A stretch of 64,000 nucleotides of DNA, taken from a virus. Where the stretch lies: the IMG/VR virus record IMGVR_UViG_3300005805_000042. One strand, 5' to 3'. The position numbers were made by a program, and so were the translations under genes. The notes beneath the pieces are model-generated. The model made no database searches and had not been told where the DNA came from. It saw only the letters and a program-made list of their open reading frames with translations. Position 1 is the stretch's first letter. Each line of letters begins with the position of its first letter. This document shows positions 1 through 64,000 of this stretch, piece by piece.

Positions 1-8452: not shown

Positions 8453-8941
8453 CTAAAAAACTTTTTCTGAATTTTGTTCAACCCAAGACAAACTTATAGA
8501 AACATGTTTAGAAGATTTTTTCTTAGATGACTCTATTTTGGTTTTAACAATTTCCAAAACCTTGTCAGTTGTACATTTCCAAATATTCTTACAAGTTAGA
8601 CCATCCTTTTTATCAAACAAGGCGAAAAAGAAAGCATCGTTTCTTTCGACTCTATGAAGGTTGTCTTCGTGGATTCTGTCAAGTTGAAAGGTCCCCCCCT
8701 CTTTACAAGATAGGTATTCGTACTTTTCTTTACCATCCTTAGAATATGCATCAGCACCATGTTTTGTCTTATGACATTTATGGTCGAGAATTTCAGACAC
8801 CATCCATTCTTTAATAAATCCTGGTGTTAACAGGTCTTGTTCGAACCCATTTTCTTTTTTATACAGGTTTAAAGTCCCCACTAGTAGAAGGAGGGGGTTT
8901 TCCTGTTGTCTTATTAAATTTAGCAATTCTTCTTGGGTCAT
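8453..8941 (-). CDS. PvuII-like PD-(D/E)xK endonuclease-fold protein
   Basis: 162 aa; GADAYSKDGKEKYEYLS, FFFALF and HVSISLSWVEQNSEKVF parallel the PvuII segments GNDAVDNAGQEYELKS, WIFAIY and NPKIPVKYVMEHGTKIY (recalled from memory). Confidence 0.55.
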   Translation of the reverse strand: MTQEELLNLIRQQENPLLLLVGTLNLYKKENGFEQDLLTPGFIKEWMVSEILDHKCHKTKHGADAYSKDGKEKYEYLSCKEGGTFQLDRIHEDNLHRVERNDAFFFALFDKKDGLTCKNIWKCTTDKVLEIVKTKIESSKKKSSKHVSISLSWVEQNSEKVF

Positions 8942-8953
8942 AAGGGTATATGT

Positions 8954-9030
8954 TGGTGGGCCTGGCAGGAATCGAACCCGCGACCTCGAAATTATGAGTT
9001 TCTCGCTCTAACCGTCTGAGCTACAGGCCC
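8954..9030 (-). tRNA. tRNA(CAT), probably Ile2 (lysidine type) rather than Met
   Basis: GGGCCTG/CAGGCCC acceptor with encoded ACCA; loop CT-CAT-AA; Ile-like body with C4-G69 and C5-G68. Confidence 0.85.
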
Positions 9031-9191
9031 CTGATGTTTGTCAATTATAGAAAATCAATTTCATATTGTCAAATCGTTCACCTTGAAAGAGTCGAATTTC
9101 CGACATTTTTTATCTGAGTTAAAAGTGTTTAGTAAACTTCTTTTTGTTACAATAAACCTCATTAGTTTATTGAACAATTTTTAGTTTATTG

Positions 9192-9263
9192 TGACCCCGA
9201 GGCGATTCGAACGCCCGACTCGTGTGTTAAGACACACTGCTCTACCATCTGAGCTACGGGGTC
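9192..9263 (-). tRNA. tRNA-Lys(CTT)-like with a 6-nt anticodon loop
   Basis: Perfect acceptor GACCCCG/CGGGGTC and good D and T arms; GTGTG-TCTTAA-CACAC. Confidence 0.7.
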
Positions 9264-9346
9264 AGATTATTCGGTCAAAACTGAACTGTTTAAAGTCCAA
9301 AATCTTAAAAAATGAACGATAAAACAAACCAAAATGACCGAAAAAT

Positions 9347-9576
9347 TTAACAAAGTATAACCAGGATTCTGTATTTAATCTATCATTAGTCTATTTGCCC
9401 CCACCTTACCCGACCAGCTCACCGTCGTGGGTTGTTTTGGGTTGCATCCTCGGTGGTAATGACGATATAAGGATGTGGACTTATAACTGACCATTATAAG
9501 TTTGTTCCCTTATATCTCCCACCTTAAGCTGTGATGTCCTGAGTTTCCTCTCCGTAGAGCGACAGAACTTTGTTAA
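9347..9576 (-). ncRNA. rnpB: compact RNase P RNA (about 230 nt)
   Basis: P1 TTAACAAAGT/ACTTTGTTAA; P2 TCTGTC/GATAGA; CR-I GAGGAAACTCAGG; CR-IV-like GCAA and CAAATAG; CR-V ACAGAATCCTGGTTAT complementary to CR-I for P4. Confidence 0.88.
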
Positions 9577-9579
9577 CTA

Positions 9580-10089
9580 TTACAAATCCAACATTTGGCG
9601 ATGTGTGATATTTTTATTACCCTTAATTTCCTTTTTTCGATTCATCAGTTTTCTAACGGTCCACCAATCTTTCGATAAAAAAACCACATAACCTAAAAGT
9701 TTTCCCGAGTCATACGGCATTTGAGGGTCTTTCACCACAGAAATATAATAGGGAAAAAGATAACCTGAGTTTTTTTCACTAATCATGACTTTGTGAAAAA
9801 CTATCATATCAGAATTCCAACGTTCGAAATGAACATCAGGTTTTTCGTGTTTATTGATATACTCAGTAATGAGACCGTCTTTGATTATCAACTCAGAATC
9901 CCCATCTAAAAAGGTGTAGAATTCAGCAATTCCATATATGATAAGAAGGGTAATAACAAAAAAGAGAGTAAGAAGAATTATTGTCATAGTAAAAAATTTA
10001 AGAATTGTTTTCGTTGTTTTCAGGTTTAGGTTCAGGTTCTTCGGGTTTCGGTGGAACATTCCACATTTCATCCCAAAAGGTGTATTCAC
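9580..10089 (-). CDS. hypothetical protein with N-terminal TM segment
   Basis: ORF; likely start at MTIILLTL. Confidence 0.55.
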   Translation of the reverse strand: MNTPFGMKCGMFHRNPKNLNLNLKTTKTILKFFTMTIILLTLFFVITLLIIYGIAEFYTFLDGDSELIIKDGLITEYINKHEKPDVHFERWNSDMIVFHKVMISEKNSGYLFPYYISVVKDPQMPYDSGKLLGYVVFLSKDWWTVRKLMNRKKEIKGNKNITHRQMLDL

Positions 10090-10676
10090 TCATTGTTGTC
10101 AGGTTTAGAAAATGTTTCTTCGGCTTTACCGCCAAATTTACTGTTGTTAAACAAATCATCGTAGTCTTTGAATCCCCTTGTACGGGCATAATCATCGTTT
10201 TTCTTTCTCCGATACTCCTTGATTTTTTCAGGGTCCCTCATCTCATCGGGTGTTTCAAACCCAAGAGATTTAGTACACTCTTTTTCACACCATTCATGTG
10301 AACCGATTTGAATGTGGATTGGTAAATCGGTCTCGAGTGAATCCATAAAGTCCTCAAACTGATTTGCAGCAATGAACGGCATCGTGTAGATACCCTCATC
10401 AACAGCATATCCCGATTCATCTTGACTGTCAAAGATTTCAACCCTTCCCATACGGTATTTTTCCCCAAACAAGGAGAACACTCCATACCCGACGGTTGAA
10501 TAATGAAACCTACCAGGGTCACTGACTCCATGAATATCAATACACCCTGGGTTTTTTTCTATCCAAGTTCCAAGATGATTGGCAATGTCCGTATCGGTGA
10601 GTTTAATATTATCCTTCTCAGCATCGTGACGGATATTTGTTAAAAACCAAGCAAGTTTCTTTCTATCTATTTTCAT
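10086..10676 (-). CDS. hypothetical protein
   Basis: 196 aa ORF with upstream TATATTTG. Confidence 0.7.
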   Translation of the reverse strand: MKIDRKKLAWFLTNIRHDAEKDNIKLTDTDIANHLGTWIEKNPGCIDIHGVSDPGRFHYSTVGYGVFSLFGEKYRMGRVEIFDSQDESGYAVDEGIYTMPFIAANQFEDFMDSLETDLPIHIQIGSHEWCEKECTKSLGFETPDEMRDPEKIKEYRRKKNDDYARTRGFKDYDDLFNNSKFGGKAEETFSKPDNNE

Positions 10677-10696
10677 AATTGCAAATATAGTAATTT

Positions 10697-11635
10697 TTAA
10701 TAGGGTTTAGGTAGCTGGTCCTTGAAATAGGTGAATATTTTACCAACCTTTTCCCAACTACCAATTTCCCTGAGGTATTCTTCACCCCTTAGTGTCACCG
10801 TCTCATAAGCGTTCACATAAAAAAAATGAGAGGGATTTTCGATGAAATTCTTAGCACCCCACAAATGATAGATATATTTCCCCAAAGGAGAATCCACAGG
10901 TAAATCGAAATCTCCGTTATCGTAATAATGTCCAAAAGAATGAACAGTGTCAGACAAAGACCTTGATTTGAAATTACCATCGATTTCTTTATGGTATTTT
11001 AAAACCATCGCAGACAACAAATACTGCTCAGCAAAAGTCTGCATCGCAGTCTTGTCAACATAATCATCATCCTTGTAATCGAATTCACCTGAGTTATCCA
11101 ACACAAAATCAAAATATGACTTAATATAAAAATCCTTAAACTCTTGATGATTGAAATATAAAACCGATACATTAATCGGAAGTGACTGCTTGAAGTATTT
11201 CTTGTCTTTACCCCATTTCCAAGAAGGAGAAACACTTACCTCTGAGGGTCTTAAATAACCCGATTGTAACTCCCTGTGAAGATATACCATTTGATTGTCA
11301 TTGAACTTACTAATGGGTGTGTTTAAAATCAAATCGGTGTCAATAACCAAAAAAGGGGTTTTTACCTTAGACATAACCCATAGTTTTGGCGTTGCCCAAA
11401 AAGCATCACTAACCCTTTCATATGGATAATCATCAAAAAAATCGGTAACCACCTCATCGTAGAAATCTAACATCCCCAATTTTTCGTAAAAACCTAAAGA
11501 CTTCTTATCCGTGGCAAAGACAAACGGAACATCAGGGTTCACATATTTGTGATTACACACGGAGATAAGTTGAACCAAAAGTTCCAAATAAGAGGGGGGG
11601 TCATTATGAATGATATATGTGTGATATACTTTCAT
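10697..11635 (-). CDS. DUF6734-like protein (glycosyltransferase-like DxD fold)
   Basis: FWATPKLWV, PFLVIDTD and YHLWGAK motifs. Confidence 0.6.
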   Translation of the reverse strand: MKVYHTYIIHNDPPSYLELLVQLISVCNHKYVNPDVPFVFATDKKSLGFYEKLGMLDFYDEVVTDFFDDYPYERVSDAFWATPKLWVMSKVKTPFLVIDTDLILNTPISKFNDNQMVYLHRELQSGYLRPSEVSVSPSWKWGKDKKYFKQSLPINVSVLYFNHQEFKDFYIKSYFDFVLDNSGEFDYKDDDYVDKTAMQTFAEQYLLSAMVLKYHKEIDGNFKSRSLSDTVHSFGHYYDNGDFDLPVDSPLGKYIYHLWGAKNFIENPSHFFYVNAYETVTLRGEEYLREIGSWEKVGKIFTYFKDQLPKPY

Positions 11636-11649
11636 GATAAAGGTATTTG

Positions 11650-11687
11650 TAGCGTCGAGTGGATTTAAACCATTGAGCTACTACGCC
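11650..11687 (-). pseudogene. collapsed tRNA remnant (acceptor stem with a D/T-loop fusion)
   Basis: GGCGTAG-TAGCTCAATGGTTTAAATCCACT-CGACGCT. Confidence 0.55.
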
Positions 11688-11690
11688 ATA

Positions 11691-12179
11691 CTATGAGAAT
11701 TCAGTTGATGTAGAAACCCGAAGACCATCAAGGTATTCCTCGTGTTTACGATTCAAAATAAAACCACCACGGTCAGGATTTTCCTTATGGTAAGTTTCAA
11801 TGTCCCATCCGTTTTCCTGACCCCATTGAAGAGCCATTTGGATAAATTCTTCTTGACCCATAAGTTCTCCGTATTCATCAACCACACGACCATTTCGGAT
11901 AAACTCAAAGAGTTCTTCTTTGGTCTTATAGTGTTTTGAATCATTCCAATTCCACAGGAACTTCCAACCCGAACTTCGTTTACCCAAATGAATATTGGTT
12001 CCATCCAAAAATTCTTCCCAAGGTGACATGTAATCCCACTCACCAACTGATATTGAACGAAATCCTCGTTCGATTTGAGACGGATTGATTGAATCCATCT
12101 CATTGATACGCCGTCTCAGTTTTTGCTCTCGCTTTATCATTTCATCACCTTTCGGTACTCTGTAATAGTTAGTTCCCAT
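11691..12179 (-). CDS. hypothetical phage protein
   Basis: 162 aa; MGTNYY, IHLGKRSSGWKFLW and STEFS motifs of a common phage family. Confidence 0.7.
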   Translation of the reverse strand: MGTNYYRVPKGDEMIKREQKLRRRINEMDSINPSQIERGFRSISVGEWDYMSPWEEFLDGTNIHLGKRSSGWKFLWNWNDSKHYKTKEELFEFIRNGRVVDEYGELMGQEEFIQMALQWGQENGWDIETYHKENPDRGGFILNRKHEEYLDGLRVSTSTEFS

Positions 12180-12207
12180 AGTTTATTTTTTTTACAAAGT
12201 TAACAAA

Positions 12208-12852
12208 TTATTCTTCTTCGTCCTCATCCCAATCATCGTCGTTGTCAAGGTCATCCATTGTAAAGAGTTCTACAGTCAGACTCTTACCCCTAAAGTATTC
12301 TTCATCAAAACTTCGCTCGAGTTCAATTCCCTTGAAAAATACTTTTGAAACAAGTTCTTCTTCGTATTCGGGTGTTTCCATAGATTGAACGGTCACCGCA
12401 AAATCTGTTGGTTTTGGTTCTTCTTCGGACTCAATTTCAAGATTAAACATTGTTCCTTTAACTGTCTCATAAACCAAAAGAATGTTTTCTTTACCTTCAT
12501 GAGGATATGCATCGATTTCTTTAGCGTGGTCATCGGCGTTTTCAGGATATTCAAAATTTTCCATTGTTCGGTCTAAATCTGCGAACTTAACATCCCAAAT
12601 CACCTCGTCCTTTTCGTTCACCAAAACAAAATGACAACTGTCATTAGCAAGAGCAGTTGTGGTAACCCAATAATTGGTCATGTAATGGTCGTAGTCTTCC
12701 AAAATTTCAGGAAGGTCCATATACATTTCATCCAAAGTTTTATGTCCTTCTTTTTCTTTGAAAGACAGAATTGCTTGGACTTCTTCGTCTGTTAGAGTGT
12801 GGGCGGAGCCGTCCATTCCGTATCCGTTCACTAATAATTTGTATTTTGCCAT
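12208..12852 (-). CDS. acidic hypothetical protein
   Basis: 214 aa ORF with upstream TATCTTTG. Confidence 0.7.
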   Translation of the reverse strand: MAKYKLLVNGYGMDGSAHTLTDEEVQAILSFKEKEGHKTLDEMYMDLPEILEDYDHYMTNYWVTTTALANDSCHFVLVNEKDEVIWDVKFADLDRTMENFEYPENADDHAKEIDAYPHEGKENILLVYETVKGTMFNLEIESEEEPKPTDFAVTVQSMETPEYEEELVSKVFFKGIELERSFDEEYFRGKSLTVELFTMDDLDNDDDWDEDEEE

Positions 12853-12908
12853 AATTTAAAATTTTATCTTAACCACAAAGATACTAAAAATTTTTTTAAA
12901 GACAAAAT

Positions 12909-14372
12909 TTATTCTTCATTGTACAAATAATAATCTCCATAACCTCTGTATCCATCGGGTAATTTGTATAAAAATTTTTGTTCCCAAAGGGTTTCGACAT
13001 CTTTTTCAAAGTAAGGATACATTATAAATGAAGGTAACTTAGGTTCTTTAGATAAGATTACCTCTAAATTTAAATGTTGTACATTACCCCACTTTAAGAA
13101 AAGAATCTGACTGCTTACGACATGATAATCATAAGAGGCAAAATGATTTTCGTCCAATCTTTGATATCCTGTCAATGTTTCTTTTATGGGATTATCATTT
13201 TTATCGATTGCATTATGTAAAAAATTGTGCCAATAATCATTAATTGAAACTTTTTCTGTGTGGTATTTCACCGCCCTAAAAAAATAATCCCTTTCCTGAT
13301 ATCCAATCCCACAAAATCTTTCATCCCATAGACCAATCCTACGGATGGCATTTGGAGTGTAACTAACAAAATTATCGCCAGAACCACAAGTTACTAAATC
13401 GTATTGTTCGTGTAATTTGATTGTTTTATTTATAAAATGATTTGAAAAAATTGTATCATCTTGACAAGTAATTAAAATATCACAATGAGGGTCATTTAAA
13501 TCTGTAAATCCATTGAGGATTGCTTGATTCCAATTCCGAGATAAATGTCCCGTTGAAAAATCAGGTCTGAGTTCGTTATTTAAAATGGTGACTTTATCGA
13601 CGTAGTTTTCATTAAGAACAAAATTTGAGTGATTGTTGATTATAAAAATTTGTAAATTAGATAATTCTTGTTGATTAACATTAAAAAAAATAGAGTCTAA
13701 ACATTCGTTTAACAATACAGGGTTGTTATAGGTTACAATAAAAATTTTGATTTTTTTCTCCCTAACAAAATGAATATTAACTTCATTACCTAAGTGGTCG
13801 TTGTTAGTGACAGCAACTATTTTGAATCCATTATCAATTAAAAATTGTTGTGTCTCTTCTAATGTATTTTGACCATAGTAAAGAATATTTGGTTTTGCTG
13901 CGGCTTCAACCATTCCTTCTTTGACAATAGAAAGAAAATTCCCCATTCCCTTCAAGACTTTCAAATCAAAACCTTGAGTATCGACATGTAAAAAATCGAT
14001 TTTGGGTATTTTATTTTTTTCAATGTAATTATCTAATCTTATCACCTTAACTTCCTCTTGGTTTGTAACCACAAAATCTTCACGGCCATCCCAATCAGTT
14101 TGAGATTTATCGGAAAATTGTAAAATTGAACTACAACCCCAATCCGCTTGACCTGCAACATTTAAAAGCGTGAATTTTTCTTCATCACCAACAGCAAAAG
14201 GGGTGTAGTGAAAATTTTTAAGGTGTGAATATGTTTTTCTTATATGTTCGAAAAAACGAGAGGTAGGTTCAAACGCATGTAAATGAGTAGTCGAGTTGTC
14301 TTTGACTTCTTGGATGAAATTTGAACAATCGTTGGCGCCGACATCAAAAATAATTTTTTTTGGTGGTAACAT
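12909..14372 (-). CDS. FkbM-family methyltransferase fused to a GT-A (GT2-like) glycosyltransferase
   Basis: IFDVGAN, AFEP and LHVDTQGFD (FkbM); then IFIVTYNN, CQDD and WDERFCG (GT2-like). Confidence 0.85.
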   Translation of the reverse strand: MLPPKKIIFDVGANDCSNFIQEVKDNSTTHLHAFEPTSRFFEHIRKTYSHLKNFHYTPFAVGDEEKFTLLNVAGQADWGCSSILQFSDKSQTDWDGREDFVVTNQEEVKVIRLDNYIEKNKIPKIDFLHVDTQGFDLKVLKGMGNFLSIVKEGMVEAAAKPNILYYGQNTLEETQQFLIDNGFKIVAVTNNDHLGNEVNIHFVREKKIKIFIVTYNNPVLLNECLDSIFFNVNQQELSNLQIFIINNHSNFVLNENYVDKVTILNNELRPDFSTGHLSRNWNQAILNGFTDLNDPHCDILITCQDDTIFSNHFINKTIKLHEQYDLVTCGSGDNFVSYTPNAIRRIGLWDERFCGIGYQERDYFFRAVKYHTEKVSINDYWHNFLHNAIDKNDNPIKETLTGYQRLDENHFASYDYHVVSSQILFLKWGNVQHLNLEVILSKEPKLPSFIMYPYFEKDVETLWEQKFLYKLPDGYRGYGDYYLYNEE

Positions 14373-14379
14373 TTTTTAT

Positions 14380-14649
14380 TTAAAATATAGATGCCGCGTC
14401 GTCAGATTCAAGTAAAACTTTGATTCCCAAATATTTTTCACAAACCTCATAAAAGTCTTCCACCTTTGTTTTTGTCAAATCATGAGGGTTATCAATTGTT
14501 AGGTAGAAACCTGATTTGCTTTCAAAGATAGATTTTTCTTCGTTGTACTCAAAATATGCCATTTTTCTGTATCCACGATACTTGGCTTCAGGTAGAAATT
14601 TATCAAACATTGTTTGAAATGGTGGTTTAAAAAATGAACCTTTTGTCAT
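14380..14649 (-). CDS. hypothetical protein
   Basis: The track start overlaps a tRNA, so the likely start is MTKGSFF. Confidence 0.55.
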   Translation of the reverse strand: MTKGSFFKPPFQTMFDKFLPEAKYRGYRKMAYFEYNEEKSIFESKSGFYLTIDNPHDLTKTKVEDFYEVCEKYLGIKVLLESDDAASIF

Positions 14650-14651
14650 AG

Positions 14652-14724
14652 TTGTGTGAATGGGATTCGAACCCATGACCTGAATGGTATAAGCATTCTA
14701 CTCTCACCACTGAGCTACCACACA
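14652..14724 (-). tRNA. tRNA-Ile(TAT)
   Basis: TGTGTGG/TCACACA acceptor; GAATG-CT-TAT-AC-CATTC; ATGGG-TTCGAAT-CCCAT. Confidence 0.85.
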
Positions 14725-14730
14725 AATTTG

Positions 14731-14816
14731 TACCTCGGGCGGGAATCGAACCCGCACAGACATTACTGTCCGAGGGATTTTAAGTCCCTTGCGTCTACCT
14801 GTTTCGCCACCGAGGC
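14731..14816 (-). tRNA. tRNA-Leu(TAA)
   Basis: AGGGA-CT-TAA-AA-TCCCT; long variable arm; GCGGG-TTCGATT-CCCGC. Confidence 0.93.
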
Positions 14817-14847
14817 TAATAATACCACAAATATAAGGAAGAAATTT

Positions 14848-15552
14848 TTAGAAATCAAACTCCAGAATCGTATCTGAAGCACTTTCATAAATATTTTCAA
14901 CATGATTGATTGTTACAGACTTGTCTCCCAAATCAAAAACAACAAAACCCTGTGCACCTTCGTTATTTTCCCAACCACCAGGAAGATTTTGGTCAATTAA
15001 TCTTTCAACTATGGGTGGTGTATCAAAATATTGACCTTCAACCATAAAAGTATCCGAAACTGCGCCACTATCACCACTACCTTCATATGAAACCTCGATT
15101 TGTTGAATTTTTTTATCACCCATAACACCAATCAAAGATTCATAAGCCTCATCAGGGAGCTCTAACTCGAATATTTGTTCATCACTCTGAGTCCAATAGT
15201 CTAATTGCGTATTTACTGAAATTTTTCGTTGCCGTAGGTCCATTATAATAGATAATTCATAATTTGATGCCTCATCAGAATCAATGGTATTTAGTATTTT
15301 ATTAAAACTTACTAAAACTTCAGGTTCAATTTTTTCTTCATAGAATTTAAAAAGAAAATCTCTGATTTTTGTTGGAATAGTCAAACTTTCCCCCATAAAA
15401 TTCATATCAGTGTCAAAATCTTCTTCAGAAATATTCAGCTCGTCCCAAGGGTTATCATCAAAGTTAAAGTCCCATCTTAAATATTTTCTTCCCACAGATT
15501 TTCCATATTTCCACAGAAAGTTTAACATTCTTTGTTCTTCAGTTGTCCACAT
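14848..15552 (-). CDS. protein with C-terminal DUF6878-like domain
   Basis: YEGSGDSG and GWENNEGAQG motifs. Confidence 0.6.
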   Translation of the reverse strand: MWTTEEQRMLNFLWKYGKSVGRKYLRWDFNFDDNPWDELNISEEDFDTDMNFMGESLTIPTKIRDFLFKFYEEKIEPEVLVSFNKILNTIDSDEASNYELSIIMDLRQRKISVNTQLDYWTQSDEQIFELELPDEAYESLIGVMGDKKIQQIEVSYEGSGDSGAVSDTFMVEGQYFDTPPIVERLIDQNLPGGWENNEGAQGFVVFDLGDKSVTINHVENIYESASDTILEFDF

Positions 15553-15564
15553 AAATTATAAATA

Positions 15565-15918
15565 TCAATCAGCCGACTCAATTTTTAATGTCCGTGTCAT
15601 CCAAATTGGTTTAGGATTAGTCTGCAACCCAATAATCCATTCCTTTGCTGTTGGAATATAGTTGTTACAGTCTTCCTTGACATGTTGTTCACCAACATAT
15701 CGAGTGTACACGGTACGACTATCAGAGTTGACAAAAGATACTCCAAATACTCTTTCCATCTCAAAAATACCTTCACTATGGTGACGAAAGATTCTATGTA
15801 AAGAATCTCCGAACCAACCTTTAGTTTCATCCATCCACTGATGTAGATGATGATAATCCTCGGGTTTACCACCAAATTTTCTCGCAGATGATTTTGAATG
15901 TTCAAATGGGTGAGCCAT
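15565..15918 (-). CDS. DUF6915-like protein
   Basis: MAHPFEHSKSSARKFGG, HRIFRHH and EQHVKED motifs. Confidence 0.7.
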   Translation of the reverse strand: MAHPFEHSKSSARKFGGKPEDYHHLHQWMDETKGWFGDSLHRIFRHHSEGIFEMERVFGVSFVNSDSRTVYTRYVGEQHVKEDCNNYIPTAKEWIIGLQTNPKPIWMTRTLKIESAD

Positions 15919-16097
15919 TAAGATAATTGTTTCACGGTGTATTTGTTTCCACTCAAAGAGTTGGACTCAAACAATTTTGCAATTTTATCCGCAGACTCGA
16001 AAGTCTCGAATTCAATGGGTATACCCTCACTGTCGTTTACCAAAATTGTTATTTTTTGGCTCATAACCGAAGTTTCTTTCAGAATAATATAAGACAT
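15918..16097 (-). CDS. 59-aa hypothetical protein (below the ORF-track cutoff)
   Basis: MSYIILKETSVMSQKITILVNDSEGIPIEFETFESA...KQLS; the stop overlaps the next start. Confidence 0.55.
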   Translation of the reverse strand: MSYIILKETSVMSQKITILVNDSEGIPIEFETFESADKIAKLFESNSLSGNKYTVKQLS

Positions 16098-16210
16098 AAA
16101 TTTAGATGCTTGTTACGGTGTTACAATGAATCATAATCTCAACTTTTAAATCTTGACTGAAGGCAAAAAACAATTCGTTGATAAATTTTTTCATAGTTTT
16201 AAAAATTTTG

Positions 16211-16270
16211 TAGGGGTGACAGGTCTCAAACCTACGAATCCACGCGGTCCTAAACCTGAGATACACCCCT
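16211..16270 (-). pseudogene. shortened tRNA remnant (about 60 nt)
   Basis: AGGGGTG/CACCCCT acceptor; TATCTCAG D start; GTAGG-TTTGAGA-CCTGT T arm; no anticodon arm. Confidence 0.5.
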
Positions 16271-16297
16271 AATTACCCACAAATATAGAAAGAAAAA

Positions 16298-16498
16298 CTA
16301 AAGAGACAACTTTTGTTGTGCCTTTCTTTCAGCAACTTTCTGTTCGTGAAGTCGTTCATATGCCTTACTTGCGGCATCGGCACGATTCATTTTGGGGTCT
16401 TTCTGTATAATAGAAGAAGTCTCCATTCTCCATTCCTCAAAAAAACCTTTTTGGTAGGCATCAAAACCATAAGATTCGTACATTTTCTCAGTTGTCAT
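16298..16498 (-). CDS. small hypothetical protein
   Basis: 66 aa ORF. Confidence 0.55.
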   Translation of the reverse strand: MTTEKMYESYGFDAYQKGFFEEWRMETSSIIQKDPKMNRADAASKAYERLHEQKVAERKAQQKLSL

Positions 16499-16687
16499 TT
16501 CAATTACCCTGTTTATATTAAATATAATAAAATTTTAAAAATTAATACACTAAATTATGAATATTTATGGTGTATGTACAGTTTTTGGAACACATTATCA
16601 TCTAAATTATTTAATAAACTCGCTCGTTTTCAAATTAAATTTAAACGATGTGTCTTACGGGACCTGAAACAATATTGAAATATCAAA

Positions 16688-16709
16688 GGGGTCTTCGGGC
16701 CCCTTTTTT
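16688..16709 (+). terminator. intrinsic terminator with C(UUCG)G loop
   Basis: GGGGTC-TTCG-GGCCCC-TTTTTT. Confidence 0.8.
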
Positions 16710-16726
16710 ATTCTTGTTTTTTTTAA

Positions 16727-16734
16727 TATATTTG
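16727..16734 (+). promoter_or_regulatory. Bacteroidota-type -7 promoter element TAnnTTTG (example copy)
   Basis: TATATTTG 4 nt before the HNH ATG; further copies at 21558, 39128, 50005 and 50221 (+) and many on the minus strand. Confidence 0.65.
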
Positions 16735-16738
16735 TCAC

Positions 16739-17227
16739 ATGCAAAAAGTACTTGTTTTGAACTTTGACTACTCACCACTGAATGTCACATCAGTTCAGAG
16801 GGGGTTTATTTTGGTCGTAAATGGAAAAGCTGAAATTATCAAATCAGCCGAAAATCCTATTACCACTTTTACCCACACATATGTACGACCTTTAATAATT
16901 CGTCTTTTAAAATACATAAACTACAGAGGTTCAGGAATCAGAGTAAATCGACACCGAGTTTTTAGAAGAGATAATAATGAATGTGTTTATTGTGGCTCCA
17001 AAAAAGAATTGACAATTGACCATGTTATACCACGCTCAAAAGGTGGAAAAAATACATGGGACAATTTAGTCACTTGTTGCCAAAATTGTAATTTAAAAAA
17101 GGGAAATAAGACTCCTGATGAGGCACGAATGCCATTAAGACGGAAACCATATCAACCTAATTTTGTGGACGAAGAAACAACTTTGAATGATGTTTGGGAC
17201 AGTTTCAAAGAAACCTTTTTTTCTTAA
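16739..17227 (+). CDS. HNH endonuclease (McrA-like)
   Basis: CVYCG, TIDHVIPRSKGG, NLVTCCQNCNLKK. Confidence 0.92.
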   Translation: MQKVLVLNFDYSPLNVTSVQRGFILVVNGKAEIIKSAENPITTFTHTYVRPLIIRLLKYINYRGSGIRVNRHRVFRRDNNECVYCGSKKELTIDHVIPRSKGGKNTWDNLVTCCQNCNLKKGNKTPDEARMPLRRKPYQPNFVDEETTLNDVWDSFKETFFS

Positions 17228-17260
17228 AGATTTTTTCTAATATTAAAGAAAAAAATATAC

Positions 17261-17521
17261 ATGAATACAAATAACCCACTCAGTCATCAAGATTTGATGA
17301 ACGCCTCACTTTTGTTTTCCAAAGCACTCTCCTTAATTTTAGATGACAAACAAGGTATTGTTGTTGATATTGTCCCCGATTCGGGTGTTGACATGGGAGA
17401 AAACACAACCAAAGTTGTTATTTACCGTTTGGAAAATCAAATTCACGTGCAAAATTTAGAAATGGATATTGTTGAAGGAACTATAGTAGCTCTTAGTGAT
17501 AAAGATAAAACTGAAAATTAA
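17261..17521 (+). CDS. hypothetical protein
   Basis: 86 aa ORF. Confidence 0.6.
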   Translation: MNTNNPLSHQDLMNASLLFSKALSLILDDKQGIVVDIVPDSGVDMGENTTKVVIYRLENQIHVQNLEMDIVEGTIVALSDKDKTEN

Positions 17522-17528
17522 TAAAAAT

Positions 17529-19196
17529 ATGACAGTCTTAGGTTTCTCCGTTGGGCACGATAAAGGTGCTGTAATAATCAAAAATGGTCAAGTAATTGTT
17601 GGAATAACACAAGAAAGACTCACAAGAAGAAAACATGATGGAGCATTCACAGGTGGTGCAATTCCTGTGGAGTCTATTATGTATTGTCTTTCCGTATTGG
17701 ATATTACCGTAGATGATTTAGACCTCATTGTTTACAGTTCAACTGAATTGGTCGATAACACATACGAACTTTTCAATAAAATCTTCCAAGTACCAAAAAA
17801 GAAACTTGTGTTCATGCCTCATCATTTGGCTCACGCATATTCTTCTTTCTTTTCTTCAGGTTTCGATGAAGCTGCAGTTATTGTCGCAGATGCATCGGGT
17901 TCAATTTTAAATCATAAAACTAAACTTGGTGAATGGTATCCCGAAAAATCACATGAAGGACTCAATGAGGGTGAAGATTGGACTGAAGGTATTTCTTTGT
18001 ATCATTTTACCAGAAGTGGTCATAGTGAAGTTTATAAGAAATGGATAAAATATCCCGTACCCCTTGAAAGTAATGATGGAGTGTCGTTAGGCACTATGTA
18101 TTCACAGGGATGTTTACAATTGATATATGAACCCAACAGTAATGTTTGGCCGGCAGGTAAACTTATGGGATTGGCTTCATATGCAAATTCAGAATTTGTA
18201 AAGAATTTCCCTGAATACATAAAATATGAAAACGATGACATTCATATACCAAACGGTGGGATTCTTCCACATATTACTTGGAGAAATGATTTTCAAACTA
18301 AAGCTAATGTTGCAGGGGTTTATCAAAGAGAACAAGAAAAGGCATCCCTGATATTGGCAGATATGATTAAAAAACGCACAAACTCAAATAATGTTTGTAC
18401 TGCAGGGGGTTCTTTTTTGAATTGTAATTCTAATGAAATTATCATAAATTCAGGACTATTCGAAAATACATTTTTTGTTCCTCCAGCTGATGACAGTGGT
18501 ATCCCCCTTGGATGTGCGTGGTACGCATATCAACAAGTTGCTGAAATTCAACAAACATTTCCATTGTGGCCCTACTTTGGTAAAAAGTATTCAAATAGAG
18601 ATGTTGAAGAAGCTACGAGTAAATTTCCAAACCTCCGAGTAGAATATTGGGATAATTTTGATGATATTGTTGAAACCATAACTGACAGACTTGTTGAAAA
18701 TAAAGTTATCGGATGGTTTCAAGGAGGTTCTGAAATTGGACCTAGAGCTTTGGGAAATCGTTCAATTATTGCGTCACCCACATCAAAATGGATGAAAGAC
18801 AGAGTTAACCATGACCATAAACATAGAGAATGGTATCGTCCCTTTGCACCTGCAGTAATTTTTGATTTACAAAAAGAAATATTTCAAACTGACTACTTTT
18901 CTCCATTTATGTTGGTTACTGCAACTGTGTCAGATGAATGGAAAGAAAGAATTCCTGCGGTAGTCCATATCGATGGGTCCGCAAGATTTCAATCTGTCAC
19001 ACCAAAAAGTAATGAAAAGTTTTTTAAACTTATAAATAAATTTTACGAAAAAACTGGAATCCCTGTTTTGTTGAACACTAGCTACAATGGTGGTCACGAA
19101 CCAATGATTGAAACACCCTTTGATGCTATTAAATCTTTTTTAGATTGTAATTTAGATTTTCTAATAGCTGAAAATTATATTATTAGTAAAAATTAA
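17529..19196 (+). CDS. carbamoyltransferase (NodU/CmcH/TobZ family)
   Basis: GHDKGA, QERLTRRKH, HHLAHAYS, AGKLMGLA, GGSFLNC, DDSG, GPRALGNRS, WYRPFAP and LLNTS motifs. Confidence 0.93.
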   Translation: MTVLGFSVGHDKGAVIIKNGQVIVGITQERLTRRKHDGAFTGGAIPVESIMYCLSVLDITVDDLDLIVYSSTELVDNTYELFNKIFQVPKKKLVFMPHHLAHAYSSFFSSGFDEAAVIVADASGSILNHKTKLGEWYPEKSHEGLNEGEDWTEGISLYHFTRSGHSEVYKKWIKYPVPLESNDGVSLGTMYSQGCLQLIYEPNSNVWPAGKLMGLASYANSEFVKNFPEYIKYENDDIHIPNGGILPHITWRNDFQTKANVAGVYQREQEKASLILADMIKKRTNSNNVCTAGGSFLNCNSNEIIINSGLFENTFFVPPADDSGIPLGCAWYAYQQVAEIQQTFPLWPYFGKKYSNRDVEEATSKFPNLRVEYWDNFDDIVETITDRLVENKVIGWFQGGSEIGPRALGNRSIIASPTSKWMKDRVNHDHKHREWYRPFAPAVIFDLQKEIFQTDYFSPFMLVTATVSDEWKERIPAVVHIDGSARFQSVTPKSNEKFFKLINKFYEKTGIPVLLNTSYNGGHEPMIETPFDAIKSFLDCNLDFLIAENYIISKN

Positions 19197-19203
19197 TTTT
19201 ATT

Positions 19204-20796
19204 ATGAGTGTAATCTATGGACTTTACGCAGCAGGACATAGTCCATCAACAACTTTGATTGTTGACGGTGAAATAATACATGCTGTAGAAGAAGAGAGAA
19301 TCAAACGAATTAAATCGGGAGAAGACTATGGTGCGTACCCCGATTTATCACTAAAGGCTGTCGAAGATAGAACTAATATAAAACTCAAAGATGCTGATTA
19401 TGTAGTTTTTGCTGAGCCCGCACCACCGGTATATGCTAGGAGACTAACTAATGATAATTATTCTAAAGTGTCTCACCACCGTGCACATAATACCGCAGCT
19501 TATTTTACAAGTGGAATGGAAGGAAAAGTACTTTCAATTTCATACGATGGTGGTGGAGAATCTTCTTTTATGAGAGTATATGCATGTGAGGACGGTAAGA
19601 TGAATGAAGTTCACCGATTATCGGGAACTAACTCTGGAAGTCTTTCACAACTTTGGGGATTTATAACAAATTGGATGATGGGTCGTAATTCAAATTGTAG
19701 GTTTCAATGGATAATGTGTAAGGATGAAGGTAAGGTCATGGGAATGGCACCTGATGGTTATTACGATGAAAGAATTCAAAAAATTCTACATAGTATCCTA
19801 TCATATAATGATTTAAAATTTTATCCTTCGGGAACTGACCAAAAAACTAAGTTTGTTATGGAACGATTACTCGAAGAAGGTTTTTTTGACACTCTTAAAA
19901 AACGAGAAGTTTTCAGTTTCAATTTACAATACTTTACTGAGGAATTGATGTTGAGATTTATCGACGACCTACACAAGAAAATGCCCGACTACAAGAAACT
20001 TTGTTTTTCAGGTGGTCTTTTTGCGAATGTTAAACTGAATCAAAAAATAAATGAATTACCGTGGGTTGAAGAAATATACATTCTTCCTCCAATGGGTGAT
20101 GAAGGACTTTCTTTAGGTGCTGCAATTCATAAAGCAGTTGAATTAGGTGAAATTACAAAACCAATAAAACTTAAAAATGTTTATTTTGGTTTCGATTATT
20201 CAGATGAAGAAGTTATAAATTTGGCAACAAAACATGACTTTTTAGTAAAAAAATATATTGTTGATGAAATTGCGACGGATTTAAATAAAGGTTTGATTAT
20301 TGGATGGTTTCAAGGTAAAATGGAACTTGGACCACGTTCCTTGGGTGCGAGGAGTATTTTGGTAAGACCTACAGATTACAATACCCACGCAGAGTTAAAT
20401 CGAAGATTGAAAAGATATGATACAATGCCTTTTGCACCAATGATAATGGGTGAGTTTTTTGAAACGGTTTTCCCGACCGCAAAATCCAAGTATGCCGCTC
20501 AGTTTATGACTTTAACATTTCCAACCCATGAACCATGGATTTATAAAATTCCCGCAGTAATTCAGAAATCGGATAAAACTGCCAGACCTCAGGTAGTGGA
20601 AAAAGAAAATCTTCCCAAAGTTTGGGAACTTATGAATTCGTACTATGAACTCTCAGGTATCCCATTACTACTTAACACCTCATTCAATGCTCATAACGAA
20701 CCCATTATTGAGCACCCCGAAAATGCTTTTGTTCACCTTAAAAATAAAGTGATTGATAAATTAGTTATTGGAGATTATGTATACGAAAATAAATAA
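19204..20796 (+). CDS. second carbamoyltransferase (NodU/CmcH family)
   Basis: EEERIKRIK, HHRAH, DGGG, EGKVMGMA, GGLFANVKLN, GPRSLGARS and LLNTSFNAH motifs. Confidence 0.93.
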   Translation: MSVIYGLYAAGHSPSTTLIVDGEIIHAVEEERIKRIKSGEDYGAYPDLSLKAVEDRTNIKLKDADYVVFAEPAPPVYARRLTNDNYSKVSHHRAHNTAAYFTSGMEGKVLSISYDGGGESSFMRVYACEDGKMNEVHRLSGTNSGSLSQLWGFITNWMMGRNSNCRFQWIMCKDEGKVMGMAPDGYYDERIQKILHSILSYNDLKFYPSGTDQKTKFVMERLLEEGFFDTLKKREVFSFNLQYFTEELMLRFIDDLHKKMPDYKKLCFSGGLFANVKLNQKINELPWVEEIYILPPMGDEGLSLGAAIHKAVELGEITKPIKLKNVYFGFDYSDEEVINLATKHDFLVKKYIVDEIATDLNKGLIIGWFQGKMELGPRSLGARSILVRPTDYNTHAELNRRLKRYDTMPFAPMIMGEFFETVFPTAKSKYAAQFMTLTFPTHEPWIYKIPAVIQKSDKTARPQVVEKENLPKVWELMNSYYELSGIPLLLNTSFNAHNEPIIEHPENAFVHLKNKVIDKLVIGDYVYENK

Positions 20797-21427
20797 CATT
20801 GGAATTCATTATTTTTTAGAAAATGGAGTTAGGGTTCGAGTAGAAGGTCCTGATAATTATTACTATGTAGAAATAAGAGAGTATCCCAAAAATTCTACTG
20901 AATCATATTATTTAGAGGGATATCATCTAATTAAAGAACCTTCTTCTTGTTATGGAGTTCAAGTATTTCAGTATGATGTGAAATTTTATTATGACTTCGA
21001 ACTTTTAGTTTATAAGTTAGATGTAAACCACGGATTAGTACAAATCTTTCACCATAGATTCGATGATAGAGAAAAATTAGTTTTATTCAACATCGATAGT
21101 CATGATTTAAAAGAGGCTACTTTGTGGTATGAAAAATGTTTGTTGTACACCGATTTACACGGTTGCAAGCCTGTAATAAGAACTCATTTCGATGAATTGA
21201 ACCATCGTAATAAAAATTATTTCTCTACAGATGTTTTCGAATTTTACAAAGTCTATAGTATAGGGCGTTATCCAAAAACTAGTCAGGATTTCCGTAGTAT
21301 TGGAGACCAAAGAGTTGAAAACACAACTTGGTTTGGTTTATGGAAAAAATTCTGGTCTTACGAACATCCTCGTGAATGGAAATTGCTAACCTCCGAGGAA
21401 ATAGTTGATGATATCCTCGGATTTTAG
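20768..21427 (+). CDS. hypothetical protein co-transcribed with the carbamoyltransferases
   Basis: 219 aa ORF overlapping the previous stop. Confidence 0.6.
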   Translation: MEIMYTKINNIGIHYFLENGVRVRVEGPDNYYYVEIREYPKNSTESYYLEGYHLIKEPSSCYGVQVFQYDVKFYYDFELLVYKLDVNHGLVQIFHHRFDDREKLVLFNIDSHDLKEATLWYEKCLLYTDLHGCKPVIRTHFDELNHRNKNYFSTDVFEFYKVYSIGRYPKTSQDFRSIGDQRVENTTWFGLWKKFWSYEHPREWKLLTSEEIVDDILGF

Positions 21428-21593
21428 TATTTTTTGAGAATTAACTCTCAAATATGAATATTAAGAAATACTTCGAATTCACAAAAACTATAAACGGGAC
21501 AAATTATTTCTTACAACAACTTTTAACAATTGGTTTGGCAGTTATAAACTTATACCTTATCTTTGTTAACTCAAATAATTTAAATTACAACGG

Positions 21594-22271
21594 ATGAACA
21601 TTTCCCAAGAATTCAAAAAGTACGCAATGAGTGATTACAATGTGTCTTCACTTACAATGTATAACTTCGAGAAACAAATCGAAAACTCACTAACCCCTTA
21701 TATTTTGGAAGAGCGTGAACTTCGAGCAACTCAAATAGATATTTTTTCTCGATTGATGAGAGATAGACTTTTGTGGGTTGCAGGACCAGTCAATGATAAT
21801 ATGTCCACAATTGTTCAGGCACAACTAATGTTCTTGGATTCTGCCGATAAAACAGATATTACAATGCACATAGATTCTCCAGGTGGAAGTGTGAAATCAG
21901 GACTTTCTATTGTAGATGTCATGGATTATATCTCATGTGATATCCGTACTGTTAATACTGGTCTTGCCGCTTCTATGGGTTCGATATTGTTGGGAGCGGG
22001 AACCAAAGGAAAACGAAGTTCACTTCGATTCTCCCGTACAATGCTACACCAATCATCTGGTGGCGCTGGCGGAAATATTCAGGATGCTGAGATTACATTT
22101 AAAGAATGGAAGAAAATCAACGACACTCTATTTATTCTTCTTGGTGACTATTGTGGAAAAGACTCTGAACAGGTCAAACAAGACGCACAACGCGATTTAT
22201 GGCTCGATTCACAGGAAGCCTTAGATTATGGTATTATCGATGAAATAGTGACAAAAAAAGGGGGTCAGTGA
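21594..22271 (+). CDS. clpP: ATP-dependent Clp protease proteolytic subunit
   Basis: DIFSRLMRDR, IDSPGGSV, GLAASMG (Ser), MLHQ (His) and RDLW (Asp). Confidence 0.95.
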   Translation: MNISQEFKKYAMSDYNVSSLTMYNFEKQIENSLTPYILEERELRATQIDIFSRLMRDRLLWVAGPVNDNMSTIVQAQLMFLDSADKTDITMHIDSPGGSVKSGLSIVDVMDYISCDIRTVNTGLAASMGSILLGAGTKGKRSSLRFSRTMLHQSSGGAGGNIQDAEITFKEWKKINDTLFILLGDYCGKDSEQVKQDAQRDLWLDSQEALDYGIIDEIVTKKGGQ

Positions 22272-22344
22272 CCCCCTTTAATAGATAAACACACCCCTTT
22301 CTTTTAACGTGTTTATATCAACACGAGTTTCCTCGGAAGATGCT

Positions 22345-23529
22345 TTAACGATTCAATCTGAAATCGAATTGGTATTCAACTTCACCTGTTGGTGTAGTTT
22401 GTTGTCTAACAACTGGTCGGTTAACATCACGACCTGACTTTGGTAAAGTTGGGAACTTGGGGTCTCCTGTATACTTCTCACGGAGAGCCAAAATTGCCTT
22501 CTCAACATTTTTACCACCAATTCCCATGGTACCGAATTTGTGGTCTTGTCTCAGACAAGCATTAACTTCTTTCTTCATACCCTCTAAAGTACCGAAGTCA
22601 TATTCTTCACCACTCCCCCCTCGTCTCCAAGCGTCGTAGTATGCCATAATAACTTTTCCACAATATTTTTCATTATATCTTTTTTGAACTTCTTTCTGTT
22701 GGTCACGAGTAATCTTAAGTAATTGTTTTCTATCAATTTTACTTGGATTAAGATAAATTACAATATTTTTAGTGAGGCCAGCACTTTTAGGAATCATAAC
22801 TTTTCCACTCCACCAAGTTTGTCTTTCTTGCTCGGTCATTTCATTTTCATACTTCCAAGGACCTCTTCCCTCTTCAGATTTTTCAATTCCGAATGAATTT
22901 AAATAAGAATCAATGATTTCAGTTTCTTTCGAAGTCGTCGCACCAGGTTGCATTGTAGCCGCTTTAGGTCTATAAAGTTTGGTTGTTCCTACTTGGATGA
23001 TTTCAAGAACTGTTTGGTCTCCTTGGTTTGCAGGTACTTCGTATCCTGCTGGTAAATTATCATAAGTGAAGTATCCGTAACCACCTTGCTTGATATCCTT
23101 TGTAAGGGTTGCAATTAGATTATTTAATCTGTCTTCTTTAACATTCAATCCTTTACAGGACCATTTGTCAGCGCTTCTTACACCTGTTTTTCCTCCTTGA
23201 CTAACTGTTACTAAGAAAGTTCCATCTCCAAAGAAATATACCTCATCACCTCTATCCCAAATAACTCTGTCACCTGACATTTTTTGTTCTGTTGGACGGT
23301 ATAACAATGCGTTTTTACCATCTTTGGTTGCTGGTTTGGCTTGTCTGATAGCTTCATTGGTACACTTTTGTTGTGCTAATGCTAAAAATTGTTTCGGGTC
23401 GGTAACATCTTCAATTTGCTCGGAAACCAAAGATTTGTCAAAAAGATGACCCATTAGAACATCTCTATACTTGTTGTGATTCTCAAGTATCGAGTTTCTC
23501 TCTTCTGTAGTAATTTTAATTCGTTTCAT
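22345..23529 (-). CDS. putative virion or internal protein
   Basis: 394 aa; leader MKRIKITTEERNSILE; upstream TATTTAT. Confidence 0.6.
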   Translation of the reverse strand: MKRIKITTEERNSILENHNKYRDVLMGHLFDKSLVSEQIEDVTDPKQFLALAQQKCTNEAIRQAKPATKDGKNALLYRPTEQKMSGDRVIWDRGDEVYFFGDGTFLVTVSQGGKTGVRSADKWSCKGLNVKEDRLNNLIATLTKDIKQGGYGYFTYDNLPAGYEVPANQGDQTVLEIIQVGTTKLYRPKAATMQPGATTSKETEIIDSYLNSFGIEKSEEGRGPWKYENEMTEQERQTWWSGKVMIPKSAGLTKNIVIYLNPSKIDRKQLLKITRDQQKEVQKRYNEKYCGKVIMAYYDAWRRGGSGEEYDFGTLEGMKKEVNACLRQDHKFGTMGIGGKNVEKAILALREKYTGDPKFPTLPKSGRDVNRPVVRQQTTPTGEVEYQFDFRLNR

Positions 23530-23549
23530 ATCTTATATGATAAATACAC

Positions 23550-26042
23550 TTATGATAGGTCTAAAATCTCAGAACCCCTTGATGTTTTAGGAAATTTGCG
23601 ATAGAAATCTTCAGCTTCTTTCTTTTCTTTCTGAATTTGGATATTTGTCTCTAAAGTTCTTTTTATTAAATCACAAATTCTATTAACATCTGAGTCGTTG
23701 AACCCATTCTGCCATCCATAACTACCCAATTCGTTGTAAAGTTGTTTGTCAAAGTTTCCTGTATTGGGTAAATTTAAACATTGTTGAATTTGTTTGATAG
23801 ACTCTGAGTTACAACCTAATTGATTGAAACCTGTGCATGGGGTAAATTGATTTGTAAGATTATCCCGAACTTTTTGAGGGTCACTTGTGGGTTTTTTTTC
23901 TTCTAATTTTTTTCTAAGTAACCATAATTCATATTGAACTTTCGCCTTTTCAGCTAAATCTACAGAGGTGTTTTTAACATTTTCTGCAAATTTATTAAGT
24001 TCTTCTAATGCCTTTCTGAAAGTTTCGCTGTTTTTTACACTTTGAACTTCTTTTTTAAGTTCTTCAACTTTTTTGTCTAATTCCTCTCCAGCAGAATTTT
24101 CTTCCTCTTCTTTAGGTGGGATGATAAGCTGTTCTATTATTTTATTTTTTCTAATAGACTCAGTAACAGGAGGTGTGAAATAATTTTTGAGATATTCACG
24201 AACTCTTGGGTTAGTTATTGGACTTGATGTTGTTTCTGTCATACTTGAGTCTGTGAAATGTACAGCTTCCCAAACCCCTTTTGGATTAACTAATTGTACA
24301 TCTTTATTAGACTCTCTTCCCTTTTCAAATGCTATTGCAAGTGTGTCATTGTCCTGCATATAAACACGGTCTTGTAAAAACTGTAAATCACCAGACAGAG
24401 TTAATTTTAAATCCTCAGGAATAGAAAATTGACCTTTTTCTATTTTTTTAGCATCTTTTTCAATTTTTTCAATATCTTCTTCGGGTATATTAGCAGCTTT
24501 TGCAACTTTTTTCCATAACCATTCTGCCCACACATCTGGACCTCCCCATAAAGATGGGCTTTGAGTTAATAAAACACCTAACATTACATTCAAAGGGGCT
24601 CTGGCCATGCTATTCCAATAAGGAACGGCAAACGATATTCCTTGAGCGTTACCTAAGAAATCAACCACAAACGCATCCAATGCCTTAAGAATGCCAAAAC
24701 CGTCTCTTTGACGCGTTTCATCATATTTTTTTGTATCAAATGGGGTGGAAAATCCAAATTTTTCTGAATATTTGTTGACAAGGTCTTTAAATCCAGTGGT
24801 ATACGCAACTGCTGAGGCCGCCGATAATATAGCATTAGCTATTATGGCCCCCATACCCGATTTTAGAAGTAAAACAAAAAGATACTGTGCTGCTCTTTTT
24901 CGGTCTTTGATACCTTGCATTTGGATAGCTTTCCTGTAGATATCCGATTTTGTAGCCCACTGACCTGTAACCAAAAAAGCTTTTAAATTTTCACCCAATC
25001 TTATTTTTGCTAAATTAGATATTTTGTCTGGTAATATTTTGTTTAACCATTTACTCTCTTCACCAGAAAAATCTATAAATTTAAAATCCTCGGGTATACT
25101 TTCGAATGCTGCTTTGATACCTGGGTCGCTATTTCTTAATTGTCTAAAAATTTTAAAAATATCTTGGTCGCCGGATTTAATCAAATTGTTTAACTCGTCA
25201 GGCAAACTTAATTTTCTGAATTCATCTTTACCAATATCATCACCTTTCATGAAAATTTGATTCAACTTACGAGATATTGCTAAGGCATAGGCTTCTTGAA
25301 GTTGTTGTCTTTGTTCATTTCCCTCAGATAAAATCAATTTTTCAACAAATTCCTCAGACAAATCCTCAATGTCTTTTATAAGACTTTTTGTTTCAGTGTA
25401 CATTACCTCAAAAACATCTCTTACAAAGCTTTTACCACCTTTTGAATTTACTGCATTAGCTAAAGATTTAATTTGTGATTTACCCAATATTTCTTTACGT
25501 AAAGGTCGATATTCTCTTGTTAAATAATATCTTACAGCGTCTTGAAATTCTATTTCTAATTTATCAATCTCGCTTATTTCGAAAAATTCATCAATATTTT
25601 CTTGTAACTTTCTGTTAGGGTTGCTATTCAAAATAGATTCGAAAATAGTCCTAAAATCTTGAAAGTTAGGGGTGAGTTTGCTACTTATAACTTCGGTTAC
25701 AAACTGGTTTACGTCAGGAATGTTTTGACTTATTAATGATTTAACTGCCGCAGTTAATTGGGCATCATTTAATGAACTAAAAGTTCGTCTCAAAGAACCA
25801 ACACTATCTGGTCTATTTTGAAACTGTTTCAAATCATCTAAAACTTTTTCTAAATTTGCCGTAGGCAAATCTCTAACAACATTTCTAAGTTTTTTTCCAA
25901 TATCATCAACCCAACTAATTTGGATATTAGGAGCTTCATTTAACAAAAATTTTTTTACAGACGAACGGTTACTAAACCATTCATTATAAATTTTAATTTT
26001 GGCAATTTCTTTAATTAAATTTTTATTTTCTTGGCTTTTCAT
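23550..26042 (-). CDS. large helical putative virion protein with hydrophobic segment and degenerate C-terminal PG-binding-like motif
   Basis: 830 aa; hydrophobic stretch LFVLLLKSGMGAIIANAIL; GCNSESIKQIQQCL near the C-terminus; upstream TATTTATA. Confidence 0.6.
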   Translation of the reverse strand: MKSQENKNLIKEIAKIKIYNEWFSNRSSVKKFLLNEAPNIQISWVDDIGKKLRNVVRDLPTANLEKVLDDLKQFQNRPDSVGSLRRTFSSLNDAQLTAAVKSLISQNIPDVNQFVTEVISSKLTPNFQDFRTIFESILNSNPNRKLQENIDEFFEISEIDKLEIEFQDAVRYYLTREYRPLRKEILGKSQIKSLANAVNSKGGKSFVRDVFEVMYTETKSLIKDIEDLSEEFVEKLILSEGNEQRQQLQEAYALAISRKLNQIFMKGDDIGKDEFRKLSLPDELNNLIKSGDQDIFKIFRQLRNSDPGIKAAFESIPEDFKFIDFSGEESKWLNKILPDKISNLAKIRLGENLKAFLVTGQWATKSDIYRKAIQMQGIKDRKRAAQYLFVLLLKSGMGAIIANAILSAASAVAYTTGFKDLVNKYSEKFGFSTPFDTKKYDETRQRDGFGILKALDAFVVDFLGNAQGISFAVPYWNSMARAPLNVMLGVLLTQSPSLWGGPDVWAEWLWKKVAKAANIPEEDIEKIEKDAKKIEKGQFSIPEDLKLTLSGDLQFLQDRVYMQDNDTLAIAFEKGRESNKDVQLVNPKGVWEAVHFTDSSMTETTSSPITNPRVREYLKNYFTPPVTESIRKNKIIEQLIIPPKEEEENSAGEELDKKVEELKKEVQSVKNSETFRKALEELNKFAENVKNTSVDLAEKAKVQYELWLLRKKLEEKKPTSDPQKVRDNLTNQFTPCTGFNQLGCNSESIKQIQQCLNLPNTGNFDKQLYNELGSYGWQNGFNDSDVNRICDLIKRTLETNIQIQKEKKEAEDFYRKFPKTSRGSEILDLS

Positions 26043-26083
26043 GATGCTTAAATATTTTATAAATACCCTTTTTTTTTAAATTG

Positions 26084-27481
26084 TTATTGTTTTTTTCCTC
26101 TTAGTGCTTCAGCTCTTTTTTGCATTGCAGCCACAATCTCAGGTCTGAAAGATATTCGACTTTCAATATTTTCCTTGAAACGTTTAGATTCGGCATCAAA
26201 TTCTTGAGAACTATCGGTCTTACCCATGTTAATTAAGGATTTTGCATATTCTTCATTATCAATTAACTCCAAGTTATGTTGTTTGATTTCATCATCAGTC
26301 ATTTGACTTTCAATATCCTTCAAAAAAGACATCATTCTTTGTTTTTCTTGTTCACTAAATGAATCAGGACCAAAAAATGCCACACCTAAAACTAATAATA
26401 TCGCTGAACTTAATTGAACTCCAGCACCTTTCCACCATTTTTGGTCTATAAGTGCAATTTTCTTCAAAATTGATTTATCTGTAAGTCCTTGAGTTAATAG
26501 TTTATTCAAACCTTCTTCCATGATTTTTTTAAACTCGGTAGGGTCAGTTTTCATAACTTGTGAAAAAAGATACTTTTCAGGCTCATCTAAAACATCCTCA
26601 TAGAATTTAGTAACATCATCGGCATTTTTTAATTCAGCTTTTGAGGCTTTTTCAGCGATAGATTCTGCAACTTCTTTATTAGCCCCTTTGATGACTCGCA
26701 TGAATGGGAAAAAGTCTGTTAAAGGTAAAAGTGAGAATACAAGTGCCAATCCCATGGAAGTTGTTATATCTTCTCCTTGTTTAATTTCATAAATGGAAAA
26801 AGGAATATTAACGGCTAATTCACCTAATACTTGTGCTAATATCCTCATGGCTAATGGTGCACCTAATCCCAAAGTGAACTTTTCAATTATAATAGAAATT
26901 GCTATTGAACCTACAATTTGAAATACCACACCCCATTTATCCATAAATTTTTCTCCCCAAGATTTGAAATCTTCGGGATTGGGTGTTTTGTAAAATTCTC
27001 CATTAGCATTGACGTATCCTTTGAAATATAAACCTTTCGAATCATCGTAAGTTAATATTCCACCAAAGCTATCACCATCTATTTTAAACTTTCTAACAGT
27101 TCCTGGTACAAGAATTTTTTTCAAATCTTCTTCAGTCAGGTTGTATTTTTTAGAAATTTCAGAACCATTTTTAAACCACATCCAAGAAACAAAAGGTGTG
27201 TATTTTACAATTGAACTTTCGCTTTCTGAAGGAATGTATATGTAATCAACTCCTCCCTGAGGGTCACCAAATGCTGGTGTTAGAAATGCTTTGTACCCTT
27301 CGATTGGGTAAACCTTGAATTGTTCAAAGTCTTGAGCCTCTTTAGATATTGGAGTTTTTTCAGTTGATTTTAAATCAAGGGCACCAGTAAGAGGTACTGT
27401 CTGTTCAGACAAAGTTTTTTTTGGGTCATAAAACATCTTGACCTTTATTTCATTTAATATGTCTAATTGAACTTGATTCAT
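26084..27481 (-). CDS. putative virion protein with several TM-like segments
   Basis: 465 aa; FYDPKKTLSEQ leader; hydrophobic helices. Confidence 0.6.
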   Translation of the reverse strand: MNQVQLDILNEIKVKMFYDPKKTLSEQTVPLTGALDLKSTEKTPISKEAQDFEQFKVYPIEGYKAFLTPAFGDPQGGVDYIYIPSESESSIVKYTPFVSWMWFKNGSEISKKYNLTEEDLKKILVPGTVRKFKIDGDSFGGILTYDDSKGLYFKGYVNANGEFYKTPNPEDFKSWGEKFMDKWGVVFQIVGSIAISIIIEKFTLGLGAPLAMRILAQVLGELAVNIPFSIYEIKQGEDITTSMGLALVFSLLPLTDFFPFMRVIKGANKEVAESIAEKASKAELKNADDVTKFYEDVLDEPEKYLFSQVMKTDPTEFKKIMEEGLNKLLTQGLTDKSILKKIALIDQKWWKGAGVQLSSAILLVLGVAFFGPDSFSEQEKQRMMSFLKDIESQMTDDEIKQHNLELIDNEEYAKSLINMGKTDSSQEFDAESKRFKENIESRISFRPEIVAAMQKRAEALRGKKQ

Positions 27482-27756
27482 GTGAGGGGATTGGCTTTAC
27501 CTCTTGAAACACCTGAGTCCCACTTATATTTGGGGTCACCCATATAAGTTTTACCCATAGACCTGTCACTTTTCCACACATATCCATGTCCACCATAAGT
27601 TTTACCCATCTTTCTTCCCGACTCCCATGATTTGGCACTTGATGTTGAACCAGCAGAACCCCCCGTTTCAGCAGAGTCCTCTTGTTCTACCATCTCATTT
27701 TTGGATGATAAAACCTTAGATATGGTCTTTATTATATTATCAACATTCAAATCCAT
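27478..27756 (-). CDS. small protein with three W-x-S-x3-4-G-K repeats
   Basis: KSWESGRKMGKT, VWKSDRSMGKT, KWDSGVSRGKANPL. Confidence 0.65.
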   Translation of the reverse strand: MDLNVDNIIKTISKVLSSKNEMVEQEDSAETGGSAGSTSSAKSWESGRKMGKTYGGHGYVWKSDRSMGKTYMGDPKYKWDSGVSRGKANPLT

Positions 27757-27804
27757 AAAGATAAATATTTTGATTATCCATAAAATAGTGTTATATTTTG
27801 TTTT

Positions 27805-28329
27805 ATGAAGAAACTATGGGTATTTATTGTCTTTTTTGTTGTAGGTTGTGAGGTTTACACCACTGAAACCAAAACACCCACCTTAAGTGGTAAGTATGTG
27901 ATTAACCTCATTCAGATGTATCCTACAGACCAAGATGTATCCCCAAATAAAACTTACTATCCTGCAGATACTTTTATCTCTGAGCTCCCTTATCCTTTTG
28001 ATACCTTAGTCATCGGCAATTTTTTCCTACACTTTGACTATTCGATGGTAATGATGAAAAGAATGGGTGTGGACTTTGGTGGTCGGGATATATGGGAGAT
28101 TGGACCCACACCATATTATATTAGAAATGGGACACCCTTTTACACTGGTGACTTACAGTTCACATATGAATATAAAAAGGGGGGTAACACACATTGGATT
28201 ACCTCAACATTCACCATTATTGATGATGGGTACGAACATTTGATTATTCAGACCAAAGGATATTGGCCCAATGTTGAGATGGGTGAAAATTTACACACCA
28301 CATTTACTCTAACAAGAGTCGGACCTTAA
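27805..28329 (+). CDS. putative lipoprotein
   Basis: MKKLWVFIVFFVVGC signal peptide ending in a lipobox Cys. Confidence 0.65.
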   Translation: MKKLWVFIVFFVVGCEVYTTETKTPTLSGKYVINLIQMYPTDQDVSPNKTYYPADTFISELPYPFDTLVIGNFFLHFDYSMVMMKRMGVDFGGRDIWEIGPTPYYIRNGTPFYTGDLQFTYEYKKGGNTHWITSTFTIIDDGYEHLIIQTKGYWPNVEMGENLHTTFTLTRVGP

Positions 28330-28646
28330 TAGATTGTTGGTTTTGGTAGATTTTCAGGGTTAACAAGGTAATACTCGTTCAGAAAAGATATGAGTTCCTC
28401 TTCATCAACGGTAATGTCCTCTTCAAAATCATAATCACTTTCATCTTCATAATCGTCGTCATCATCAATGTCCTCGAAAAAGTCAAAATCTTCGATGGTG
28501 ATGTCATAACCATATTCTTCAACTAAAGAATAATCTATTTTATCGGTTCTTTGTTCATCCTCAGCATCTTCTATGGTCCTGAATGAAACATCAAGAATAT
28601 TAGATTTTAAGTTGATGTTGTAATTTAGTATCTCTAAAATTTCCAT
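28326..28646 (-). CDS. acidic hypothetical protein
   Basis: 106 aa, D/E-rich. Confidence 0.65.
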   Translation of the reverse strand: MEILEILNYNINLKSNILDVSFRTIEDAEDEQRTDKIDYSLVEEYGYDITIEDFDFFEDIDDDDDYEDESDYDFEEDITVDEEELISFLNEYYLVNPENLPKPTIY

Positions 28647-28734
28647 AATAAAACTTTATTAAACAAATATATTAAATCCATAGAAAATACTTTTCTTATT
28701 TAAACAAAATGATTATTTTTCTAAAAAAAATTAT

Positions 28735-29313
28735 ATGAGAATCAACTCTTTAGTAATCGATGATTTTTATTCTAACCCTACCGAAGTTAGAGAATTTGCA
28801 TTAAAACAAGAATTTAAAGTCAGAGGAAACTACCCAGGGCAAAGAACCGAATCATTTTTAAATGATGCAATAAAAGCCAAAATTCAAGAAATTTTATACC
28901 CCATTGCTGGCACTGTCACCTTTTGGGGTGGTGAATACACTGGTTCCTTTCAGTATACAGTAGCCAAAGACCGTTCATGGATACATTCCGACTCAACCAC
29001 CGATTGGGCTTGTTTGGTTTATTTAACCCCTGACGCACCCATAACCGCTGGTACAGGTATTTTCAAACACAAAGAGACTGATTTGATGACTTGGGATTAT
29101 AGAAACAAAAGTCCTGAATATCTTAAATCCGCACCTCCAGGAGACGATTTTCAGGATATGACAAAGTGGGACATGGTTGATAGATTTGGTAATCTTTTCA
29201 ATAGAATGATAATGTACCGAGCAGACAATTACCATATGTCTTTAGACTACTTTGGTAATAGCAAAGAAAATGGTAGATTATTTCAAGTTTTCTTTTTGAA
29301 TACTGAACGATAG
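28735..29313 (+). CDS. DUF6445-like 2OG-Fe(II) oxygenase-fold protein
   Basis: VIDDFYSNP, WIHSD, FNRMIMY..H and RLFQVFF motifs. Confidence 0.75.
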   Translation: MRINSLVIDDFYSNPTEVREFALKQEFKVRGNYPGQRTESFLNDAIKAKIQEILYPIAGTVTFWGGEYTGSFQYTVAKDRSWIHSDSTTDWACLVYLTPDAPITAGTGIFKHKETDLMTWDYRNKSPEYLKSAPPGDDFQDMTKWDMVDRFGNLFNRMIMYRADNYHMSLDYFGNSKENGRLFQVFFLNTER

Positions 29314-29315
29314 TA

Positions 29316-29744
29316 TTATTCGAAAATTGTGGGGTCAGTTAAATAAATTACCTCAGTGAGTCCTTCTAAACAATAACATTTTACTTCTTGGCTGGTGCCA
29401 GCAATTTTTTGACCGTTTTTAAAACCGATAAATTTGGGTCCATAACAACCACAAGTAGGATTAAAAAGTTGCGTACCTACATATCTAAATCTGTATAAAA
29501 ATGGTAGTGAATCTTCAATAATAGACTCGTAAACTTTTATACCCAATTCTTCAACTAAGATATCAAGGGGTGATGTACATTTTTCCCCATTAATTGGGGA
29601 CAAGGGTCTAATAGCCAAACCCTTTGTACAACCCCCATCATTCACATTTCGGTTAACAAAATGCCAAAAAAAAACTTCTTCTTCTTTAGCAATTTTATTA
29701 AACTCTGAAATGTCAATTATTTGAAATTTGGTCCCGATATCCAT
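29316..29744 (-). CDS. hypothetical Cys-containing protein
   Basis: 142 aa ORF. Confidence 0.55.
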   Translation of the reverse strand: MDIGTKFQIIDISEFNKIAKEEEVFFWHFVNRNVNDGGCTKGLAIRPLSPINGEKCTSPLDILVEELGIKVYESIIEDSLPFLYRFRYVGTQLFNPTCGCYGPKFIGFKNGQKIAGTSQEVKCYCLEGLTEVIYLTDPTIFE

Positions 29745-30355
29745 GAAACAAGAGAAATTCTTTTACCAGATGTTACTGGTGTAACCCTATGGAGTGTGAA
29801 TGATGCGAAGAAACAAACTAATCCTCTTTCTTTGGGGATTTGAATAATATTACCATTGTTTATTTCTAAAACACCACCCTCGTAGTCCTTTGGGTCTGAT
29901 AACTGAATAACACAAGAAAGTTTTCTGTTAGACATTCCCGGACCAACATCTGTATGCCAATCGTAATGTCCACCACCACCGTTATAGACAGTATACTGTA
30001 GGTCATCTTGATAACCCCAAAGGTCAAAATTCCACATTTGGGCATTTGCCGCAATTGATAATTCAGTGATTCTTTCATAAACCCAAAGAAAATCATCATT
30101 TTGAGGAATCCATGAAATTTCACTTTTCCTATGGTCAGATTGTGTTGAGGTGTCACCAGCACCTACTAACCCTAATTGTTTAGGAAGTTTGTTGGCGGTC
30201 TTAATCAAAGTATCTAACTCATCATCGGTAAATGCATTTACATAATAGTAATAGTTCATGTGATTGAGGTCGGTTCTGTGTTGGGCAACAAAAGGATATG
30301 ATAAATTCATTTTAATTTTTTCTTCAAAAATAACACACCTTGAACTAATATTCAA
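29717..30355 (-). CDS. 2OG-Fe(II) oxygenase (PKHD/P4H-like)
   Basis: YDWHTD, DYEGG and HRVTPVTSGKRISLVSW; likely start at MNLSYPF. Confidence 0.9.
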   Translation of the reverse strand: MNISSRCVIFEEKIKMNLSYPFVAQHRTDLNHMNYYYYVNAFTDDELDTLIKTANKLPKQLGLVGAGDTSTQSDHRKSEISWIPQNDDFLWVYERITELSIAANAQMWNFDLWGYQDDLQYTVYNGGGGHYDWHTDVGPGMSNRKLSCVIQLSDPKDYEGGVLEINNGNIIQIPKERGLVCFFASFTLHRVTPVTSGKRISLVSWISGPNFK

Positions 30356-30367
30356 CTATTACTATCT

Positions 30368-31366
30368 ATGAAACAGAAAATCTTTGATGTTATTTTTTTT
30401 TACAACGAACTTAACCTTCTTGATAAAAGAATTGAGTACATGGGAAATCATGTTACAAAATTTATAATTTTAAATTTTGGACCAATTCATTTAAACACCT
30501 ACCAAGATAATATTCAGGTTTACAAGATGTCTTTTAGAAAAGCACCTTTTTTTAGAAATAATTTTTTAGAATATCTTTTTTATCTATTTGATTTTGATGA
30601 TTTCAAATATGATGATTTTTTTATTTTTTCCAAAGTAGATGAACTTCCTGACCTTGAGTCTCTCTTTAGTGAAATCAACCCCAAAAGTTTTATTCCATTG
30701 GTTTTAAACCACACTAACTACGCATGGTCACACTTATTACAATCCAAAGAAACATATTTTGGTTCAAGAATATTTCAATATACTAACTTTTTACAAAATA
30801 CTCATTTACACCATTCATTATACAATAATAATCCCCTTTTGTGGAACGCACAAATTATTGATAACGGATTTAGATTATTTGGGTTTGGTTCTTTGGAGAC
30901 CTTGGAGTTATCAAAAAATTTTTGGTATGATGAATCACCTCACAATCAAACAAATCTTTTGAATTTATTGGACCAACATAATTCAATCAATTATGATGAA
31001 AAAATTATTCACCATACTTTAGTTGAAAATACTTTGGTACCCATACATTTTCATAGTTTGTCTCACGAAGTAAAAAATACGGAAAAATCTATATTATTCT
31101 TGGATTTAGCGGTATCCGATAATGAAATTCATTACAATTTTAACGGACAACAAAATATTGAAATAATCAATTATCCATCAAGGGTTTTATATTCCGATAA
31201 AAATTATGAAGATTTCCAAAGTGATTTTAAAAAAAATGAAATACTAAGAATTTTGAAAAAATTACCCACAGAAAATATCAAACATATTGAAATAAAAAAA
31301 ACCACAGAAACTGTGGTTTTTAATATGGAGGAAATTATTAATTCAGTCCCGAGTGAGTTACTTTAG
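30368..31366 (+). CDS. GT17-like glycosyltransferase (possibly degenerate)
   Basis: IFDVIFFYNELNLLDKR and SKVDELP motifs. Confidence 0.55.
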   Translation: MKQKIFDVIFFYNELNLLDKRIEYMGNHVTKFIILNFGPIHLNTYQDNIQVYKMSFRKAPFFRNNFLEYLFYLFDFDDFKYDDFFIFSKVDELPDLESLFSEINPKSFIPLVLNHTNYAWSHLLQSKETYFGSRIFQYTNFLQNTHLHHSLYNNNPLLWNAQIIDNGFRLFGFGSLETLELSKNFWYDESPHNQTNLLNLLDQHNSINYDEKIIHHTLVENTLVPIHFHSLSHEVKNTEKSILFLDLAVSDNEIHYNFNGQQNIEIINYPSRVLYSDKNYEDFQSDFKKNEILRILKKLPTENIKHIEIKKTTETVVFNMEEIINSVPSELL

Positions 31367-32100
31367 AATTTTGACATTCGTTTGAACATTTCTAAAATAA
31401 CCTCTTTCTGTTCTACGGTGCTTTCATCCAAGATTTCATCTTCTTCGTAAATGTCGCCATCCGCGGTGTCACCATATGAATCGCCAGCCTCAGGTCCATC
31501 AGAAACAAAGTTATAGGCTTTATCCTCACCACCCATCATTTCTTGACCATCATACTCTTTATTCATCATTTTATTCATTCGTGCAACCATCTCACGAGCA
31601 TCAGAATCAGTATCATGTTGTGATTCGTAATCTAAAACATCTTGTTGGTCCTGATATTCTTGATTAATAGTATCAAAATCAGTCTTTGAATTAAATTCTT
31701 CAGGACCATCTGTTCCGAAGTTGTATGCGGATTCCATTTCATCGTATTGTTCTTCGATGTCGTCTTCTTTGTAGAGTTTCTTGTGCATACCCTCAAAAGT
31801 ATCAATATCATTGGATGAACCTTGAATATAATCAAACCCAGCTTTTGGGTCTAAATCTTGGGTAACATCAAGTTTTTGACCGTACATTTGTTCGTTAATA
31901 CCCATATTTGAAAATCCCTGAACTTTGCCGTTATTACCCACTGTCATACCTAACTTGTCCTTAGCAAAGTCTTGTACTGTTAGTGGTGTGAGATTATTTG
32001 TTGTATTTAAAGTGGCATATCCATCATATTGTGTTTGATGTTGTTTTAGAATATTTTCTTTTTCAGAATCACTTGGATTCCATATAGTCATGTATGACAT
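31363..32100 (-). CDS. acidic putative virion protein with AYNFxSDGP repeats
   Basis: Leader SDSEKENILKQH; AGFDYIQGS, SAYNFGTDGP and KAYNFVSDGP repeats. Confidence 0.6.
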   Translation of the reverse strand: MSYMTIWNPSDSEKENILKQHQTQYDGYATLNTTNNLTPLTVQDFAKDKLGMTVGNNGKVQGFSNMGINEQMYGQKLDVTQDLDPKAGFDYIQGSSNDIDTFEGMHKKLYKEDDIEEQYDEMESAYNFGTDGPEEFNSKTDFDTINQEYQDQQDVLDYESQHDTDSDAREMVARMNKMMNKEYDGQEMMGGEDKAYNFVSDGPEAGDSYGDTADGDIYEEDEILDESTVEQKEVILEMFKRMSKF

Positions 32101-32171
32101 AATCAGATGTTTTGTTATAAATAGTTCTTCAAACCTCTTTTTTTGTTTTTCACTTTTACTATAATTGATTC

Positions 32172-32429
32172 ATGGATTTAGACGAACTTTTTGAAACAGC
32201 TGAAGGAGCCGTTGTTCTCACTGGATTTGATGAGGCAATAATTGGACTTGTTGAAGAATTTGGTAATGGACCTAGAATACTATACTCAAGAGAAAAAATA
32301 TTACAAATACTCCAAGAAAGAGATGAAATGAATTTTGACGATGCGTTGGATTTCTATGATTTTAACATTCTTGGTATGTATGTCGGAGAACAAAATCCAC
32401 TAATCCTTTATGAAACCTTAAACAAATAA
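32172..32429 (+). CDS. conserved hypothetical phage protein
   Basis: LTGFDEAIIG, YSREKI and FYDFNILGMYVGEQNP. Confidence 0.7.
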   Translation: MDLDELFETAEGAVVLTGFDEAIIGLVEEFGNGPRILYSREKILQILQERDEMNFDDALDFYDFNILGMYVGEQNPLILYETLNK

Positions 32430-32434
32430 TAACT

Positions 32435-32647
32435 ATGGTAACACTTACTTTTAATACCACCACCAAAACTGTGAAAATCTCAAACACAGCAGATAAAAAC
32501 ATATACGAATACTCAAATATCCCAACTGTCAAAGTTCGGGACGGATTCTATGAGGTAATGCAAAAAGAGGCATCTCTTACAGAAGAAATTCAAATCCCAA
32601 TTTGTCGTCTTCCTATCTCACAAACCATAATGTTTATTACTAAATAA
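32435..32647 (+). CDS. hypothetical protein
   Basis: 70 aa ORF within the operon. Confidence 0.6.
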   Translation: MVTLTFNTTTKTVKISNTADKNIYEYSNIPTVKVRDGFYEVMQKEASLTEEIQIPICRLPISQTIMFITK

Positions 32648-32652
32648 AAAAA

Positions 32653-33396
32653 ATGATTAATACTGAACTATCAAATCTGCTTAAAACCAGCTACCAATCC
32701 GCATTTCCATTTCCACACATTGTAATTGATAATTTTATTCAAGAAGATATTGTAAATGAGGTTGCCGAGGAAGTAAAAAAATATGAAATGTGGGGATATG
32801 ACCCTTCAGCCTACTCTGTAAAACATCAAGTAAATAAATTTTTTAGTCCCTGGTGTGATGAAAACTTGAATGATATTCAACAAACCGCACCAAAAACTTG
32901 GCAGGTTTTATCTTACCTTAACTCTAAAGAGGCAACTTTATTCTTGGAAACCTTAACCGGTATTGATAATATTCTTCCCGATAACAAATTTGTTGGTGGT
33001 GGAATGCATAAAATTAACACAGGTGGAAGATTAGCCGTACATGCGGATTACAATGTCCACCCTGAAAATGAACTTCATCGAAGAATCAATTTACTCCTTT
33101 ATTTGAATAAAGATTGGAAATCTGAGTGGGGAGGAAATTTAGAATTGTGGGAAAAAGATATGTCTAAAGTTACACACTCTATTGAACCTGTTTTCAATCG
33201 GGCAGTAATTTTCAATATTACTGATGATGCGTTCCATGGACATCCTCACCCACTTAAATGTCCCGAGGATGTTTCTCGTTACTCTTTAGCTCTATACTAT
33301 TTTACTGAGACACGACCTGAAAATGAAATTAGTGAAAAACATGCGGCAATATGGCAAGAGCACGACCACAGTGTGAGAAACTACGCGAAGTTTTAA
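32653..33396 (+). CDS. 2OG-Fe(II) oxygenase
   Basis: PFPHIVIDNF, GGGMH, VHADYN, GGNLELW, HGHP and RYSLALYY. Confidence 0.9.
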   Translation: MINTELSNLLKTSYQSAFPFPHIVIDNFIQEDIVNEVAEEVKKYEMWGYDPSAYSVKHQVNKFFSPWCDENLNDIQQTAPKTWQVLSYLNSKEATLFLETLTGIDNILPDNKFVGGGMHKINTGGRLAVHADYNVHPENELHRRINLLLYLNKDWKSEWGGNLELWEKDMSKVTHSIEPVFNRAVIFNITDDAFHGHPHPLKCPEDVSRYSLALYYFTETRPENEISEKHAAIWQEHDHSVRNYAKF

Positions 33397-33397
33397 T

Positions 33398-34390
33398 ATG
33401 AATAACTTAGATAAAAACTATCAAGTATTATTAAAAGACATTCTTGATAATGGTATTATCAAAGAGGACCGTACAGGTACGGGTACCCTATCAGTATTTG
33501 GTCGTCAGATTCGACATAATATGTCCGAGGGGTATCCACTTCTCACCACTAAAAAAATGGCGGTCAAAGCGATGATAACCGAACTAAAATGGTTTCTTAA
33601 AGGTGATACCAATATCAAGTATTTGGTTGAGAATGGATGCCATATTTGGGATGGTGATGCGTATAAATCATATGTGAATAGTAATGAAGTTAGGTGGCCT
33701 ATGAGTCAAGAGATGTTCATTGATATGATTAAAACAGATAATGAGTTTGCAAAGAAGTGGGGTGAATTAGGACCAATTTACGGTAAGCAATGGAGAGCAT
33801 TTGATGAAGAGGAATGGGGCGGTATAGACCAAATCCAAAACCTAATCAACGACCTAAAAACAAACCCAGACTCAAGACGATTAATGGTTACAGCTTGGAA
33901 TCCATCTTATCAGCATCAAATGGTTCTTCCGCCTTGTCATTATGGATTTCAAGTTTACACAAAAGAAATGACTTTGGAGGAGCGACTCGAATGGAACTAT
34001 GCGAATACTGACCCTTTGTCAAGAAGTATGGATTATTTCCCTGAACACCTTGATTCAATGGGTGTTCCCAAAAGAAAGATTTCGTTGATGTGGAATCAAA
34101 GGTCTTGTGATTTTCCGTTGGGAATTCCAATGAATATTTCATCATATGCTCTTTTGTTGGAATTAATCGGTAAAGAAGTAAATATGGTTCCTGATGAACT
34201 GATTGGGAATTTGGGGGATTGTCACATATATCTTAATCAAATAGAGGGTGTAAAACAACAACTAAAAAGAGAACCATATGATTTACCAAAAATCCATCTT
34301 TCGAATTCTAACCTACTAAATGGAGAATTTGATTATGAGATTATTGGATATGTATCGCATCCTAAAATATATTTTCCATTGTCTAACTGA
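33398..34390 (+). CDS. thyA: thymidylate synthase
   Basis: DRTGTGT, ELKWFLKG, YGKQWR, DSRR, LPPCH, QRSCD, PMNISSY (Asn, dUMP-type) and GDCHIY. Confidence 0.97.
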   Translation: MNNLDKNYQVLLKDILDNGIIKEDRTGTGTLSVFGRQIRHNMSEGYPLLTTKKMAVKAMITELKWFLKGDTNIKYLVENGCHIWDGDAYKSYVNSNEVRWPMSQEMFIDMIKTDNEFAKKWGELGPIYGKQWRAFDEEEWGGIDQIQNLINDLKTNPDSRRLMVTAWNPSYQHQMVLPPCHYGFQVYTKEMTLEERLEWNYANTDPLSRSMDYFPEHLDSMGVPKRKISLMWNQRSCDFPLGIPMNISSYALLLELIGKEVNMVPDELIGNLGDCHIYLNQIEGVKQQLKREPYDLPKIHLSNSNLLNGEFDYEIIGYVSHPKIYFPLSN

Positions 34391-35206
34391 TTTTTAAGAT
34401 TACCCTTTAATTTAAACATTCGGTGGGTATTTATATTAAAAGGTAATCCAATGATTGGTATTTATAGAATCAAAAATTTGATTAATGAAAAATGTTATTA
34501 TGGGTCATCGAAAGATATTAAAAAAAGAATACTCAGACATAAGCGAGAACTAAAAAATAAAATTCATATTAATTCTATATTACAAAGAGCGTGGAACAAG
34601 TATGGTGAAGAAAATTTTATTTTTGAAATTGTAGAGGAATGTGATGTTAAATTTTTGCTTAAAATTGAACAAAAGTATTTAGATTCACAACCTGAATACA
34701 ACATAGGTATAAAATCGAGTGGAGGTGATAATTTAACCAAAAACCCAAATAAGAATAAAATTATAAAAAAAATGACCAAGTCCGTGAAAAAAAGATTTGA
34801 GTTGATGTCTGAAGAAGAAAAAAAAGAAAAATATTCCCAACCATTAGATAAAAATCCTAATTGGAGGGGTGGTTCAAGTTTCAAATATTGTGAATGTGGG
34901 ACTAAGATAGCTCCAATTAATAATACTTGCATGAGGTGTAAAAATATTTTAGGTATTAATAATCCGTTTTATGGTAAACAACATTCTGAAGAAACTAAAA
35001 AAATATTAAGTGAAAAAAGAAAGGGCAAGAAACCAAGTAATATGAAACAAATTTTGATTCATGATATTGTTTATGAGAGTTTGGCTGAAGCCTCGAGACA
35101 AACGGGTATTCCATCACCAACTATCTTATGGAGAATCAATTCTAAAAATAAAAAATATGAAAATTACTTGTACCACCCTAAAATCGAAGCACCCTTAAGT
35201 AATTAA
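34358..35206 (+). mobile_element. homing endonuclease element bounded by a duplicated, recoded ThyA C-terminus
   Basis: HPKIYFPLSN* at 34358-34390 and HPKIEAPLSN* at 35174-35206. Confidence 0.75.
34451..35206 (+). CDS. GIY-YIG homing endonuclease with NUMOD3- and HTH-like DNA-binding modules
   Basis: GIYRIKN, YYGSS, R..RH, EQKYLD and YNI; NPFYGKQHSEETK; YESLAEASRQTGI. Confidence 0.92.
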   Translation: MIGIYRIKNLINEKCYYGSSKDIKKRILRHKRELKNKIHINSILQRAWNKYGEENFIFEIVEECDVKFLLKIEQKYLDSQPEYNIGIKSSGGDNLTKNPNKNKIIKKMTKSVKKRFELMSEEEKKEKYSQPLDKNPNWRGGSSFKYCECGTKIAPINNTCMRCKNILGINNPFYGKQHSEETKKILSEKRKGKKPSNMKQILIHDIVYESLAEASRQTGIPSPTILWRINSKNKKYENYLYHPKIEAPLSN

Positions 35207-35208
35207 TT

Positions 35209-35748
35209 ATGGATTTTCCAATATTAGTTGAGCACCCCACTTTTGGAGACCATCGTGGTAATTTTTGTGCATCACCTATCATAATGATGAGTGACAAACG
35301 ATTAGATAAAAATTGGGTTCAGGTTAATACCAGTATTAGTGTTGACCTCTTTACACTTAGGGGTCTTCATTTTCAAAATCACCCATTTCAACAAACCAAA
35401 TATATGAAACCTATATGGGGTTCAATTTTGAATTTTGTAGTTTGTGTCGATAAAAAAAGACCTGATTTTGGTGAGGTTTACTCATTCAATATTGATGTAA
35501 ATCATGCAGTTTTAATTCCAAGGGGATTTGCTAATGGTGTTTTGACCTTAGAACCGAACACAATCATTCAATATTTCGTGGATAATTCGTTCTCAAAGGA
35601 ACACGACCAATCCCTAAAGTGGGATAGTCACTCTGAAATAAAGCACATAGTTAATCAATTTACGGATTCTCCTATTATTTCAGAAAAAGATAAAAATGGT
35701 TTTTTGTGGGATGACTTGGTATCAGAAAAATACCATATACATTGCTAA
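35209..35748 (+). CDS. rmlC: dTDP-4-dehydrorhamnose 3,5-epimerase family
   Basis: FGDHRGNF, QVNTS, TLRGLHFQ, QTK and IPRGFANG motifs. Confidence 0.88.
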   Translation: MDFPILVEHPTFGDHRGNFCASPIIMMSDKRLDKNWVQVNTSISVDLFTLRGLHFQNHPFQQTKYMKPIWGSILNFVVCVDKKRPDFGEVYSFNIDVNHAVLIPRGFANGVLTLEPNTIIQYFVDNSFSKEHDQSLKWDSHSEIKHIVNQFTDSPIISEKDKNGFLWDDLVSEKYHIHC

Positions 35749-36330
35749 GAGTTTCCTCGAAGCATTTTGAATTTCCCTTTTGACTTTATCAATATCAAAG
35801 TCTTCACCCCTTTTTTCCATTACTTTCATAACGCCATTGATGATTTTAAGTTTTACTTCATCAGCATTTTCAACAACTCTCTCAAATGCCTTGAGTTGTT
35901 CATCTGAAGTGAATTCAATATCATACGGAGAACCAAACTTTGTGGTAATATAATCTGAACCTGAATACAAAAGGGGGGACGCACCAAACATATTGGTAAT
36001 CCCACTATCTCTTACATCTAAAAGAAATTGACGAATGAACGAGATGTCAAAATTTCTAAGAATGTATTCATTATCTTGAATGTAGGCAAACTGTTGATTA
36101 TTGCTAGTTGATTCGTTCAAAGACGGGGATTTTAATTTTTTCCACGCATCTACATTAGATAATAGAGATAATTGGCTTCCATTATCCCACATAACACTAA
36201 TAAGTAACCCATCATCTTCGAATGGGTCTCTTGTTACACTCTGAACGATACCCTTAGTACCGGGTGATAGAAATTCATTCTCCATATGATAGAGCATGAT
36301 TCTGTCTCCAGGGTTTAGTTTTTCTTTCAT
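35722..36330 (-). CDS. DUF4314-like plus DUF5049-like fusion protein
   Basis: GDRIMLYHM...VMWDNGSQL, then VRDSGITNMFG. Confidence 0.55.
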   Translation of the reverse strand: MKEKLNPGDRIMLYHMENEFLSPGTKGIVQSVTRDPFEDDGLLISVMWDNGSQLSLLSNVDAWKKLKSPSLNESTSNNQQFAYIQDNEYILRNFDISFIRQFLLDVRDSGITNMFGASPLLYSGSDYITTKFGSPYDIEFTSDEQLKAFERVVENADEVKLKIINGVMKVMEKRGEDFDIDKVKREIQNASRKLLAMYMVFF

Positions 36331-36996
36331 ATGATTATAAATACTTTAGAATGTATTTATGGAAATATGAGGTATAAACGCACCAAGATAAATGAAAGTG
36401 TATTACTTTTGGAATCACAAACATCAAGTTTGGGTAAAGACTTAATTGAAATACACGACCAAATGTCAAAAATTTTAGAAGATTGCTACCAAGTTTGGAA
36501 ACTTAACGCGAAGTTCTTGGTAACATGGGGAGCCTCGTTGGGTGGACTAATTCTACCTCTGAAAAATTGGATAGAAACAAATCATCCTGAACTTTCCTAC
36601 GAACAGGTCATACTTTTATTGTTAGGTATTGCATCTAACTTTTTTTATGATAATGAAGTGTTTATTAAAAAAGTTTTGAAAAAAATTCACCAAGAAGGGT
36701 TAGTGGACACATTTAAAAAAGTATTCAAAAAAACTAAAGACCTCAAAAAGTCGTTGGAAGAACTTTTATTGGGACTTAAAAATTTTACAATTAATATGTC
36801 TTCAATTGTAAGTTATGCCTTTATCCTTCCAATTCTTTCTGATTTGGTAAATATGGTAAACGAAGGTGATTTCGAAGAAAATATACAACTAATCACAACC
36901 CGTATTTTAGCCTCAGGAGTAGTTTTAATAAGTGGTGTCGCATTAGCCAATCTTTTGACCGAACTCTTCAAGAGTTTCCAAAAGACGAGTCTTTAA
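36331..36996 (+). CDS. membrane protein, hypothetical
   Basis: Four hydrophobic segments; likely start at 36367. Confidence 0.55.
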   Translation: MIINTLECIYGNMRYKRTKINESVLLLESQTSSLGKDLIEIHDQMSKILEDCYQVWKLNAKFLVTWGASLGGLILPLKNWIETNHPELSYEQVILLLLGIASNFFYDNEVFIKKVLKKIHQEGLVDTFKKVFKKTKDLKKSLEELLLGLKNFTINMSSIVSYAFILPILSDLVNMVNEGDFEENIQLITTRILASGVVLISGVALANLLTELFKSFQKTSL

Positions 36997-37515
36997 CTCA
37001 TTTTCATTATCAAATTCGTGGAATTTACCGTACTTGGTAAACCAACGCCCCATAACTTCAACCAATTCAGAACCACAATATTCTGACTCGAACATAAAAC
37101 CGTAGTATTGAGCCTCAATTTCATGAGGTTGGAAATAGTAGTCTTCAGTATCTACATTTTCAGCATCCCCAAATTCCATACCCCCCATTTCTTGGAACCA
37201 ATGTGTTAGTTCATGGGTAAGGACTTCACCGATATTAGAAATGGTAAAGAAATCAACAGGTTTTGAACTCAGAAGTTTAATCTTTATGGTATTCTCATCA
37301 TTGTAGTAATCACCCAAAACAATATTGTCCTGAAGGGTCTGTGTTTCTTCCCATTCAAACTCAACAATTAGGTCTTGACCGAAAAATCTGTAAGTCATAT
37401 CACCACCTGAATCTTCAGGAAGAAAAAATGACCCTGAAGAGTTGAAATGGATAACAAGTTCGATGTCATCCAAGATTTGTTTAGTAATACCAAAAAGTTG
37501 TTGTATGTCTACCAT
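36943..37515 (-). CDS. putative zincin metallopeptidase-like protein
   Basis: VLTHELTHWFQ (HExxH) and downstream PHEIEA. Confidence 0.6.
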   Translation of the reverse strand: MVDIQQLFGITKQILDDIELVIHFNSSGSFFLPEDSGGDMTYRFFGQDLIVEFEWEETQTLQDNIVLGDYYNDENTIKIKLLSSKPVDFFTISNIGEVLTHELTHWFQEMGGMEFGDAENVDTEDYYFQPHEIEAQYYGFMFESEYCGSELVEVMGRWFTKYGKFHEFDNENELKTRLLETLEEFGQKIG

Positions 37516-37937
37516 TTTACATAAATTCCAATTCCATAATAAAACTCTTCTGAGACTCTGAATATACTAACAATATCCAAATCGTTAGTCCTGTTAGATA
37601 TTGTATTTGCAATACGAGTCTTAATCCACATTTCGGGTTTTATCTGATTGGGGGGATAACTCATCCCCATGTTTTTTTGGTATCCACCGAGCATTAAACT
37701 AACATCGTTGAATAGTTTGACTTCTCCCCCAAAACGATTCACTAAGGTAAAGGGGGTAGTATAGGCGTATGGATAAGGATAACTAGTAAAGTATTGTCCT
37801 CCAACATAAAAACCGACCTTATTTACTATCTGACTGACAATAACGGAGTTATCGGTTGGGATGTACATAATGTCATTACCCCTTTGAGCTAAAAGGGGTG
37901 TTGATAGAATAGAGAAAAGAATTAGTAGTCGTTTCAT
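37509..37937 (-). CDS. secreted or outer-membrane beta-rich protein
   Basis: Signal peptide MKRLLILFSILSTPLLA; C-terminal YGIGIYVKW. Confidence 0.55.
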   Translation of the reverse strand: MKRLLILFSILSTPLLAQRGNDIMYIPTDNSVIVSQIVNKVGFYVGGQYFTSYPYPYAYTTPFTLVNRFGGEVKLFNDVSLMLGGYQKNMGMSYPPNQIKPEMWIKTRIANTISNRTNDLDIVSIFRVSEEFYYGIGIYVKW

Positions 37938-37966
37938 CGAGTGAAATGATAAAACAAAAAAGGGGA

Positions 37967-38329
37967 TTAATCAAATTCGAGAATGGAAATTTTTAGACTT
38001 CCTTCTCCTTTGATTACTCTATGCCAAACAAATTTGGGAATAAAGATTTCCTGTCCGTTTCGCATTTTGATTGGCAAGGAATCCTCCATTTGAAATCCCC
38101 AACCATTACTTTCGAGTATTGTTACCAACCTATCTTTTTCATCGGTGTGCCATTTGAGTTCTTCCTCATCTACATCAAATGAGAACACTCTTTCTAACTT
38201 TCCTTCTTTCTCCTTTTGGGAGAATGGAAAATCACCAAGAGTTCGATGAAGAGAGTCCAAGTTGTTTCGCATAACGTCCGACATTACAGCTCCAATAACC
38301 AGCCGTTGTTCTGTCTTTCTTTTGGTCAC
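37967..38329 (-). CDS. cupin-fold protein (start uncertain)
   Basis: ELKWHTD and FIPKFVWHRVIKG. Confidence 0.7.
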   Translation of the reverse strand: MTKRKTEQRLVIGAVMSDVMRNNLDSLHRTLGDFPFSQKEKEGKLERVFSFDVDEEELKWHTDEKDRLVTILESNGWGFQMEDSLPIKMRNGQEIFIPKFVWHRVIKGEGSLKISILEFD

Positions 38330-38840
38330 ACTTATGACGGGCTCTAAATGACTTGGAAGCTTTTTTGTTATTATTTCTCACTCTAAGATTTGGGTCCCCG
38401 AAGGTTACTTTTTTTACATTACCCTTATCTGATTTTACATATACGGCAAATTTCTTAGGGCCACCTGATGTTCTGAATGGTTTGTTAAGGTCAACATTTT
38501 TTCCACGGTATTCCGCTTCGTTAATTCCCTCCTCAGTATAAACAGGGGCATCAAGATAAACATATTCACCCTCGAACTCGGCGGTTTTACCAAGGTCCGA
38601 TTCCACCATTAGGGTATCTTCTTCATTAAGAGAGATAAGACCCTCTTGCCAAAGACCACGAACTTCATTAACAAGGTTAAAATACCCTTCAGAATAAACT
38701 CTGAAAACATTGTCGGTTAAAGACAACTTGTTATCAATATGATATTGTAAATGGTCAGAGACTTCAACTTCTTCTTTTAAAACCAAAGTTGGGTTCTCCA
38801 AGTTTTCAACATATTCCAAAAGTATATCCTTGATGTTCAT
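38232..38840 (-). CDS. DUF6321-like phage protein
   Basis: KKFAVYVK, VKKVTFGDP, SFRARHKC and YWSC; upstream TATTTAT. Confidence 0.65.
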   Translation of the reverse strand: MNIKDILLEYVENLENPTLVLKEEVEVSDHLQYHIDNKLSLTDNVFRVYSEGYFNLVNEVRGLWQEGLISLNEEDTLMVESDLGKTAEFEGEYVYLDAPVYTEEGINEAEYRGKNVDLNKPFRTSGGPKKFAVYVKSDKGNVKKVTFGDPNLRVRNNNKKASKSFRARHKCDQKKDRTTAGYWSCNVGRYAKQLGLSSSNSW

Positions 38841-38910
38841 AATAATATTTTAATGATAAATACTTTCATATTTATTTGTAGGGTAGATATTCATTCACTA
38901 CTTTTGATTT

Positions 38911-39117
38911 ATGGAAAATACTTTTGACAAAGAATATCAGTGGGTAGAAAAAATTGTGGACTCCTCACAAAATCACCAACAATTGGATTGTTCGAGGAAT
39001 TGTTTTACTAATTTTCTGAACAAACACAAACCCAAACTCGACAAGAACCCCCAACTATACCAAAGTCTTTCAGAAGACTTCAACGAACTTTATTATAAGA
39101 AGTTTTTGAGTTTGTAA
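38911..39117 (+). CDS. hypothetical protein
   Basis: 68 aa ORF. Confidence 0.5.
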   Translation: MENTFDKEYQWVEKIVDSSQNHQQLDCSRNCFTNFLNKHKPKLDKNPQLYQSLSEDFNELYYKKFLSL

Positions 39118-39157
39118 AAATTTTTTGTATATTTGTATTAAACAAAATCAAAAAGTT

Positions 39158-39457
39158 ATGTTTAAACTAGACAAAGAAAAAGAACAAGAGGTGGTAATTT
39201 GGACTATCAAGACCAAAGAATACCATTTGGTGACTAATGAGGGATTAGAGTTTATTGTTAGGCAACAAGATGCTTGGGAATGGGTCAACTACTATACGAA
39301 TTTAAGTGAAGACGGTAAATCTATTTTGAAAGAATTCAGAGAATTAAAATTTACAACACCACCGGACCCGATTATAGAGTTCTTTGATAACATCGATGAA
39401 CATCTCAACACCTACGATTTGGAGCGTAAACCCGACACTGACATCGAAAAAAAATAA
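39158..39457 (+). CDS. hypothetical protein
   Basis: Start MFKLDK downstream of TATATTTG at 39128. Confidence 0.55.
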   Translation: MFKLDKEKEQEVVIWTIKTKEYHLVTNEGLEFIVRQQDAWEWVNYYTNLSEDGKSILKEFRELKFTTPPDPIIEFFDNIDEHLNTYDLERKPDTDIEKK

Positions 39458-39464
39458 AATAGTT

Positions 39465-39788
39465 ATGCAAAATTTTATTAATAAAAAAGTATTAGTAACC
39501 ACCCAAGGTTGGTTCTATGGTAAAGATGGACGCTCATATAAGGGGGTTCATGGAACATTAAAAGCCATTCACGAAGTGGGTAAAACACTTGGATTTATTC
39601 CCAACCGAGCTCACGCTAACTGGTTTATAGAAATTGGTGAAATGATTGTTATGGGCTGTCAAGTAATGTATATTGTAGAATGTGAAACCATACACAATGG
39701 TAATGTTATCGATTGGACAACTGAGGCTCAAAGTGAAACCGGCATAAAGGAATATGAACGCCCAACAGCCATTTATTCGGTATCTTAG
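39465..39788 (+). CDS. hypothetical protein
   Basis: Start MQNFINKK; ORF within the operon. Confidence 0.6.
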   Translation: MQNFINKKVLVTTQGWFYGKDGRSYKGVHGTLKAIHEVGKTLGFIPNRAHANWFIEIGEMIVMGCQVMYIVECETIHNGNVIDWTTEAQSETGIKEYERPTAIYSVS

Positions 39789-39829
39789 GATTACCAATAA
39801 ACTTAAACACCAAAGAAAAACAAAAAGTT

Positions 39830-40195
39830 ATGAAAAGAAAAGCTATTGATGTGAAATATCGTAAGACCTCGGAGTCCTTCCCTGAGTATTTGAAATATGA
39901 GGTCACCGTATTAAACGAAGACGGAACCACGGAAGTCATTCCTGCTTATGGTAAGGACCTCCAAGACGCATTGTCTCGGATTGTTCATGACGAAAAGGTG
40001 AAAAAGATTACCAATAAAACTCGTAAAGTATCTATGTATGTTTGGATGGCATCTTGGTTCGGTTATTTGGGGGCTTTGAGTGTGTGGTTTCAGCGTAGTG
40101 AAAACCCTGTAATTTTAATCGGTGGACTTGGATTTTCAGTATTGGCATTTGTTTTGGTGGCTATCCACCTAAGATTCCGTAACATCGAGAAGTAA
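39830..40195 (+). CDS. hypothetical protein with C-terminal TM pair
   Basis: 121 aa ORF. Confidence 0.65.
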   Translation: MKRKAIDVKYRKTSESFPEYLKYEVTVLNEDGTTEVIPAYGKDLQDALSRIVHDEKVKKITNKTRKVSMYVWMASWFGYLGALSVWFQRSENPVILIGGLGFSVLAFVLVAIHLRFRNIEK

Positions 40196-40204
40196 CTTTC
40201 AATT

Positions 40205-40777
40205 ATGGAATACAAAAAGCCGAATCCATGGCAGAGATTTCTTCTGTATTGGAAATTCAAATATCGTTACTATCCACGAAACTTTGTCAGGGGAGTTAAA
40301 AACCTAATTAAATGGGGTCCAATAATTTGGAAGGACCGTGATTGGGATGATAGTTTCTTTTTTGATATTTTGAAATTTAAAATCTCCAAAATGGCAGAAT
40401 CTCATGGTAAAACTATGCCTCATGTGGGCTCGGAGCGTAATGTGGAGATTATGAACACAATCATTCGATTAATTGATAAGTTTCAAACTGAACATTACTT
40501 ACATGAATACTTCGACTACATTGATGAAGAACATTCATTTATAAAAATCGAAGGAACGGAGTTTTTTCAGGTCAAAACAAAAAATCTCCGTGATGATTTG
40601 GATGAATATTTCGCCAAGTACCCATTGTTGAAAAAACGGGCGGTCAATCACAAGTATTACAAGGAAGAACCCAGTTATAAAAATTTGGCGATTTCTATGG
40701 GTTTTGTTCAACACGAAAAGGCAAAACGACTTATCTTTGAACTACTGAACCGTAATGTAGAAAAATGGTGGGAATAA
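40205..40777 (+). CDS. hypothetical phage protein
   Basis: 190 aa; IWKDRDWD and NVEKWWE. Confidence 0.7.
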   Translation: MEYKKPNPWQRFLLYWKFKYRYYPRNFVRGVKNLIKWGPIIWKDRDWDDSFFFDILKFKISKMAESHGKTMPHVGSERNVEIMNTIIRLIDKFQTEHYLHEYFDYIDEEHSFIKIEGTEFFQVKTKNLRDDLDEYFAKYPLLKKRAVNHKYYKEEPSYKNLAISMGFVQHEKAKRLIFELLNRNVEKWWE

Positions 40778-41478
40778 TGAAAATTACTTTTATATCCGAT
40801 ACTCATTCAAAACACAATCAGGTAACCTCGAGTCTACCTGGTGGTGATGTACTTATACACGCAGGTGATATTTCCAACAAAGGCTATCGTACAGAAATCC
40901 AAGATTTTATTAAATGGTTCTCAACTATCGAAAACTATACCCACAAGATTTTTATTGCCGGAAACCATGACTTTAGTTGTCAGGATGAAGTATTGGCCGT
41001 CCAAGAATTACTTCGTCTTAATCCTGGTTCAGAATACCTCTATGATGATATGTTCTTAATTGGTGATAAAAGTGCCGATTACGATGATATGGTAAAAGTT
41101 TGGGGTAGTCCTTGGCAACCCGAGTTTTACAATTGGGCGTTTAATCTACCAAGACAAGGTGCCGAACTCAAAGAAGTTTGGAATATGATTCCCTCAGATG
41201 TTGATATCCTAATAACTCACGGTCCGCCTTATGGACACTTAGATTATGTCACCTATTCTAAACAAAATGTAGGTTGTGAATTACTGCGAGACAGAATTGA
41301 CCTTATCAAACCAAAAATTCATGTCTTCGGACACATTCACTCAAGTTATGGATATAAATTTGACGGAACAACTCATTTCTTTAACGCAGCGGTCTTAGAT
41401 GAAAGGTATAATTTCACCCAAAAACCACTGAGCGTGGAATGGGACCCCAAAACAAATGAATTGAATTTTGTAGAATAA
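40777..41478 (+). CDS. metallophosphoesterase (calcineurin-like, MPPED/239FB type)
   Basis: ISDTH, HAGD, IAGNHD, ITHGPP and VFGHIH. Confidence 0.92.
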   Translation: MKITFISDTHSKHNQVTSSLPGGDVLIHAGDISNKGYRTEIQDFIKWFSTIENYTHKIFIAGNHDFSCQDEVLAVQELLRLNPGSEYLYDDMFLIGDKSADYDDMVKVWGSPWQPEFYNWAFNLPRQGAELKEVWNMIPSDVDILITHGPPYGHLDYVTYSKQNVGCELLRDRIDLIKPKIHVFGHIHSSYGYKFDGTTHFFNAAVLDERYNFTQKPLSVEWDPKTNELNFVE

Positions 41479-41508
41479 AAATGGGGGTCATTAACCCCCT
41501 TATTTATT

Positions 41509-41748
41509 TTACTCTTGGTCGTTACCCTTTTTACCAAAGATTTTACCCGCCTCGGCAATACCGAACGCACCTAAGGTAATGATAACAAATGAATTAAATA
41601 CTGTGTCTGAGATTACCAACTCTTGCCCAAAGATACCGGTAACGATATCCGCAACTGCAGCTAAACTCATAACTGAAAAGGACATAAATCCAACGATTGT
41701 TTTTTCGTTGTAGTCGTTTTCATCTTTAAAAATGTCTTTGAATGCCAT
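41509..41748 (-). CDS. small 2-TM protein, holin candidate
   Basis: Two TM helices and a charged C-tail. Confidence 0.5.
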   Translation of the reverse strand: MAFKDIFKDENDYNEKTIVGFMSFSVMSLAAVADIVTGIFGQELVISDTVFNSFVIITLGAFGIAEAGKIFGKKGNDQE

Positions 41749-41757
41749 AATAGATTA

Positions 41758-42096
41758 GTGTTTCCAATAAATATTTATCAAAGTCCTAAAAGTTGTTATA
41801 TTTGGTGTATGGGTGGAAGTTCCTCAAACATGGCTTATGTGGTAGAAAAACTTATTAATGCTTTAGAAAGAAAGAATATCGAACAATTCTATGGAGAGGG
41901 AACCTATCTCAAAATCAGAGATGTAATCTTTAGTCATGTCCAAAACAATTGTTTGGTGGATTGTGTCGTTATCTTGGGGAAGGACATAGAAACCACAATG
42001 TTAGACGATGATATGACAAGAATGTTGGTCTATAACATTATGGACAAATTATATGTCGATATGGTTGTGAATGTAATGGTGTCTTACGACGCCTGA
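41758..42096 (+). CDS. hypothetical protein
   Basis: ORF with uncertain start. Confidence 0.5.
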   Translation: MFPINIYQSPKSCYIWCMGGSSSNMAYVVEKLINALERKNIEQFYGEGTYLKIRDVIFSHVQNNCLVDCVVILGKDIETTMLDDDMTRMLVYNIMDKLYVDMVVNVMVSYDA

Positions 42097-42108
42097 TTAC
42101 TTCTTCAA

Positions 42109-42396
42109 TTAATTGTTATCTTTTTGAAGAAATTCTACTTTTACGGTAAGTGCGGCAACTTTTTCCGTAAGAGCTAAAATGGTTTCTCTCATTTTTTCTT
42201 TTTCTTCAGAACTTTCCCTCAATAATGCCTCGAGTTTGGCAATTCTATCCCTACAATCTTGTTTGATAAAATTATCCTCATCTCTTTTTAATTCGGCCCT
42301 ACGCTCATAAAATTTCCAAGCACTTGTGGAACCTAAAACTGTAATTGCGGTTATTAAAACCGTCCATATAGAATTCATATCCATCGATTCCATCAT
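42109..42396 (-). CDS. N-terminal TM plus coiled-coil protein
   Basis: WTVLITAITVLGS followed by a coiled coil. Confidence 0.6.
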   Translation of the reverse strand: MMESMDMNSIWTVLITAITVLGSTSAWKFYERRAELKRDEDNFIKQDCRDRIAKLEALLRESSEEKEKMRETILALTEKVAALTVKVEFLQKDNN

Positions 42397-42533
42397 CTAA
42401 TAGTATAAATACTATTAACTTGGGTAAAACTATGAATTAAATTTTTTGTTGAACCACCGAACTTCGTTCGGTTTGGTACTAAGTATTAATTCTAGTATTA
42501 TAATATATTATATTATTAATATAATTTTTTTAA

Positions 42534-42926
42534 TTAATTCTTTATAGTAGTTCTAGTGATTTTTTTCCAAACAGAATCAGAATTAAGTCTAACTGAAATA
42601 ATGTGTTCCATATTCCATTCCTCGGGGGAGATAATTGATAAAAATTCTTTTCCATCTCGACCCTTATAAATGTGGTAAGTATTACCAATTTTTGGCTCGA
42701 AATTATATTTGCAATTATAAATCCTTTCGTTTAGTTCAATAGTCTCTTGTAATATTTGAGCCTCAACCACCAAATCCTCCCATTTCCCACTAAAAAAGTC
42801 GTTTGCCTTGGTTACACCATATCTTTTAAAAGATGTGAGGTCTACGGGTTCTATTTTTGGTGAAGATAGTGATGTGGGATATTCGTAAAGTGATAATCTT
42901 TTATTAGACATATACCAAGTATACAA
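42534..42926 (-). CDS. DUF2452-like protein
   Basis: NERIYNCKYNFEPKIGNTYHIY and FLSIISPEEW. Confidence 0.65.
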   Translation of the reverse strand: MYTWYMSNKRLSLYEYPTSLSSPKIEPVDLTSFKRYGVTKANDFFSGKWEDLVVEAQILQETIELNERIYNCKYNFEPKIGNTYHIYKGRDGKEFLSIISPEEWNMEHIISVRLNSDSVWKKITRTTIKN

Positions 42927-42942
42927 AAAAAAAGGGAAGAAT

Positions 42943-43479
42943 CTATTCTCCCCCCTTTACAATTGTCAACCCATGTTTGAGAAACTCCTTCGCTCGGGGG
43001 TCAAGATAGGACAATGCGTAGACTTTTTCAATATCTTTAACCAATTCCTCACCATGTTCGTTCTCCTTATAGAGTTCGATAATTTTATCCATAGCATTAT
43101 TACACTGTTTGGTTTGTTCCTCGAAATAGTTATAAGGCTTGAACTCTTGAAGAGTGCCGTGAATTCGAGATGCGAGGTCAACACCACCATCGGTGATTTG
43201 TGGGAACAATCTCATCGTTTTTAAGACCTCAATCATATCCACTAAACCACGAACACCACCTTTTCTTAGTTTTATTCCTTCGATATAATCGTCAAATTCT
43301 TCGTTGCCGGCTAAATCGTGAATTGATTTGGTGTTTTGTGCGTTACAGAATAGTCTTTTTCCTTCTTTAGGCTCACTTTCTCTTTCTTGTGTAACCTCCA
43401 TATCCATTTGCTCAGAAATGTCGTATAAACGACGAATTTCTGATTTTTCAGATTCTGATAAAATGAATCTTTTTCCCAT
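42943..43479 (-). CDS. putative virion protein with leader MGKRFILSESEKSEIRRLY
   Basis: 178 aa ORF. Confidence 0.6.
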   Translation of the reverse strand: MGKRFILSESEKSEIRRLYDISEQMDMEVTQERESEPKEGKRLFCNAQNTKSIHDLAGNEEFDDYIEGIKLRKGGVRGLVDMIEVLKTMRLFPQITDGGVDLASRIHGTLQEFKPYNYFEEQTKQCNNAMDKIIELYKENEHGEELVKDIEKVYALSYLDPRAKEFLKHGLTIVKGGE

Positions 43480-43481
43480 GA

Positions 43482-43772
43482 TTATTTCTTAATTGATGCT
43501 GTATATCTTATTGGTTTTCCACCTTGGCCGAAGTATCTATCATTACGCGAAACAACTTCGAAAGACTTAGTTACATCGTCATAGAAAAAATCCACATTTT
43601 TTAGTATCAAATCTTGATTGAGCGATTTAATATCTTTTACTTCTTCAGAGGGAGTTTCAACCTTTTTTTTGAAACCATTCATTTCACCACCGAAAGCGAC
43701 ACCGGTCATTTGTTCATACATCTTTTGTATGTTTTCTTTTTCTTCTTGATTTACAATAAGTCTTTGTCCCAT
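43482..43772 (-). CDS. putative virion protein with leader MGQRLIVNQEEKENIQKMYEQ
   Basis: 96 aa; upstream TATTTAT. Confidence 0.6.
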   Translation of the reverse strand: MGQRLIVNQEEKENIQKMYEQMTGVAFGGEMNGFKKKVETPSEEVKDIKSLNQDLILKNVDFFYDDVTKSFEVVSRNDRYFGQGGKPIRYTASIKK

Positions 43773-43787
43773 AACAATAAATATCTA

Positions 43788-44447
43788 TTAGTTATGAATA
43801 AAATTGACTTTATCTTTAAGGGATAATTCTTTATCGGTAAATGAAAAAGGGTCGTAATTAAAATTATCGAAGTGTTTTTTGAATACTTTGTATATTTTCG
43901 AAGCGTTTTCATAACTTAATGTGTTAACTTCGAATTCCTCGTTGTTTTTTAAAAGGTGTTCATTGAATTGGAAGTTTATATTCATCAGAAAAAATAACTC
44001 GGTGAGACTTTCCTTTATGTTTTCGAATTTCAGAACAAAATCAGGTTGTCTTTTATCAATATTGTATGGGAAAATATGCTGTAATCCACTATCGGTACCT
44101 AGTAATATTTTTTCATCAACGGAAAAAATCTCTGAAACCCAATTATTCATACTTTTAATGAAATTATCCTTTGTATTAATCTTCAATTTCCAATTCGTCT
44201 CGGAAATTCGTAAATAATAATTTATTATATGATAATATGGATTTCTAACTGACATTATCACTGAATAATCCTCACATAAAGGGGGAATTTTGTCAATAAA
44301 AGATATTTTTCGTTTCGATGTGGGTATTTCAGTCCCGTCATACGATAATGTTACGAAATTTAACACCTCAAAAGCGGATGCCACCAATTTTTCCCCCATT
44401 TCGGGTTTGGTCCACCATATAACTTTATGTTCATGAGATAAATTCAT
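43788..44447 (-). CDS. sulfotransferase-like protein
   Basis: SHEHKVIWWTKPEMG, SVRNPY and DFVLKFENI. Confidence 0.6.
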   Translation of the reverse strand: MNLSHEHKVIWWTKPEMGEKLVASAFEVLNFVTLSYDGTEIPTSKRKISFIDKIPPLCEDYSVIMSVRNPYYHIINYYLRISETNWKLKINTKDNFIKSMNNWVSEIFSVDEKILLGTDSGLQHIFPYNIDKRQPDFVLKFENIKESLTELFFLMNINFQFNEHLLKNNEEFEVNTLSYENASKIYKVFKKHFDNFNYDPFSFTDKELSLKDKVNFIHN

Positions 44448-44461
44448 GAATACAAAAAAAA

Positions 44462-44653
44462 TTAATACAAGCTTCTTATTTGTTCTGAAATTTGACGGAG
44501 TTGAACCTTAAGGTGAGCAAGTTCACGAGGAGTATTTTTGTCAATGACAGTATTTTCGGTCTCAATATCCTTAATTCTCTCTTGAGTTCTTTGAAACTGG
44601 AACATCAACTTACTGTATTGTTCGGCTTTTCTTGTGTCTGAATTTAAATTCAT
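44462..44653 (-). CDS. small coiled-coil protein
   Basis: 63 aa ORF. Confidence 0.5.
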   Translation of the reverse strand: MNLNSDTRKAEQYSKLMFQFQRTQERIKDIETENTVIDKNTPRELAHLKVQLRQISEQIRSLY

Positions 44654-44835
44654 ATCTTTTTTTTTATATTATCGTAAAAATCTCAAAAATTTAAAGGATT
44701 AAACCTACAAGACATTTTTTTACCGAATTTTCTTAAAAAAAGTTTGTGTCCAATAAGACACCCACTAAAATAAGAAACTCCAACAACAGCTGAGACAAGT
44801 ATTACCCACATAAATGATTGTTTGAATAATAAATA

Positions 44836-45030
44836 TCAAATATTTCTTTTATTTTCTCTCCAATCTAACCAAAAACCGATTCCAACAATAATGTTCATAC
44901 CAAAAGACATTATTATTTCGTATAAATCTTCGTAAACATTCATTGTCAAATGTACATGACCGACAACCCAAAATGGTATTGATAGATTATTTGCAACCCA
45001 ACGAATAAAAAACTTAACGAGTTCAAACAT
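44836..45030 (-). CDS. small membrane protein
   Basis: Two hydrophobic segments. Confidence 0.6.
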   Translation of the reverse strand: MFELVKFFIRWVANNLSIPFWVVGHVHLTMNVYEDLYEIIMSFGMNIIVGIGFWLDWRENKRNI

Positions 45031-45250
45031 TTTTTTTATGTTCCCTAATCAATTCGTTAAGATAGGCTAAAATTTCAACAGAATCCCATCTGTGAAAATA
45101 TTCATCAAGACTTCTATTATTAATAGAGGGATGAGGGAGCGATTTTGCCCACCTCATCCCTTTTTGAAAGTCTTCTACGCTGTAATTAAGTTCTTCAGTC
45201 GGAACTTTTGATGTTAACTTGTAATATAATCTTTTTATTGTCATATTCAC
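45023..45250 (-). CDS. hypothetical protein
   Basis: 75 aa ORF. Confidence 0.5.
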   Translation of the reverse strand: MNMTIKRLYYKLTSKVPTEELNYSVEDFQKGMRWAKSLPHPSINNRSLDEYFHRWDSVEILAYLNELIREHKKNV

Positions 45251-45270
45251 AAGATAAACATAAGTTTAAC

Positions 45271-45882
45271 TTATTTCAAGAATCCGTAGTATTTGAATGT
45301 TTTTTCTTCTCTATCAGCCAATCCGTGAGTACCACCATTGATTCTCTTAGTAAGTGCTAAAATAGTTTCTTTTGTAACACCTTTGTCACAGATGTCCCAT
45401 AACTTATTTTTCTCAAAGAAAAACATTGCAGATTCAAATGACAATTCACCAGCAACCAAGTCAGGTTGTTCCATAATCAATGGATTCTTCAGGTAATCAG
45501 CAAATGCTTTGTAGTTTGCTTTACCTGTCAATTGAAGAGCGCCTCTACCACGATACTTCCATCCCTCACCCGATGTTTCATCACCATTACCCATTCTTGA
45601 TGCATAAACCCGATTAGCAATTTTCTCAGGGTTCCTTTGGTAAGACTCATTCAAGGTACCAGGAAAATACTTTCCAAAGATTTTTTTCAAACCATCACCA
45701 GAATAATTCAAGTTTTCTGAGAATGCTTTAAAACCTCCTGTTTCATGTGCTGTTTGAGCGAAGAAATGTGCGGCTCTTTCAGGTGTCATTTTATAATAAG
45801 CCATTGCAGCTTTTAAAGTTCCTGGACCGAAAGCTCCGTCCGCAGTTACTCCGATTTTTGTTTGTAGATTTTTTAAACTCAT
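45271..45882 (-). CDS. glycoside hydrolase family 19 endolysin with N-terminal PG-binding motif
   Basis: LQTKIGVTADGAFGPGT; HFFAQTAHETGG, ENLNY, YRGRGALQLTG and TKRINGG..GLADR. Confidence 0.92.
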   Translation of the reverse strand: MSLKNLQTKIGVTADGAFGPGTLKAAMAYYKMTPERAAHFFAQTAHETGGFKAFSENLNYSGDGLKKIFGKYFPGTLNESYQRNPEKIANRVYASRMGNGDETSGEGWKYRGRGALQLTGKANYKAFADYLKNPLIMEQPDLVAGELSFESAMFFFEKNKLWDICDKGVTKETILALTKRINGGTHGLADREEKTFKYYGFLK

Positions 45883-45950
45883 AGTGTATAATTTTACCAT
45901 AAATATCTTTAAAAATGCCACGAGTCCCAAAAATATTAGAATATAACAAA

Positions 45951-46247
45951 ATGAAAGTTGCGGATTTAAAAAAACTTTGTGAGGTGAGAGATATCCAATG
46001 TAAAATGATTGTCAAGGATATGATAACCGCTCTAAAATTGGAAGAAGAAGGTAAATGGGTTTTTCACACCGAACAAGAAAAAAATAAAAAAGGGGGGTAT
46101 ATTATAAAAATAGATTACAGAAATAAAGAACATTTAATCAAAATGGGACAACTAATTGAAAAGGGATTGTCTCGTAGAATGAATATCTACTCAATGTTCA
46201 AAATTTGGTATAAAATGGAATCGGAATTTATTCAGTCACAAAATTGA
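45951..46247 (+). CDS. protein with N-terminal SAP/HeH-like motif
   Basis: MKVADLKKLCEVRDI. Confidence 0.5.
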   Translation: MKVADLKKLCEVRDIQCKMIVKDMITALKLEEEGKWVFHTEQEKNKKGGYIIKIDYRNKEHLIKMGQLIEKGLSRRMNIYSMFKIWYKMESEFIQSQN

Positions 46248-47175
46248 CATTTATTTCCAATTTTTCTTTTGCGGTTTTTGCGAATTTATAAGGTAAATTA
46301 CGGATGAGTACCTCCTCTAAAGTTTTACCCATTCTTTCTTCAAAATCCTGTACATTCGGCTTTTGCTTGGTCACAATTTTTCCATCAATATCTAAGAAAG
46401 CAACTTCCAAAACATCCAAATTAAAAATTATTTTATCGTTTTTTTCTATAGAATCCAAACGAATTTTGAATCTCACTTTATCAGTTGGATATCCAAATTG
46501 TCTCAAAGGATTCGAACCTGTTATAAAAATGTAATTACGACCTTCATATGAAGATTTTAAAAAATCATAAAAACCATCAAAAATTGAATCTTGAATTTTA
46601 TTGATGTCAACACCATTTCTGAGTTGGTTCATCTGTTGTGGTTCCAAAACATATCGATTATCACCCCAAATACGAGTCTGACCCATTTGTTTACTGGTGC
46701 TTTTAGAAAATGGTTCTGAAACTTGGTACCAAAATTTGTCCTTAAAAATATAAATGGGATACCATCCGTATGATGTTATCACAAATTGTTTTACACCCTT
46801 TGGGTCAGTTTCCCAAAACCCTTCGACATTATTTCCTTTAAAAGGTATTTTACCTTTTGCAAATGTTGACATTGTGTAATTGGCAATTTTGCCGGCTTTA
46901 ATGTCTGATAATGATTTTTCTTCGCCCTTTTTTATTTCCTCATATCTTCCATCGGGACGATAATTTAAAGAATAAAGATAATAGTAATACATCGAATCAC
47001 CCTTATCGTAACCTAAATAACCTAATACCTTTTTCAGATATTCAGTGATTTCCCCTTTGCTTTTAAGATTTTGTTTTTCTCTGTTTAAAAGGTTGAAAAT
47101 TTTAATTTCATCGATAGAAAATGCTCTCTCAGATGATTCTTCTAATAATATACTATACAATCTTAAACTTTTCAT
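46228..47175 (-). CDS. hypothetical protein
   Basis: 315 aa ORF. Confidence 0.7.
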   Translation of the reverse strand: MKSLRLYSILLEESSERAFSIDEIKIFNLLNREKQNLKSKGEITEYLKKVLGYLGYDKGDSMYYYYLYSLNYRPDGRYEEIKKGEEKSLSDIKAGKIANYTMSTFAKGKIPFKGNNVEGFWETDPKGVKQFVITSYGWYPIYIFKDKFWYQVSEPFSKSTSKQMGQTRIWGDNRYVLEPQQMNQLRNGVDINKIQDSIFDGFYDFLKSSYEGRNYIFITGSNPLRQFGYPTDKVRFKIRLDSIEKNDKIIFNLDVLEVAFLDIDGKIVTKQKPNVQDFEERMGKTLEEVLIRNLPYKFAKTAKEKLEINVNFVTE

Positions 47176-47597
47176 TCCACAACTTTAAATTCGGAAAACG
47201 CAATTTGCTTTTTCAACTTAAATTCATCAGGAATTGTTGCTTGTTTTTGAATCATCCGATGAATTTTTTCTGTTACTTCACCCATTTCATCTTGAACTTC
47301 AGAAGGGGTAGGAACCTCCGTCGATTGATATAATTCTGACAAGTAAATTAAATTATTAATTTTACCTTCTTTTTTTAAACGGCCATCCATCCAAGGCCTG
47401 ACACTCCAATTAGGATATTGTTCCATCACCTTAGAATTTGATATTGTAATTTCGGAAAAATATACCCAATCATATTTAATTTTGTCTTCTTCGAAATCAT
47501 CTGTCATTTTTATATCAAGGATAAAGGGGTATTTTTTTACCATCTCCCTAAACACAACTCTCATTTCAAGACTATTTTCTACCTCACTGCGTGTCAT
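47172..47597 (-). CDS. hypothetical protein
   Basis: 141 aa; upstream TATTTATA. Confidence 0.6.
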   Translation of the reverse strand: MTRSEVENSLEMRVVFREMVKKYPFILDIKMTDDFEEDKIKYDWVYFSEITISNSKVMEQYPNWSVRPWMDGRLKKEGKINNLIYLSELYQSTEVPTPSEVQDEMGEVTEKIHRMIQKQATIPDEFKLKKQIAFSEFKVVE

Positions 47598-47630
47598 ACT
47601 ATTCTATAAATACTTTATATTTATTTAAAT

Positions 47631-47921
47631 ATGGACTTTAAAGAGGCAATTGAAGAGGTTTTGGTGTACGAAGGTAGATTTTCTCCCGAGTACTCAAAAA
47701 ATCTTTCAAATTTAATTATGTCAGAATCCGAAAAACTCGGTATGGAGATTCCAACTTACAATTTAATATGGAGTATAATTCACAGAGAAACTTTAACTAA
47801 GAAAGACTTTGCCCAAGAACTTGCTGAATATATTATGGAACTTTACTACCGAGGTGGATACATCAACAAAGCAGAGAAAGAAATAGAAAGAATACTACAA
47901 GTTTTAAAACCCAAACAATAG
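47631..47921 (+). CDS. hypothetical protein
   Basis: 96 aa ORF. Confidence 0.55.
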   Translation: MDFKEAIEEVLVYEGRFSPEYSKNLSNLIMSESEKLGMEIPTYNLIWSIIHRETLTKKDFAQELAEYIMELYYRGGYINKAEKEIERILQVLKPKQ

Positions 47922-48656
47922 TTATTCTAAAGTTGGTATTTCACTTTTCCAAATAGCTCTTTGTACCAAATTATATTTTGGTTTTTGATTGTTGTAGTAA
48001 TATAATGCTAAACTTTTTCTATTAATTTCTTCTGGACATTGAAGTGGATGTGGGTGACCGTGAGGTGCTTTATCAATATTAAACATAACCACACGGTTGG
48101 ATATTGGGGAAATAAATTTTGCGGGACCCGACATGTTTTTCCACCAAAGTTCTAAGTCACCGTTCCAAGATTTATCCCAATAAGCATTTAAATAAACTAA
48201 AAGATTAAGATGACGATATAGGTCAGGTCGTACTTGGCTATCATTAAAATCGTGGTGTACTTCTAATCTACCACCCCTTCCAGTTTGGTGATAAGCGGCA
48301 TTTGCAAAACCTTCGGACTCATGTGTTAAGTTATTTAAACCAGAAATTTTACTAACAATTTGAAGAAACTCAGGAGAGTTTAAATATTTAATAACTTCTC
48401 TCATTGTTGGTAACATATTACCAAAGTCATAAATTTGTTTTTTATTTACTTGGTCATTGTGTTCATCATAATTTCCACCGCCAACAAACCTCCATAATTC
48501 ACTTGGATTCGAAGAAATAAACTCAACTTCATTCATTAATCTGTCAATAACATCTTCACGGAAAAAATCATCCATCACAATGTGGTTAAATGGAATATCA
48601 GTTTTAAAAGCCCGAGAGTATTCTTCGATGTTCCGATAAGTCTTATTACTTAACAT
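47922..48656 (-). CDS. 2OG-Fe(II) oxygenase (paralogue of 32653..33396)
   Basis: PFNHIVMDDF, VHHDFN, GDLELW, HGHP and RKSLALYYY. Confidence 0.9.
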   Translation of the reverse strand: MLSNKTYRNIEEYSRAFKTDIPFNHIVMDDFFREDVIDRLMNEVEFISSNPSELWRFVGGGNYDEHNDQVNKKQIYDFGNMLPTMREVIKYLNSPEFLQIVSKISGLNNLTHESEGFANAAYHQTGRGGRLEVHHDFNDSQVRPDLYRHLNLLVYLNAYWDKSWNGDLELWWKNMSGPAKFISPISNRVVMFNIDKAPHGHPHPLQCPEEINRKSLALYYYNNQKPKYNLVQRAIWKSEIPTLE

Positions 48657-48666
48657 ATTTTTTTAT

Positions 48667-49023
48667 TTAATAATAATCAACAAACCGAACGGGTAAATCG
48701 TATTTTTCATTTACCCAATCTTTAAAAATTTCTTCAATAAAATCTTCGTCGATTCCAAACATTTCCATCACACCTGTCATGACAGATGAAGGGACCCTAA
48801 TTATGGCTTCTTTTTTTGAATATTTCATTGGTGTTTTTCCAGCAGAATTAACAAAATAAATCATACTTTCTTGATTAGGTACCATAGTGAGTTTACCAAA
48901 TTTTATGTTAAGATACTCTTTTACTTTGTTAGAATATGACATGTTGGGTTTTGATGTATAGTCGCCCATCACCCTTTTCAGGGTGTTAATTAGTCTATTC
49001 TGTTCTATTATACCGTTATCCAA
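48667..49023 (-). CDS. hypothetical protein
   Basis: 118 aa ORF. Confidence 0.6.
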   Translation of the reverse strand: MDNGIIEQNRLINTLKRVMGDYTSKPNMSYSNKVKEYLNIKFGKLTMVPNQESMIYFVNSAGKTPMKYSKKEAIIRVPSSVMTGVMEMFGIDEDFIEEIFKDWVNEKYDLPVRFVDYY

Positions 49024-49260
49024 GTTAGTAATATCTTAACAATAAATATTTAACAAAAAAATAAAAGGGGGAGTAGCGAATTCCCCCTTTTTCGTTCCCA
49101 TAACAGAAACGGTCCTAGTCCCACTTAAGGGTCAATGTCTTGCTAAGTAACCCAAATAGAGTAAACCAAAAATAATTATGAAAACTCCAATCCAACCGAT
49201 TAAATTTTCCAACCATTTTTTCATATAGATAAATAGTTGTAAAAAATTTAATATTCTTTT

Positions 49261-49788
49261 CTATCTCCCGTAAGTTTTGAAAATTTCGATTTTAGTTTGT
49301 AGGGGTTTCGATGGTGTTACTTTAGGTTTTCTTGAATTTTGGAGATTGTTATAGACAATGTCAATGTGGTTCATATCAGTTCCACAACCTTGCAATGCCT
49401 CACGATATTCCTTAATAAAAAAATTATCAATCAAAGGGTCATCGGGTTTGATACTAAATTTTTTGGACACAGAGAGCCGAATAATTTCCAAGTCATCATT
49501 TTTTTTAAACAACCAATAAGGTATCCTAATCAAAAAATAACCTGGACGATTTTCATCGTGGGATAAAACCTTTATTTGACTTTTAGGTAATTTTATTTCT
49601 TTGACTCTTATAAAGTAATCCAAAGCACCATTGGCCCATTCATTACCTGATTTTTCTTTTTCTTGAACATTCAAAATAACAATCTGAGTCGATGTTTCAC
49701 TCTTTACATAATAATATGCATCGATGGTCTTGTCTTCAGGGTTATAAACCTTCTTGTAAAAGTTTTCCATACCCCAAAGATAAAACAA
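49261..49788 (-). CDS. hypothetical protein
   Basis: 175 aa ORF. Confidence 0.6.
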   Translation of the reverse strand: MFYLWGMENFYKKVYNPEDKTIDAYYYVKSETSTQIVILNVQEKEKSGNEWANGALDYFIRVKEIKLPKSQIKVLSHDENRPGYFLIRIPYWLFKKNDDLEIIRLSVSKKFSIKPDDPLIDNFFIKEYREALQGCGTDMNHIDIVYNNLQNSRKPKVTPSKPLQTKIEIFKTYGR

Positions 49789-50039
49789 AAATCTTGATGG
49801 AAATTATTTTTTAAAAAAATATTCACCCATATGTTTGATGAAAATCAAACCAACCTCAAACTCAGGATTTAATTTACGAATCCAAATTTCTTTAGAACCA
49901 TTATATGGTTTCAAAGTGATTTTTTTATCTGTTAGTTCTATAGTACCTTTTATATTTTCCATATTGAAATAATAAAACCATTTGGTGAAAAGTAAAAGTT
50001 GTTTTATATTTGTAGAACAAATTCTAATTAAAATTAAAA

Positions 50040-50177
50040 ATGGCAAAAATCTCATCCTCGAGTGGTAAGTTAGAAAAACCAAATGTTTCTCGTCCTGGCA
50101 TTCACGCTAAGACCAAAACCTCAAAGAGCAAGCGTTCTAAACTCTATAAAAAGGCTTATAGAGGTCAAGGACGATAA
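50040..50177 (+). CDS. 45-aa highly basic peptide ending YKKAYRGQGR (below the ORF-track cutoff)
   Basis: MAKISSSSGKLEKPNVSRPGIHAKTKTSKSKRSKLYKKAYRGQGR; own TATATTTG promoter at 50005 and downstream terminator. Confidence 0.75.
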   Translation: MAKISSSSGKLEKPNVSRPGIHAKTKTSKSKRSKLYKKAYRGQGR

Positions 50178-50185
50178 CTTCTCTC

Positions 50186-50219
50186 AACCCCCCCCCCTTT
50201 TCACGAAGGGGGTTTTTTA
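50186..50219 (+). terminator. intrinsic terminator
   Basis: C-run/G-run hairpin followed by TTTTTT. Confidence 0.6.
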
Positions 50220-50233
50220 TTATATTTGATACT

Positions 50234-51208
50234 ATGAACGGATATAAAAAAATGTTCCATAAGATTATGGAATTCAAACTCAAGGGTGCCGACACTTATT
50301 ATAACAATGGGTCCACTTGGATTATTTTGACCGACAAAAAACAGTGGGTCATAGAATTAACTAAAGATGGAACTCTTTGGTATAATTTTTATTTCTTTCA
50401 GTCGATTCTTACAGGATTGATGGGGTTTGAAGATACGGTCAAAAATCAGAATTATATCACCGAGTGGGTTGAGAATTTTATTAAAAATGGGGTAAAACGC
50501 ACCGATGGGTGCCAAATTGGAACTTCAACTTCTATTGAAGACGCCATTCAAAATGGGGTGAAACAAACCCAGTGGGGAACAAACCAACGGAAAAACCCAA
50601 TTGAAGACACCATTCAAAATGGGGTGAAACGCATCTTACCTGAATCAATTCCCGATTCATTTGGTATTAACGACGCCATTCAAAATGGGGTGAAAGAGAC
50701 CAAGCACAACACCTTCGAGAACGGTCTTGCCATGCAAGAGGTCATTCAAAATGGGGTAAAAAAAACTTTTGGACAAAAGATGAATCCGATTCTTGTTGGT
50801 GATATCATCAAAAATGGTATCAATGAAACTCACGACGACTCATACCATCATAAAGGAAGAGTAGAAGGGGTAATTAATAATGGTGTAAAAGAAACCAATC
50901 CACACTTTTTGGAAATACTTAACCCAATAAACTTTGAACCTGTTACAAAAGAATCGAAACGAATGAATGAGGTTAATATTGTTTTAGAAGGGGGTATTAA
51001 AGAAACTAAATATTGTGAGTTACATTCATTAATGAGGGCCGACCATATCATCAGAGATGGTATCAAGGAGACTTGGGGTTATGAGAAACAATCTCAGATG
51101 ATAGTAAACGAGGTTATAAATGTAGGAATCAAAGAAACAAATTGGAGAAAAGTAGATAATCATCCAACTTATGTTGATAATATAATAGACAAAAAAACTT
51201 TACTTTAA
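50234..51208 (+). CDS. tandem-repeat protein (about 22-aa repeat, I-x-N-G-V-K-E-T core with variable inserts)
   Basis: About 10 copies of [IV]xxGx[KN]xT. Confidence 0.75.
   Translation: MNGYKKMFHKIMEFKLKGADTYYNNGSTWIILTDKKQWVIELTKDGTLWYNFYFFQSILTGLMGFEDTVKNQNYITEWVENFIKNGVKRTDGCQIGTSTSIEDAIQNGVKQTQWGTNQRKNPIEDTIQNGVKRILPESIPDSFGINDAIQNGVKETKHNTFENGLAMQEVIQNGVKKTFGQKMNPILVGDIIKNGINETHDDSYHHKGRVEGVINNGVKETNPHFLEILNPINFEPVTKESKRMNEVNIVLEGGIKETKYCELHSLMRADHIIRDGIKETWGYEKQSQMIVNEVINVGIKETNWRKVDNHPTYVDNIIDKKTLL
50480..51140 (+). repeat. 66-nt period coding repeat GACGCCATTCAAAATGGGGTGAAA
   Basis: ATGG cores at 50487, 50553 and 50619, with further copies at the same spacing that degenerate toward the 3' end. 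Confidence 0.8.
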
Positions 51209-51661
51209 TTTTAAATTATAAAGTTCTTTACCCATTTTTCTACCACACTCAGGTACAAAAGTATGTTCGGAACCTGTTAAATCCAAATAGAAAAATTTAG
51301 GTAATTGGCACAAAGTTGAAATATCTTGGAAATCAACATATAAATCAATCAAAGCCATAGCTGATAGATTTTGAAATCTGTAAAACTCTCGGCCAATAAC
51401 CACAATGTCGTTGTAAGGACCACGGACTACCAAAGAATTTATATCATCCGGTAAATTTTGGAAGTACCCGTTAACACCCCCTTGATTGGAAACATAATTT
51501 CTTATTTCAGGATTTCTTAAATCTAAAAAAACATCTTTCGTGTTCAGTTCTAACCCCGGCACGTAATATTCTTTCATCATATTTTTATCACCCTGCTGAC
51601 CTTCGGTTATCTCGAATTCAACAATTTTATTAAACTGACTTTCAGATATTAAAATTTTCAC
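51200..51661 (-). CDS. putative virion protein with LRR-like C-terminus
   Basis: Leader MKILISESQFNKIVE; FQNLSAMAL and LPKFFYLDL. Confidence 0.55.
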   Translation of the reverse strand: MKILISESQFNKIVEFEITEGQQGDKNMMKEYYVPGLELNTKDVFLDLRNPEIRNYVSNQGGVNGYFQNLPDDINSLVVRGPYNDIVVIGREFYRFQNLSAMALIDLYVDFQDISTLCQLPKFFYLDLTGSEHTFVPECGRKMGKELYNLKLK

Positions 51662-51826
51662 TGGACAATTTATTAATTATTTTAGTATTAGATTCGATTC
51701 GTTTTGTCTCTTAACCATGGTTTTTCTGATTGAAGCTTTCGGTAAATTTTTTCTTGACAAATTATTCTAAGATATTAAATCTTATTCTTCTAGCTTGGTC
51801 CAAATCAATTACAACTTGCATAATAC

Positions 51827-53107
51827 TTAACTACCATAATAACTATTTATTATCCCAAGCTCCTCTAATATATCATATACTTCAGGTCTTTTGGATTTAA
51901 GACTTTCCTTGGTTGGGAAACCAATTAGAAAATCTCTGATTTTAGAAGTTGGTATTTTACCAATACTCCCTTTTGTTAGAATTGATTTGGTAGTTTTGAC
52001 TGGTTCAGTTACCCCGTAAACTTTATTAACTAATATTTTAAAACCTTGGGTTCCATAGATTTTTAACCCTAATTTTACAAAATCTTTTTCGTTTGCCAAT
52101 AAACTATCCCAATCCTTATATTTTGTGGCAATTTCTCTAATTTTACCTGTTGGTAATTCTTCTTTTGGTTCAGATACTTGTTTTTTTCTATTCAAACCTT
52201 TTGTTAGTTCGTAGAAACCATGACTGCCAAAATATTTTCTAATATTTTGTGCAACATCAGACCTTTGAGTAATAAAAATATCCAAATCTGTGTATTTCGA
52301 GATAATTTCTCTAGCATTTGTCACACTAAACTTCTCATTTTTTCTTTCAGCAACACCTCTCTTCAATCCACTCAATAAATCTCTAACAACATTCTTATCA
52401 AATGTTTTTTTAATATCGATGAGAAGTTTTGGATTTTCTTTTCTGAAGTCACCAAGATATTCGTAATTAGAAATTATTTTCTTGGCCTTTTCTAGTGAAA
52501 GAGGTTCTAATTTTAAAAACTTATTTTCAATATCGTTCATAAAATCGGTAAATTGTTCACCACCTAATTCCATACTTAAATCGGATAGTAATTTAACATT
52601 TTTCATTCTAAACTCATTGAACGATGAATAGTTTGATAAAATACTTTCAAGGTCTTGAAGTTTCAAATATGGATTTTCAGTTTGTTGTATTGTTTCAGGT
52701 TCGGTATCTTTGGTCGTAGATTGAGAAATTTTTCTACCCCTTGTGCCTCTTTCTAAACCTGATAACAACTCGTTTGTAACTTCTTTACCAAATTTCGAAT
52801 ATAATGTTGCGTATAAACTTGGATATTCAGATTTAAGTTCCTGTAAAGTTTTAAACTTAGAAATTATGTTTTTGTAGTAATCAATCCCTTTAGCTCTTTT
52901 TGCTTTTAATTTTTCAAGTACATCTTTCCTAGTTCTGAGAAGGTATTGATAAAGTCCTGGTTGAGATGAAATAATTGTTTTGATATCTGGGAATAACTCT
53001 TCCAAATAATCGGCAAGTTCGTCGTCCGACATTTCCATGGCAGCTTTAACATTTTGACTAGGGGGTCTCCCCTCAAAAATTAATTTGATATACTCACTAA
53101 AATTCAT
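51827..53107 (-). CDS. basic helical tandem-repeat protein
   Basis: About six repeats of the form I(I/L)S(K/N)Y...(E/D)F. Confidence 0.65.
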   Translation of the reverse strand: MNFSEYIKLIFEGRPPSQNVKAAMEMSDDELADYLEELFPDIKTIISSQPGLYQYLLRTRKDVLEKLKAKRAKGIDYYKNIISKFKTLQELKSEYPSLYATLYSKFGKEVTNELLSGLERGTRGRKISQSTTKDTEPETIQQTENPYLKLQDLESILSNYSSFNEFRMKNVKLLSDLSMELGGEQFTDFMNDIENKFLKLEPLSLEKAKKIISNYEYLGDFRKENPKLLIDIKKTFDKNVVRDLLSGLKRGVAERKNEKFSVTNAREIISKYTDLDIFITQRSDVAQNIRKYFGSHGFYELTKGLNRKKQVSEPKEELPTGKIREIATKYKDWDSLLANEKDFVKLGLKIYGTQGFKILVNKVYGVTEPVKTTKSILTKGSIGKIPTSKIRDFLIGFPTKESLKSKRPEVYDILEELGIINSYYGS

Positions 53108-53294
53108 TTCTCAGATTCTAATTTTTTTAATAACTCCAAGTTTTCGTTATTTATTTTATTTCTCTTCAAAACTGTTTTACGGCTTGTTGGTTTTGGTATA
53201 GACTTTTTAGATTTTGCCATATCAATAAATATTCCGTCATCAAATAAAAAAACCCCCTTGGTGTAGGGGGTTTTTTTTAATCAACATCATGTTA

Positions 53295-53684
53295 TTATAC
53301 TACATTATTAAATGACAATCCAATATTACCACCACGGATAATATCATCCCAAGTACAAACGGTTACCGCTCCATTAGAAATTTGAGTTTGGTTAAACTCA
53401 TTTTCTCCATTTACGAAAATATCCATACTAATTGTTTGGTTATTCAAATCTCCACGATTTACTATGACCCCATCTGTTGAGTTATAAACCAAAGTTCCAA
53501 CCATTACATTGTTGTCATTTTCATCTTTGAATGTAAGAGTCAAAGATAATGTCTTGATAATTTCTGTCCACTCTAAAACAGATAATGATTCAACCACAAA
53601 TGGGTCAAATTCCGCGTTTGCAATTTGAACAACAAAATCAGTGTTGTTCTCAATTCTTAAATTAATTCCCCAAATTTCTTCCAT
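53295..53684 (-). CDS. beta-rich hypothetical protein
   Basis: 129 aa ORF. Confidence 0.6.
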   Translation of the reverse strand: MEEIWGINLRIENNTDFVVQIANAEFDPFVVESLSVLEWTEIIKTLSLTLTFKDENDNNVMVGTLVYNSTDGVIVNRGDLNNQTISMDIFVNGENEFNQTQISNGAVTVCTWDDIIRGGNIGLSFNNVV

Positions 53685-53714
53685 TTCTAATCTTTTTTTA
53701 TAAATAGTTTTTTA

Positions 53715-54536
53715 TTAACTAAAATCTAATCCTGTATCTGCTACGGTTGTGTTAGATGTTGTGGTAGAAGTAGGAATGTTTGCAGTTCTTTGAACTCCTG
53801 ATGTTGGTTTTTGTGGTAATACACTTTGTAAACCTTTCGGTTGAGTACTTTGAGTTTTTTCTGCAGACTTTCTGAACATAGCAGCATAGGTATCTTTACC
53901 AACTAAACCATCAACTTTCAAACCAACTTTAGTCTGAAATTCTTTGACAGCTTTTAAAGTTTGTCCACCAAATTTTGAGTCAATCGGACCAACTTTAAAT
54001 CCCTCAGATTGTAATTTTTCTTGAACTTTTTTTACAAAGTCACCCCTCATACCATATCTCAAGAGTTGTTTTCCATCTCTAACTTCCTCTTCGGTAGGTG
54101 AAGGTTTCCATTGGAATGGTTTACCTAATTTCTGTTTACCATCTAACTCAACAAAACCTTCGGTGTCACACTTCCAAGTGCCGGTTTTTTTACCATTCTT
54201 ATCTTCTTTTGTGTAATTGCCTTTATCAAAAAAGCTGTAAAGCACTCCCGCAATATTATATTGTGTTGGTCTGGTACCAACAACTTTTTTTGATTCTAAT
54301 TTTTTGAGACAAGGAAATACAATTTTTCCTTGAGCGTTTCTAACTCCACCTCTTTGTTTGATTAATGTGTCAACAAAATTTTCTCGTTCGGATGATTTTT
54401 GATTTGGAATGTCACCAAAAATCGATGGTGTATTTGTCTGATTTGCGGTGTTTGTTTGAGAAAGCACCAATTGTTCCTGTAAAACTTTTTTTACAATTCT
54501 GAATAGGTCTGACTCGGTTAATTTGACAATTTTCAT
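53715..54536 (-). CDS. putative virion protein with peptidoglycan-binding domain
   Basis: Leader MKIVKLTESDLFRIVKKVLQEQ; LRYGMRGDFVKKVQEKL, DSKFGGQT, AVKEFQ and DGLVGKDT. Confidence 0.8.
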   Translation of the reverse strand: MKIVKLTESDLFRIVKKVLQEQLVLSQTNTANQTNTPSIFGDIPNQKSSERENFVDTLIKQRGGVRNAQGKIVFPCLKKLESKKVVGTRPTQYNIAGVLYSFFDKGNYTKEDKNGKKTGTWKCDTEGFVELDGKQKLGKPFQWKPSPTEEEVRDGKQLLRYGMRGDFVKKVQEKLQSEGFKVGPIDSKFGGQTLKAVKEFQTKVGLKVDGLVGKDTYAAMFRKSAEKTQSTQPKGLQSVLPQKPTSGVQRTANIPTSTTTSNTTVADTGLDFS

Positions 54537-54537
54537 G

Positions 54538-54825
54538 TTAAACCTTTTTTGTTGATGGTAAATGTTTATAAGAAGAATATTCAAATGTTCCTTCAGGAAG
54601 AGTTACTTTGAGTTTTTTATCGTTTGTAATTTGAACCGTTGTTTTATACACACCGGGTTTAGGGTCCACAACTTTATTTTTTGGTTCAATATTCATTTGT
54701 TTTAAAGCAGCATTTCCAATTGCTCCCAAACGAGATTGCTCTTCCAAATTTTGATTTTCTTCTTCCAAGGATTCTATTATTTTGGAAAATTGATTCTCAG
54801 ATATTTTCAATGCAGTTTTTTTCAT
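54538..54825 (-). CDS. putative virion protein with leader MKKTALKISENQFSKIIE
   Basis: 95 aa ORF. Confidence 0.55.
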   Translation of the reverse strand: MKKTALKISENQFSKIIESLEEENQNLEEQSRLGAIGNAALKQMNIEPKNKVVDPKPGVYKTTVQITNDKKLKVTLPEGTFEYSSYKHLPSTKKV

Positions 54826-54830
54826 AATGA

Positions 54831-55232
54831 TTACATTCTTCTTTTGCGAAGTTTGTAAGGTCCGCCAAACATTTCTTTATATCTTTCCCAAAAATGTCTA
54901 TCACTACTATCTCTACCGAATTTCGCGTCGTCACTTCTTCCCTTACGGAACCATCTTTGGTCTGGATATTTTGAAATAAACTCATCGAAATCATCATATT
55001 CTTCTTCATCATAATCGAAGTCAAAATCTTTTACCATTCGTTCGTTTTTGTCGAAAAATCCATGACCATCAAGTCCCAAGTACATTTCGGGGTCTATTTT
55101 CTTATCTTCAGTGGTTTCTTCTTTTTTAACTTTAAGTCCGTTCATTTCATTACCAAAGGCAACACCCATACTCTCATAAAGAAATTGGATTCTATTTTTT
55201 TCTTCTTCGGTAATGATTAGTCTCTGTCCCAT
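54831..55232 (-). CDS. putative virion protein with leader MGQRLIITEEEKNRIQFLYE
   Basis: 133 aa; N-terminus shared with 43482..43772. Confidence 0.6.
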   Translation of the reverse strand: MGQRLIITEEEKNRIQFLYESMGVAFGNEMNGLKVKKEETTEDKKIDPEMYLGLDGHGFFDKNERMVKDFDFDYDEEEYDDFDEFISKYPDQRWFRKGRSDDAKFGRDSSDRHFWERYKEMFGGPYKLRKRRM

Positions 55233-55233
55233 A

Positions 55234-55764
55234 TTAGTTTTTTTTATTTATAAATAGTTTATAGTGTTCCTTTAGAACATTGTGTATTGTTTTTTTTAAC
55301 TGTTCCTCAACTATTTTATAGTCGAAATTATAAGTTTCTTTATCATCATATTCTGTGTCATCAGTGTCGTAGTCGAAATTTCCGGTATACCTATCAAATT
55401 TGAATTGTTTATGAACGGATTTTTCATCTGAACCCGAATATCTTTTCGTCCCATATTCAGTACCCGTTTCTTGAAAATTTTGACTCCATTCTACTTTATA
55501 CTGATTGTATTTTGGGTATTTTACATTCTCACCCGTTATCGGAACTCCATTGTTCAGATTATCAAGGTTTGCTTTAATTAACTCATAGATATCAAAAATT
55601 TCACTCGTATCTAAAGAGATATATTTGGCATACTTGTCCAACCAATCAGATAAGTCTGACAATTCTAAATCATCAAAATCTCCTGTAAGGTTTTGCCACT
55701 CATCAGGGAATTTTTTTATCAAAAAACTTATTTGTCGTAATTTTAATAAATCGGGGTCACTCAT
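55234..55764 (-). CDS. acidic hypothetical protein
   Basis: 176 aa; upstream TATTTATA. Confidence 0.6.
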   Translation of the reverse strand: MSDPDLLKLRQISFLIKKFPDEWQNLTGDFDDLELSDLSDWLDKYAKYISLDTSEIFDIYELIKANLDNLNNGVPITGENVKYPKYNQYKVEWSQNFQETGTEYGTKRYSGSDEKSVHKQFKFDRYTGNFDYDTDDTEYDDKETYNFDYKIVEEQLKKTIHNVLKEHYKLFINKKN

Positions 55765-56016
55765 ATGATATAAATACCATCATTTTTGTTGTTTTGCCCG
55801 AATCAAATTGGCAAAGATTTGTCCAAAGCAACACCCGAAAAGAAAAGACAGGATAAGACTGGGATATAATAAATTAAAAATTGCAAAAATTGTTCCCAAT
55901 AACATTAAAAAGTTATTATTAATCTCAATCCTCATCTTCTAAAGAATCACTAAAAGTGTTTTCATTTTTGATGTAGATATCTTCATCATCGTCAAGGTAA
56001 TCTTCATACATATCGA

Positions 56017-56292
56017 TTAAATTTGAAATAAATCTTCAATTTTACCATGTTCTTGGGAAAACCTCTCATTGAACCACTCACACATCAAAGGTTTAAAATT
56101 TTCCCAACTTAAATCAAGATACTTAGGTAAATCTTTTTGAGATTTTGGAATCCACAAAATGTGTTCGGTTTTGATAAACTCCTCCAATATATCATTAGGA
56201 TTAGTTGAAAAACCAGGCAAAATAGACCTATCAACAGGATAATTAGGGATAAATTTTAAATCCAAATATGTAAAAACAACTTCTTTTCTCAT
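56017..56292 (-). CDS. hypothetical protein
   Basis: 91 aa ORF. Confidence 0.55.
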   Translation of the reverse strand: MRKEVVFTYLDLKFIPNYPVDRSILPGFSTNPNDILEEFIKTEHILWIPKSQKDLPKYLDLSWENFKPLMCEWFNERFSQEHGKIEDLFQI

Positions 56293-56567
56293 TACTTAAC
56301 TAACGATTCAAAATAATTCAATGTATCAACCAAAGATAAGTTAGAATTAATTGAAACTATTGTCTCATGTCCATCATCTACAGGTTTTTTCACTTTTGTC
56401 TCGGTTATAGTTGTCTGAGTATCGATAACCATATTAATATTGAAACCTTTCCAAATTACATTTACATTAACTTTATTATTATCTGAACTAATCATCTCAA
56501 TACGGTTACAACCATGTTTTTCACACCAACTAAGAACAGTGGTAAAAGGGGCAGCACTAAAATTCAT
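56292..56567 (-). CDS. hypothetical protein
   Basis: 91 aa ORF. Confidence 0.55.
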   Translation of the reverse strand: MNFSAAPFTTVLSWCEKHGCNRIEMISSDNNKVNVNVIWKGFNINMVIDTQTTITETKVKKPVDDGHETIVSINSNLSLVDTLNYFESLVK

Positions 56568-56680
56568 AATTTAAATTTCTTTTTTTTAATTCTTGTTCCA
56601 TTAATTGTTTCCCAACCGAAGATGACCAACTAGTAATCCCTCTCGAAAGTAATTCGCGATAAGATTCGATAAGCTCATCG

Positions 56681-56989
56681 TCAGTTAGATGTTTCATCTT
56701 TTTTCTTAAAAAATAAAAATTGAAAAATCTTACCTCTTACATTTTCCATTTTCTTCATCGCAAACCACTTCCCAATCACACTACCTGAAATATAAAATGG
56801 TATAATCAAAAAATCACCTGAAAGTAATCCCTCAATCGAATAAAATACCGAAGCTAAACTCACCAAATTAATCCATACCGAATTCATCAGTAGTGGTACC
56901 AATTTATCTTCAAAGGTAAACTTTATCTCCAAAGTTTTGAAAATATTAAAAAGAAACTGAAAGACAAATACAATTAGATAGTTCAACAT
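56681..56989 (-). CDS. 3-TM membrane protein
   Basis: Hydrophobic helices; FYISGSVIGKWFAM. Confidence 0.6.
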   Translation of the reverse strand: MLNYLIVFVFQFLFNIFKTLEIKFTFEDKLVPLLMNSVWINLVSLASVFYSIEGLLSGDFLIIPFYISGSVIGKWFAMKKMENVRGKIFQFLFFKKKDETSN

Positions 56990-57043
56990 ACATCAAATAT
57001 AAACTAAACTAACCAAACAAACAAATATTTATCTTAAAGGAAT

Positions 57044-57823
57044 ATGGAAAGATTTTTAAATAATGTTAGAGGCATTAGACTTTGGTTTTTATTGAAATTT
57101 GGTATCTCTTACCAAGATAAAACTATTGATAAATTTGAAATGGTACAAGAATGGGATTTTACCAAATTAGATTTACCTACTTTGTCCCAAGATTTTAGAT
57201 TTCAACCCCCATGGGGTGAAAAGGTGAACAAAAACCATACTTGTAGGTTCGATGTTAATAATATAAAGTTAACATCAGAAGGAATCGAGTTTTGGAACAC
57301 AAGAAACTCTGACCCTCAAACCCCATACAACGCAGGTACCATTATTTCAAGAAACCCAACTTCAATACCAACATTTGGAAGAATAGAAACCAAAGTTTAT
57401 ATTCCAAGATTCGAGGGTCAGTGGACCGCATTTTGGACAACAGACAAAGAAGCTACAATGCCCGAATTCGATGTGTTTGAATATATGTGGGGTGTAGATG
57501 GAGAGGAGACAATTGCTGGTAATGTACACTATGGTACTTCGTATAAATCAAAAAAATGGAAATTTGATTCACCTTCAAAATATAAAATACCATCAGAATC
57601 TTACAAAAAACCAATCAAATTTGTTTGTGAATTTTATCCGAACAAAACAATTTATTACATCAACAACATTAAAGTTTGGGAAAGTGTTAGAGGATATACC
57701 CCAAATAACAAACTTATTTGGTTGGGTGGTGGGACTCACTATCAAGGTCCCTTGGGTGATGGACCTTGGTTGAGTATGAAATCATCTTATCTTAGATACT
57801 ATAAATTAAAAGATTCAATTTAG
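57044..57823 (+). CDS. glycoside hydrolase family 16-like protein
   Basis: FGRIETKV, GQWTAFW and MPEFDVFE (ExDxxE catalytic motif). Confidence 0.8.
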   Translation: MERFLNNVRGIRLWFLLKFGISYQDKTIDKFEMVQEWDFTKLDLPTLSQDFRFQPPWGEKVNKNHTCRFDVNNIKLTSEGIEFWNTRNSDPQTPYNAGTIISRNPTSIPTFGRIETKVYIPRFEGQWTAFWTTDKEATMPEFDVFEYMWGVDGEETIAGNVHYGTSYKSKKWKFDSPSKYKIPSESYKKPIKFVCEFYPNKTIYYINNIKVWESVRGYTPNNKLIWLGGGTHYQGPLGDGPWLSMKSSYLRYYKLKDSI

Positions 57824-57825
57824 AA

Positions 57826-58494
57826 CTACTTAATAAATTTTGATAGCTTTGGATTTTTTTTATGCAATTTTCCCCTGAGGTTGATATCCAAAATTTTAAA
57901 GGTGGGGGACTTTTTGTAACTAATTTCGTAACTAAAATTAGTTACAAGGGGTTTGACACGAATTGCATGAATTAAATCTTTAACAGTGACCTCTTTTTCT
58001 TGGTGAGTTATTGTTAGACTTCTAATATTGGTTTTGATTTCCGCAATTTTAGGGTTCAAAATTTCTGATTTTTCCCGATATAACGGATTTTCACATTGAA
58101 TAATAATAGATGAAACCGAAATAAATGGTGGATTCTTTTCTCTCCATTCGTAAGTAGGTTTTTTCATACCCATATACTTTAAAATTTTACTCACCTCATC
58201 ATTAAAACTTTTTTTAAACCTCTCTATATTAGTGTGTGCAATAAGAGCACTTTTATGATTGTTAGAAAAAATTTTGACCCAATCTACTTTGATATTTGCA
58301 CTATAATATATTCTAACACAATTTTGTTCAGATTCTGTTAAGGTGAATATCTTATTTTGTGGATGTAATTTAATTATAATAGTATCTTTTAATTTGTAAT
58401 AAGCACTTGGGGGTAGAATTTCCCGAGCTTTGTCTCTTAAGAGTCTCGTGAGTATTTTTTTAACTCGACTATGTTTAAGATTGTTTGCCTTCAT
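57826..58494 (-). CDS. basic hypothetical protein
   Basis: 222 aa ORF. Confidence 0.5.
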   Translation of the reverse strand: MKANNLKHSRVKKILTRLLRDKAREILPPSAYYKLKDTIIIKLHPQNKIFTLTESEQNCVRIYYSANIKVDWVKIFSNNHKSALIAHTNIERFKKSFNDEVSKILKYMGMKKPTYEWREKNPPFISVSSIIIQCENPLYREKSEILNPKIAEIKTNIRSLTITHQEKEVTVKDLIHAIRVKPLVTNFSYEISYKKSPTFKILDINLRGKLHKKNPKLSKFIK

Positions 58495-58500
58495 AAAAAA

Positions 58501-58749
58501 TTAAGATTTGACAATTCTTGCATCTTTGAAAGAACCTGTATCTATGAATTCATTATTAAGATAATCAATTACATCTTGCATGGTTTCCACTTCATTATCA
58601 GATAATCTAATTGCTAAAGCAGTGCCTGAGGCCAATACCATTGCTAATATGTCGGGCGACAAATCTTGCTCGGAGTTTTGATTTACTTGAATTTTCGATA
58701 AACCATCAGTTATAGTAACCATAACCTCTACTTTATATGTTTCTTCCAT
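58501..58749 (-). CDS. hypothetical protein
   Basis: 82 aa ORF. Confidence 0.55.
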   Translation of the reverse strand: MEETYKVEVMVTITDGLSKIQVNQNSEQDLSPDILAMVLASGTALAIRLSDNEVETMQDVIDYLNNEFIDTGSFKDARIVKS

Positions 58750-58790
58750 TTTTCAAAGATACTCTTTTTAATTTACAATTACAAAAAAAT

Positions 58791-59507
58791 TTAAAAATTA
58801 GCATTACAGTTGTATTTTACATCAAAAGAATTCCCCTGACAAGACACTAAATAAGGACTTAATTTTTGTAAATCGTAATTGTCAAACCATTTTTCAAATA
58901 AAGGTTCTGAAATCCCCTGAGATAGGTAATGTTCGTGGTCTTCTTTCAGTATTTTTTCCTTATAACTAACAAACCCAAATCCTAAATATGTTTCAGGATT
59001 ACTACTACCGTGAAAGTTACTAGTCATTTTCCAACCATCACTAATTTGCTCGAAAGTTTTTTCGAACATGGCTTTCACATTATTTGTTGTCCCACCAATT
59101 AGATGGTCCGAAATATGAAAATAATTACCTTGATACCCTCTATAATAAATGTCACTACAGATAATCTGTTCTTTTTTATATTTCATTTCCCTTACAAATC
59201 TGTGAAGATTGGAATAAAACTCATCACCACGAGCTTTAATCAAATATTCAGTATTAACATATGGAAATGCATTAGTGGTAGATTGGATTTGAAATTGAAG
59301 TGACGATATGTCAATTGTTTTTTGTGGTTGAGGTAAAATTAAAAAAGACCATTTTTTTGGGATAGATGAAATATTAATTTGGTTGTCATGTCCATCCACT
59401 TTTGTCCAAGTAGAAACAACAACATTCCAATCAAAATAGGTGTCAACCCACCGTTTTAAACACGCAGGATTGATTCTTCCTTGTAAAATTATGGTTACAT
59501 CATCCAT
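58791..59507 (-). CDS. WavE-like lipopolysaccharide synthesis protein
   Basis: VTIILQG, VVVSTW, QIQST, LIKARGDE, ISDHLIGG and PETYLG. Confidence 0.7.
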   Translation of the reverse strand: MDDVTIILQGRINPACLKRWVDTYFDWNVVVSTWTKVDGHDNQINISSIPKKWSFLILPQPQKTIDISSLQFQIQSTTNAFPYVNTEYLIKARGDEFYSNLHRFVREMKYKKEQIICSDIYYRGYQGNYFHISDHLIGGTTNNVKAMFEKTFEQISDGWKMTSNFHGSSNPETYLGFGFVSYKEKILKEDHEHYLSQGISEPLFEKWFDNYDLQKLSPYLVSCQGNSFDVKYNCNANF

Positions 59508-60410
59508 TTAAAAAAATTCGTTCAGAAACCTAACTTTATCATTATGATAAAAAATCATAGGAGGATAGTCAATCGGAATTTCTCCAGGTCCACTCCTATC
59601 GGGATTCAATATAGATGAAACATATTTTTGTAAATTTTGGGTGACAACATTATCTTCCTCAATAAAATTTTCACGACTTGAGTGTTTTTTTTGAATACCA
59701 ATAGAAATTCTATCACATATCCACATATCCGATGCCATGGTTAACCAATAAGAAATTTTATCATTTTGATGAGCCGCCAAAAAATCAAAATGTAATTTTT
59801 TGTCTTCCCCGATAATCATTTCTTTATCATAACGAAAATCTATCTCGGTAATTTTTTTAGAAAAAAGTACAAACCTAGCATAATTGGCAATAGAAATACC
59901 ATCTACAATAGGGTCTCTACCTAATTGACCAACCCACGAATGCATATCAGCATAATTAGTACCCCATAGTTGAGTATAAAGACCATTATTTAATTTGTGC
60001 ATACCATCCTCGTAATTTTCAACAATAACATCTAATGGAATTGTTGATAGAACATCGGTATTGGGATATTTTTTCAAATGTCTTTCAACTTGAGTTAAAA
60101 AAGTGGGATAAAACAAATCATCGCCATCAAGTTGTGCCAAGTGAGTAAAATCTGATTTTTTGAAAACATCAAACACAGCATTTTTACCCGTCGAAGGTGT
60201 ACCATCGGATTCAGTCACAGAGTACTGAATATTGTTAGATTCACAAAATTCAACAATTCCATCAATAAATTCTTGGTCCAAACTATTAATTACAACATGA
60301 ACCCCATAGAGTAAATTATGATTGAGTTGATGGAATGAACTACGAATTGCTCTTATCGCCCTCCAAAGGTCTTCACTAACTAAAGGACACATTAAAATTT
60401 TTGTCTGCAT
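59508..60410 (-). CDS. GT-A (GT2-like) glycosyltransferase
   Basis: ESDGTPSTGKN, LDGDD and IIGEDKK. Confidence 0.75.
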   Translation of the reverse strand: MQTKILMCPLVSEDLWRAIRAIRSSFHQLNHNLLYGVHVVINSLDQEFIDGIVEFCESNNIQYSVTESDGTPSTGKNAVFDVFKKSDFTHLAQLDGDDLFYPTFLTQVERHLKKYPNTDVLSTIPLDVIVENYEDGMHKLNNGLYTQLWGTNYADMHSWVGQLGRDPIVDGISIANYARFVLFSKKITEIDFRYDKEMIIGEDKKLHFDFLAAHQNDKISYWLTMASDMWICDRISIGIQKKHSSRENFIEEDNVVTQNLQKYVSSILNPDRSGPGEIPIDYPPMIFYHNDKVRFLNEFF

Positions 60411-60455
60411 GGAATAAAAATAAACTAAAAGGGTTTATTCTAAATACCAACTACT

Positions 60456-60842
60456 TTAACTCTGACCACTAACAATAAATCCGAAGGATTCATTTTTGAA
60501 TAGCCACATATTAATAAAATACCCATCAATATAACATTCCAAATACCCAATAACACTCCTGTTGAATTTATTCATTTTTGATTCATTACCTTCCTCTTTC
60601 AAAAAATTCATATAAGGTTTGTTTGCTTTGAAAACAATACACTTAGATGTGGTATCTGATTCCATTAGGTCCATTACCCTATACATTTTACGGGGGGTTA
60701 AAGAAAATTCATTCCACCTTATCCCTTCGTCATCGAAAAAAGTGGAGTCAGTACCAGCAAACATTATGTGTAAAGCCTGTTCTTTGTTTTGGGAAAAAAG
60801 TGAAATGGATAAAACCATTAATAGTATAAAAATGTTTTTCAT
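60456..60842 (-). CDS. secreted hypothetical protein
   Basis: Signal peptide MKNIFILLMVLSISLFS. Confidence 0.55.
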   Translation of the reverse strand: MKNIFILLMVLSISLFSQNKEQALHIMFAGTDSTFFDDEGIRWNEFSLTPRKMYRVMDLMESDTTSKCIVFKANKPYMNFLKEEGNESKMNKFNRSVIGYLECYIDGYFINMWLFKNESFGFIVSGQS

Positions 60843-61192
60843 AAGTTTAAATGTTTTCTGTAATTTTTTAATAATGAATTAATGTTATCTCTCCCGACAG
60901 GATTGGCAGATTGAATATCCCAATCAGGTACATCAATTTCACCATTTTCCATGCAGTAATTAACCAACCATTTAGCGGCATCATAACCCGTTCCATTTTT
61001 ATCCTCACCCAAGTCATGGTCAAAGAAAATCTTATCAGGTAAACCAAACTCATTGATGTAATCAACAAACATCGGAAATTCTTTTACCCAAATAAGAGTA
61101 TCCACAGATTTGTCTAACTCAGAAATATAATGGTCATACCAAACGCTTTGGTTTGGGTCACGAAGGTCGTCTAACCAAAGATAAGTTTTCAT
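60839..61192 (-). CDS. cyclic-phosphate-processing receiver-like domain (cREC)
   Basis: WLDDLR, FFDHDLGE, TGYDAAKWL and SANPVG. Confidence 0.8.
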   Translation of the reverse strand: MKTYLWLDDLRDPNQSVWYDHYISELDKSVDTLIWVKEFPMFVDYINEFGLPDKIFFDHDLGEDKNGTGYDAAKWLVNYCMENGEIDVPDWDIQSANPVGRDNINSLLKNYRKHLNL

Positions 61193-61345
61193 ACCCTAAA
61201 GATAATAAAAAACCCCCACTTAAAAAAGAGGGGGGATTAAAAGTTATTCATAAATTTTTTTAAATCTCCATAGAGTCATCTTTACTTTCAATATTAGATT
61301 TATCATCACTGAGTCCAACAAGAATGAGAGAATCTAAAGTAATGT

Positions 61346-61639
61346 TTAACAATCGTTGATTGTCTCTTCATAAATTTTTCTAAAATTTTCCAATTTGTCT
61401 TGTAAAACAGTAGAGAAAATTGCGTAATTATTTCCATCGATTCCAACTGATTCTAATCCTGAAACAAATTCTTCCCAAACCCATTCCATGTAATGGTCTA
61501 TGGAGTCAGCATAACAAGGACTGACATTTTCGGCAACTGAATCGAATATTTTATCGATAAGGGGTAACCTTCTTCTTACACTCAGTGAGACATTGGACTC
61601 CTCTCTCAATATTTTTTTAATTGATTGATGTAAGTCCAT
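61346..61639 (-). CDS. hypothetical protein with leader MDLHQSIKKILREE
   Basis: 97 aa; upstream TATTTAT. Confidence 0.6.
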   Translation of the reverse strand: MDLHQSIKKILREESNVSLSVRRRLPLIDKIFDSVAENVSPCYADSIDHYMEWVWEEFVSGLESVGIDGNNYAIFSTVLQDKLENFRKIYEETINDC

Positions 61640-61751
61640 AAGGATAAATAGTTAAAGTGGTAAAAATCGACCATTTTAAAACACTAAAACCCTCCGAGGT
61701 GGGAAATCTCCCTCTTTCAGTCAAAACTTTTAATTGTCAATTGATACTTCA

Positions 61752-62486
61752 TCAGATTTTTTTATTGACAATCAAAGTTAAATTGTCACCATGAGGTAAT
61801 GGAACACCAATTACTGGTGTGCCAAATTCTTTATTGAGCCACTCTTTTAGATAGTCAGGATAAACCGTTTCGAAGTAATCATGAAGAGCAATAACATATT
61901 CTTTATCCAAGAATGGTTTTAAGGCGTAAAGGTCTTTCATTACTTGTTCGGAAAAATGTCCGGCGTCCAAGAAAACAAAATCAATCTTTTCTGTGGTGTG
62001 TTGAGCAATAACCGAACCCGTATCATCAGGGCTCCAACCAACAGTCGGAGTCACGACTTTTTGTAATCTAAAATGTTCAATCAGATAATTGACAGACTTC
62101 CAACCATTCATTTCATAATAAGTTTGGTAGTTAGCCCCATCATACCTATGGTCTTGAAGATTTTCTTCAATGTATGCGTCCATGGTAATCAACTTTCCTC
62201 CCGTTTGTTTGAATCCCAAACCCAAGGCAGTGGCACTCACCCCAAAGGCTGTCGCTAATTCAAAACCATTTTTCAAATTATACTTAATGATTGTTTCTTT
62301 TAAAAATTCAAACTCTCTTTGTCGGATTGAAACTGGAAAGTTGTGTCCAATCATGTTCATATTGTGGGAGCGGACATATCCTGGATTACTGTCATCCCAC
62401 AATCCAACAAATCGATACTGAACGGGTCCCCACTTTAATTGAGAAATCTCTATGGTGTCAAAGTTTAATGTTACTTCGTATTTCAA
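61752..62486 (-). CDS. class I SAM-dependent methyltransferase (Methyltransf_24-like)
   Basis: FELATAFGVS, DFVFLDAGH and IALHDY. Confidence 0.8.
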   Translation of the reverse strand: MKYEVTLNFDTIEISQLKWGPVQYRFVGLWDDSNPGYVRSHNMNMIGHNFPVSIRQREFEFLKETIIKYNLKNGFELATAFGVSATALGLGFKQTGGKLITMDAYIEENLQDHRYDGANYQTYYEMNGWKSVNYLIEHFRLQKVVTPTVGWSPDDTGSVIAQHTTEKIDFVFLDAGHFSEQVMKDLYALKPFLDKEYVIALHDYFETVYPDYLKEWLNKEFGTPVIGVPLPHGDNLTLIVNKKI

Positions 62487-62628
62487 TTTTTTTAATTACT
62501 TATCCAAAGGTATAACAAAAAAATCAAACTACCAAATTAAAAATATAAGTAAGTAAAATTAACTTCAACACCATAGAGCTTTCTCATCCAAGAGTTAAGA
62601 ATTTTATCTATTTGACTTGCGGTCATTA

Positions 62629-63222
62629 TTAAGTTTTTTTAACACAATTAGGATATCTTTTTCCAAACATTGTCTTCATACCTTTTTTTTCATATCCTGC
62701 CCAACATTTTTCTGTTAACTCACCTTCGTTTTGTTCTTGTCTTTGTAGTTGTATTGTTTTTTGTTTTGACTTTTCTTTTTCATTCTCAATATAATCAAGA
62801 CCCCTTTTTAATCTTTTCTTTGTTTCGGGGTCCTTAGTGTTTTGATATGCAGCTCTAACTCTTTGGTGAATTAAATTAATAATTTGGGATTGTCTTTTGT
62901 GTGATTTTGATTTGAAACTTTCTTTGTTTAAAGTGTCAACAATATCTTCTTTTGTTCTGAACTTAACCGACACTGTATCACTTGGATTTTCGTCGGTGTA
63001 CAATCTTCTACCTGACCCTTCAGGCTTTTTTCCGGTTCCAACCTTTGGGTCCGTATCTTCAACCGTTTCTCTACTGTAGGGTCGAAATCTTAAAGGATTA
63101 TATTTGATTGCGGTTTTTGGAAACCTTAATCCGCTGCCTTGTTTCCTGGCATTTTTCAGTGTTCTGGAATATTCTTCAAGCTCCTCCCTTAAAATTCTTT
63201 TGATTGTTTCTTTGAGGTTCAT
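62629..63222 (-). CDS. modular putative virion protein
   Basis: Leader MNLKETIKRILREE; GTGKKPEGSGRRLYTDENP and KCWAGY...PNCVKK motifs common in large-phage head-associated proteins. Confidence 0.6.
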   Translation of the reverse strand: MNLKETIKRILREELEEYSRTLKNARKQGSGLRFPKTAIKYNPLRFRPYSRETVEDTDPKVGTGKKPEGSGRRLYTDENPSDTVSVKFRTKEDIVDTLNKESFKSKSHKRQSQIINLIHQRVRAAYQNTKDPETKKRLKRGLDYIENEKEKSKQKTIQLQRQEQNEGELTEKCWAGYEKKGMKTMFGKRYPNCVKKT

Positions 63223-63223
63223 A

Positions 63224-63745
63224 TTAATCCAACCATTTAGCGTTTAGTCCGATATACACATTAGGTTGTATAAATCCGTCAGGGAATTCAATAAATGTTT
63301 GTATTGTTCTATGCCACCCTTCACCTAATTCATATTTACCATCTTTGGTTTTAAATAAAATAATTGGTTCTTCGGAAATCCCCTTACTTTTTAATAATGA
63401 TTTTTGTATTTCGTGTCTTTCGATATCTTTACCAACATCTTGTCTTATTTTACCCCTAATCCTACTTTTTAACTCTTTTTTTGTTTTATCGGTAAATATA
63501 TTCATTGATATTGGGAAATCTTTTTGTAATTCCCATTCCATGTCTTTAAGTTGACTATCAATCCAATCTTGAATACCTTCAGCAGACCCTTCTTTATTAA
63601 ATTTATAGACCCAATCTTTTATTACATAATCAGGAAAATTTGGGAGTTGTCGTCTCAAATAATTCAAAAGACCTTCCCTTGTTTCGATAAGAATCCCCAT
63701 TACTTCCTTAATCCTAATAATGTTCTCTTGCAGGTTCATTTTCAT
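63224..63745 (-). CDS. protein with ParB-like domain
   Basis: EPIIL and YELGEGWHR; leader MNLQENIIRIKEVM. Confidence 0.6.
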   Translation of the reverse strand: MKMNLQENIIRIKEVMGILIETREGLLNYLRRQLPNFPDYVIKDWVYKFNKEGSAEGIQDWIDSQLKDMEWELQKDFPISMNIFTDKTKKELKSRIRGKIRQDVGKDIERHEIQKSLLKSKGISEEPIILFKTKDGKYELGEGWHRTIQTFIEFPDGFIQPNVYIGLNAKWLD

Positions 63746-63999
63746 GCTGGTTTCACATTTTTGGGGTCAAATACAATAAATTGCTTTGAGGTAACGGCAT
63801 ACTCATCTGCAGTATCGTTCCAAGTATCAGTATCAATGATAATACCATCATAACCAGCATTCATTAAAGCATTCATAAGAACATCTCGTCCAGCTCCTTT
63901 AGCTTTAATCAAATAATCATTCCAGAAGTTTTTATAATACCTTGGGTTTTGAAGGTTGATATAGTATGGCAAACCTTCCCTTCTTTCATCCCTAACGGA
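63742..63999 (-). CDS. 5'-truncated protein ending in an ART-PolyVal-like (ADP-ribosyltransferase fold) domain
   Basis: Frame open to the window edge; PYYINLQNP, AGYDGII and FIVFDPKNVK. Confidence 0.5.
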   Translation of the reverse strand, partial: SVRDERREGLPYYINLQNPRYYKNFWNDYLIKAKGAGRDVLMNALMNAGYDGIIIDTDTWNDTADEYAVTSKQFIVFDPKNVKPA

Positions 64000-64000
64000 C

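Follow-up and report, generated by a model that had tools for sequence, protein, structure and literature searches.

RNase P RNA is a universal ribozyme, which trims new tRNAs. The bacterial type A RNAs are distinguished from type B by the helices P15-P16-P17 with the GGU of L15, and by P6, which is formed between J5/7 and L17. In type A enzymes, the L15 GGU pairs with the 3' CCA of the tRNA. To our knowledge, bacterial-type RNase P RNAs have been thought always to have a specificity domain (S-domain) that reads the tRNA elbow, and we know of natural S-domain loss only from a few archaea and organelles. Reduced organellar RNAs, such as those of the ascomycete mitochondrial Rpm1 type, are bacterial-derived and have lost most of the peripheral and S-domain helices; the Rpm1-type RNAs also lose much of the periphery of the catalytic domain (C-domain), namely P15-P17, and rely on large dedicated proteins.

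In a 2026 study of the archaeal type T RNA, a lone T-loop (UAAAA) between P7 and P9 is modelled as lying against the tRNA elbow (PMC13462272). The isolated E. coli C-domain is able to cleave whether or not C5 is present; it needs P6-type pairing, and P18 is dispensable for it once the S-domain is gone (PMC5839562). As for viruses, the camelpox virus RNA is of the eukaryotic type and has only a modest effect on RNase P (PMC3001073), and Rfam scans of megaphages return tRNAs and tmRNA only (PMC8172020). No report of a phage-encoded RNase P RNA was found in the literature, a 2024 RNase P review included.

The window analysed here is the whole stretch of 64,000 nucleotides of viral DNA. A 230-nt RNase P RNA of an uncultured large phage is encoded at 9347-9576 on the minus strand of the window, where it heads the phage's own tRNA gene cluster. 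The alignment of this RNA with RF00010, the Rfam model of bacterial type A, covers model positions 1-367 and scores 35.9 bits, with E = 8.9e-10 in a local search and E = 1.3e-07 in a search of the whole window. Bacterial type A was the best Rfam model for the RNA, and 9347-9576 was the sole RF00010 copy in a permissive scan of the whole window. The gathering cut-off of RF00010 is 100 bits, and an Rfam scan of the window at gathering thresholds reported no RNase P. Since the score lies below this cut-off, such genes stay unannotated in routine annotation.

An earlier note on this DNA had described a compact RNase P RNA from a phage, with its catalytic domain intact, and this is borne out by the end-to-end alignment with RF00010 and by covariation; all of the elements listed in the note are present on the minus strand where it had placed them. 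As far as the comparison of sequences can tell, the window RNA is a true RNase P RNA that is encoded by a phage and derives from bacterial type A. The features are as follows, all on the minus strand, in window coordinates.

9347..9576, minus strand: whole mini RNase P RNA, from the 5' end of P1 to the 3' end of P1; aligned to RF00010 end to end
9567..9576, minus strand: 5' strand of P1, UUAACAAAGU; 10-bp closing helix with 9347-9356 (1-10 with 221-230 in the RNA numbering)
9561..9566, minus strand: 5' strand of P2, UCUGUC; pairs with GAUAGA at 9379-9384 (11-16 with 193-198 in the RNA numbering)
9550..9559, minus strand: P3, cut to 3 bp and a UACG tetraloop
9538..9550, minus strand: CR-I and the 5' strand of P4, GAGGAAACUCAGG; bulged U at 9542 (U35)
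9533..9536, minus strand: 5' strand of P5, CAUC; pairs with GAUG at 9445-9448 (41-44 with 129-132 in the RNA numbering)
9527..9531, minus strand: 5' strand of the P6 pseudoknot, CAGCU, in J5/7; pairs with AGCUG at 9415-9419 in the P17 loop (46-50 with 158-162 in the RNA numbering)
9519..9523, minus strand: 5' strand of P7, GGUGG; pairs with CCACC at 9452-9456 (54-58 with 121-125 in the RNA numbering)
9457..9518, minus strand: S-domain remnant, 62 nt; head, hairpin and bulge inside P7
9399..9444, minus strand: J5/15 (CAA), P15, P16 and P17, including the 3' side of L15, AAGGUG at 9402-9407, which carries the GGU
9385..9394, minus strand: CR-IV / J18/2, UAGACUAAUG; UAGAnnAAUG motif conserved across members
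9358..9372, minus strand: CR-V and the 3' strand of P4, ACAGAAUCCUGGUUA; invariant core, pairs with CR-I
9191..9263, minus strand: first downstream tRNA, the presumed substrate, 84 nt after P1

Conservation of the catalytic domain

Homologues were searched for in viral contigs using a degenerate pattern of CR-I to CR-V at compact spacing. The three spacing classes of the pattern matched 8, 11 and 5 viral contigs, respectively, all of which are clear homologues except two (L023 and L030), which were rejected as chance matches without the other core features. The family consists of about 20 homologues of 201-285 nt in uncultured viral contigs.

The structure was tested by counting pairs in MAFFT alignments, where partners slid along the sequence and 500 shuffles served as the controls. 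In the alignment from P2 to P4, which contains 9 sequences, 90.1% of the cells pair, compared with 37-47% when the partners are slid, and both sides change in 27 of the 45 pairs. In the alignment from CR-I to CR-V, which contains 16 sequences, 94.5% pair, compared with 27-45% in the shifted controls. None of the 500 shuffles reached the observed pairing in either test. Two-sided changes are seen in 25-27 pairs in the alignments, the pseudoknots P4 and P6 included, and compensatory changes are seen in P2, P5, P6, P7 and P15-P17; CR-I, CR-IV and CR-V are invariant or nearly so in the aligned members. The structure of the window RNA is maintained far more strictly than chance would give.

P1 is present in nearly all members as a helix of 8-17 bp with unrelated sequences. 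All six pairs of P2 covary and are 100% paired in the 9 sequences, and P3 carries GAAA or CACG loops, or is extended to a longer stem, in the other members. P4 is formed from a CR-I of the GAGGAAAGUCC type and a CR-V of the ACAGAANCCGGCUUA type with the bulged U, as is required of type A, and comprises seven pairs (32-34 and 36-39 with 212-218 in the RNA numbering); it is 100% paired in the 16 sequences, where the bulged U is invariant. In the same 16 sequences, P5 is 100% paired and all four of its pairs covary, and the P6 pseudoknot, whose retention is an addition to the elements listed in the earlier note, is 91% paired with three of its five pairs covarying. P7 has 5 bp in 16/16 members, of which four pairs covary, and is 97.5% paired. 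P15, P16 and P17 are 100%, 96% and 90% paired, respectively, in the 16 sequences, every one of them covarying. The AGGU of L15 is nearly invariant, and the GCAA of J5/15 is invariant or nearly so. P18 is absent, as only about 4 nt (GCAA) lie between the 3' side of P15 and CR-IV.

The third pair of P4, which is located beside the bulge, is flipped; it is C-G in 15 of the 16 family members and G-C in 24/24 sampled cellular RNAs. The cellular comparison covered 41 genomes from the phylum of a Ferruginibacter MAG, which is the likely host phylum, and in 39 of these a full-size type A RNA was present, with lengths of 318-551 nt and scores of 175-307 bits. Because the flipped P4 pair is specific to the family and absent from all of the sampled cellular RNAs, the compact family is judged to be an old separate lineage and not a recent host capture.

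The same pair bears on the reading that the RNA is what is left of a captured host rnpB that has lost its function and is decaying, for which the low Rfam score and the large deletions compared with cellular RNAs would speak. However, such a remnant would not be expected to keep its structure by compensatory changes in phages with helices that have little sequence in common, nor to have identical deletion boundaries in all members, and the flipped pair indicates an old lineage under selection. The decaying remnant is refuted by the covariation, and its probability is considered to be negligible.

The closest record is a 117-kb IMG/VR contig, which has a copy 97% identical to the window RNA. 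An exact 25-mer scan of the viral contigs with the window RNA gave no match, and none was obtained among GenBank phages by blastn, for which the window RNA and two other members were the queries. The compact pattern found no true member in a prokaryote genome collection of 185,579 species; its 9 matches there fall in coding-like sequence, lack the other core features and were rejected as due to chance. An unannotated divergent member of 205 nt is present in the published 642-kb phage LR756502.1 at about 614640-614840 (L098:1464-1668, plus strand). This member has a variant CR-I/CR-V pair, GAGGAAGUUCAAC ... ACAGAAAGUUGACUAC, and is scored best by the archaeal RNase P model, at 32.4 bits; RNase P goes unmentioned in the paper reporting the LR756502.1 genomes. 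RF00010 and the core pattern gave nothing in Flavobacterium phage immuto, LR745206, LR756502 and Lak-A2, and these negatives are weak because both searches missed the LR756502 member.

Reduction of the specificity domain

The S-domain remnant of the window RNA consists of a head, G-A-G, at 9516-9518, a 19-bp hairpin with a 5x5 internal loop at 9464-9516, and a bulge, GUCAUUA, at 9457-9463, and it folds as one hairpin with z = −5.9. P8-P14 and CR-II/CR-III were not found inside P7, which contains no ACAGARA or UGAAA module. The missing double T-loop (CR-II/CR-III) had been remarked on in the earlier note, and there is indeed none between the strands of P7.

The inner length enclosed by P7 ranges from 17 to 102 nt across the 16 aligned members. 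The head follows R-A-G, of which the A and the G are invariant (16/16). The distal element, which is conserved in neither sequence nor loop, forms one hairpin, with 2-23 bp, in 14 of the 16 members; the exceptions are the branched element of L029 and the 9-nt element of L025, which is predicted to be unfolded. The bulge on the 3' side is 6-7 nt long, adjoins P7 and ends in U-U-R-U-A, where the last A is present in 16/16 members. The consensus of the 7-nt form is GUUAUUA, as in the copy that is 97% identical to the window RNA (G001) and in the distant member L098, and the bulge of the window RNA is one base off this consensus. Since the layout of P7 plus bulge matches the type T model, some elbow contact may survive in part through the bulge beside P7, as in type T.

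A member of 285 nt (L027:3617-3901, plus strand) has a larger region inside P5/P7 with UUGAAAG and GUGAAAC motifs. This member may be an intermediate that retains part of the S-domain.

The S-domain could also be supplied in trans, in a two-piece RNase P, by an RNA of about 200 nt at 7822-8028 on the minus strand. This RNA reads ACAGAAG, a hairpin and UGAAAGG, in the manner of CR-II, P12 and CR-III, and the motif occurs once in the window where 0.05 would be expected; bimolecular ribozymes of an S-domain and a C-domain can be assembled in the laboratory (PMC6783828). However, the ACAGA pairs with a UCUGU located about 90 nt downstream in 23 distinct homologues, where the helix is 91% paired and swaps G:C to U:A in 6 sequences and A:U to U:A in 1. 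In addition, an RNase P core is present in the same fetched locus for only 3 of 57 motif matches, and no Rfam RNase P signal was obtained at 7822-8028. The trans-acting S-domain in this RNA was rejected, because the ACAGA is a strand of a covarying helix and not an unpaired T-loop, and a two-piece enzyme is regarded as very improbable.

Genomic context and probable function

Among 20 members, 17 lie within 2 kb of tRNA genes, and 111/111 such tRNAs are on the same strand as the member; a tRNA is located no more than 11 nt from P1 in 12 loci. In the window, the gene stands at the head of an island on the minus strand that contains tRNAs, tRNA-like RNAs and two closed RNAs, in an array that runs to 5916. 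An ORF at 9580-10089 ends 4 nt before P1, and a sigma-70 promoter scan upstream of the RNase P RNA gene on the minus strand found none; therefore, co-transcription or a non-sigma-70 promoter is likely.

In the 72-nt tRNA at 9191-9263 (minus strand), the anticodon stem GUGUG/CACAC closes a 6-nt loop, UCUUAA, to which ARAGORN assigned no anticodon. This tRNA could be a suppressor-type or non-decoding tRNA. Two further RNAs at 7690-7817 and 8030-8127 (minus strand) are tRNA-shaped, and their acceptor and T arms are canonical; a 69-nt insert takes the place of the anticodon region in one, and the D-loop of the other contains a 30-nt insert. A closed multi-helix RNA at 8222-8400 (minus strand), GGUUGGUAGUA ... 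UACUACCAAC, lies between an ORF and tRNA-Leu(UAG) and has no Rfam match. The closed RNA at 7822-8028 is the full-length form of Rfam freshwater-1, whose match of 62 nt lies inside it, and this full-length form occurs at 55 viral loci, in nearly all of which it sits immediately 3' of a tRNA. Besides the covarying long-range ACAGA/UCUGU helix, the freshwater-1 RNA has a 4-bp hairpin that covaries and whose loop, GAUUAGCA, is invariant; its UGAAAG is invariant as well.

A canonical T-loop (GUUCGAAUC or a close variant) is present in 9/9 neighbouring tRNAs and tRNA-like RNAs, and their oddities are located in the anticodon and D regions. The earlier note had suggested a match between the loss of the S-domain and neighbours with odd elbows, which is not supported by these nine canonical T-loops. 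For the same reason, the co-evolution logic known from elbow-less mitochondrial tRNAs (PMC4919913) is inapplicable. CCA is encoded in only one of the nine neighbouring tRNAs (pre-tRNA-Met), so that the conserved GGU of L15 may be less important than has been supposed.

The thymidylate synthase of the phage is nearest to those of Flavobacterium phages, huge uncultured phages and Prevotella Lak phages; a host from the Bacteroidota is suggested by this. RnpA (PF00825) was found neither in the 40 ORFs of the window, which is part of a genome, nor in five related phage records that are 18-77% complete, and the host protein RnpA is therefore the likely partner of the RNA.

Elsewhere in the window, two proteins have domains associated with RNA repair. 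One is a cREC_REC protein (cyclic-phosphate processing receiver, an RNA-repair-type domain) at 60839-61192 (minus strand, E 5e-20), and the other is a HAD_SAK_2 protein (the HAD domain of 'Swiss Army Knife' RNA repair proteins) at 959-1549 (minus strand, E 6e-20); the phage may also repair tRNAs. A fusion of an FkbM methyltransferase and a GT2 glycosyltransferase at 12909-14372 (minus strand) and two tandem carbamoyltransferases at 17496-20796 (plus strand) belong to a large set of glycan-modification genes of the phage.

The window RNA is probably an active ribozyme derived from type A, which would act with host RnpA on phage pre-tRNAs through its catalytic domain; we give this reading a probability of roughly 0.75. 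The RNA would be transcribed together with the phage tRNA cluster and would bind host RnpA through the kept surface of P2-P4, CR-IV and CR-V. The 5' leaders would be removed from the phage pre-tRNAs and tRNA-like RNAs using the contacts of the catalytic domain only, which are those between the leader and the protein, between the N-1 residue and the A of J5/15, with the acceptor stem, and between the 3' CCA and L15. A residual contact with the elbow, like that modelled for type T, might be made through the bulge beside P7. The phage would probably benefit by maturing its tRNAs without relying on how much P RNA the host supplies. P6 is kept and P18 is dropped in the phage RNA, and these are the elements found to be needed and dispensable, respectively, in PMC5839562. 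Against this reading stand the Rfam score, which is well below the cut-off, the single encoded CCA among the nine neighbouring tRNAs, and the flipped pair beside the P4 bulge, which may affect the metal-binding site; a partner protein encoded by the phage is also conceivable, given the incomplete phage records.

The retained protein-binding surface of P2-P4, CR-IV and CR-V could serve a non-catalytic decoy, which would titrate host RnpA or disturb host RNase P and thereby skew tRNA maturation, and an RNase P-like RNA of camelpox virus, which shows no clear activity, has been considered as a possible decoy (PMC3001073). However, a decoy needs no bulged U, J5/15 A, L15 GGU, P6 or P15-P17, all of which are conserved with covariation, and the placement inside phage tRNA arrays argues for processing over inhibition. 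Because conservation reaches past the protein-binding surface to the catalytic positions and those of substrate contact, catalysis is preferred, and the decoy is considered improbable.

If the RNA is catalytic, its substrates may extend beyond tRNAs. Without an S-domain, the distance from the acceptor to the elbow would not be measured, and any end-paired helix with a 5' leader might be cleaved, so that the tRNA-scaffolded and closed multi-helix RNAs of the island would be released besides the tRNAs. Such an enzyme without a ruler would suit the island, where two closed multi-helix RNAs, as well as two tRNA-like RNAs that carry large inserts, stand between the tRNAs. The mini RNA, itself end-paired, could be a further substrate, since it abuts tRNAs in 12 loci. 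The C-domain alone also cleaves substrates of the hairpin type (PMC5839562). Against this, the canonical T-loops of all the neighbouring tRNA-like RNAs mean that nothing forces the loss of elbow reading, and the closed RNAs have no CCA-like tail. An altered substrate range is possible, and cleavage broadened to any end-paired helix is rather unlikely.

Implications and comparison with known systems

A wider, tentative proposal is that these phages independently arrived at the type T solution, in which a catalytic domain with a P7 of constant length would offer one short bulge as a minimal elbow contact, or would make none. Such an RNase P without a ruler would work with host RnpA and mature all of the end-paired modules of the island, namely the tRNAs, the tRNA-scaffolded RNAs, the closed multi-helix RNAs and the RNase P RNA itself. 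This proposal is possible but doubtful. If it were true, the RNA would be the first virus-encoded catalytic RNase P, and the family would be a natural experiment on the share of the S-domain that is required for tRNA recognition. That viruses can encode RNase P RNA lengthens the list of translation-related phage genes, and the sufficiency of the C-domain in the laboratory would gain a natural counterpart. Standard annotation systematically overlooks these genes, as the Rfam gathering thresholds fail. For ribozyme engineering, the family provides a compact scaffold of natural origin, and it allows the molecular-ruler model of tRNA recognition to be tested directly.

The phage RNA resembles type A RNAs (RF00010; E. 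coli M1 RNA/rnpB and T. maritima P RNA) in P1-P5, P6, P15-P17 and the GGU of L15, and also in CR-I, CR-IV, CR-V and the bulged U of P4, all of which align and covary. It differs from them in its length of 230 nt versus 318-551 nt, in lacking P8-P14, CR-II/CR-III and P18, in its P3 of 3 bp, in the flipped pair beside the P4 bulge and in being encoded in a phage tRNA array.

The engineered E. coli 'Eco CP RPR' (PMC5839562) is likewise a catalytic domain without an S-domain, in which P6-type pairing is needed and P18 is dispensable. However, it was made by laboratory deletions and has a reduced efficiency, whereas the phage RNA is natural, selected and widespread, and keeps P7, the bulge and the hairpin. 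Compared with the organellar Rpm1-type RNAs, the phage RNA retains the full type A C-domain. The camelpox virus RNA is a virus-encoded relative of RNase P, as is the phage RNA, but the two are unrelated in lineage and context.

The earlier note had compared the reduction with that of the Pyrobaculum type T RNAs, and this comparison is supported, as in both cases the S-domain is a single stem from P7 and CR-II is lost. The phage RNA also has a short conserved bulge between P7 and the distal stem, at the site of the type T T-loop; the bulge, G-U-U-A-U-(U)-A, is likened to UAAAA by its position and is known from sequence alone. The archaeal type T RNA works with Rpp29, Rpp30, Pop5 and L7Ae, whereas the phage RNA is of the bacterial type and belongs to a bacterial virus, for which RnpA is the only partner available. 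As far as the data go, the likeness between the phage and type T RNAs would be a convergent reduction rather than the result of common descent.
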